A stretch of 40,468 nucleotides of DNA from an uncultured Candidatus Saccharibacteria bacterium (GTDB taxonomy: Bacteria > Patescibacteriota > Minisyncoccia > Phycocordibacterales > JACOZG01). The notes under the pieces are model-generated. The model was not told the origin of the DNA and searched no databases. It saw only the letters and a list, made by a program, of their open reading frames with translations. Below, piece after piece: positions 1-40,468 of the stretch; position 1 is the stretch's first letter; every line of letters starts with the position of its first letter. Both the position numbers and the translations under genes were made by a program. Location: NCBI GenBank assembly GCA_964360815.1, contig CAYHYA010000006.1:1-40468 (forward strand). The letters run 5' to 3'.

Positions 1-60
1 GCAACAGACTGTAAATCTGTCGCCCTTTGGGCTACGTAGGTTCGAATCCTACCCGACGCA
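1..60 (+). tRNA. tRNA-Tyr(GTA), 5'-truncated by window edge
   Basis: Anticodon arm ACAGA-CT-GTA-AA-TCTGT, long variable arm, T-arm GTAGG-TTCGAAT-CCTAC. Confidence 0.93.
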
Positions 61-130
61 TCAAAATCTGATCCTCGGAAAATTGATCGATTTTTAGGAA
101 TTGATAGGAAAATTTCATTGGATTTTTGAG

Positions 131-160
131 GCAGAATCTTGCAAAGGATTCTGTTTTTAT
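131..160 (+). terminator. Intrinsic terminator downstream of tRNA-Tyr
   Basis: GCAGAATCTT-GCAA-AGGATTCTGT hairpin followed by a T-run. Confidence 0.6.
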
Positions 161-287
161 TTCGGACCATGTGCTCTTGACTTGTAGCACTGATTATGCT
201 ACGTTTGTTAGCGTTATTAAGCATGGTGCTTGATACCCCTGCAACGAAGTGTCGTAGGGAACTTGTACATTGAGAAAGGAGAATCGT

Positions 288-791
288 ATGAAGCAGACAT
301 GGCAGGACTACGAGAAAGCCGTAGAGCGTGGCCCGATGGCGGTTGCCGTCAAGGTTATCATCGCGGTCTTTGTGCTAGGCATCGCCGTCTCGGTCAGCGG
401 ATACGGCCTCGGTTGGTTCAGTGAGGCGGCGAAGGTCACGCAGGAGGAATTCGGGCCTCGCGCGATGCTCGAGAAGTACGAGTGGTTCAAGGACGCCGCC
501 GCGCAGCTCGAGAAGAAGCAGGCGGACATCACGGTCTACGACGGACGCATGACGGCGATGAACGAAACCTACAAGGATTTCGCTCGCCAGGAGTGGCCGC
601 GCGAAGACCGCGAGCAGTACAACGTCTGGTCGTCTGAAGTTGCTGGTGTCAAAGCGAGTTACAACTCGCTCGCCGCCGAGTACAACGCGCAGATGGCGAA
701 GCTCAACTGGCGTTTCGCCAACGTTGGCGAGCCTCCGAAGGGCGCGGACAAGCCACTCCCTCGTGAATTTAAGCCATACATCACCCAGTAA
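288..791 (+). CDS. Hypothetical membrane-anchored coiled-coil protein (accessory, phage-like)
   Basis: SD AGAAAGGAG before ATG 288; N-terminal TM helix then helical region; upstream TTGACT-17-TACGTT promoter at 177. Confidence 0.75.
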   Translation: MKQTWQDYEKAVERGPMAVAVKVIIAVFVLGIAVSVSGYGLGWFSEAAKVTQEEFGPRAMLEKYEWFKDAAAQLEKKQADITVYDGRMTAMNETYKDFARQEWPREDREQYNVWSSEVAGVKASYNSLAAEYNAQMAKLNWRFANVGEPPKGADKPLPREFKPYITQ

Positions 792-820
792 CCCAGAAAC
801 GAAAGAAAGGAGAAACGCAG

Positions 821-1387
821 ATGAAAAGGACATTCGCTGTTTTCGCAGTGTTTGCCCCACTTGGTTTTTTCGCAGGATGTTCGCCTCCGCCGCAGTCCGC
901 TTCTGGTGTTGGCAAGGCCGAAGTGAAAGTTCCGACGGGGTCGGATGGTCTGACATCGGAACAGCGCAACATCCGCGACCGGCTGGTCGAAGACAACAAG
1001 CTGGGCGCAGTGAAGCATCTCTACGTCATTTCTGCCTACAGCGGTCAAGTCATCATCTACTCGACCGTTCGCGGCAAGGTGACGAGTGGTGGCAAGCGAC
1101 TGACTCCGATGGCCGTTGTGACCAACCCGGGTTCAACCATGGGTTTCACCGTCGAGTTTGGCGGACACAACCAAGTCACCGGAGAGGTTCTACAGGACGA
1201 TGGCGCCTACGGCTCGTCTACGGAGTATCTTTACTGGTGGGACACGAAGGGTGTGTATCATCAGCACTACGTCTCCGGCGGACAGATCGTTCATGTCTCC
1301 AATCAGCCCCTCGCGGTCAAGGGAATTATCATCAACATGGAGATTACCCAGCAGAAGCCCGAAGAGAAGCCCGAAGAAGAGAAGTAG
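821..1387 (+). CDS. Hypothetical lipoprotein
   Basis: SD AGAAAGGAG; signal peptide with lipobox FAGC; co-oriented with the upstream gene. Confidence 0.8.
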   Translation: MKRTFAVFAVFAPLGFFAGCSPPPQSASGVGKAEVKVPTGSDGLTSEQRNIRDRLVEDNKLGAVKHLYVISAYSGQVIIYSTVRGKVTSGGKRLTPMAVVTNPGSTMGFTVEFGGHNQVTGEVLQDDGAYGSSTEYLYWWDTKGVYHQHYVSGGQIVHVSNQPLAVKGIIINMEITQQKPEEKPEEEK

Positions 1388-1410
1388 CACGAGCCACGGC
1401 TCACCGAACA

Positions 1411-1464
1411 GCGCCTTGCGGCATTCGTGAACAACGAATCAACCCGCAAGGCGCTTTCTTTTTT
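1411..1464 (+). terminator. Intrinsic terminator of the accessory pair
   Basis: GCGCCTTGCGG...CCGCAAGGCGC 11-bp stem then TTTCTTTTTT. Confidence 0.75.
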
Positions 1465-1545
1465 GACTTTAACAGTCTCGCCGCCGGAATCGGCGAAATG
1501 CACTCAAACTAATTCAAGCATTCTGCCTTTCATCTTCGATATTCT

Positions 1546-2220
1546 TTATTTTAGCCACCGGATTGGCGGTTGGCCGTGGCGGACCAGATATTCGTTGGTT
1601 TGGCTGAAGTGACGACAACCGAAGAAGCCGCTCGCGGCGGAGAAGGGCGACGGATGCGCCGCCTCGAGCACCAGGTGCTTCTCGGCGTCAATTAAATTTT
1701 TCTTTTCTTTAGCATAACGGCCCCAGAGCAGGAAGACGAGATGTTCGCGCTTGGCGGAGAGGGTTTTTATCACCGTGTCGGTGAAGGTTTCCCACCCCTG
1801 ATGCTGATGTGATCCGGGCGTGTTTGCCCGAACGGTTAAGGTGGCGTTCAAGAGTAACACGCCCTGTTCGGACCAGGATTCAAGATTGCCCTGTTTTGGT
1901 ATCGGTTGACCGAGATCCTGCTCAATTTCCTGAAAAATATTTTTAAGTGACGGCGGCGGGGCAATCTTCTCCGGCACCGAAAAAGCCAAGCCGTGAGCTT
2001 GGCCGGGGCCGTGATAGGGATCCTGGCCGAGGATGACTACCGCCACACGGTCAAGGGGGCACAGCTCGAACGCTCGGAAAATAAATTTTGGCGGCGGGTA
2101 AACCTTCTCCGACAAATATTCTTGGCGGACGAATTCAGTTAATTGTTCAAAATAGGGCTGATCAAACTCGGCCCGCAAAACTTTTTTCCAACTCGGCTCA
2201 ATTTTAATTTGCCCGTTCAC
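1546..2220 (-). CDS. ung: Uracil-DNA glycosylase (family 1)
   Basis: GQDPYH, GVLLLN and HPSP motifs. Confidence 0.97.
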   Translation of the reverse strand: MNGQIKIEPSWKKVLRAEFDQPYFEQLTEFVRQEYLSEKVYPPPKFIFRAFELCPLDRVAVVILGQDPYHGPGQAHGLAFSVPEKIAPPPSLKNIFQEIEQDLGQPIPKQGNLESWSEQGVLLLNATLTVRANTPGSHQHQGWETFTDTVIKTLSAKREHLVFLLWGRYAKEKKNLIDAEKHLVLEAAHPSPFSAASGFFGCRHFSQTNEYLVRHGQPPIRWLK

Positions 2221-2882
2221 AAGTTTAAGTTTTTTAAAAACCTCGCCAGTTCTTCACCAACGATCGGTCGATAGGTCCCTGACGCTAATCGTCCCAGCTC
2301 AATGTCCATGATTCTCACGCGCTTGAGATCGGCCACGCCATTTTTGAGCGCGGCGCACATCCGGCGAATCTGGTGCCGCTTGCCCTCGGTTAATTTGACG
2401 GTAAACTCAAAATCACTCTTGATCGTCACCGCGCATGGTCTGGTGATCTCGCCCTCGATGTTTACCCCGGTGGCCATTTGTTTTTTAAAATTTGAGCGGA
2501 GTTTGTCGGTGGTTCGGACGAGATACTCTTTCTCGTGCGCGCGTTCAGGATTTAACAGTCGGTCAGTGACGCGTCCGTCATTAGTTAAAATAATTAGGCC
2601 GTGAGAATTTTTATCCAACCGCCCGAGCGGGAAAATGTCGCGCGCGAGACCGGCGGGCGTTGCGGTGACGACGCCGATTGGTTTGTGGTAAGCGAGATAA
2701 ACATATTTTTTAGTCTCGGGCGAACCAGACACCTCGACCCGATCCGCTTCTGTTACTTTGTCGCCCAAGACGGCTGGCCGGCCGTTAATTCGAACCCGTC
2801 CTTTTCTGATCAACTCGTCGGCGCCACGCCGCGTGGCTTGACCCCGACTCGACAGATATTTATTGACACGCATCGGCCACAT
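2217..2882 (-). CDS. rRNA pseudouridine synthase, RsuA/RluB/RluF family
   Basis: N-terminal S4 domain, GRLD catalytic motif, EGKRHQIRRM; start may be ATG 2873. Confidence 0.93.
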   Translation of the reverse strand: MWPMRVNKYLSSRGQATRRGADELIRKGRVRINGRPAVLGDKVTEADRVEVSGSPETKKYVYLAYHKPIGVVTATPAGLARDIFPLGRLDKNSHGLIILTNDGRVTDRLLNPERAHEKEYLVRTTDKLRSNFKKQMATGVNIEGEITRPCAVTIKSDFEFTVKLTEGKRHQIRRMCAALKNGVADLKRVRIMDIELGRLASGTYRPIVGEELARFLKNLNL

Positions 2883-2946
2883 CAGCCGGCAGTATACACC
2901 GCCAGGTGATTTGTCAAAAGATTAAGATTTTGCTATGGTTGACCGC

Positions 2947-3108
2947 ATGTCTCAAGATCAACTCATCAAATTGGCCTGCAAAGAGTGCAAGCGTATCAAT
3001 TATTGGAGCCGGAAAAACCGCAAGAAGTTGGCGGACAAAAAGATTTTACTCAAGAAATATTGCCGTTGGTGCAAGAAACGCACGCTCCATCAAGAAGGCA
3101 AAAAATAA
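2947..3108 (+). CDS. rpmG: 50S ribosomal protein L33 (Zn-ribbon form, 53 aa; absent from ORF track)
   Basis: Manual translation MSQDQLIKLACKECKRINYWSRKNRKKLADKKILLKKYCRWCKKRTLHQEGKK, two CxxC motifs, next to tRNA-Trp. Confidence 0.95.
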   Translation: MSQDQLIKLACKECKRINYWSRKNRKKLADKKILLKKYCRWCKKRTLHQEGKK

Positions 3109-3126
3109 AAACGAGACTACCAATTT

Positions 3127-3197
3127 CGGGAGCTGGGGGAATCGGACCCTCGACTACGGTTTTGGAGACCGTCGGTATACCACTTACCTAAGCTCCC
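3127..3197 (-). tRNA. tRNA-Trp(CCA)
   Basis: Acceptor GGGAGCT/AGCTCCC; anticodon arm ACGGT-CT-CCA-AA-ACCGT; T-loop reads TCCGATT. Confidence 0.9.
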
Positions 3198-3212
3198 CGA
3201 CACCACTCCATC

Positions 3213-4142
3213 CTACTTATTTTTCCGGACAAAGTCACGAACCAGTCGCGCGGCGGTCGGAAAATCTGGCTTGGTCCAATTGAGCCAGCGAATTTGCCGG
3301 TCGCGCTTGAACCAACTAATTTGCCGCCGCGCGTAGTGCCAAATAGCCGTCTGAAGAGTGGTAGTCAATTCTTCCTTGGTCAATTTATTTTGTAAGTAAA
3401 GTCCTAAATAACGATATTCCAAACCGAGATCGTCGAGCCGTTGCCACGACAAGCCGCGCGCGTGGAGCTTTCTCACTTCCGCGATCAATCCTTGTTTCAA
3501 GCGTTTCGCCAGCCGGGTGTTAATTTTCTCTTTCAGTTTTTCTTTTTCAACCGTTAAGCCAAGTTTCAACACCGATCCGGCGAGCGGTGATTGTGGCGCA
3601 AGGGTTGGCACTTGGCCGAGGGCGCGGGCAATTTCCAGCGCTCGAATTAACCGTCGCCGATTTTGTGAATCAATCTTTGCCGCTCGAGTCGGATCGAACT
3701 TCTTTAGCTGCTCAAACAATTTTTGAGTCGGCAATTTTTCCAGCTCGCGTCGTAATTTTAGATTTGGTTTGACGGCTGGTAAATTAATCGGATTGGTCAG
3801 GGCTTGCAAATAAAAGCCGGTACCGCCAGAGATAATCGGTAGGCGGCCGCGCGCGGTAATTTCGATCACGGCTTGGCGGGCTAGTCGTTCGTAATCGCTG
3901 ACGGTGAAAATTTGATTCGGACTAGTCACATCCAGCAGGTGGTGGGGGACGCCACCCATTTCCCGTTTGGTGATCTTGCCGGTGCCAAGGTTAAGGCCGC
4001 GGTAAACCTGACGCGAATCGGCCGAAATAATTTCCCCATTAAACTTTTTCGCGAGCCGGACGGCGAGCGCGCTTTTCCCCACGGCCGTCGGCCCGAGCAC
4101 CACCACCATTTTTGACGTTAGAAAATTAGTTTGATTAGACAT
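3213..4142 (-). CDS. miaA: tRNA dimethylallyltransferase
   Basis: GPTAVGKS P-loop, IISADSRQVY, GGTGFY, YARRQISWF; start placed at ATG 4142 behind a TAAAAT box. Confidence 0.96.
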   Translation of the reverse strand: MSNQTNFLTSKMVVVLGPTAVGKSALAVRLAKKFNGEIISADSRQVYRGLNLGTGKITKREMGGVPHHLLDVTSPNQIFTVSDYERLARQAVIEITARGRLPIISGGTGFYLQALTNPINLPAVKPNLKLRRELEKLPTQKLFEQLKKFDPTRAAKIDSQNRRRLIRALEIARALGQVPTLAPQSPLAGSVLKLGLTVEKEKLKEKINTRLAKRLKQGLIAEVRKLHARGLSWQRLDDLGLEYRYLGLYLQNKLTKEELTTTLQTAIWHYARRQISWFKRDRQIRWLNWTKPDFPTAARLVRDFVRKNK

Positions 4143-4217
4143 TTTAATTTTAGAAAAAAGTAGAGCCCCAAGCAGAAACATGTTCTGCGGGGGGCTCGGA
4201 AATTCGTGGAGATAATT

Positions 4218-4448
4218 CTAACGAAGTGCTTCCCCGAGAGCTTCGTCGGGAAGCAAATTCGCCACCTCGGGACTGTCAAACTCCCTGGCATCGAATGCCT
4301 CGATGGCTCGATTGACGACGAGTTGATTACCCTCGAAGCCACCTTCCTCGACTTCTTTACGGTATTTAACAAGAATTGCTCTCACCCTGATGAGTTGTGC
4401 TGGTGACGCCACTTCGAGTGCCTGCTTGACCAGAGCGGGTTTTGCCAC
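4218..4448 (-). CDS. Small hypothetical protein (accessory singleton)
   Basis: GTG start with SD AGAAAGGAG; promoter TTGACG-17-TACGAT (4536-4508); hairpin 4163-4198 downstream. Confidence 0.65.
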   Translation of the reverse strand: MAKPALVKQALEVASPAQLIRVRAILVKYRKEVEEGGFEGNQLVVNRAIEAFDAREFDSPEVANLLPDEALGEALR

Positions 4449-4628
4449 GAGTTCTCCTTTCTGTTTGGAACATACTGCACCGAGCCACTTCGACTCGACT
4501 TCATGCTATCGTAGCACGTACTGCTCCGCACGTCAATAGTAACAAAAAATCAGTATCTCCTCCCGTTGCTCTCGGCAGGAATTCCCGCCCGAACGCCGCA
4601 GGCGGGCAGGGAACCTACATCACGAGTA

Positions 4629-4700
4629 TGTCCCCAGGAGGAATCGAACCTCCATCGCAGGCTTCGGAGGCCCGCATTTTATCCATTAAACTATGGAGAC
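4629..4700 (-). tRNA. tRNA-Arg(CCG)
   Basis: Cloverleaf with anticodon loop CT-CCG-AA and T-arm GGAGG-TTCGATT-CCTCC. Confidence 0.95.
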
Positions 4701-4722
4701 GTTTCTTTTTCAATTTTTTAAA

Positions 4723-4807
4723 TGCCGCGGGAGAGAATCGAACTCTCATGAGGTTAACCCTCGCAGGATTTTGAGTCCTGTGCGTCTGCCAATTCCGCCA
4801 CCGCGGC
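4723..4807 (-). tRNA. tRNA-Leu(CAA)
   Basis: Cloverleaf with CAGGA-CT-CAA-AA-TCCTG, long variable arm, TTCGATT. Confidence 0.95.
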
Positions 4808-4880
4808 CTAATGTCTTGTCCCACGTTTAAGCATAGTGAAAAGTGACGGCCAAAGCAATCTTATGCTAAAATTGACGATC

Positions 4881-5798
4881 ATGCCCGACATCCTTAACTC
4901 AATTTTCTGGATCGAAGTCGAGAAAATTCGGCCTAATCCGTTCCAGCCACGCCGTGAGTTTAATGACGATCGCTTGCGCGATTTGGCCGATTCCATCCGA
5001 CAATACGGCGTCCTTCAGCCGCTCGTCGTGACCAAGAAAGAGATCGAACGCGAGGACGGTAGCATTTATTCCGAGTATGAACTGATCGCCGGCGAGCGGC
5101 GTTGGCGGGCGTCGAAAATTGCCGGCATCAGTCAGGTGCCCTGTGTTATTCGGACGAGCGAGGATACCGATAAGTTGAAATTGGAACTGGCGATTATTGA
5201 GAATCTCCAGCGTGAAGACTTAAATCCAGTTGATCGGGCGCGGGCGTTTGATCGTTTAATCAACGAATTTAATTTGAAGCACGTTGAGGTCGGCGAGAAG
5301 GTTGGCAAGAGTCGCGAGTACGTCTCCAACACTTTGCGCATGTTGTCTCTGGCGGAAGATATTCTGAACGCCGTCGTCACTGGTAAAATTACCGAAGGCC
5401 ACACTCGGCCCTTGCTCATGTTAAGCGATCGGCCGGAACAGCAACGAACCCTATTTGTGGAAATCATCAAGCGGGGATTAACGGTGCGCGAAGCCGAAGC
5501 CATTGCTCGGCAAGTTGCGGTTGAGCGCGCGCGGAAACGGTCGGTCATCAACGACCCGGAAACAGCCGAACTCGAGCGAACCTTGTCGGCGAAACTGGGA
5601 ACCCGGGTGGAAATTGTTCGGAGTGAACTGGGGGGCAAGATGACGATCAACTTTCTCTCTAACGCCGATCTGGAAAATATTTTAAATGTTTTGGCGATGC
5701 CGCTGGTGGAGTCGGAAGTAACCACGGACCAACCGGTTTTGGCCGATCCAACGACTGACGACCCCGATCTCTACAACATCAAGAACTTTTCTCTTTGA
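4881..5798 (+). CDS. parB: ParB/Spo0J partitioning protein
   Basis: PNPFQPR, GVLQP, LIAGERRWRA, IIENLQREDLN and HTH; start placed at ATG 4881. Confidence 0.95.
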   Translation: MPDILNSIFWIEVEKIRPNPFQPRREFNDDRLRDLADSIRQYGVLQPLVVTKKEIEREDGSIYSEYELIAGERRWRASKIAGISQVPCVIRTSEDTDKLKLELAIIENLQREDLNPVDRARAFDRLINEFNLKHVEVGEKVGKSREYVSNTLRMLSLAEDILNAVVTGKITEGHTRPLLMLSDRPEQQRTLFVEIIKRGLTVREAEAIARQVAVERARKRSVINDPETAELERTLSAKLGTRVEIVRSELGGKMTINFLSNADLENILNVLAMPLVESEVTTDQPVLADPTTDDPDLYNIKNFSL

Positions 5799-7998
5799 GC
5801 AGTTGATGCGGATTGTGATTCGGACAAGTTTTGTCGGAACAGCGCTCGGGAATGGTTTTCGTCCCCTCCATCATTAAATGCGGGCACGGTCCGATCGGGC
5901 GCTGGTAGCCGCAAATTTTTCCCGTTGGTTTGTTTTTAACAATGTATTTGCATTTCGGATAATTGGAACAACCGTAAAACAGCCCATAACGACCGCGCTT
6001 GGTCGTCATGGTGCCGGTTTGACAAATTGGACACTTCACGCCGGTGTTGCCACTATCGTTCGCTTCATCATTTTTAACGTATTTGCATTTTGGATAATTG
6101 GCGCAACCGATGAAGCGCCCAAAGCGGCCAACTCGTTCGATCAACTTGCCGGTGCCACAATCCGGACAAACTTCGCCAGTTTCTTTCGGCTCGGCCAGGG
6201 CCTCGCCGCTCGCTTGTCGCGCCCCGGCACAATCCGGCCACCGTTCGCAACTTAGGAACTTGCCAGCCCGACCGAGTTTCCAAATCATCGGACCCTGGCA
6301 TTTCGGGCAATGCTGGTCGGCTGGCCCGGCCCCGAGATTGGTGATCTTGTCAATATTTTTTTTAGCTCGAACGGCCTTCTCGAACGGACCATAGAAATTT
6401 TTTAACGACTCAGTGTAATCAAGTTTGCCGGCGGCGATGTCGTCGAGTTCGTCTTCCATCCGCGCGGTGAAGGTGTCGCTAATGTAATCATGAAAGTGAG
6501 TGTCAAGAAAATCGCTCACCACTTCGCCGGTTTCGGTTGGGGCGAGGGCGCGATTTAGTTTAACCACATAACCCCGATCAATAATCGTTTTAATAATCGC
6601 CGCATAAGTGCTTGGTCGGCCGATGCCGCGCTTTTCTAGCTCCTTAACTAGACCGGCTTCGGAGTAACGATTCGGTGGGGCGGTTTGCTTTTCTTCGGCG
6701 GCAATTTTTTCGAGCTGGAGTTTTTCGTCCATTCGAACCGACGGTAACTCCACTTCCTCGCCTCGGGCTGCTGGGTCGGCGGCCAACCAGCCGTCAAAAA
6801 TGACTCGCTGGCCGTGGGCGGCAAACAAAAATTCAGTCCCCGTTTCGTACTGGGCGGTGATTTTAGTATGCATCACTCGAGCATTCGTCATTTGCGAGGC
6901 CACGGTGCGCCGCCAAATTAACTCATAAAGTTTTTTCTCGGCTGGCGTTTGGCCGGCCACGGCTCGTAAAACGTCGGTCGGCCGGATCGCCTCGTGGGCC
7001 TCTTGAGCATTTTTGCTTTTAGTTTTATAAACTTTCGGACCAGCCACATAAGTCGCGCCATATTTCTTCCGCGCCAGATCAAGCACCGTCGTCACCGCCG
7101 CCGCGGCCAGATTGGTGCTATCGGTTCTCATGTAAGTAATCAGACCAGCTTCATAGAGACGTTGGGCGTGGCGCATGGTTAGAGCGGGCGAGAGGCCGAG
7201 ACGCGACGAGGCCGCCTGTTGCAGGGTGGAGGTGGTGAAGGGCGGCCGCGGTTGCCGACTGGTTTCTTCTTCCTCCACGGCGGACACGCGCCAAGAGTTT
7301 TTTTGACCGGCGGCAATAATTTTGTTCGCCAGCTCCTCAGTTTTCGGTTCGAGTTGACCGGTAAAAATAATTGTTTGACCAGCCGCGGTTTTCAGTTCGG
7401 CGGTGATAATCCAATAGGTTTCAGGCACGAAGGCTCGAACCAGTTTTTCCCGTTCAACCAAAATTCGGAGTGCCGGCGACTGGACTCGTCCGGCCGAGAG
7501 ACCGTAACGGAGTTTCTGCCAAATTAGACCGGAAAGATCGTAACCGAAAATTCGGTCAAGCACTCGCCGCGCCTCCTGCGCCCGGCGCAAATTATTATCA
7601 ATCTGGCGTGGCTCGGCGAGGGCGCGGTGGACGGCTTCTTTGGTGATCTCGTGGAAAACTACTCGCTTCAATTCTTTACTTTTGAGACCAAGCGCTTCGG
7701 CGATATGCCAAGCGATCGCTTCGCCCTCGCGATCAGGGTCGGTCGCTAAAATGATTTCACTTGATTGTTCGGCGGCCGCTCGCAAACCGGCGACAATTTT
7801 TTCTTTCCCTTTGACCAACTCGTAATGAGGGACAAAACCCCGTTCGATGTCGATCGCGTTTTTATTTGATTTGGGTAAGTCGCGAATGTGACCAACGCTC
7901 GCCAACACTTGATACTCGTGATCAAGATATTTTTCGATCGTTTTCGCTTTCGCTGGGGACTCGACGATCAACAACTTATTTTCACTTTTTTTAGTCAT
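5779..7998 (-). CDS. topA: DNA topoisomerase I
   Basis: IVESPAKAKTI, DPDREGEAI, SAGRVQS, LITYMRTDS, C-terminal Zn ribbons. Confidence 0.98.
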   Translation of the reverse strand: MTKKSENKLLIVESPAKAKTIEKYLDHEYQVLASVGHIRDLPKSNKNAIDIERGFVPHYELVKGKEKIVAGLRAAAEQSSEIILATDPDREGEAIAWHIAEALGLKSKELKRVVFHEITKEAVHRALAEPRQIDNNLRRAQEARRVLDRIFGYDLSGLIWQKLRYGLSAGRVQSPALRILVEREKLVRAFVPETYWIITAELKTAAGQTIIFTGQLEPKTEELANKIIAAGQKNSWRVSAVEEEETSRQPRPPFTTSTLQQAASSRLGLSPALTMRHAQRLYEAGLITYMRTDSTNLAAAAVTTVLDLARKKYGATYVAGPKVYKTKSKNAQEAHEAIRPTDVLRAVAGQTPAEKKLYELIWRRTVASQMTNARVMHTKITAQYETGTEFLFAAHGQRVIFDGWLAADPAARGEEVELPSVRMDEKLQLEKIAAEEKQTAPPNRYSEAGLVKELEKRGIGRPSTYAAIIKTIIDRGYVVKLNRALAPTETGEVVSDFLDTHFHDYISDTFTARMEDELDDIAAGKLDYTESLKNFYGPFEKAVRAKKNIDKITNLGAGPADQHCPKCQGPMIWKLGRAGKFLSCERWPDCAGARQASGEALAEPKETGEVCPDCGTGKLIERVGRFGRFIGCANYPKCKYVKNDEANDSGNTGVKCPICQTGTMTTKRGRYGLFYGCSNYPKCKYIVKNKPTGKICGYQRPIGPCPHLMMEGTKTIPERCSDKTCPNHNPHQLLKEKSS

Positions 7999-8037
7999 TG
8001 AGTCACATTAGTACTACGGTTGCTCTATTTTTGCAAA

Positions 8038-8904
8038 TTAAAAAGTCAAACTGATTTCGCCAAGCTGCTCTCTGATGACGCCGCGAATCTCGAGTGCCGA
8101 CAAGCAGGCGTTGGCTTCAGCGATCGGTAAGGCCAACTGTTTGAGCAAGTCATCTCGTGTTAGTGGTTCAACGGTTAAAATTTCGACGACGCGTTGTTCG
8201 GTTGATGACAACCCGAGCGCCTCCGTTTCGTCCGCTTTGGTGGTTAACTCAAAACCAAGAGCGAGGAGCAGATCAGCGCTCGAGGTGATTGGGGTGGCGC
8301 CGTCGCGGATTAGTTGGTTCGTGCCAGAAGCGGTCGGTGAAAAAATTGAACCCGGGACGGCATAAACATCGCGATTGTAATCGAGGGCTAAACGCGCCGT
8401 GATCATTGTGCCGGATTTCTCACCCGCCTCGATCACGAGTACGGCCTTGGCCAGTCCGGCCATGATCCGATTGCGTCGTGGAAAGGTGTGGATACCGGCG
8501 GGCGCGAGTGGTTCTAATTCTGACAATAGACCGCCACCGGCGGCCAAAATCTTATCAGCGAGCAGACGATTCGACGACGGGTGCAACACTGCCCGGTCGA
8601 GACCCGAGCCGGGAACGGCGAGGGTTAGGAGGCCGGCGTCGAGGGCTGCGCGGTGGGCGATGGTATCGAGACCAATCGCCAAACCGGAAACGATCACGAT
8701 CGGATAACCGGTTAAGCCGGAGATTAATTTTTCCACCACTTCTTGGCCGTAGCGGCTGTGGCGCCGCGAGCCGACGACCGTCAGGTAAACATGATTTTCC
8801 GGCGGCAAAACTCCTTCCAGATAAAGTCCGGCCGGCGGATCGTTAATCTCACGCAACAGTGGGGGGAATTCCTCCGGAGGCAGTTTGCAAATTTCTTTTT
8901 CCAT
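8038..8904 (-). CDS. dprA: DNA-processing protein DprA
   Basis: VVGSR, IVSGLAIGLD, FPRRNRIMAGL, SGTMITA; classic dprA-topA order. Confidence 0.96.
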   Translation of the reverse strand: MEKEICKLPPEEFPPLLREINDPPAGLYLEGVLPPENHVYLTVVGSRRHSRYGQEVVEKLISGLTGYPIVIVSGLAIGLDTIAHRAALDAGLLTLAVPGSGLDRAVLHPSSNRLLADKILAAGGGLLSELEPLAPAGIHTFPRRNRIMAGLAKAVLVIEAGEKSGTMITARLALDYNRDVYAVPGSIFSPTASGTNQLIRDGATPITSSADLLLALGFELTTKADETEALGLSSTEQRVVEILTVEPLTRDDLLKQLALPIAEANACLSALEIRGVIREQLGEISLTF

Positions 8905-8974
8905 TCGCGTATTTTAGCAGGTTTTCCAAATCCGGTCTGTCTCCTGATTTGAATTTTCTCTTGTCCTATTTTCT

Positions 8975-9001
8975 CACGATCGTACTAATTTGGTACAATT
9001 A
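8975..9001. repeat. Left 27-bp inverted repeat flanking the PaaX-like gene; contains its -10 box TACAAT
   Basis: CACGATCGTACTAATTTGGTACAATTA is the exact reverse complement of 9616-9642. Confidence 0.92.
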
Positions 9002-9013
9002 ATTTAAATTCTC

Positions 9014-9589
9014 ATGAGAGTCAAGCCAAAAAGAAATAAAAGAATCACCAGCCCGGTGAAGCAAAAGGTTTTACTGTTGCTTTGTGCCGGATTAGTTTTA
9101 AATTTTAATCGATCAGCTAGTCGTCAAAAGTGGCTACTGCGTCGGTTACCGGGCGAGTGGCGGAAGATCAATCGTCGCTATCTCTACCGAATAATTAGGG
9201 AGTTTTACGACGAACGTTTGGTGAACTATCGAGAGTCACCAGACGGTACCATTGATCTCGTCATCACTAAAGAAGGGAAACTTCACGTCTCGCGTTTTAA
9301 TCTTGAAACAATGAAGATTAAGCAACCAAACCGTTGGGATGGTCGGTGGCGCACCGTCTTTTTTGATATTCCGGAGAAAAAACGATCAGCTCGAGATGCT
9401 CTGCGTGATAAATTGCGCGATCTTGGTTTTGTTGAGTTTCAAAAATCAGTTTTTGTTCATCCTTACCCCTGTGAATCAGAGATTGATTTCATCATCGAGT
9501 TTTTCGATATACGAAGTTACGTTCGTTATGCGGAGCTAACGAAACTCACCAACGACGCACCGCTCAAACTTCGGTTTAATCTACACTAA
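9014..9589 (+). CDS. CPR-type PaaX-like protein (winged-helix plus Cas2/VapD-like ferredoxin-fold domain)
   Basis: WDGRWRTVFFDIPE..RDALRDKLRDLGF..FQKSVFVHPY motif typical of the PaaX central/Cas2-like domain; no cas1 or array nearby. Confidence 0.85.
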   Translation: MRVKPKRNKRITSPVKQKVLLLLCAGLVLNFNRSASRQKWLLRRLPGEWRKINRRYLYRIIREFYDERLVNYRESPDGTIDLVITKEGKLHVSRFNLETMKIKQPNRWDGRWRTVFFDIPEKKRSARDALRDKLRDLGFVEFQKSVFVHPYPCESEIDFIIEFFDIRSYVRYAELTKLTNDAPLKLRFNLH

Positions 9590-9615
9590 TTTACTCGTGA
9601 TACTAAATAATAAAA

Positions 9616-9642
9616 TAATTGTACCAAATTAGTACGATCGTG
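9616..9642. repeat. Right 27-bp inverted repeat, part of a 38-bp palindrome (9619-9656)
   Basis: TAATTGTACCAAATTAGTACGATCGTG; palindrome arms TTGTACCAAA/TTTGGTACAA around ACGATCGT. Confidence 0.92.
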
Positions 9643-9771
9643 GTATTTTGGTACAACTGATTAAAACTAATTGAAACATGCGCAGATAGTTACGGAATAT
9701 AGCCCAATGGAAACAAGAAGACCCCGCGACGACTAGCGTGCGGGGTCATGGAATCCATGAAATCGAGGAGA

Positions 9772-10665
9772 CTAACTAGCTACCGGTGGCAGGATTCCAA
9801 ATCGCGGAAGCAGTTTGAGGGAGATCAGTTTGTACTGAAGAATCCCCACAAACGCCCCGAGGATTCCACCGAATAAAACCTGCAACGTTCGAGCGGAAAG
9901 CGATTGCCCTGGTTGGATGAGGAACAGGTAAGACCCGAGAGTTCCCAATGCGCTGGCAATCAAGCAGATTAGACGTTCGTTCGAGTGGATAATTACCACA
10001 AAACGCCAGGCCGCTCTAGTCACGATACGGATAAAGCAATAGGAATAAATGATTATTCCTAAGACCAGATTTATCGGTATGGCGACCACTAAACAAACCA
10101 GCATAAAAAGACACATGACCATCTTGATGAGTAAAAAACCCAACCAAGATTGATATGTGGCCAAAAGCGCCCGATGTTCTTTTTCCGGCAGTTCTTCTGC
10201 AAACCATTCGGTAATTTCGTAAAGACAGATCGCAAGAATCAGGCCGGCGACCGCAGAAAGTATTACTGCACAAAGTAGCACTATTTCTAGCTCACCAACA
10301 ACTGTCGGGCTCCAGTCGTTTTTAAGAACTTCTAAAAATTTACCAAAACACCAAAACCCGACGACCAGACTCGGATACAGAAACGGGTGTGGTTTTATGA
10401 TCCATCTCCCCGTGACGATAACCGTTCTCCACCACCGTGCCGGCGCTATCGTTGATCGTGTCACTTGTTTGATTTCCTGCCAGCCAACGAGACAAACACG
10501 GGTCGCCGCTCTAATTGTTTGTTGGAATTCGTACACAACATAACCGCCAGCGGCACCGGCGAATAATCCCAACCACCAGTAACCCGGAGTAGCGGCAACG
10601 GCGCTGGCTGTGCCGACCACTCCGCCAACAAAACAGGCCCAAGCAATCTTACTTGTTTCGGTCAT
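9772..10665 (-). CDS. Hypothetical polytopic membrane protein (accessory)
   Basis: Many hydrophobic helices; SD AAAAGGAG; hairpin GACCCCGC..GCGGGGTC (9720-9748) downstream. Confidence 0.75.
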   Translation of the reverse strand: MTETSKIAWACFVGGVVGTASAVAATPGYWWLGLFAGAAGGYVVYEFQQTIRAATRVCLVGWQEIKQVTRSTIAPARWWRTVIVTGRWIIKPHPFLYPSLVVGFWCFGKFLEVLKNDWSPTVVGELEIVLLCAVILSAVAGLILAICLYEITEWFAEELPEKEHRALLATYQSWLGFLLIKMVMCLFMLVCLVVAIPINLVLGIIIYSYCFIRIVTRAAWRFVVIIHSNERLICLIASALGTLGSYLFLIQPGQSLSARTLQVLFGGILGAFVGILQYKLISLKLLPRFGILPPVAS

Positions 10666-10805
10666 TTTTTTTCTCCTTTTAAAGAACAGGTCACCTTAAG
10701 AAACCCACTGTTTTCAGTTAAGCATGTTGATACTGATTCGTCAAGATTAAAATGGGAGTGAAAAATTAGAATTACCGTTCGGTTTTTGTTATCCTTACCA
10801 ACATC

Positions 10806-12077
10806 ATGCTCGATATTAAATTCATTCGTGAAAACGCCGTGCTGGTGAAAGAGGCGGTGCGGAAAAAACATCTGATGCTCGAGGTGGATAAATTACTCGC
10901 GGTTGACGCCAAACGTCTTGAACTCTTGCGCGCGGTGGAAGCGGCGCGGGCCGAGCAAAACACCACCGGTGAGAAAATCGCTACGGCCACCGATAAGACC
11001 GCACTGGTGAGTGCGATGACCGAACTAAAAGAAAAACTGAAAAAACAAGAGGACGAGTTGTCGGCGGTGATGAAAGATTGGCAGAAACTGATGCTCGACG
11101 TGCCGAACTTGCCGGACGTGTCGGTGCCGGAAGGAGAAACAGACGCTGATAATCAGGAGATCAAAGTTTGGGGTGAGAAACCGAAATTTTCCTTTACGCC
11201 GAAAAGCCACATTGAACTCTTAACCGCTAATGGTCTAACCGATTTTGAACGGGGCACTAAAGTTGCCGGTTTTCGTGGTTACGTTCTTGGTCGTGGCGCG
11301 GTCAGTTTGTCTTTCGCTCTCTGGCAACTGGCGCTTAATTTTTTAACCACGCGCGGTTTTGAAGCGATGCTCGTGCCGTCTCTCGTCAAACGAGAAAACT
11401 TGATTGGGACCGGCTATTTGCCCGCCGGCGCACCTGATCTTTACGCGACTCAAGATGGTGATTACTTAGCGGGCACGGCGGAAGTGCCGGTGATGGGCTG
11501 TTTTGCCGATGAAATTTTGTCGCTTGAATCGTTACCGAAAAAGATTGTGGCTTTCTCGCCCTGTTTTCGTCGCGAAGCCGGCAGTCATGGCAAGGATGTT
11601 AAGGGCTTGATGCGTTTACACGAGTTTTTCAAAGTGGAGCAAGTGGTTTTGAGTGAAGCGAAACACGACGAGAGCGTTCGCCTGCACGAGGAATTATTGG
11701 CCAACGCTGAAGCGATCATGCAAGCGCTCGGTTTGCCTTATCGCGTGGTGATTAACTGCGGCGGCGATTTGGGTTTGGGCGCGGTAAAGAAATACGATCT
11801 TGAGGTCTGGGTGCCAACGGAAGGGAAATATCGCGAGACACACTCGATCTCTTATTTCCACGATTTTCAAACCAGACGTTTAAATATTCGTTATCGTTCA
11901 GCCGAGGGCCGGCCGCTTTTCGCTCACTCGCTTAATGGCACAGCGCTAGCCACGCCGCGTTTACTAATTCCTTTTGTCGAACATTACCAACAACCAGACG
12001 GTTCGATTGCGGTGCCGGAAATTTTGCGTCCCTATCTCGGCGGGCTGACAGTGCTCGAGCATGGTCAGTCAGCATGA
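10806..12077 (+). CDS. serS: Serine--tRNA ligase
   Basis: MLDIKFIREN coiled-coil arm, GTAEV, FRREAGSHG, HSLNGTA. Confidence 0.98.
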   Translation: MLDIKFIRENAVLVKEAVRKKHLMLEVDKLLAVDAKRLELLRAVEAARAEQNTTGEKIATATDKTALVSAMTELKEKLKKQEDELSAVMKDWQKLMLDVPNLPDVSVPEGETDADNQEIKVWGEKPKFSFTPKSHIELLTANGLTDFERGTKVAGFRGYVLGRGAVSLSFALWQLALNFLTTRGFEAMLVPSLVKRENLIGTGYLPAGAPDLYATQDGDYLAGTAEVPVMGCFADEILSLESLPKKIVAFSPCFRREAGSHGKDVKGLMRLHEFFKVEQVVLSEAKHDESVRLHEELLANAEAIMQALGLPYRVVINCGGDLGLGAVKKYDLEVWVPTEGKYRETHSISYFHDFQTRRLNIRYRSAEGRPLFAHSLNGTALATPRLLIPFVEHYQQPDGSIAVPEILRPYLGGLTVLEHGQSA

Positions 12078-12930
12078 TTATTTACGATCCACGCCGCGCG
12101 AACGAGCTTGGTCGTGGCGTTTAATTTGCCTCTGTTTGGCTCTGCTCGTCACCAGCGTTGGTGGGGCGGTATTTTTCTTGAACCAAGAACGGTTTGCCCT
12201 GCGGGAGATTGTCATCACCGGCAATCGCCTGATTCCAACCACCGATCTCGTCTCCGCGGTTAAAAAAACTTTGTCGCGCGATCACTGGCTTCTTCGAACC
12301 GATCGCTTCTGGTTTTATTCGCCGCTTACGGTGGCGCGCGAGCTGTCTAATAATTTTGACCGCTTGATGGCGGTGGCCGTATCAGCGTCAACCTTTAATA
12401 CTTTGCGGGTTCAAGTGGTTGAACGGCAACCAACGGCGATCTGGTGTCGGGAGACCTGTTTTTATTTAGACGAAACCGGAACAGTTTTTGCTTCCGCGCC
12501 TGATTTTTCTCACGCGCCCGTGCCGGTGATCACCGGTGAATGGTCCCCGCGACCGGTTAACGCCACCACCACGCCGGTTCAGGCGGTTGGTCTCGGCACC
12601 CAACCAATCCCGCGTTCGGATTTTGGGCGGCTGCGTTCGCTGGTTTCAAAACTCAATCAATTTTTGGCGACCACCGTTTTGGCCGGTCAAACCATCTGGC
12701 GAATTGACGTTTCAACGGTTGGGGACTATGAGTTTTACTCCGAACCCCGAGAGCCCGATCAATCAGGATTTAAAATCATCAGCACGCGGCGGCAAACTGA
12801 AACGGAAATCATTTCTCTCCTTCACTCCACCCTCACGGTCGCGACTTTTAAAAACGAATTGGCCATCGGCCGAGCGCTGACCTCTCTCGACCTCCGTTTC
12901 CCGGGCAAAATCTTTTACCGTTTTGATTGA
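12061..12930 (+). CDS. FtsQ/DivIB-like POTRA-domain membrane protein
   Basis: Single TM, IVITGN POTRA start, VVERQP, C-terminal LDLRF motif. Confidence 0.7.
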   Translation: MVSQHDYLRSTPRERAWSWRLICLCLALLVTSVGGAVFFLNQERFALREIVITGNRLIPTTDLVSAVKKTLSRDHWLLRTDRFWFYSPLTVARELSNNFDRLMAVAVSASTFNTLRVQVVERQPTAIWCRETCFYLDETGTVFASAPDFSHAPVPVITGEWSPRPVNATTTPVQAVGLGTQPIPRSDFGRLRSLVSKLNQFLATTVLAGQTIWRIDVSTVGDYEFYSEPREPDQSGFKIISTRRQTETEIISLLHSTLTVATFKNELAIGRALTSLDLRFPGKIFYRFD

Positions 12931-12972
12931 AAAAAGCGGGGACAGATAAATCTGACCCCGCCACTTTTTTGA

Positions 12973-14085
12973 CTATGGTACACCGTTATACGCTAACGAA
13001 CGATTCGAATAAGCACTGTCCGCCGTAACTTCTTCGATGATTTGTAAGGAGGGTGGCAAGCTAACCGCCTGACCCTCCTCGGTTAGTTCTACCTCGAGCA
13101 TGACGAGTCCTTCTAGGTGGCCGCCAAAAACGTCTAGTTCGAAGTACTGGTCCCGAAAAAAGAAACAACACCGATCTTTGACAATTGGTCTAGCTTTCGG
13201 GTCAACCCGATCAAGCATCCTGGTATACTCGTCAACAGTTATTGGATATTCCTGCTCTGATCGAACCCCTGGCCGCACAACTGTCTTCCTTGCTTGGAAA
13301 CAACCAACGAATCCATCCTTGGTTCGTTTTCTGATCCTCTCTTCTTCTCCGGGGACACTCATTGAGAAATAGCGTTGCTCTATCTCTACCCATTGACCAT
13401 GGTCTGGGATGGACCGAGGATCAAATCGCGAGAGCAAAAACTTCCGTTCAATCTCAAGCGGGATCGGAATACCCAACAACGAACAGGTTGCCGCAAGAAC
13501 CGCTTGACGTTTTTTAGCGAAGTTCTCGTCGGCAGTGATGATCTTAATGTGTTGGTGACCACACCAGGCCTCAAGAACCGCCTGATCCTTAACCATGGCT
13601 TCTTCCACCGTTTCTGTGCGGGCCGGATTGTCGTGATTGTACATCTCGGGCAACCCGACCGCGGTGCTTTGGAGATGGATTATTCCTTGATAACGTTGAC
13701 CAAGAAACTCTCCAGTTGATCGGCCGAGCGATTTAACCAGATTTTCGAAAAGTGTTTTCTCAAGGTAGGCCTGACCATCCATTGCTCCGCGGTCACAAAT
13801 GACCACCACGCGCTCGCCGTTAGATTGGGCAATCTTGGCCATGTTACAGAAAGCGTCTTCCAGTGCTAACAAGCACTTAAGGAGACCCAGTTGGAACTCT
13901 TTCGGATTTGATCCGACGCCTCGTGGTCGTAAACCACCATTAATCATGAGGGTGGCCGTTTCGGGAACAAAGAAAACGGTCCAACCAAGCTCTTCGAGTT
14001 TCTGCCTTAAAAAACTAAGAATAGTGGTCTTGCCGGCGTCCGGTCCGCCCGTGAGCACAACCATCGGCACGTTATTTTCCGACAT
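12973..14085 (-). CDS. P-loop (AAA_28/NadR-like) NTPase fused to a CYTH triphosphate-tunnel domain
   Basis: LTGGPDAGKTT, CDRG; C-terminal EIERKF...FELDVF...LEVE; SD AAAGGAGG. Confidence 0.85.
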   Translation of the reverse strand: MSENNVPMVVLTGGPDAGKTTILSFLRQKLEELGWTVFFVPETATLMINGGLRPRGVGSNPKEFQLGLLKCLLALEDAFCNMAKIAQSNGERVVVICDRGAMDGQAYLEKTLFENLVKSLGRSTGEFLGQRYQGIIHLQSTAVGLPEMYNHDNPARTETVEEAMVKDQAVLEAWCGHQHIKIITADENFAKKRQAVLAATCSLLGIPIPLEIERKFLLSRFDPRSIPDHGQWVEIEQRYFSMSVPGEEERIRKRTKDGFVGCFQARKTVVRPGVRSEQEYPITVDEYTRMLDRVDPKARPIVKDRCCFFFRDQYFELDVFGGHLEGLVMLEVELTEEGQAVSLPPSLQIIEEVTADSAYSNRSLAYNGVP

Positions 14086-14183
14086 ATTTTCCTCCTTTCA
14101 AAGAACTGTTTCTATGCCAATTCCATGCTAACAAACCTCGTTGTGGTTGGCGAGCGGGCGTTTATCTAGTACACTGCTGATTC

Positions 14184-15955
<1,772 letters not shown>

Positions 15956-15962
<7 letters not shown>

Positions 15963-16498
15963 TATTGTCCACCGTTGACCGCAAATTTCTTTGGCGCAAA
16001 AGAAACCACCAAAAACCAACCCCAAGAAACCTGCTCGTCTTTCGGCCCAACGAAGTCAAACCAAATTTTCGGGAAGAATTGTCGTGAGAGGCGTCGCTCC
16101 TTTTTATCTTCCGCTGGATCAACAATGATAATATTTTTGTCTGTGACTCTAACCACGATCGAGTAGTGATCGTCGTCGCGATCGAACCAACCGATAATCA
16201 CCGGCAGTTTTTCGGTTTGAATGAAGTATTCGAGTTCAGCAATCGTGCCGTGCTCTTTAGCAAAGCCATACCCGCCCACCGCTTTAATCGCCCGAATTAG
16301 TCCCTCGTGTTCCGTACCCGTGCCGCGGGTTGTGTCTGGGCTCATCGGCGTGGCCGCGGTTAGATCGACTAACTCTTTCTCCGTTAGATTTTTTCCAAAA
16401 TAATCAAAAACCATTTTCAACACCGCCGGCCCGCAAAAGTTTGGCGTTTGACGGAATCTGGCGAGCCGGATTTTATTTTGACGATTCGTTGATGACAT
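15956..16498 (-). CDS. Peptidase C39-like cysteine protease
   Basis: Q..CGPAVLKMVFDYFG, HYSIV, IVDP (Cys-His-Asp triad). Confidence 0.85.
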
Positions 16499-17141
16499 AG
16501 TAACGATTAATTATTTCTTCGTTGGTTAAATTAGACCAAGGATAAGTTGGATCCATCGGGTAAGCCGCGACGCCGCCCCGGCGGCGCGCTTCTTTATCGG
16601 CGATGGTGGCATATTCGTGCGCTAAGTCGTAAATTTTCCCTTGTTGCATCAGCTCGCGCTCGATTTTCTCGTGGAGAAAAATAAAATCTATTTCCGCCGG
16701 ATCCATTAGGTGGTCGAGCCAGATTTCGTTTGGTGGAATGTAACTGTAAACTAAATCATGACCACCGAGAATAAATTCCGGATCAAGATACCGCCGGACA
16801 ACCGTGCCGTTAACGGAAACTACGGTCAAACCATCGCGCCGGGCGCGACTAATGACAAACTCTGGAGTTGGCCCGGGCTGACACAAATCTTTTTTCATTA
16901 ACTCGCGTTCGGTTTTAGGGTCGACCGTCGGTGACAGTGGCCGATAATCAAGTGTGGCCAAGAGAAAATCTTTTTCTTTGACATAACGATAATCGAGCCA
17001 AATTTGTCCGGACGGAATGTAATATTTCGGCTCGAAAGCGGCGAGGTTCGTCGAATGGCGATGAATCAGACCGAAATCATCATCGCGAGTATTGCGAATT
17101 TTGAAGCCGTCAACCAAAATAATTTTTTCCACTCCTAACAT
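16473..17141 (-). CDS. Hypothetical protein with putative metal-binding HExxE..H motif
   Basis: Start reassigned to ATG 17141; motifs GGHD.VY.YIP.NEIWLD, LHEKIER.LM, AHE; overlaps the start of the C39 gene. Confidence 0.7.
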   Translation of the reverse strand: MLGVEKIILVDGFKIRNTRDDDFGLIHRHSTNLAAFEPKYYIPSGQIWLDYRYVKEKDFLLATLDYRPLSPTVDPKTERELMKKDLCQPGPTPEFVISRARRDGLTVVSVNGTVVRRYLDPEFILGGHDLVYSYIPPNEIWLDHLMDPAEIDFIFLHEKIERELMQQGKIYDLAHEYATIADKEARRRGGVAAYPMDPTYPWSNLTNEEIINRYYVINESSK

Positions 17142-17211
17142 CACTCTAGTATTGCATAATTTCTGCTTTCGTGCTAGGATCAAAAAAGTATCGCCGAAAA
17201 AGAGATCATTG

Positions 17212-17445
17212 ATGAGGAAAGGTAAAAACAGGGGAGTTATTTGGACTTGGCCAGGTGGTTTTAAAACCGGGGATCGGGTGGTCTGTCGCGGATATCGCGC
17301 TGTTGTCATGCCCTGGATGCCTGATATCGTCAAAATCGAACCCGGACGCGTCTTGATCCAGGTTTCCATCACGGGTGGAGGTACGTTAAGGCAAGTACCA
17401 GTAGACGACCTCGAACGAGATATACCAATGTTCCATAATAATTGA
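17212..17445 (+). CDS. Small hypothetical protein, possibly SH3-like
   Basis: Promoter TTGCAT-17-TAGGAT (17152); FKTGDRV motif; terminator hairpin at about 17480-17520; start uncertain. Confidence 0.5.
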   Translation: MRKGKNRGVIWTWPGGFKTGDRVVCRGYRAVVMPWMPDIVKIEPGRVLIQVSITGGGTLRQVPVDDLERDIPMFHNN

Positions 17446-17584
17446 CCCACACCTTGTGGCGCCCTCGAAGGGGCCACCTGAAGCCGGAGACACCTTGGGG
17501 GGTGCTCTCTGGCTTTTTTGTTTAATTGCTCAAAAAAAGAGACCCGCGGGGGTCTCTTTCGGTTTTTTTCTTGGTCGAACTATT

Positions 17585-18073
17585 TTAAACTGGACGCAGG
17601 GATTGAAGAAGTTCAAACCACGGCCCATACCAAGGTCGCGTTTCCAACTGTTGCTTGATCTTCTCTCGATCTTTAGCAAGATCAGCGTTGTTGGCATCAG
17701 GGCACAATGATAACAACAAATCTTGCAAAAGGATCAGATAATCATATGGTGGATAACCACCACCAACAGCGATCATCATATTGTTAGAAACTATTGAATG
17801 AAGACTTGGCCGGGCGGTCATCCATAAGTCGAGAGAACGAAATAACGCACGCTCAAGCTCGCTCTCTTTTCCGTATCGTTTGCATAGACCAAATTTTTTT
17901 CGATCACCTCCCAGTCCCCTTGTTGCAAAATCAACAAATCCAATCAGTACATCTTTCAGGTTTAATGAATCTTGAACCGGTGGCGCCGATAAATAAAAAT
18001 CTCTCAATTGGCCTATAGTTTCAATCGATCTAACTTCTTCTAGGTTTGGCAACCAGATCTCTTTTCTACTCAC
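17585..18073 (-). CDS. Hypothetical protein (accessory)
   Basis: GTG start with SD AGAAAGGGG; promoter TTGACA-16-TATCTT (18163); hairpin AAAGAGACCC..GGGTCTCTTT downstream. Confidence 0.65.
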   Translation of the reverse strand: MSRKEIWLPNLEEVRSIETIGQLRDFYLSAPPVQDSLNLKDVLIGFVDFATRGLGGDRKKFGLCKRYGKESELERALFRSLDLWMTARPSLHSIVSNNMMIAVGGGYPPYDYLILLQDLLLSLCPDANNADLAKDREKIKQQLETRPWYGPWFELLQSLRPV

Positions 18074-18223
18074 TGGAACCCCTTTCTATTGTTTCAATGT
18101 CCAAAGTCCAGATAAAACCACATTCACTTTCCATAAAGATACCCAAAAACATAAATTTGTCAAAATAAATCAGAGTGACGGTGCTTGTTTTTTTTATTTT
18201 TATTTTGTGTTATCATGGGGGCC

Positions 18224-19021
18224 ATGAATGAAAAAACAAAAACTTATTTGGGTTGGGCGATTATTATCGCGGTTTTGATCGTGGCCGGCGGTGTTTGGAG
18301 CATGGCGAAAACCTATTCCAAATCACAAGAACCGGGGACTTATCGCAGTTTTGCCGTTTCCGGTGAGGGGAAAGCCGTCGGTGTGCCGGACGTGGCCGAA
18401 TTCACTTTCAGTGTGATTAACGAGGGCACGAAAGACATTACCACTCTCGAGGCGGCCAACACGGCCAAGGTCAATAAGGCGATTGATTTTTTGAAAGCGC
18501 GCAACATTAAAAGCGAAGATATTAAAACGGAAGTTTACAGTCTTGAACCGCGCTATCAGTCAACGCTGTGTCGGCCTTTACCATACGGTTCAAACGAACC
18601 AACGGTTTGTCCGCCGCCGACAATTGTTGGTTACACCGTTCGCCAAACAGTTTTGGTTAAAGTGAGGAAAGATGATTTTGCCGCACTGGGCGAATTGCTT
18701 TCCGGAGTAATCGAGAGCGGCGCTAACACGGTATCGCAACTTAATTTTACCGTGGATGATCCGGTTAAGTTGGAGAACGAAGCGCGTACCGAAGCGGTCG
18801 CGAAGGCCATGGCTAAAGCCGAAGCCCTCGCTGACGCCGGCGACTTTAATCTCGGCCGACTGTTGAGTGTTGAGGAAGGTGGAGTAACGCCGTTTTACGG
18901 CAAGTCCGCACGGGCGTTCGATGAATCTTTCCTGGCCACGGCTTCAGTGCCGGCGCCAGTCATTGAACCCGGTTCACAGGAGGTTAGCGTTTTCCTGACT
19001 CTGCGTTACGAGATAAAATAA
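18224..19021 (+). CDS. SIMPL/DUF541 domain protein
   Basis: TM anchor, VSGEGKAVGVPDVA, SGANTVSQLNF, IEPGSQEV. Confidence 0.92.
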   Translation: MNEKTKTYLGWAIIIAVLIVAGGVWSMAKTYSKSQEPGTYRSFAVSGEGKAVGVPDVAEFTFSVINEGTKDITTLEAANTAKVNKAIDFLKARNIKSEDIKTEVYSLEPRYQSTLCRPLPYGSNEPTVCPPPTIVGYTVRQTVLVKVRKDDFAALGELLSGVIESGANTVSQLNFTVDDPVKLENEARTEAVAKAMAKAEALADAGDFNLGRLLSVEEGGVTPFYGKSARAFDESFLATASVPAPVIEPGSQEVSVFLTLRYEIK

Positions 19022-19460
19022 GCTCAACAACTTTCTTCACGATCGCGCCATCGGCTTGATTTTTTAAATCTTTCATCAACGCGCCGATTAGTTTGCCGGC
19101 TTCGAGTTTGGTCTCTGCTCCGAGCGCGGCAATCTTTTCTCGAACAATTTTTTCGATTTCGTTTTCACTAAGCGCGATTGGTAAGTAAGTTTTAAGTTGT
19201 GCTAATTCGGCGGTTTCTTGTTGCACGAGATCGGGCCGATCGCCGGCGCGAAATTGTTCAATCGAATCTTGGCGTTGTTTAGCGGCGCGGCGAATCACCG
19301 CCAGCGTTTCTTCATCCGTTAACCAGTCATCCGGTTTGCGCCGTTTGGCCACCAGCTCGTTGGTGCAAGCGGCGACTAAACCGCGCACCACGCCGAGCTT
19401 GAGAGGGTTCTTCTCGAGCAGTGCTTGTTTGATCCCATTTTTTAGTTGTTGGTGCAACAT
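18984..19460 (-). CDS. GatB/YqeY domain protein
   Basis: KQRQDSIEQF..GDRPDL..E..L..YLP, GKLIGALMK, ADG. Confidence 0.92.
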   Translation of the reverse strand: MLHQQLKNGIKQALLEKNPLKLGVVRGLVAACTNELVAKRRKPDDWLTDEETLAVIRRAAKQRQDSIEQFRAGDRPDLVQQETAELAQLKTYLPIALSENEIEKIVREKIAALGAETKLEAGKLIGALMKDLKNQADGAIVKKVVELILSRNAESGKR

Positions 19461-19490
19461 GTTGGAAGTATATTATCATAACCACCACCG

Positions 19491-22442
19491 ATGACCAGTC
19501 GAAAATTTGACCAACTCTACCGCGAACTGAATCCGGCGCAACGGCGCGCGGTGGACACGATTGATGGACCGGTGATGGTTCTGGCTGGTCCTGGCACTGG
19601 CAAAACTCAAGTTCTAACTCTGCGGATCGCCAACATTCTCCGCCAAACTGATACGCCACCCGAGGCGATTTTGGCCTTGGCCTTCACTCGTTCGGCGGTG
19701 CAACTGATGCGCCAACGTTTAACGGAAATTATCGGTAGCGTGGGTTATCGCGTGCGGATTCATACCTTCCACAGTTTTTGCAACGAAGTCATTCGTCATT
19801 ACCCCGAGCATTTTCCACGGATCATTGGTTCAACCACCGCTTTGCCGATTGACCAGATCAGGATCATGAGGAACGTGATTGACGAGTCACGACTGAAACT
19901 GCTTAAACCATACGGCTCGCCGTACCACTATCTCTACCCGGCGCTTGAGGCGATTGGCCGGTTAAAAAAGGAAAATGTTCCACCGGTGGCGTTGGCAAAA
20001 CTGCTCAGCCAAAATTCGGTGGTTGGCCACGAACGCTGGCGTGGTCGCCAGCGCGAGTTGTTGACGCTCTACCGGCGTTATGAAGCAGGTTTGGCCACCG
20101 CTCGTTTATACGATTTTAATGACATGATCGTTGAGGTTATCAGAGAGCTAGAGGCTAAAACCGATTTTCGCCTGGAGTTACAGGAAGAACATCAGTATCT
20201 TCTGGCCGATGAACAACAGGACGCCAATCAGGGGCAAAACGAACTCCTGCGTCTCTTAGCCGACTTCCACGACCAGCCAAATTTATTTATTGTCGGCGAT
20301 GAAAAACAGGCCATCTTCCAATTTCAAGGCGCTTCGCTCGACAACTTCGATTATTTCCGCCGGCTTTACCCGGCGGCGGTGAGTATCGGTTTAACCGAAA
20401 ATTATCGTTCTTGTCAGCCGGTGCTCGATGCGGCGCAAAGTTTAATCGGATCGAGCGTTGGTCTAGGCGCGGCCGCTCGCGCGCCGCTCCGGTCGCGCGT
20501 TAGCGTCGCCGCGACCGCACGATTGGGTCAGCCGCCGGTGACCCTGCGCGTTTTCAGTCGAGAGGCCAACGAATATCGCTGGTTGGCCGCCGACCTTCAA
20601 GAAAAAATGACCAAGCATCCGGAGTTGAACTTGAATCAGGTGGCGGTAATCTTCCGCGACAACGCCGATGCTCGACCAATCGTTGAGGTTTTTGAACGTG
20701 TCGGGTTGCCGTTTGTTCTCGAGTCGTCGAGTAACGTTTTGAATGATCTCGAGATCAAGAAACTGATTTTGCTTTTTCGGGCAATTTATTATTTTGGCGA
20801 CGATGACTGGCTTCGCCCATTACTCCAACTTGATTTCTGGGGTTTGCCGCCGCTCGACATCTGGCGTTTGCTTGAACACGCGCGCCGCGGCGACGTGTCG
20901 GTTTATGAACTGCTCGCGGCGGCAAAGCACTTAAAAACCGTGCGCTTGGCGCGCCCGGAAAAGTTTCACCAGCTCTTTCAACTACTCGCGCGTTGGAAAC
21001 AATTGAGTGCCAATGTAAATTTTACCGATCTCTTTGGCTTAGTTTTGGCCGAGTCACAGTTCTTGCCCACGCTTTTGAAAAAAGATGGCGCGGTCGACAA
21101 ACTCGAAAAGCTCCAAGCTTTTTTTGAAGAGTTGAAAAATATCCTCAAGAATCAACCCGACTTCGCGCTCAAAGATTTTGTCGGCTATCTCGACCTCTTG
21201 GAGGAGCAACACGTTTCGATTAACTTGAAAAATCTTGGCCAGCGAAACGGCGTTCGTTTGCTCACGGCCCACAAAGCCAAGGGGCTCGAGTTTGATTTGG
21301 TCTATCTGGTTCGGGCCTACGACGGACACTTCGGCGCGCGTCGTTCGACCGATCTTTTCCGTTTGCCTTGGCGCGGTTTGCCGGCGGAAGACGCCGGCGG
21401 TTTGGAAGCCGAGCGCAGATTGTTTTATGTCGCCCTGACCCGCGCCCGCGCCGCAGTCAACATTAGTTACGCCGAAACCGACGAGGACGACCGTCACCGT
21501 TTGCCGAGTCAGTTTATCGGCGAAATTGATAAAAATTTACTCGAAACTGTTGATGTCGCCGAGTTTGAAGCCGCCCAAGCGCGCCGTCCGGAAACATCTT
21601 TGCGACCGCGGGTGTACACGGGGGCGAAGATCACCGAGCGCGCTTATCTCAATCGGCTTTTCCTCGAGCGCGGTTTATCGGTGACGGCGCTGAATAATTA
21701 TTTGGTTTGTCCGCTTAAATATTTTTTCCATAATCTCCTGCGCGTGACGCGAGTGCAGGGTCGGGAGTTGCTTTATGGTGCGGCGGTTCACGCGGCGCTG
21801 AAAAGTTTTTTCGATCAGTGGCGACAGGGGAGTCGCGGATCGCGACGCCAACTGCTTCTCGGTTTTGAACGGGCGGTTAAGGAGCAACCTTTGTCGCCTG
21901 CTAATCGCGCGCCACTTTTGAAACGTGGCCAACGCGCGCTCGGTGGTTACTTCAAACATTATCGCGCGGCTTGGCCGCGCCGGATCGTCAACGAATTTAG
22001 GATCAACGGCGTGGTTCTTGGATCAGTGATTAAACTAACCGGTCAAATCGACAAGCTCGAATTTCTCAGCGCCGACCGGCGCGAGGTTAATGTGGTTGAT
22101 TACAAAACCGGTCGGGTGAAAAGCCGTAACGAAATACTCGGAAAAAATAAACAGGCCACCGGCGATTATTATCGTCAGTTGGTGTTTTATAAACTTTTAT
22201 TAGAGCTCTATCCGCGGGAACGATATCGGGTGACGAGCGGCGAAATTGATTTCATCGAGCCAAATGAGCGCGGTGGCTATAAAAAAGAACGGTTCGAGCT
22301 TGGCGACGAAGCCGTGAAGCAACTGAAAGAGCAAATCACCGGCGTGGCCGAGGAAATCGTCTCGCTTAAATTCCTAAAGCGCGGTTGCGGTCATGCTAAT
22401 TGCGAATCCTGCCAGCTCTGGCGGATGACCGGCCACGGATAG
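19491..22442 (+). CDS. UvrD/PcrA-like SF1 helicase with C-terminal PD-(D/E)xK nuclease
   Basis: LAGPGTGKT, VGDEKQAIFQFQGA, ENYRS, HKAKGLEF, ERRLFYVALTRA; GQIDK..VVDYKTG; Cys cluster CPLK...CGHANCESC. Confidence 0.93.
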   Translation: MTSRKFDQLYRELNPAQRRAVDTIDGPVMVLAGPGTGKTQVLTLRIANILRQTDTPPEAILALAFTRSAVQLMRQRLTEIIGSVGYRVRIHTFHSFCNEVIRHYPEHFPRIIGSTTALPIDQIRIMRNVIDESRLKLLKPYGSPYHYLYPALEAIGRLKKENVPPVALAKLLSQNSVVGHERWRGRQRELLTLYRRYEAGLATARLYDFNDMIVEVIRELEAKTDFRLELQEEHQYLLADEQQDANQGQNELLRLLADFHDQPNLFIVGDEKQAIFQFQGASLDNFDYFRRLYPAAVSIGLTENYRSCQPVLDAAQSLIGSSVGLGAAARAPLRSRVSVAATARLGQPPVTLRVFSREANEYRWLAADLQEKMTKHPELNLNQVAVIFRDNADARPIVEVFERVGLPFVLESSSNVLNDLEIKKLILLFRAIYYFGDDDWLRPLLQLDFWGLPPLDIWRLLEHARRGDVSVYELLAAAKHLKTVRLARPEKFHQLFQLLARWKQLSANVNFTDLFGLVLAESQFLPTLLKKDGAVDKLEKLQAFFEELKNILKNQPDFALKDFVGYLDLLEEQHVSINLKNLGQRNGVRLLTAHKAKGLEFDLVYLVRAYDGHFGARRSTDLFRLPWRGLPAEDAGGLEAERRLFYVALTRARAAVNISYAETDEDDRHRLPSQFIGEIDKNLLETVDVAEFEAAQARRPETSLRPRVYTGAKITERAYLNRLFLERGLSVTALNNYLVCPLKYFFHNLLRVTRVQGRELLYGAAVHAALKSFFDQWRQGSRGSRRQLLLGFERAVKEQPLSPANRAPLLKRGQRALGGYFKHYRAAWPRRIVNEFRINGVVLGSVIKLTGQIDKLEFLSADRREVNVVDYKTGRVKSRNEILGKNKQATGDYYRQLVFYKLLLELYPRERYRVTSGEIDFIEPNERGGYKKERFELGDEAVKQLKEQITGVAEEIVSLKFLKRGCGHANCESCQLWRMTGHG

Positions 22443-22461
22443 CCCCTCCCGATACGCGCCC

Positions 22462-22510
22462 TTGACATCTCGGCCTAGATATGTATATAATATGGGTAGG
22501 TCTTTGACAT
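22462..22510 (+). promoter_or_regulatory. Sigma70 promoter plus boxA-like motif (copy 1)
   Basis: TTGACA-18-TATAAT then GGTCTTTGACAT; first 22 bp identical to 23452-23473. Confidence 0.75.
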
Positions 22511-22599
22511 AGCCAACCAGTGTGGTCGGCCAAGGACAACACAACCGGCAACACTGTTCTAACCATAGAACCTCGTTGCAAACAAGAAAGGAGTCAACC

Positions 22600-23166
22600 A
22601 TGAGTGATCTTACACTCGATGTTGACCAGGCTGGTGAATTAAAAGCGGCGTTTCGTCGTGGTGGTTGGACGAACGGAGACATCAAGCATCTATGTGAGGG
22701 CAATATTCTTACACGAGTTCGCGAGGTTATCCTCGGGCGAGCCACCATCAACACCGGTGAACCCACCATCGACCTCGACGCCGACCCATTTGTGCCAAGT
22801 GACTGGAAGGTGGAGGAACACAGAAAGGGCGGCCAGTGGAAATACGATCCGACCAAGTTAAGACTCCACCTCTCGGTAAAGCAGCAAAACGGTCAAGTCG
22901 TCACGGGTCTCGAATTGTGCAAGGAGTTGGCGGACCTGCCGGTGATGAACGCCAATCTTCTTGATTGGTATCTAATCAATCCGGAATTCATCCCCAACGA
23001 GCTGAAGAATCAGCCAACATTCTTCTGGGGTACGAGATATCGCGACCCGTACGGTAATCAGTATGTTCGTTTCTTGTACCGGCGTGGCCAGAAGTACGAC
23101 TGGAACTACAGCAACACGAGGAAGGATTGGGGCAGCACCAAACCAGGCCTGGTCCTGGCGAGTTGA
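22600..23166 (+). CDS. DGR-target-like protein (paralog, no matching TR in window)
   Basis: SD AGAAAGGAG; C-terminus YRDPYGNQYVRFLYRRGQKYDWNYSNTRKDWGSTKPGLVLAS aligns by eye with the TR-encoded peptide. Confidence 0.8.
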   Translation: MSDLTLDVDQAGELKAAFRRGGWTNGDIKHLCEGNILTRVREVILGRATINTGEPTIDLDADPFVPSDWKVEEHRKGGQWKYDPTKLRLHLSVKQQNGQVVTGLELCKELADLPVMNANLLDWYLINPEFIPNELKNQPTFFWGTRYRDPYGNQYVRFLYRRGQKYDWNYSNTRKDWGSTKPGLVLAS

Positions 23167-23186
23167 TTTTTAGCAACCTAGTCTTT

Positions 23187-23236
23187 GAGCCCTGCATTTT
23201 TCTGTCTAAACCACAGAATAATGCAGGGCTCTTTTT
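23187..23236 (+). terminator. Intrinsic terminator
   Basis: 19-bp stem GAGCCCTGCATT..AATGCAGGGCTC (1 mismatch) followed by a T-run. Confidence 0.8.
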
Positions 23237-23245
23237 CGATTACGG

Positions 23246-23362
23246 CCTTGAGTCAGTCAAGCGCAAACTTAAAACGATTCCGGAAATGACGAGTAGGCCG
23301 AGCAGGGTAAAAAGGTGAGCGGTCGGGATAAATTTCAAGAGAACCAAGCTGCTACCGGCGCC
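23246..23362. repeat. 117-bp direct repeat (orphan copy of the MFS gene 3' end)
   Basis: Identical to 24786-24902 except G23326 vs A24866. Confidence 0.95.
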
Positions 23363-23451
23363 ACTCTTCTTTAATTGTTTGTGCCATCTGGATTGCCATT
23401 TCCACATTCTAGGGAAAACCGCCAAAAGAGTGTGCACATCACCACCTGCTA

Positions 23452-23502
23452 TTGACATCTCGGCCTAGATATGCACATAATTCAGTGGAAGTTCTTTGAT
23501 AG
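23452..23502 (+). promoter_or_regulatory. Sigma70 promoter plus boxA-like motif (copy 2)
   Basis: TTGACA-18-CATAAT then GTTCTTTGATAG. Confidence 0.7.
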
Positions 23503-23580
23503 GTCGGGGTGTTCTCGACAACAAGGAGCTTGGACCAGTTCGGGGAAGATTCTCCGAATAATCCAAAGGGAGAGTGTTGT

Positions 23581-24222
23581 ATGGCGGTGAATGCAAGACA
23601 ATGGAATGCCTTTCTGGCGACCTTGATCCAGAATGCGGATCCAGACCAGCTTGACCCAGACTTGCTCCAACGATCAATCATTGGTGATCCCAAAGTTGCT
23701 GGGGAAAATTTCACTCGTTTTCTTCAGAATGGCTGTCGTCTGAATATCGGCGGACTGAAAGTTGCCCCTCAACCATTTGATCCGGCAACCTTCCCGGTTC
23801 TCGGAGAAGGATGGAGAGTTCTCACTGAAGAACATGATGTTCGCAACGACGGATTAGTCGAAGTTGACTTCGCTCGGGTTGGTCTTACCACAGGACTAAA
23901 TGAGGGGGAGACAGCTATCACCGGCGAAGTAAAACTTGCTCGCCTCAAGCAATCTGGTTGCCTGCGTTATGGTGCCAACGTCTTCATGGGGCTCTGGCGG
24001 GACTACCAAGCGTTGAAGGAAAACAGTCTTCTCGAGTGCCTCTATCGAGAAAGGAAGACAGTCTACCTCGACTTCTTCGGCGATGTTCTTCAGCACCCGG
24101 ATGGCGGCCGTTACGTCCTTTATCTCTGCCGCGGCGGCGTGGGGTGGGACTGGGACGCCAGCCGGCTCGACGGTGGCTGGGGCTCCAGCCGTGTCTCGGC
24201 TGTCTCGCAAGTAGCTTCTTGA
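23581..24222 (+). CDS. DGR target protein with C-terminal variable region
   Basis: SD-like AAAGGGAG before ATG 23581; the last ~44 codons match the downstream TR, with the 40-codon core differing only at adenines. Confidence 0.9.
   Translation: MAVNARQWNAFLATLIQNADPDQLDPDLLQRSIIGDPKVAGENFTRFLQNGCRLNIGGLKVAPQPFDPATFPVLGEGWRVLTEEHDVRNDGLVEVDFARVGLTTGLNEGETAITGEVKLARLKQSGCLRYGANVFMGLWRDYQALKENSLLECLYRERKTVYLDFFGDVLQHPDGGRYVLYLCRGGVGWDWDASRLDGGWGSSRVSAVSQVAS
24089..24210 (+). repeat. DGR variable repeat (VR)
   Basis: Ungapped 122-bp match to 24568-24689; 16 mismatches, all TR-A to VR-G. Confidence 0.93.
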
Positions 24223-24275
24223 ACTTTGGACCTTGGTCACTTGGATTTTCTTTTGATCCTTTGACCTTGGTCCTC

Positions 24276-24315
24276 CGCGGCGTGAATGTACTTCGGTACT
24301 TCACGCCGCGTTTTT
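24276..24315 (+). terminator. Hairpin after the target gene (terminator and/or DGR retrohoming hairpin)
   Basis: CGCGGCGTGAA-T-GTAC-TTCG-GTAC-TTCACGCCGCG then TTTTT. Confidence 0.8.
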
Positions 24316-24329
24316 GTGTTAGCATAATC

Positions 24330-24743
24330 TTGGTAGTAGGCGAATCTGCTGGCGGTCAAGGCTTCCGGCGGCCGAAACCAGTATCCAAATATCGAGAGTA
24401 CTCTCGGCTAAGGCTTAGGGTAGAGTGGTATTTGGGGAAACTTCAAAAAATAGAAGCTACTTGGTGCCTAGGGCTAGGGCATTTTTAGATGCCGAATAAA
24501 ATTCAATCTCGAGTACTCCATTGATTTGGACTCAAGGGGTGGTGTCATGGGCGGCCTTCGGCACGTATTCAGCACCCGGATGGCAACCGTTACGTCCTTT
24601 ATCTCTACCGCGACGACGTGAGGTGGAACTGGAACGCCAACCGGCTCGACAATGACTGGAACTCCAACCATGTCTCGGCTGTCTCGCAAATCGCTTCATT
24701 TCTCCTCCGCTCTAGTAGCGGGGGAGTTTTGTTTAGCCACCAA
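24330..24743 (+). ncRNA. Putative structured TR-containing DGR RNA
   Basis: Extended -10 TGTTAGCAT at 24317; nested stems 24384-24530; hairpin 24702-24726; possible 5'/3' end pairing; no credible ORF. Confidence 0.55.
24568..24689 (+). repeat. DGR template repeat (TR)
   Basis: AAC/GAC-rich non-coding copy of the VR (reads QHPDGNRYVLYLYRDDVRWNWNANRLDNDWNSNHVSAVSQ). Confidence 0.93.
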
Positions 24744-24782
24744 ATTAGTCACCAAGGACTGTTCTTGATAATTTAATAATCA

Positions 24783-25943
24783 CTACCTTGAGTCAGTCAA
24801 GCGCAAACTTAAAACGATTCCGGAAATGACGAGTAGGCCGAGCAGGGTAAAAAGGTGAGCGGTCGAGATAAATTTCAAGAGAACCAAGCTGCTACCGGCG
24901 CCGACGAGATAAGCGAGCGGCACCATCAGGCGCGACAGAGAAATAATCCCGACGTCGCCAACATTAACGCGTTTGAATAAATAACTTTCCTTCATTGCTT
25001 CCCAGGCACTTGCCCCAACGCGAGTCAGAAACAGGATCCCGGCCCAGACCAGCCAATTTTTGGAATCAAGAAAGCCGATGGGCAAAGTTGAAAAACCGGC
25101 AATCAAGAGGCCGACGGTTAAAATCTTTTTTTCGCCCCACCGCCGATCAGCCAAGCGTCCGAGCGGGTATTGGATGAACACAAACGGAACGAGCATGACG
25201 GTAAACAAGGCGCCGATCTCGGTCCAAGTAAAGCCGAGTTCTTGATGAAGCCGCAGTGGCAGATAGATCACCATGATCGAGTAAAAAAGATTGAGCAAAA
25301 AATCGAGACCGAGAATCCGCGCGAGCTTGAAACGCTCGATTTTTTCGCCAAAAGATGTTTGATTGGTGAACGGTGTTTGTTCGGTCAAGCGATAGTAGAG
25401 AAGATAGAGCAAGGGCAGAACCGCTAAAAACGAAAGCAGATAAATCGAGCGGTAGTGGTCAAAATAATTAACCGTTGAACCACTGGCGAAGGGCGACAAC
25501 AGCACCGCGGCGTTAATTAAAGTTAGATAGCCACCGCGGATCCGTCCAGTTTGACGATTTAATGACAGACCCTCGAGATAGAGATCAAGACACAGGCCGA
25601 GACCGATCCCCGCCGCGTGGGTGATCACAAAAAAAACGAGCGCGGTCGCCGGTGACGAGATCAAATTTAGTCCGAGATAACCGCTCGCTAAAACGAGTCC
25701 CAGAAGACGAGCGATCCGGAGTAGTCCGAACCGCCGCGCGCCGCGCGCGACGAGGATGATGATAATGATGGCCACCAACGCCGAACCGAAATAAACCGCG
25801 CCGACCCTTCCTTTCCCGACCAAACTTTCGAGAAAAGACGAGTTAACGTAATAAGATAAAGCCGCGCCGAGAGTGAGGAAAAATCCGGCGGCGAACACTC
25901 GCCGCCGGAGAGCCAGATGATTTTTTTGAACTATCTCCGTCAC
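24783..25943 (-). CDS. MFS transporter
   Basis: About 12 TM helices, GRLADRRWGEK motif A; start GTG 25943 or TTG 25958. Confidence 0.88.
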   Translation of the reverse strand: MTEIVQKNHLALRRRVFAAGFFLTLGAALSYYVNSSFLESLVGKGRVGAVYFGSALVAIIIIILVARGARRFGLLRIARLLGLVLASGYLGLNLISSPATALVFFVITHAAGIGLGLCLDLYLEGLSLNRQTGRIRGGYLTLINAAVLLSPFASGSTVNYFDHYRSIYLLSFLAVLPLLYLLYYRLTEQTPFTNQTSFGEKIERFKLARILGLDFLLNLFYSIMVIYLPLRLHQELGFTWTEIGALFTVMLVPFVFIQYPLGRLADRRWGEKKILTVGLLIAGFSTLPIGFLDSKNWLVWAGILFLTRVGASAWEAMKESYLFKRVNVGDVGIISLSRLMVPLAYLVGAGSSLVLLKFISTAHLFTLLGLLVISGIVLSLRLTDSR

Positions 25944-25947
25944 TTTT

Positions 25948-27786
25948 TTAAACTTCAATCAGGACCGGCAAGACGATCGGGTGGCGATGCGTTTTCTGAA
26001 ACAAATATTTCCCGATATCGTCACGGAGAATGTTTTTAACGTAATCGAAATTGATCGGATGCATCCGCGCGGTGGCTTCTTCAATTTTCCGTTTGGCCAA
26101 ACCGCGAACGAAGTGCAAGAGATCCTGTGACTCTTTCAAGTAGACGAAACCGCGTGAAATAATATCCGGCGACTTGAGAACTTTGCCGGTCTTCACGTTG
26201 ACGAGAGCGATAATTACAAACATGCCTTCTTGAGCGAGCATCACGCGGTCGCGAATCACCACTTCTTTAACGTCGCTGTTACTGCTACTGTCTACCATTA
26301 CCACCTTGCTCGAGGCCGTTTCCTTGAGCGGAGCGATCTTCCGACCACTGTCGGTAATTTCAATAATCATGCCGTTATCAGGGACAACCACATTTTTTTC
26401 CGGCAGGCCAAGACCGAGGGCCAACTCCTCGTGTTGGCGCAATTTATGATGCCAACCGTGAATCGGAATGAAAAAGCGCGGTTTAATTTTCCGGTGCAAC
26501 CACTCGATCTCGCCGCGATTGCCGTGACCGGACGAGTGGATATAAACTTCCGAAGTACGATAGCTAATAATTTTCGCCTTTTGGCGGGCGATGTTATCTT
26601 TCAATCGTTGGACGGTGATTTCGTTCCCCGGAATAATTGAAGACGAGAGCAAGACGGTGTCGCCGCGTTTGAAGCGCAGGTATTTATGAGTCTTGGTGGC
26701 CATACGCATCAGTGCGGCAAACTCCTCGCCTTGCGCGCCAGTGGCGAGAATCATCACCTTGTCGGCTGGATAGTTGTCGGCTTCGGTAGCGGAAATAATC
26801 GTGCCTTTCTTAACGGTGAGTAGACCGGCCAGTTGCGCCACCTCGACGTTGGTCTTCATACTCCGACCTTCGATAATAATTTTCCGACCGTACTTTTCGG
26901 CGAAGCCGATAATTTTGATCATCCGTTCGAGTTGCGAGGCAAAAGTGCCGATGAATAGTCGTCCCTTGATATTCTTGATGATGTCCTCAATGTTTTTGTG
27001 CGTTTCGCGTTCGGGCACGGAGAAACCCGGATTCTCGATGTTGGTTGAATCAGCCAGCAGAAGCAGGGTCGGTTCCTGGTCAAAAATGGCGTAACGTTTT
27101 TCTTCATCCTCGGTTGGTACGCCATCCACTTTATCTAAGTCAAGTTTGAAGTCGCCCGGGTTAACGATCAAGCCATAGGGCGTCTCAATGATCACGCCGA
27201 ACGAGTCGGGAATGGTGTGGGTGACGCCGAAGAAGCGCACCGTTTGCTCACCCAGTTTTAATCTAGAGTCGTTCTCGACCACGATCATGTTGAGAGGCGG
27301 CAGGTGGGGGAATTCGTCCATGCGTTTTTTTATAAACAGCGAGGTGAGATTGCGGGTGTAGAGCGGCGGATTGCCGATGCGCGACATCACGAAGGGAATG
27401 CCGCCGGTGTGATCAAGGTGGCCGTGGGTGATGATGACGCCGCGGATGCGGTTTTTGTTTTCCTCAAGATAGGTGACATCGGGAATGATGTAATCCACGC
27501 CGGGCGTTTGGTCGGTGGGGAAAGCGAGACCGATATCAATCACAATAATGTCTTGACCGATTTCGATCGCCGTGCAATTTTTACCAATTTCTTCCACGCC
27601 GCCGAGTGGAATGATCCGGATGTTGCCGGGCGCGAGTGGCGGGGCTTTTTTAGCCACGGCCACCACGCCGGTCGGGGATCCGGCTAGCGTGCTAGTTGGC
27701 TTACGGCGCATTGGTCGTCTAGGAGTAAATTTATCCACTGAAGCGTTTTTCCTAATATACTGTTTTGCGTATCGCTTGTCTAGCAC
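25948..27786 (-). CDS. rnj: Ribonuclease J
   Basis: PLGGVEEIGKN, THGHLDHTGG, GAQGE, HSSGHG, PIHG. Confidence 0.96.
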   Translation of the reverse strand: MLDKRYAKQYIRKNASVDKFTPRRPMRRKPTSTLAGSPTGVVAVAKKAPPLAPGNIRIIPLGGVEEIGKNCTAIEIGQDIIVIDIGLAFPTDQTPGVDYIIPDVTYLEENKNRIRGVIITHGHLDHTGGIPFVMSRIGNPPLYTRNLTSLFIKKRMDEFPHLPPLNMIVVENDSRLKLGEQTVRFFGVTHTIPDSFGVIIETPYGLIVNPGDFKLDLDKVDGVPTEDEEKRYAIFDQEPTLLLLADSTNIENPGFSVPERETHKNIEDIIKNIKGRLFIGTFASQLERMIKIIGFAEKYGRKIIIEGRSMKTNVEVAQLAGLLTVKKGTIISATEADNYPADKVMILATGAQGEEFAALMRMATKTHKYLRFKRGDTVLLSSSIIPGNEITVQRLKDNIARQKAKIISYRTSEVYIHSSGHGNRGEIEWLHRKIKPRFFIPIHGWHHKLRQHEELALGLGLPEKNVVVPDNGMIIEITDSGRKIAPLKETASSKVVMVDSSSNSDVKEVVIRDRVMLAQEGMFVIIALVNVKTGKVLKSPDIISRGFVYLKESQDLLHFVRGLAKRKIEEATARMHPINFDYVKNILRDDIGKYLFQKTHRHPIVLPVLIEV

Positions 27787-27876
27787 GCTCTATTGACACC
27801 GAAACCTAAAACTGTTTATAATATGGGTTGAGTTGGTGTTTGAAAACTACCTGTAACTTTTACAGAAAGGAAAATT

Positions 27877-28131
27877 ATGTCTCTGGACCAACTGCCGGAA
27901 GATCGAAGAACAAGCGCAGTGCTCATGATCAATATGATTATGATGCAGTTAGTTGAACCCAACGGTCCCGTGGTGCAAGAAGAACTCAAGAAGTTTGTTA
28001 TGGGAAAACCCTGTTGGACCGGGAATCAAGGGTCACTAACAGGGGAGCACATACTAGTGTGCGAAGATGACGGTGATGCTGGCCAGAGTTCTGTTGAGGT
28101 TCGAATAGTCCCGCAGTATACACCCGATTGA
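27877..28131 (+). CDS. Small hypothetical protein (accessory singleton)
   Basis: TTGACA-18-TATAAT (27793), GTGTTTGAAAAC, SD AGAAAGGA, GC hairpin plus T-run at 28153-28191. Confidence 0.65.
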   Translation: MSLDQLPEDRRTSAVLMINMIMMQLVEPNGPVVQEELKKFVMGKPCWTGNQGSLTGEHILVCEDDGDAGQSSVEVRIVPQYTPD

Positions 28132-28260
28132 ATTGTTTACACCGCACTCCATGATCCCCGACCGGCTCACGCCGGCCGGGGGTTCTTTTTTGTGTGGATA
28201 AGCTGATGCTTGTTGTGGCGGGGCATTCAAACTATAATTATTGTCAACGACGGCGATCTA

Positions 28261-31200
28261 ATGATTCAACCCGCTTTTAAATTCTCGGCCTCAACAGTGT
28301 TTATCGCTGTTTTGATTTTCGGTTCCTCGTTAGCGATCGGTTTTTTTGGCTTCAAAGATTTTGTCGCGCAACGACTCGACCTCATCGCTACGCCGGCAGT
28401 GATCACCACCACCAGTTTTTTTGACGACTACGACAACTTAACTTACGTTGATCAGCCGAGTTTAGATAATCTAACTTGGGACGGCACCGGCGCGATCGTG
28501 GCCGCCGCCGCGCCGGTTGGCGCGGCCGATCCGGTAGTTCTCTGGCGTTTTGATGGCAATGGTAACGATGATTCCGGCAACAATTACCACGGGAGTTTAA
28601 CTGGTGGCACCGATTGTTCGGTCGCTGGTCAGTTTAATCAGGCCTGTCTTTTTGCCGCCGCGGGCGATGCAATCGCCTTGCCATCCTTGAGCGGCGTGAA
28701 CGTCGGTTCGCTGACGGTGACAGGTTGGGTCAATCGAGTGGGCACAGCTCCGGCCGGGAATCGTTACAGCATTATTCATGGGGCAATTTCCGGCGGCAAC
28801 GACGAAGTCATTCGAATACAAATCAACGATCGCAATCAACTGCGAGTGGAAAATGATTTTGGCGCGTTGATAATTTGTAATAGCGCGATTCCGGAAAACA
28901 CTTGGACCCATGTCGGCTATACCCTTGACGGCTTGACCGCGCGGGCCTATCTAAACGGCAGTGAGTGCGGTACGGCGACCGGCACAGCAATACCCGTCGG
29001 TAGTCCGGCGGCCCAGAACTTTATCGGGGCCCGCAGTAATCCGAGCGAGCATAATTTCAGTGGACGAGTTGACGAAATCGCGATTTGGAATCGCGCTCTT
29101 AGTGCTAGTGAAATTAACCAAATTCGTCAGTCCGGGGTGACGCTCGGCGGCGGCGGAACTGGTCCGTCCGGTGGCTCGTTTCGCTCGGCGGCGATAAACA
29201 GCGGGGCTTTTGATCAGTTAACGGCTGATTGGACGGCCACGCCGAGCGCCATTGTTACTATGTCTTTCAGCACTGACAATGGTACAAACTGGTGTCCTGT
29301 TAATCTGGGGCAAACCCTAACCAGTTCGCCCTGTTTCGGTGGCGACACGCTTAAATACCGAGCGACGTTCACCGGGGCCGGAAGTTTGAGTAGTGTTAAT
29401 TTCAGTTGGGTGCTGCCGGCAAGTGTCACCAATCAACCCCCGACCGTTGAAGCCGGTCCGAACCAAACAGTTACTCTGCCCAACTCGATAACACTAAATG
29501 GCCTGGTCAGCGATGATGGTTTGCCGGCGGGTGGCACGATCGTAAACACCTGGAGCCAGTCTTCCGGTCCAGGAGTCGTAACCTTTGTCAACGCCAACGC
29601 CGTTAGCACAACCGCGACCTTCTCGGCTTCCGGCACTTATGTTTTACGGTTAACCGCTAACGATGGCTTACTAACAAATAGTGACGAGGTCACCGTGAGC
29701 GTTAATTCGCCTGCCGTTGGCGCAGTGGTTCCTAGTTTGGTTCCAACCAGAACAACTTGTGTAGCCCCCTGTGCGATCTGGTTTGATGCTTCTGGCACCA
29801 CTCAAGCCGGTGCTAATGCCAACGATGTTCGGTTGGCCCTGGACTACAATTATAATTATGGCGATTCGGGCGCCGGCAATTGGACCAGAGGCGCTCTGGC
29901 GCGAAATGGCAATGCTTCGCCCAAAAACACCGACCGCGATACCGGTGTGGTTGGTTTCCATGTTTACGAACAACCCGGAACTTACACCGCCACTTTAAAC
30001 GTTGGCGGGGCCACGCGCTCGGTGCAAATCAATGTTACGAGTGCCAATACTCAGTGGTCGGGGACAAACACCGTTTGTGTTTACACTAATGCGCCGGCGC
30101 CGGTGGCCGGGCAGGGCGGTTGCCCGACCGGTGCCGCCGTTTTACAAGCCACGGGCGCGAACCCGCTTTCGAGCGCCATTCTCACTCTCTGTAACGGTCA
30201 GAAACGTTGCTTGTTCCGCCGCGGGGAAACTTATAATTCGGGGTCGTTGATTACGCTTCCTTCCGGCCCAAAATATTTCGGGGCTTATGGTTCCGGTCCG
30301 AAACCGGTTTGGCAAGATACGGCCGTGGCGCCAAACAACACATTCATTCGTTTCTCCGACAACGGTTCCGATTTCCAATTTGTTGACCTTGACGTTCGGG
30401 GTAAGGCCGACGTAATTAACTCACCTTCCGGTGCCGCTTTTAACGCGAGCAATAGTGATGTGATCAATCGCGCTTTATGGTTGCGAACCAACATTTCTCG
30501 TTTCGATGTCGCTCTATATGCGCACTGCAATAATTATCCGGCTTGTAATCTCGACGCGGACGATGTTCATCATCAGATCGCTTTTGTTGATAGCACGGCG
30601 CAATATGGTCCGGGCGCCCAGCCAAATTCTTCCGGCTTGGGCAACATTTACATCACGGCCAAGTATTTTTCCATGGCTGGCTCGATTAGCGGTGACGATT
30701 TGGCTGGCTCGGTGGTCACGAACGGGATGTCGGGCAGTAGCTTTAATGGTCGGTTTAAATATATCGACAAGGGTTACATTGCCCACAATGAGTGGGGGCT
30801 CCTGAATCCGGGTGCCGACCCGCTCGGGGTGGCCGGCGAGGTGATTGGTTGTGGTCACGAATATGAAGCGGGCACCAACTCGATCGGTACGCGCGGCGGC
30901 GGGATCCTCTCGATGCGCAACGGTCTTAACATCGGTGCTACTGGTGATTATCCGAGTCAGGACGAAATGTTTGTGGACAACTACGTTTCGGCTTGCAAAT
31001 ACACCCAGACCAATATGACCGGTTTCCAGCAAACTGACTGCACCGCCGGATCAACTAAAGAGTGGCACCGCTATTCTCGGATGACCGGGAATCTTTTTAG
31101 TTCAGCGACCTCGGCTCGGCCTGGCTCAACGATACGGATGGTGCTTCATGGCAAGGCGCAGGGCCTGTTAATGTCAAACAATGTTTTTGATGGGACTCGT

Positions 31201-34200
31201 TATACCCAACATCCCAATCCCAATGATGGTAGTGCGAGTAGCGCCACCGCCATTACCGTTGAGGATTGCAGTAGTACCCAATCTGGACCGGAGTATCATG
31301 CCCCGACCGACTGGCGAATTTATAACAATAGTTTTGTCGTTGGGGCTCCAACGGTTGAGAGTCACGGTTTTCTTGGTAGTCAGGGGTCGGCCTCTTTGAC
31401 GTCAAATCTAAAGTTCGACAACAATCTTTACTACGACGCTGACGGCTCTGGCTCAATGCCAAGTTCTTTTGCTGGCATGACCTTCTGCGGCAGTTCGAAC
31501 GGTCCGGGCAGTTGTAATTTGAAAACCTCAACCAATCCGTGGATTGGCAGTTGGCCCTTCACCAACATCGGCGAGTTTGCTCTCGTTGGTGGTGGTTCGC
31601 CCGGAGCAAATATCGGGTTAGCCAAAGCCGAGGTGCCGAGAGATATTTTTGGCAACACGAGAGCCGCGCCTCATTTCGCTGGTGCCGCCGGTTTGGGCGG
31701 AGTGATCGTCCCGACCACCCCCACCCTCACCGTCACCCCCGCCACGCTCAACTTCACCGCCACCGTCGGTGGCCCCAACCCCGCCCCAGCCACTCTCGCC
31801 ATCACCAACACTGGCAACGGCACGCTGAACTGGTCCAGCACCGATAACGCCAACTGGTTAACCGTTAGCCCAACGAGCGGCACCGGTGGAGCAACAGTCA
31901 CCGTCACCCCGAACTTCACCGGACTAGCCGCTGGCGCCTATTCAGCCAATCTCGTTATCACCGCCACTGGCGCGAACGGCAGTCCGGCGACAGTGACGGT
32001 GACGGCGACAATCGTCGAGGCCCCGGTCGCCAACTCTGAAGGTTTGGGCTTTAACCTCGGACACATCAGAAGTACGGAAACGCAAATTATTTTTGTTGAT
32101 CTATTTAAGCAGAGTGGTTTCCGCGATTCCCATCCCTGGACCGTCGTTCCAAGCACGGCCAACGTTTCTTTCAACTCGATGGGTTATCCCGTTTTGATCA
32201 CAGCGCCGACTAGTGTTTATACCGATATGGTTAATGCCGACGGTAACTATCCGGCCGGAGTCTATACTCTCAAGTTTGACGGCGATGGTCGCGTTGTTTT
32301 AAGCGGCGACGGTACCGGCGATTTCAATCAAACTTCGGGCACTGGCACCTATACATTTAATGTGAACAACCCGAGCCCGAATGGCTTGCGTTTGAGCATT
32401 ACTCGTTCGAGCGCAACCAATCCGGTCCGGAACATTCACGTTATCATGCCCGGTTTCGCTTCGGTTTATGAAAGTCAACCGTTCTACCCGCCGTTGGTTA
32501 ATCGTTTAGCCGGCGTCAAGGTTTTGCGTTTTATGGATTGGTTGAGAACTAACAGCCAACTGAACGGCAGCTGGTTTGCTCGCACCACGCCATTTCATGC
32601 TTCACAAACCAATAGTCGCGGCGGAGCGTATGAATATGTTTTCGCGTTGTCTAATTTGGTCGGCGCTGATCCGTGGATCAATATTCCTCATTTGGCCGAC
32701 GATACCTACATCAGAGAGCTAGCGCGATTGGCTTTAGTCAATCTCGCACCCGGCCGGCGAATTTACGTGGAGTATTCAAACGAGCTTTGGAACGGCGCTT
32801 TTGATCAGGGTCAATACACGATCAATCAGGGTTTGGCCCTCGGTCTTGACACCAACGGTCAGATCGCCGGGCGGAAGTTTGTAGCCAAACGCTCGGCCGA
32901 AATATTCCGGATTTTCGAAGAAGAGTTTGGATCCCAAAGTAATCGGGTGATCAAGGTGATTGGCGGTCAGGCCGGCAGTGCTAATGTGGCCAGCAGTGTT
33001 TTGAACGCCTTTTCGCAAGCAAGCATCAATGGTGTTCCGATCAACCCGACTGGCGTGACGGCAACGGTGTTGGCGATCGCGCCATATTTTGGCGGCGGAA
33101 GCACCACCCTGGCCGACGCGATTGGTAACGCTGGTGAAATTGACACCATCACGGTTAGCCAGATTTTAGATCGTCTGGAAGCGGTCTATTTACCCTTAAC
33201 GATTAATCAAATAATGCCGACCAATAAACCGATCGCTGATCAGTACGGTTTAACGCTAGTGGCTTATGAGGGCGGATCGGTTCTACGCGCCAATAACATT
33301 CTTTATCAAAACAACCAAACTCTCACGCAGAAACTGATTGCCGCCAACCGTGATCCGCGGATGTACGGGATTTATGAGAGCTATCTTGATGCTTGGCGTG
33401 ATTTAACTAGTGGGATTTTTATCCACTATCTTTATGTTGATGAGCCAAACCAGTTCGGTTCTTGGGGCGCGCTTGAGCATTTAAATCAACCAAGTAGCGA
33501 GGCCCACAAATATCGAGCCCTTTATAACTACGCTGGCCTGCCCGTACCACCGGCTTCGTCAACGCCAGTGAGTGGCCCGATTCTGTCTGTCACCCCCACC
33601 ACGCTCAACTTCACCGCCACTGTCGGTGGCCCCAACCCCGCTCCAGCCACTCTCGCCATCACCAACACTGGCAACGGCACGCTGAACTGGTCCAGCACCG
33701 ATAACGCCAACTGGTTAACCGTTAGCCCAACGAGCGGCACCGGTGGAGCAACAGTCACCGTCACCCCGAACTTCACCGGACTAGCCGCTGGCGCCTATTC
33801 AGCCAATCTCGTTATCACCGCCACTGGCGCGAACGGCAGTCCGGCGACAGTGACGGTGACGGGCATAATTAATGTTGAGGGCGGGGTGGCCGGCGATATT
33901 ACCCCGCCGATTATTTCCGGTGTTCAAGTTTCAAACATTGGTCCGACCTCGGCCGTCATTACCTGGTCAACCAACGAGCCAGCGACTGGCCAGGTGGCTT
34001 ATGGTTTATCGACGAACTACGGCTTGGAAACAGTTGAAAACACCAATCCCGCGTTGACCCACAGTGAATCGTTGACGAGCTTGAGTCCGAATACCACCTA
34101 TCACTTTCAAACTAACTCCCATGATGTGGTCGGTAACTCGGCTCAATCAATTGACTTCACTTTTCTAACTTCGTCGAACAATAATCCCGACAGTCTTCCC

Positions 34201-35037
34201 CCCGACCCAATCAACGATCTTAACCTTATTTCGGTTGATCGGGATTTCGCCAGATTAGCTTGGCTGGCTCCCGCCGATCGGCCGGTAGGAGGAATGGTTT
34301 CGCGTTATGATCTACGAGTCAGTCAAGCACCGATCACCGAGAGCACTTGGGAGGCCGCCAGTATGGTTGATGGTGAACCGATCCCGAGCGCGCCGGGAAC
34401 ACCGGAAGCTTACACGGTGGCCGGTTTATTATCCGGCCGAACTTACTACGTCGCGATTAGAAGTATTGATGCGAGTGGCGAAAATTTATCTAGTCCATCA
34501 AATATCGTGGCCTTCACCACGACCAACGGCTCTTCGAGTGGCGATGGTTCTGGTGGTGGGGGCGGCGGATCAAGTGGGTCAAACACGCCACGCGGCGTGG
34601 CAACGCAAACTGGACCGACCGGACTATTCGTTCAAGGGGCGAACCAACAGGCGATCTTGCGTTGGCAGAATCCGGTTGATCCAGGATTCCTCCGCGTACT
34701 TGTTTTGAGGAGTTCGGTCGTTTTACCCACAATTACCTCGCCCGGCAACCCGAGGTTTCTACCCGGGGCGACGGCGGTTTACGAAGGAACCGCCTCCAGT
34801 TTTATTGATACCGGCTTGACTAACGGCCAGAATTATTATTACACGCTTTATGGCTATGATCACTCCGGTAATTACGCCTCGCCGATAGTCGCCACGGTTC
34901 GGCCGGGCAGTTTCGGCCAGGAGACCATTCAGCCGGTTCCAAATGTTAGTTTGGCCCAACAGATTTTGGAATTGAAAAAACTTTTATTAAATCTTCTCTA
35001 CCGTCTTTTGGAATTGTTACGCGCCGGTGCGGTTTAA
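28261..35037 (+). CDS. Giant multidomain surface protein: LamG-like, PKD/Ig-like, putative beta-helix, two BACON/Ig-like repeats, glycoside-hydrolase-like barrel, FN3 domains
   Basis: N-terminal TM; WTHVGYT..FSGRVDEIAIWNRALS (LamG); NQPPTVEAGPNQTV; YVEYSNELWN and AYEGG; TYHFQ/TYYVAIRS FN3 motifs. Confidence 0.85.
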   Translation: MIQPAFKFSASTVFIAVLIFGSSLAIGFFGFKDFVAQRLDLIATPAVITTTSFFDDYDNLTYVDQPSLDNLTWDGTGAIVAAAAPVGAADPVVLWRFDGNGNDDSGNNYHGSLTGGTDCSVAGQFNQACLFAAAGDAIALPSLSGVNVGSLTVTGWVNRVGTAPAGNRYSIIHGAISGGNDEVIRIQINDRNQLRVENDFGALIICNSAIPENTWTHVGYTLDGLTARAYLNGSECGTATGTAIPVGSPAAQNFIGARSNPSEHNFSGRVDEIAIWNRALSASEINQIRQSGVTLGGGGTGPSGGSFRSAAINSGAFDQLTADWTATPSAIVTMSFSTDNGTNWCPVNLGQTLTSSPCFGGDTLKYRATFTGAGSLSSVNFSWVLPASVTNQPPTVEAGPNQTVTLPNSITLNGLVSDDGLPAGGTIVNTWSQSSGPGVVTFVNANAVSTTATFSASGTYVLRLTANDGLLTNSDEVTVSVNSPAVGAVVPSLVPTRTTCVAPCAIWFDASGTTQAGANANDVRLALDYNYNYGDSGAGNWTRGALARNGNASPKNTDRDTGVVGFHVYEQPGTYTATLNVGGATRSVQINVTSANTQWSGTNTVCVYTNAPAPVAGQGGCPTGAAVLQATGANPLSSAILTLCNGQKRCLFRRGETYNSGSLITLPSGPKYFGAYGSGPKPVWQDTAVAPNNTFIRFSDNGSDFQFVDLDVRGKADVINSPSGAAFNASNSDVINRALWLRTNISRFDVALYAHCNNYPACNLDADDVHHQIAFVDSTAQYGPGAQPNSSGLGNIYITAKYFSMAGSISGDDLAGSVVTNGMSGSSFNGRFKYIDKGYIAHNEWGLLNPGADPLGVAGEVIGCGHEYEAGTNSIGTRGGGILSMRNGLNIGATGDYPSQDEMFVDNYVSACKYTQTNMTGFQQTDCTAGSTKEWHRYSRMTGNLFSSATSARPGSTIRMVLHGKAQGLLMSNNVFDGTRYTQHPNPNDGSASSATAITVEDCSSTQSGPEYHAPTDWRIYNNSFVVGAPTVESHGFLGSQGSASLTSNLKFDNNLYYDADGSGSMPSSFAGMTFCGSSNGPGSCNLKTSTNPWIGSWPFTNIGEFALVGGGSPGANIGLAKAEVPRDIFGNTRAAPHFAGAAGLGGVIVPTTPTLTVTPATLNFTATVGGPNPAPATLAITNTGNGTLNWSSTDNANWLTVSPTSGTGGATVTVTPNFTGLAAGAYSANLVITATGANGSPATVTVTATIVEAPVANSEGLGFNLGHIRSTETQIIFVDLFKQSGFRDSHPWTVVPSTANVSFNSMGYPVLITAPTSVYTDMVNADGNYPAGVYTLKFDGDGRVVLSGDGTGDFNQTSGTGTYTFNVNNPSPNGLRLSITRSSATNPVRNIHVIMPGFASVYESQPFYPPLVNRLAGVKVLRFMDWLRTNSQLNGSWFARTTPFHASQTNSRGGAYEYVFALSNLVGADPWINIPHLADDTYIRELARLALVNLAPGRRIYVEYSNELWNGAFDQGQYTINQGLALGLDTNGQIAGRKFVAKRSAEIFRIFEEEFGSQSNRVIKVIGGQAGSANVASSVLNAFSQASINGVPINPTGVTATVLAIAPYFGGGSTTLADAIGNAGEIDTITVSQILDRLEAVYLPLTINQIMPTNKPIADQYGLTLVAYEGGSVLRANNILYQNNQTLTQKLIAANRDPRMYGIYESYLDAWRDLTSGIFIHYLYVDEPNQFGSWGALEHLNQPSSEAHKYRALYNYAGLPVPPASSTPVSGPILSVTPTTLNFTATVGGPNPAPATLAITNTGNGTLNWSSTDNANWLTVSPTSGTGGATVTVTPNFTGLAAGAYSANLVITATGANGSPATVTVTGIINVEGGVAGDITPPIISGVQVSNIGPTSAVITWSTNEPATGQVAYGLSTNYGLETVENTNPALTHSESLTSLSPNTTYHFQTNSHDVVGNSAQSIDFTFLTSSNNNPDSLPPDPINDLNLISVDRDFARLAWLAPADRPVGGMVSRYDLRVSQAPITESTWEAASMVDGEPIPSAPGTPEAYTVAGLLSGRTYYVAIRSIDASGENLSSPSNIVAFTTTNGSSSGDGSGGGGGGSSGSNTPRGVATQTGPTGLFVQGANQQAILRWQNPVDPGFLRVLVLRSSVVLPTITSPGNPRFLPGATAVYEGTASSFIDTGLTNGQNYYYTLYGYDHSGNYASPIVATVRPGSFGQETIQPVPNVSLAQQILELKKLLLNLLYRLLELLRAGAV
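31732..32005 (+). repeat. 274-bp intragenic direct repeat, copy 1
   Basis: 3 mismatches versus 33589-33862. Confidence 0.93.
33589..33862 (+). repeat. 274-bp intragenic direct repeat, copy 2
   Basis: Offset 1857 bp (619 codons) from copy 1. Confidence 0.93.
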
Positions 35038-35038
35038 T

Positions 35039-36763
35039 TTATTTAAACACGGGCCAAATTTTTTCTGTGGCCAGATACCAATCATGAATACCGAGGAAAC
35101 GTTCGGCCGGGGCATTGATCGGTCCGAGCGCCACGCCTTTCAAGTTTGATGGGAGTAAGTAAATAAAGTCGGGTGAGTAGAGGAAGATCGCCGGAACGTC
35201 TTTGGCGATCTCTTCGGCCACGAGTTGATATTGCTTGTCTGATGATTGGTCGGTGGGGTTAGCGTTTCGTAATTCGCTTAATATTTTGTCGACAGTAATG
35301 TTGGCGTACAAGGCAACATTCAAACCCGGATCCAGTCGTTGGCTCGAGTGCCAGAACGAGTAAAGGTCGGGTTGACGACCAACAATTTCACCGAAGAGCA
35401 GGGCCTCGTAATCACGGGGCCGGATAACATTTTGGTTTAAAGCCCCGGCTTCAAAAATTTTCACTTCCACTGCGGCACCAAACTTTTCCCATAGCTCCTT
35501 TAGATACATCGCCGTGGCTTTGAGTTCGGGCGTGTCGGCGGTGCTCAAACTGAAGGCCAAGGTGGTTACTTCTTTACCGGCCAGATGCTCCCACTGCTTG
35601 GTCGTTTCGTTCTTTTTCCAACCTTGTTTGGTTAAGATGGCGGCGGCTTGTTCGGTGGTTTTTACCGCGGCCAGAGTGGTGGTGGCTTGGTCGTTCGTCG
35701 GCAATGGCCCGTTTAGCGGTTGACCGTGACCGGCGAGGATTTGATCAATGATTTCCTGACGATCAACCAAAAGGTTAAGCGCGGTTCTCACTTCAGCGCG
35801 CGTAAAAATCTTGGCCTGATTTTGGTTGAAAAAAACAGCAAATACGCGTGGCAGGGTGACCGCTACTAATTGGCCGCGGCGTTCGGCAACCGCGTTGATA
35901 ACCTCGGTGATTAATTTGGGCGGTAAGGCGCTTAGAGCATCTACTCGATCGTTTTGGTAGGCCACGAGTAAATCTTCTTCGTTGGCGTAGAAATTAATCA
36001 ATAATTTTTTGATCTGCGGCTGACCCAAGCTGAAATCTTTGAACGGCGACAGTTCGTAGATGATTGGCAAGCCGTCCGCATCGCGTTTTACCGACTCAAT
36101 TTGGTAGGGCCCGGTGCCGACCCCTTCAAGATTTAGATTACTGAAGGGGAAAGCTTCGGGAGCGAGAGTTTGCCAGAGATGAGCCGGCAGTAGACCGATA
36201 GTGACGTTTTCGAGAAACAACGGGTACGGTTGCTTGAGAATGAAAACCACTTCGCGGTCACTTATTTTTTCCACCTCGACCCCTTCCCAACTAGCCCGCC
36301 GCGGGCTCTTGATGGTTGGATTCTTGGCTTGAGTGATTGTGAAGACGACATCATCGGTGGTGACCGCTCGTCCGTCGTGCCAAGTTAAATCTGGTTTTAA
36401 GATAAAGGTGTAGCGCTCGACATCGTCGGAAACCCGATAACTTTCGGCCAGATCAGGAACCAACTGGCCGTCGCTGTTTAATCGGAGCAGGCCGGAGTAA
36501 ACGAGCGCGGTTAGATCACGGTCGGGGTTGGAAATGGCGAGCAGGGGATTAACGAACCGAGGCGCACCAATAATTCCCTCGCGCAGGGTGCCGCCAACGG
36601 CCGGTTGTTCAACGAGTGAACGCTCGTTGGCCTGCCACAAGAGACCAACGATACCGGCCAAAAACAAACACAACCAAAAAACCAGCCAGGACTTCTGGGT
36701 CCGGCTAGATCCTTTAACGGCATTAGCGATCGCGCCGGGAAAAGATTGGCGAGGGTTAAGCAC
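35039..36763 (-). CDS. ABC transporter substrate-binding protein, family 5 (OppA/DppA-like)
   Basis: LVYSGLL..LVPDLAESY, WHDG..VTTDDVVFT, GTGPY; no permease or ATPase adjacent. Confidence 0.9.
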   Translation of the reverse strand: MLNPRQSFPGAIANAVKGSSRTQKSWLVFWLCLFLAGIVGLLWQANERSLVEQPAVGGTLREGIIGAPRFVNPLLAISNPDRDLTALVYSGLLRLNSDGQLVPDLAESYRVSDDVERYTFILKPDLTWHDGRAVTTDDVVFTITQAKNPTIKSPRRASWEGVEVEKISDREVVFILKQPYPLFLENVTIGLLPAHLWQTLAPEAFPFSNLNLEGVGTGPYQIESVKRDADGLPIIYELSPFKDFSLGQPQIKKLLINFYANEEDLLVAYQNDRVDALSALPPKLITEVINAVAERRGQLVAVTLPRVFAVFFNQNQAKIFTRAEVRTALNLLVDRQEIIDQILAGHGQPLNGPLPTNDQATTTLAAVKTTEQAAAILTKQGWKKNETTKQWEHLAGKEVTTLAFSLSTADTPELKATAMYLKELWEKFGAAVEVKIFEAGALNQNVIRPRDYEALLFGEIVGRQPDLYSFWHSSQRLDPGLNVALYANITVDKILSELRNANPTDQSSDKQYQLVAEEIAKDVPAIFLYSPDFIYLLPSNLKGVALGPINAPAERFLGIHDWYLATEKIWPVFK

Positions 36764-36765
36764 CG

Positions 36766-36999
36766 TTAGATTGTTTGCAAGAGCAGGGCGGCGATTGACG
36801 AGGCGACGAAAAGAACCGCCAGAACGATCGTGGCGACAAAGAGGCCTTTCTCGAAGCCGCGTTTGGTGTGGATCACGCTAGTCTCGCCGCCAAAAGCACT
36901 GCCGAGACTGGCCTCGTTTCGTTGAAGAAGAATAACCGCAATCACGGCCACCGCCAGAACAATCTGTAGCCACGGAATCACCCCGCGCAGTATTTCCAT
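36766..36999 (-). CDS. secG: Preprotein translocase subunit SecG
   Basis: ILLQ..LGSAFGG..TKRG.EK with two TMs. Confidence 0.93.
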   Translation of the reverse strand: MEILRGVIPWLQIVLAVAVIAVILLQRNEASLGSAFGGETSVIHTKRGFEKGLFVATIVLAVLFVASSIAALLLQTI

Positions 37000-37089
37000 A
37001 GGTCACCACTATAGCAGGTTGACGAATTTTGAGCAAGGAAAAAGTTGCTATTTTTGAAGTCCGCGTTATAATACGCGAACCTGTTTTCT

Positions 37090-38448
37090 ATGTGGTATCG
37101 TCGTTTATTTGCAGTGATTCTAATTCTGCTCGCCGGTGGGCTAGCCTGGTTTGACTGGTCCGACTATCGGCCCTTCCGACTCGGCCTCGACTTGCGCGGT
37201 GGCAGTCAGTTGGTTTATGAAGCCGACACCAGCGTTTTAGCAACGAGTGGCGACATCGATGATGCCATGACGTCACTCCGTGGCGTGATCGAACGTCGCA
37301 TCAACGCTTTCGGTGTGGCTGAACCGTTGATTCAAGTTGAGACGGTTGGTCTGGGTTCGGCCGCCAAGCACCGTCTGATCGTTGAATTGCCCGGGGTGAC
37401 CAATTTAGAGGAAGCGCAACGCTTGATTGACGTTACCCCAACCCTCGAATTCAAAACGGCTCGCCCAGACGGCCCGGAGAAGAAGGCGATTCTCGCCGCT
37501 TACGAGAAAGCCCAAGAAGCTCTCGTGGCCGGTAAGCCGTTGCCGAACGACCCGCTTCTTAATCAGGATCCGGAATTTATTTCCACCACCCTGACCGGTC
37601 GTTATTTAAAACGCGCTCAAGTTAGTTTCAGTCAACAATCAATTTCTCCCTCTATTTCGCTCGAATTTGATCGGTCGGGAGCGGAACTGTTCGCCGAGAT
37701 TACTAAAGCAAATATTGACCAACCACTGGCAATCTATCTTGACGGCCGACCGTTGTCCGCGCCGATCGTTCGGGAAGCCATCACCGATGGCCAGGCCGAG
37801 ATCAGTGGCCAATTTACTTTGGCCGAAGCCAAGGAGTTGGTTCGTAATTTAAATCTCGGGGCCTTGCCGGTGCCGATCAAGCTCGTCTCCACCGAAACGG
37901 TCGGCGCAACGCTTGGCCAAGAAGCGCTTGATCGGGGACTGCGCGCGGGGTTAATCGGACTGATCGCGGTGGCGGTTTTTATGATTTTGTGGTATCGCGT
38001 TAATGGGCTTTTGGCCGTGTTGTCGCTCGCTATTTACGTTTCGTTGGTCCTGGCAATTTTCAAGCTCTTGCCGGTGACGCTAACGGCCGCGGGAATGGCC
38101 GGCTTCATTCTTTCGGTGGGCATGGCCGTTGACGCCAATATTTTAATTTTCGCCCGCCTGAAAGAAGAAATGCGTCACACCGACAACATGCACGAAGCTA
38201 TCGGTCACGGCTTCTCGCGCGCCTGGGCCTCAATTCGCGACTCCAACCTCTCGTCAATTATTTCCGCCCTCATCCTCTTCTGGTTTGGCACGAGCTTGGT
38301 TCGCGGTTTTGCTTTGACGCTAGCGATCGGGGTTCTGATTAGCATGTTCACCGCCATCACAATTACTCGAACTTTCCTGTTGGCGCTTGGGGTTCATCGA
38401 ACCAATCGGCTTAATCGCTTTCTGTTTGGTTCCGGCTGGAGTCATTAA
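37090..38448 (+). CDS. secD: Protein translocase subunit SecD
   Basis: LGLDLRGG, RRINAFGVAEP, GALPVP, GMAVDANILIF. Confidence 0.97.
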   Translation: MWYRRLFAVILILLAGGLAWFDWSDYRPFRLGLDLRGGSQLVYEADTSVLATSGDIDDAMTSLRGVIERRINAFGVAEPLIQVETVGLGSAAKHRLIVELPGVTNLEEAQRLIDVTPTLEFKTARPDGPEKKAILAAYEKAQEALVAGKPLPNDPLLNQDPEFISTTLTGRYLKRAQVSFSQQSISPSISLEFDRSGAELFAEITKANIDQPLAIYLDGRPLSAPIVREAITDGQAEISGQFTLAEAKELVRNLNLGALPVPIKLVSTETVGATLGQEALDRGLRAGLIGLIAVAVFMILWYRVNGLLAVLSLAIYVSLVLAIFKLLPVTLTAAGMAGFILSVGMAVDANILIFARLKEEMRHTDNMHEAIGHGFSRAWASIRDSNLSSIISALILFWFGTSLVRGFALTLAIGVLISMFTAITITRTFLLALGVHRTNRLNRFLFGSGWSH

Positions 38449-38457
38449 TTTACTTTT

Positions 38458-39363
38458 ATGTTCGTTATTAAATACAAAAATCTATTTTTCCTCCTTTCAA
38501 CCATTTTGATTGTTGGTTCACTGTGGTCGCTCGGGCATTACGGACTTAAGCTGGGAACAGATTTTACCGGTGGCTCGATTATTGAAGTAAACTACCCGAT
38601 CGAGCGACCAACGGCCGAGGCCGTGCGCGCGAGTCTAGCCAGCATTAACCTCGGACCAATCTCGGTTCAACTGGCCGGCGAACAGGGCGTTATTATTCGC
38701 TCCAAAACTCTTACTGACGCTGAACATTTACTAGTCGTGAAGACCTTACCGTCACCAACGCTCAATAACCAACTAACCCCAACCGAGAACCGTTTCAGCT
38801 CGATCGGCCCAACCATCGGCCAAGAATTGGCTCGAAAGGGAATTATCGCCATGATTCTTGTGGTCGTGTTAATCATTCTTTTTATCGCGTTTGCCTTTCG
38901 CCACGTTTCGCGGCCGGTCAGTTCGTGGAAATATGGCGTGGTCGCTTTCATCGCTTTGCTTCATGATTTAATTATCCCCACCGGCGTTTTCTCCTACCTC
39001 GGGGCCGTGCGGGGTTTTGAAGCCGACGCCCTTTTCCTCACTGGCCTGCTCACGATTTTGGGTCTTTCGATTCACGACACGATCGTGGTTTTCGATCGAA
39101 TTCGGGAGAATTTAAAAAAACACGTCGGTCTCGATTTTGCCGAAACGGTTGGCCGCAGTTTGTCCGAAACTTTCTCCCGCTCAATCAATACCTCATTAAC
39201 CATCATTCTCGTTCTGGTGATTATTTTTCTCTATGGTGCCGCCGCCACCCGCGACTTTTCGTTACTCATGGCGATCGGAGTGCTCGTCGGTACCTACTCC
39301 TCCATCTTCATCGCCTCGCCACTTCTCGTTGTTTGGCAGAAATTCTCTAGTCGTGTAAAATAG
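38458..39363 (+). CDS. secF: Protein translocase subunit SecF
   Basis: GTDFTGG, DTIVVFDRIRE, SRSINTS, GTYSSIFIASP. Confidence 0.97.
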   Translation: MFVIKYKNLFFLLSTILIVGSLWSLGHYGLKLGTDFTGGSIIEVNYPIERPTAEAVRASLASINLGPISVQLAGEQGVIIRSKTLTDAEHLLVVKTLPSPTLNNQLTPTENRFSSIGPTIGQELARKGIIAMILVVVLIILFIAFAFRHVSRPVSSWKYGVVAFIALLHDLIIPTGVFSYLGAVRGFEADALFLTGLLTILGLSIHDTIVVFDRIRENLKKHVGLDFAETVGRSLSETFSRSINTSLTIILVLVIIFLYGAAATRDFSLLMAIGVLVGTYSSIFIASPLLVVWQKFSSRVK

Positions 39364-39377
39364 GGGTATAGTTAAAA

Positions 39378-39674
39378 ATGAAAAAAATGAGTAAAATTTC
39401 CCCCTTTGTAATTTTTGTCTTTGGTTTGGGTTTGTTTTTCTTTGGTGGTTTTGAGAGATCTATACATATATCGACATTGAGATTGATCCATCCCTTGGTC
39501 GCTTTGATGTTTCAAGCTGTGGGATCAATAGTTGTGTGTTATGCTGGACTAGTTAAAAAATATGAAAAGAAAAAGATTTTTTACGTCGTCACCTTTTTTA
39601 TTATTTTGGCCGCTTTGTTTATTGCGGTGACGCAATACCAATCTTACCTCGGGTATCTATTTAGGAGTCGGTAG
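39378..39674 (+). CDS. Small AT-rich membrane protein
   Basis: Three hydrophobic segments; TATAGT just upstream of ATG. Confidence 0.6.
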   Translation: MKKMSKISPFVIFVFGLGLFFFGGFERSIHISTLRLIHPLVALMFQAVGSIVVCYAGLVKKYEKKKIFYVVTFFIILAALFIAVTQYQSYLGYLFRSR

Positions 39675-39802
39675 ATCAATGTGAGGTGTGGGTTTTTCTT
39701 TGCCAAAATATTTTTTGTGATTTTGTCTATTCCATAAAAAATACGATCATTAAAATTGTGAGATAGATTGAAAAAATAAGTTGGGAGAGTAAAATAAGGG
39801 CA

Positions 39803-40027
39803 ATGAAAATCACCGTCAAGGCCAAGCCCGGGGCGCGAGCGGAGAAAATTGAAAAAATTGATGAAGAAAATTTTATCGTGGCGGTCACCGAGCCGCCAGT
39901 GCAGGGCCGAGCCAACGCGGCGATCGCTAAAGTTTTGGCCAATTATTTTCAAGTGCCCGCGGCGCGGGTTCGTCTTGTTTCCGGATTCACTTCAAGGCAA
40001 AAGTTGTTTGAGGTGATGCCGATGTAA
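39803..40027 (+). CDS. DUF167/YggU family protein
   Basis: VKAKPGA, PPVQGRANAA, SGFTSRQK. Confidence 0.92.
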   Translation: MKITVKAKPGARAEKIEKIDEENFIVAVTEPPVQGRANAAIAKVLANYFQVPAARVRLVSGFTSRQKLFEVMPM

Positions 40028-40029
40028 AA

Positions 40030-40287
40030 TTACACCACACTTCCATTTTACCAAGGGCAGCCCTTGGTTTGCGTGGTTTGCGTTGATATATCGAAGAGGC
40101 CGTTGCCGTTCATCTTAAAGGAGAAAAATTATCTGAATTGGGTTTGGCAGAATCGCCAATGATCATGAGCAAACATTGACCATCCCCGTTCATAGAGATA
40201 GATATTGGTACGGCCCGGGCGATTTTTAATCAAGCGTTGCGATTTGTGTCCGAGAAAGATCTGAGGGGTTATTTTTATACGGAGTAA
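40030..40287 (+). pseudogene. Decayed hicB-hicA toxin-antitoxin remnants
   Basis: IEEAVAVHLKGEKLSELGLAESP (from 40090, HicB-like) joined to QTLTIPVHR/frameshift/IDIGTARAIFNQALRFVSEKDLRGYFYTE* (40170-40287, HicA-like C-terminus). Confidence 0.65.
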
Positions 40288-40311
40288 TTTTTTTACTTTT
40301 TATTGGATGGC

Positions 40312-40378
40312 TTGACGGCAATTTTTGGCCAAGTATACTTACCCTTGCTCTGCCCAAGGCAGACAGGTCTTTGACAAC
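40312..40378 (+). promoter_or_regulatory. rRNA operon promoter with leader hairpin and boxA
   Basis: TTGACG-16-TATACT, hairpin TCTGCC-CAA-GGCAGA, GGTCTTTGACAAC. Confidence 0.75.
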
Positions 40379-40410
40379 CAAGCATTTTTTCTTTTGTTCT
40401 GTTCTAGTAA

Positions 40411-40468
<58 letters not shown>

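What the first reader, a model, noticed from the sequence alone, without database searches (positions are those of the whole stretch)
8961..9656. PaaX/Cas2-like gene bracketed by perfect 27-bp inverted repeats that are palindromic operator/promoter sites
Seen: CACGATCGTACTAATTTGGTACAATTA (8975-9001) is the exact reverse complement of 9616-9642 (32 bp with one mismatch). Each copy sits in a 38-bp dyad centred on ACGATCGT; on the right it reads TTGTACCAAA-N5-ACGATCGT-N5-TTTGGTACAA, and the left outer arm is degenerate. The left copy contains the gene's -10 (TACAAT), so the right copy places an identical -10 pointing antisense into the gene. The segment is AT-rich and holds one ORF with a DNA-binding domain plus a Cas2/VapD-like domain; there is no transposase, recombinase or CRISPR array. 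Inference: either a minimal mobile or invertible element (IR-gene-IR) whose protein binds or processes its own ends, or an autoregulatory DNA-loop/antisense switch. I know of no description of this architecture; it could explain why this family is so expanded in CPR genomes.
Basis: partly seen in the sequence, partly recalled or inferred. Interest (0 to 1): 0.78.

Follow-up and report, generated by a model that had tools for sequence, protein, structure and literature searches.

The report
Palindrome-bracketed PaaX/Cas2-like gene module
A small DNA-binding gene in a tiny groundwater bacterium is bracketed by two copies of its own 38-base palindromic site; most of its relatives share this layout, and in some genomes the palindromes also occur as free-standing repeats, pointing to an undescribed protein-and-repeat partnership.

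Summary
A 32-nt inverted repeat (97% complementary, 27 nt perfect) brackets a 191-aa ORF (9014-9589). Each copy lies in a 38-bp dyad centred on ACGATCGT. The upstream dyad overlaps an extended -10 (TGGTACAAT).

It is a family trait, not a local oddity. In 73 of 101 unique homolog loci the two flanks carry the same about 40-bp dyad, against 4 of 300 cross-locus controls. The dyad has a conserved CGATCG-type core and paralog-specific arms, and the two copies stand in direct or inverted orientation.

The protein is a minimal PaaX-type protein: a winged helix plus a Cas2-like PF20803 domain, with no PaaX C-terminal domain.

The module sits in a 1.9-kb insertion in the dprA-serS spacer. That spacer is about 100-120 bp and dyad-free in 7 relatives. 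Two other genomes hold a different paralog, with its own dyads, at the same place.

Across 60 relatives the dyads track the gene: 21 of 24 dyad-positive genomes have it, against 6 of 36 dyad-negative ones. In multi-copy genomes cognate dyads also occur away from the gene, some as identical 45-54-bp units with unrelated flanks.

Best reading: a self-binding, autoregulated module of a REP/RAYT-like protein-repeat system. Binding, nuclease activity and mobilisation are all untested. I found no evidence of inversion, and the antisense promoter is not general.

The parts
8961..8998 (.). Upstream 38-bp dyad. Degenerate left arm 8961-8970, spacer 8971-8975, core ACGATCGT 8976-8983, spacer 8984-8988, right arm TTTGGTACAA 8989-8998.
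   Evidence: Also a hit of covariance model R1 at 8958-9001.
8991..8999 (+). Extended -10 (TGGTACAAT) of the gene, inside the right arm of the upstream dyad. A -35-like TTCTCA lies at 8971-8976.
   Evidence: The same placement is seen in 32 of 73 homolog loci.
9014..9589 (+). 191-aa ORF: N-terminal winged-helix-like region (about residues 14-94) and C-terminal Cas2-like PaaX_M domain (106-179).
9619..9656 (.). Downstream 38-bp dyad. Arm TTGTACCAAA 9619-9628, spacer 9629-9633, core ACGATCGT 9634-9641, spacer 9642-9646, arm TTTGGTACAA 9647-9656.
   Evidence: R1 hit at 9616-9659 on both strands. As RNA it folds at -15.9 kcal/mol, z -4.4.
9618..9626 (-). Copy of the extended -10 (TGGTACAAT on the - strand), pointing back into the gene.
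   Evidence: Read from the sequence. Not general in the family: 13 of 73.
8975..9006 (.). Left arm of the 32-nt inverted repeat. Its partner is 9611-9642.
9611..9642 (.). Right arm of the 32-nt inverted repeat.
8925..10775 (.). Approximate extent of the lineage-specific DNA between the dprA and serS promoters. It holds the module plus an orphan 297-aa membrane-like ORF (9772-10665, - strand). The edges are not resolved to the base.

Best explanation
The 191-aa product is a minimal PaaX-type DNA-binding protein. It has a winged helix-turn-helix and a Cas2-like domain that, as in PaaX, probably makes the dimer. The two 38-bp dyads are its own binding sites.

I infer that a dimer places its two winged helices on the 10-bp outer arms, which differ from paralog to paralog. 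The Cas2-like pair would lie over the conserved CGATCG-type core. Bound at the upstream dyad, it would cover its own extended -10 and repress itself, as E. coli PaaX does at Px. The downstream dyad would be a second copy of the same site, closing the module. In this window it would also cover a back-facing copy of the promoter.

The whole unit (dyad, gene, dyad) is accessory DNA that entered the dprA-serS spacer together with its dyads. It belongs to a family-wide partnership of protein and repeat, in which each paralog has its own dyad family. In multi-copy genomes those dyads also multiply as stand-alone repeats of about 45 bp. This genome holds the minimal state: one gene, its two dyads, no further cognate copies, and a few orphan dyads of a lost paralog.

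Shown here: the repeats, their anatomy, their family-wide occurrence, their link to the gene across genomes, the empty sites and the stand-alone copies. Inferred: binding, dimer geometry, autorepression, and how the copies are made.
For: Repeat and its specificity:
- The repeat is real and unique in the genome.

Family-wide bracket:
- 73 of 101 unique loci have upstream and downstream dyads identical at 30 or more of 44 positions, against 4 of 300 cross-locus controls.
- Dyad centres lie at a median of -38 from the start codon and +38 after the stop.

Site anatomy:
- The core is nearly invariant, the spacer weakly symmetric, and the arms 70-90% symmetric although their sequence varies.
- 82% of cells pair, against 53.6% in shuffles and 30-44% with slid partners; 575 double-sided changes against 197.

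Promoter overlap:
- An extended -10 lies in the upstream gene-facing arm in 32 of 73 loci, against 8-13 of 73 in each of the other three arms. In the window this is shown.

Protein:
- PF20803 at E 4.9e-24.
- The model has a confident ferredoxin-like C-terminal domain and an H-H-H-beta-beta N-terminal part.
- The best fold match is E. coli PaaX 8a39, followed by Cas2 and VapD structures.
- The E. coli PaaX operator is TGATTC-N27-GAATCA (39 bp), and PaaX represses its own Px promoter by hindering RNA polymerase (passages of PMC9493321). The geometry here is the same.

Protein-DNA covariation:
- Residue 124 is K where the core is GC..GC (30 of 34) and R mostly where it is AC..GT (25 T, 3 C, 4 G, 5 unassigned, of 37).
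- Residue 128 is E with the C type (23 of 24).
- Residue 52 (just before predicted helix 3) and helix-3 residues 58, 63 and 64 covary with arm positions 13-16.

Accessory status:
- dprA and serS are direct neighbours in 7 relatives. G010 and G001 each carry a different paralog there, each with its own dyads.
- Neighbours of the 101 loci are diverse housekeeping genes in any orientation.

Link of dyads to the gene:
- Across 60 genomes: gene and dyads 21, gene only 6, dyads only 3, neither 30.
- Model R1 hits 0 sites in the 716-kb gene-free genome G024 and 17 sites in G010, which has 9 genes.

Stand-alone copies:
- G001 has three 100% identical units of 45-54 bp with unrelated flanks.
- G052 has 6 or more copies at 90-100% identity.
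- In G010, 13 of 20 dispersed dyads match best to dyads flanking a paralog of the same genome, although candidates were 9 from that genome against 100 from others.
Against: - No binding, repression or expression data exist; no RNA run was listed.
- The winged-helix part is modelled at pLDDT of only about 50-58, and no Pfam DNA-binding family matched it.
- The covariation is confounded by relatedness. With independent pairs only about 3.7 go the same way, 0.3 the other way and 1.9 are unchanged, out of 6, p about 0.125.
- 28 of 101 loci lack a clear pair, and 6 genomes with the gene gave no R1 hit.
- The dyad set used for searches was selected for symmetry and for upstream-downstream identity, which inflates those figures.
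- Spacer positions that are not symmetric are still 67-77% identical between the two sites of a locus. That fits recent copying better than mere shared binding.
- Downstream dyad mismatches lean towards G-T pairs on the sense strand (90 against 56), a hint of selection at the RNA level.
- This genome has no other cognate site, so the benefit to the cell is unexplained.
Confidence: 0.6

Rival explanations
1. Protein-catalysed mobility. The Cas2-like domain is an active nuclease that nicks or cuts at the CGATCG core of the dyads, as duplex, cruciform or single-strand hairpin. In this way it copies or moves the dyads and perhaps the whole dyad-gene-dyad unit. That would be a non-HUH counterpart of RAYT/REP or IS200-type ends. 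This extends the best explanation rather than excluding it.
For: - The beta-1 Asp (D118) is invariant in 32 of 32 sequences. It aligns with the Asp of the Sulfolobus Cas2-type RNase 3exc; that this Asp is catalytic is recalled, not taken from a call.
- Identical 45-54-bp dyad units lie at three unrelated places in G001. Dyad-only similarity of 42-57 bp links at least four different metagenome loci.
- Each insertion in the dprA-serS spacer carries its own dyads.
- Orphan dyads persist where the cognate gene is not found: G000 C1:15923 and C14:12943, and genomes G004 and G013.
- In the window the perfect identity stops at the outer edge of the core.
- Dyads do not track Y1/HUH transposase genes: Y1 is present in 20 of 24 dyad-positive and 20 of 36 dyad-negative genomes, and G008 has 9 Y1 genes and no dyad.
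Against: - No near-identical gene copies were seen: paralogs within G010 are 26-64% identical and the best outside hit to the window protein is 69%.
- No target-site duplication or exact insertion edges could be read, because the spacers of congeners do not align.
- Family-wide the gene-proximal halves are not better conserved than the distal halves (35 against 27).
- PaaX itself uses this domain for dimerisation and is not known as a nuclease (passages of PMC9493321).
- No excision or circle joint was seen, though only contigs were available.
Confidence: 0.25
2. An ordinary local regulator. The protein is a plain repressor with two operators, for looping or as a roadblock, and the dispersed dyads in other genomes are simply its regulon operators. 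Nothing is mobile beyond ordinary gene gain and loss.
For: - The operator geometry is PaaX-like and PaaX represses its own promoter.
- All four half-sites of a locus are about equally alike, 12-13 of 18 positions, as expected for two dimer sites.
- The sense promoter overlaps the upstream dyad.
Against: - Three 100% identical 45-54-bp copies, including the non-symmetric spacers, are not expected from convergent operators.
- Many dispersed copies lie between convergent genes or just after stop codons, next to terminators, not in promoters.
- Orphan dyads exist without any cognate gene.
- In this genome the protein would regulate nothing but itself.
- The distribution is patchy and multi-copy, and neighbours change from locus to locus.
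Confidence: 0.15
3. Structure rather than protein site. The dyads act as RNA or single-strand DNA hairpins (terminators, mRNA stabilisers or insulators), independently of the PaaX-like protein.
For: - The downstream dyad folds at -15.9 kcal/mol, z -4.4.
- Compensatory changes keep the symmetry.
- Downstream mismatches lean towards G-T on the sense strand, 90 against 56.
- Many dispersed copies sit at 3' ends of genes.
Against: - The window's upstream site does not fold (-4.4 kcal/mol, z -1.0), yet keeps the core and one perfect arm.
- No U-tract follows the downstream hairpin on the sense strand.
- Upstream dyads lie largely before the likely transcription start.
- Gene-free relatives have none of these dyads and use ordinary GC-rich terminators.
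- The core type covaries with residues of the protein.
Confidence: 0.08
4. An invertible switch. Recombination between the two inverted copies flips the gene, or swaps sense and antisense promoters.
For: - Inverted orientation in the window, with a promoter copy at both ends.
- A paralog in the opposite orientation lies in the same spacer in G010.
Against: - No recombinase is encoded nearby.
- Direct orientation is commoner than inverted in the family, 30 against 13.
- Contigs from three runs of one study (X2, X3 and X4) cover one or both dyads in the native arrangement only.
- The G010 paralog is only 55% identical to the window protein, so it is not an allele.
Confidence: 0.03

Closest known systems
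PaaX, the phenylacetyl-CoA-responsive repressor of E. coli and Pseudomonas (structures 8a39, 3l09, 3kfw)
   Same: - Winged helix followed by the Cas2-like PF20803 middle domain.
- A long dyad operator with widely spaced inverted half-sites: TGATTC-N27-GAATCA for PaaX, 10-N18-10 here.
- The operator overlaps the protein's own promoter, and PaaX represses itself (passages of PMC9493321).
   Different: - No C-terminal effector domain, and far below the PaaX equivalog cut-off (31.3 against 264.55 bits).
- No paa genes nearby.
- A conserved central CGATCG core.
- A second site after the stop codon.
- Multi-copy, patchy distribution with paralog-specific sites and stand-alone copies of the sites.
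REP/REPIN-RAYT systems
   Same: - A short gene flanked by its own palindromic repeats.
- Each paralog is tied to one repeat family.
- Paralogs within a genome are strongly diverged, and none is present as identical copies.
- Repeats of 20-45 bp are scattered in extragenic space, often at 3' ends and in clusters.
(RAYT features from passages of PMC3337134, and the abstract of PMC3733652. Features here.)
   Different: - The protein is not a HUH/Y1 transposase; only PF20803 and Cas2 matched.
- The repeats have a conserved central core, not a GTAG/CGTC end tag.
- Copy numbers are low, from a few to about 20 per genome.
- This genome has no dispersed cognate copy.
- Mobilisation is unproven.
Cas2 / VapD ferredoxin-fold nucleases
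   Same: - Beta-alpha-beta-beta-alpha-beta fold with the beta-1 Asp conserved.
- Sources annotate many family members as Cas2.
   Different: - Below the Cas2 cut-offs.
- Fused to a winged helix.
- No Cas1 in the genome.
- Not part of a defence locus by PADLOC, which gave weak Cas2 hits only.
IS200/IS605-type elements with subterminal hairpins
   Same: - A unit of about 700 bp with one small gene between two palindromic ends. The size and end features of IS200 are recalled; that imperfect palindromes flanking IS200 are essential for its transposition is from PMC3337134 passages.
   Different: - No HUH/Y motifs.
- The ends are duplex-type dyads with arm-core-arm symmetry.
- No identical copies of the whole unit.

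Membership tests
PaaX repressor family | Central Cas2-like domain (PF20803) | tested here: met
   E 4.9e-24, 84.7 bits against a cut-off of 24, residues 106-179.
PaaX repressor family | [quoted passage not shown] | tested here: inconclusive
   The H-H-H-beta-beta pattern is predicted, and the Foldseek alignment to PaaX 8a39 spans 142 columns. But pLDDT is about 50-58, and no Pfam N-terminal PaaX domain was listed at E up to 1.
PaaX repressor family | C-terminal effector (PaaX_C) domain and full-length equivalog score | tested here: not met
   The protein ends at 191 aa. TIGR02277 scores 31.3 bits against a cut-off of 264.55, matching model positions 81-152 only.
PaaX repressor family | Long dyad operator overlapping its own promoter | tested here: met
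   By sequence only: a 38-bp dyad covering the extended -10, compared with TGATTC-N27-GAATCA (PMC9493321 passages). Binding was not tested.
PaaX repressor family | Association with paa catabolic genes | tested here: not met
   The window neighbours are the DprA gene and an orphan membrane ORF, with topoisomerase-like and seryl-tRNA-synthetase-like genes beyond. No paa-type family was listed for any of the 100 neighbour proteins scanned.
CRISPR Cas2 | Cas2 profile above its curated cut-off | tested here: not met
   PF09827 23.4 against 23.8 bits; TIGR01573 22.3 against 24.5 bits.
CRISPR Cas2 | Cas1 partner in the genome | tested here: not met
   PF01867 found 0 matches in G000, which is 96.5% complete.
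CRISPR Cas2 | CRISPR array nearby | not tested
   Only 8500-10100 was scanned for repeats. No genome-wide array search was run.
REP/REPIN-RAYT | Associated protein is a HUH/Y1 (IS200-like) transposase | tested here: not met
   Pfam lists only PF20803 and PF09827 for this protein. Dyads do not track PF01797 genes across 60 genomes.
REP/REPIN-RAYT | Gene flanked by its cognate palindromic repeats | tested here: met
   Window. Family: 73 of 101 loci.
REP/REPIN-RAYT | The same repeat family dispersed in extragenic DNA of the same genome | tested here: inconclusive
   Not met in this genome, where there are no further cognate half-sites. Met in relatives G010, G001 and G052.
REP/REPIN-RAYT | One repeat family per paralog; paralogs diverged; no identical gene copies | tested here: met
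   G010 paralogs are 26-64% identical, median 42%. 13 of 20 dispersed dyads are assigned to 4 paralogs of the same genome.
REP/REPIN-RAYT | Protein-dependent mobilisation of the repeats | not testable with these tools
   There is only indirect evidence: identical 45-54-bp copies with unrelated flanks.
Terminal-inverted-repeat transposon / insertion sequence | Transposase gene, target-site duplication, identical copies of the whole element | tested here: not met
   No transposase family matched. The genome has one copy. The best outside homolog is 69% identical. No duplication could be read at the edges because the spacers do not align.
Invertible DNA switch | Adjacent site-specific recombinase and both orientations in one population | tested here: inconclusive
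   No recombinase is encoded next to the module. Contigs show one orientation only, and contigs drop rare variants.

The most novel reading that the evidence does not exclude
A Cas2-fold protein family fused to a winged helix is the dedicated partner of its own family of about 45-bp palindromic repeats in CPR bacteria. The helix would read the arms. The Cas2-like dimer would read, and perhaps cut, the CGATCG core, so spreading the repeats and the gene module. That would be a second, independent invention of the REP-RAYT way of life on a non-HUH scaffold. It would also be the first case of a Cas2-like domain acting as a sequence-specific DNA reader or nuclease outside CRISPR.
Probability: 0.3. 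Interest if true: 0.9.

Novelty: new variant of a known kind. Interest (0 to 1): 0.8.

Why it matters
CPR/Patescibacteria have tiny genomes with few regulators and few repeats. Yet this family reaches up to 10 matches in genomes of about 0.8 Mb.

Each paralog carries its own 40-bp dyad on both sides. The dyads also occur as stand-alone short repeats, and they are mostly missing where the gene is missing (no hit in 30 of 33 gene-free genomes). This turns a gene usually annotated as hypothetical protein or Cas2 into a testable protein-repeat system. It offers three things:

1. A natural set of matched pairs of protein and DNA site, useful for studying how PaaX-type and Cas2-fold proteins read DNA. 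A candidate specificity switch is K/R124 with E/D128 against the outer core base.
2. A possible new class of repeat-associated proteins, comparable to RAYTs.
3. A marker of genome flux in organisms thought to be streamlined.

It also warns against reading these genes as CRISPR remnants.

Tried and rejected
- Reads. No RNA holder was listed. All runs were kept as contigs. Contigs identical to the window span each dyad in the native arrangement in X2 and X3, and one X4 contig ends inside the right dyad. No listed joint falls at 8961-8998 or 9619-9656. The joints that skip from dprA or topA to serS have short sides and come from records under 95% likeness, so they were not used.
- Complex prediction for the homodimer was unavailable. 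The dimer claim rests on analogy with PaaX.
- Rfam gave nothing near a gathering score in 8800-9900.
- PADLOC gave only weak Cas2 hits and nothing for the membrane ORF.
- The idea that perfect identity ends at the core, as for element termini, holds in the window but not in the family.
- The idea of a general antisense promoter in the downstream dyad is rejected: 13 of 73.
- The independent-pairs test of K/R124 against core type is underpowered, p about 0.125.
- The G022 pair of equal-scoring dyads turned out to lie in a 409-bp exact duplication, so it says nothing about dyad-only copying.
- A search for further cognate sites in the own genome found none. Of the other two 10-of-10 arm matches, neither has a core beside it.
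- The membrane ORF 9772-10665 has no homolog in congeners and only three weak partial matches among 59 other genomes. It could not be tied to the module.
- Y1/HUH transposase as the real partner of the dyads is rejected on distribution.
- Literature searches that returned nothing relevant: PaaX + Cas2-like; Cas2 + winged helix + Patescibacteria; CPR + palindromic + regulator + Cas2; REP + Patescibacteria; PaaX + Patescibacteria; PaaX + Candidate Phyla Radiation. Subscription-only papers and supplements were not searched.
Full report
**1. The observation**

The window holds a 32-nt inverted repeat, 8975-9006 against 9611-9642. It is 97% complementary and 27 nt are perfect. The repeat brackets one ORF, 9014-9589, of 191 aa.

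The right copy is a full 38-bp dyad: TTGTACCAAA-N5-ACGATCGT-N5-TTTGGTACAA at 9619-9656. The left copy (8961-8998) keeps the core and the gene-facing arm, but its outer arm is degenerate.

A 23-mer of the half-dyad matches three times in the window and never in 100 shuffles. It matches nowhere else in the 661-kb genome.

The left dyad contains a promoter-like site with a TG-extended -10, TGGTACAAT, ending at 8999. The identical word lies on the minus strand at 9618-9626.

GC is 0.39-0.45 over the module and 0.54-0.61 in the dprA gene beside it.

**2. The protein**

Pfam finds the PaaX central Cas2-like domain at E 4.9e-24, and Cas2 itself just under its cut-off. The full-length PaaX model scores far below its cut-off.

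The AlphaFold model has a confident beta-alpha-beta-beta-alpha-beta C-terminal half (pLDDT about 90). The N-terminal part is a three-helix plus hairpin arrangement at low confidence.

The best fold match is E. coli PaaX (8a39), followed by Cas2 and VapD structures. D118 is invariant in 32 homologs and aligns with the Asp of a Sulfolobus Cas2-type RNase.

No Cas1 was found in the genome. So this is a two-domain, PaaX-like protein without the PaaX effector domain, and not a CRISPR component.

**3. A family-wide architecture**

The family has 206 hits in the large protein collection, all labelled Patescibacteria-type where a label exists. It is present in 27 of 60 related genomes, with 1 to 10 matches each.

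I collected 107 homolog loci with both flanks. Of these, 101 are unique.

In 73 of 101, a 44-nt window upstream and one downstream are identical at 30 or more positions. Cross-locus controls reach this in 4 of 300 pairs.

The site has four features:
- An 8-bp core, mostly ACGATCGT, GCGATCGC, GCGATAGC, GCTATAGC or GCGGTCGC.
- A weakly symmetric 4-5-nt spacer.
- Symmetric arms of 10-11 nt that differ from paralog to paralog.
- A centre at a median of -38 from the start codon and +38 after the stop.

Symmetry is kept through double changes: 82% of cells pair against 53.6% in shuffles and 30-44% with slid partners. That set was selected for symmetry, so the figures are inflated.

The two copies are in direct orientation more often than inverted: 30 direct, 13 inverted, 30 ties. 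Gene-proximal halves are not generally better matched than distal ones, 35 against 27. The repeats are therefore two copies of a palindromic site, not terminal inverted repeats. The window's perfect inner halves (18 of 18 against 9 of 18) are an outlier.

An extended -10 lies in the upstream gene-facing arm in 32 of 73 loci, and in 8-13 of 73 for each of the other three arms. Promoter overlap is therefore common. The window's back-facing promoter copy is not.

**4. Who reads the site**

E. coli PaaX binds TGATTC-N27-GAATCA and represses its own promoter by hindering RNA polymerase (passages of PMC9493321). This is the same long-dyad geometry.

Across the 73 loci, residue 124 in the first helix of the Cas2-like domain is K with GC..GC cores (30 of 34). 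It is R mostly with AC..GT cores (25 T, 3 C, 4 G, 5 unassigned, of 37). Residue 128 is E with the C type (23 of 24). Residue 52 (just before predicted helix 3) and helix-3 residues 58, 63 and 64 covary with arm positions 13-16.

This fits the helix reading the arms and the Cas2-like pair reading the core. Relatedness confounds the signal, however, and the independent-pairs test is underpowered, p about 0.125. A dimer prediction could not be run.

**5. Accessory DNA, with empty sites**

In two congeners (G003, G004) and five other family members, dprA and serS are divergent neighbours about 100-120 bp apart. I read no such dyad in those spacers. The serS and topA names are from my reading of the sequences; DprA is from Pfam.

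In the window 1.9 kb lies between dprA and serS: the module plus an orphan membrane-like ORF with no homolog in congeners.

G010 has a 55%-identical paralog in the same spacer in the opposite orientation. G001 has a 33%-identical one beside dprA. Each has its own dyad pair.

Neighbours of the 101 loci are diverse housekeeping genes in any orientation.

**6. The dyads also live apart from the gene**

I built a covariance model of the dyad and ran it over 60 relatives. Gene and dyads co-occur in 21 genomes, gene only in 6, dyads only in 3, neither in 30. Fisher's test gives 5e-8 and Spearman's rho is 0.74, but kin are not independent.

A closed 716-kb genome without the gene (G024) has no hit. 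G010, with 9 genes, has 17 sites: 8 flank genes and 9 do not.

In G010, 13 of 20 dispersed dyads match best (34-38 of 44 positions) to dyads flanking a paralog of the same genome. Candidates were 9 from that genome against 100 from others.

In G001 one dyad is 100% identical at three places over only 45-54 bp, with unrelated flanks. Its cognate paralog carries the same family.

G052 has 6 or more copies of one family at 90-100% identity. Metagenome contigs hold dyads with the window's own arms at four or more different loci, with similarity limited to 42-57 bp.

Many dispersed copies lie after stop codons, between convergent genes, or beside ordinary terminators.

The window's genome has no further cognate site. 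It does have orphan dyads of another arm family, at C1:15923 just after an EF-P-like gene and at C14:12943. The cognate paralog of that family exists in congener G003.

Y1/HUH transposase genes do not explain the dyads. They are present in 20 of 24 dyad-positive and 20 of 36 dyad-negative genomes.

**7. Reading**

The best-supported picture is a self-contained module. A PaaX-type protein binds its own dyads, one on its promoter for autorepression and one behind its stop codon.

The family behaves like REP/RAYT systems. The shared features are a short, diverged gene flanked by its own palindromes, one repeat family per paralog, and short stand-alone copies (RAYT features from passages of PMC3337134).

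It is not a member of that family, because the protein is not a HUH transposase. Whether the Cas2-like domain cuts DNA and makes the copies is open.

I found no evidence for inversion (contigs only). An RNA-hairpin role may add to the picture, but it does not explain the non-folding upstream site or the link to the gene.

The nine literature searches made found no description of this architecture. Subscription-only papers and supplements were not covered.

Noticed in passing
Own genome, contig C1 about 5000-5800 (outside the window): A Y1_Tnp (PF01797) gene with an H-F-H motif lies on the minus strand. It is flanked by two direct copies of a 45-bp unit (CCAAGGGCTTTCCTTGGGAAATTGTGGGTGTGGT[G/A]TAATTT) that holds a small hairpin and a -10-like word. 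This family is also multi-copy in relatives, with up to 9 per genome. It may be a second gene-plus-flanking-repeat system in these genomes.
   Followed up: partly
Own genome, C1:15905-15941 and C14:12922-12965 (outside the window): Orphan dyads of the ATTATTCC...ACGATCGT...GGAATAAT arm family lie here with no cognate gene in this genome. The first lies directly after the stop codon of an EF-P-like gene, beside a small island holding an unknown 160-aa ORF and a HicA/HicB-like pair (names recalled from the sequences).
   Followed up: partly
window 9772-10665 (-) and 9720-9747: A 297-aa membrane-like ORF has no Pfam or PADLOC match and no homolog in congeners. It shares the inserted segment with the module. 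A GC-rich hairpin (GACCCCGC...GCGGGGTC) followed on the minus strand by a T-rich tail lies at its 3' end, and looks like its terminator.
   Followed up: partly
window 8905-8925 and 10780-10805; spacers in L037, L038, L043, L042, L047, L049, L048: The dprA and serS promoters in this clade look like TG-extended -10 boxes (TGCTAnnAT / TGnTATnnT) without a clear -35. In the homolog loci the -10 ends a median of 9.5 nt before the start codon, which suggests near-leaderless mRNAs. Start codons were chosen naively.
   Followed up: no
G010:C22:212-382; G052:C9:3331-3421; G052:C1:20259-20410: Dyads of different families sit next to each other, 45-130 bp apart, like clusters of REP elements.
   Followed up: no
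G022:C1:5750-6160 and 11560-11970 (L232, L233): A 409-bp stretch is 100% identical at two places on one contig, each copy holding a dyad. This is either a segmental duplication or an assembly artefact.
   Followed up: no
Loci L005, L011, L021 and L036; G013:C1:396415-396458: Paralogs of the family (G000, G010, G001, G028) or a solo dyad (G013) lie beside dprA in five genomes. Other neighbours include ComEC-like, pilin, prepilin peptidase, UvrB and RecG genes. Whether this reflects a preferred insertion site or a link to DNA uptake is not known.
   Followed up: no
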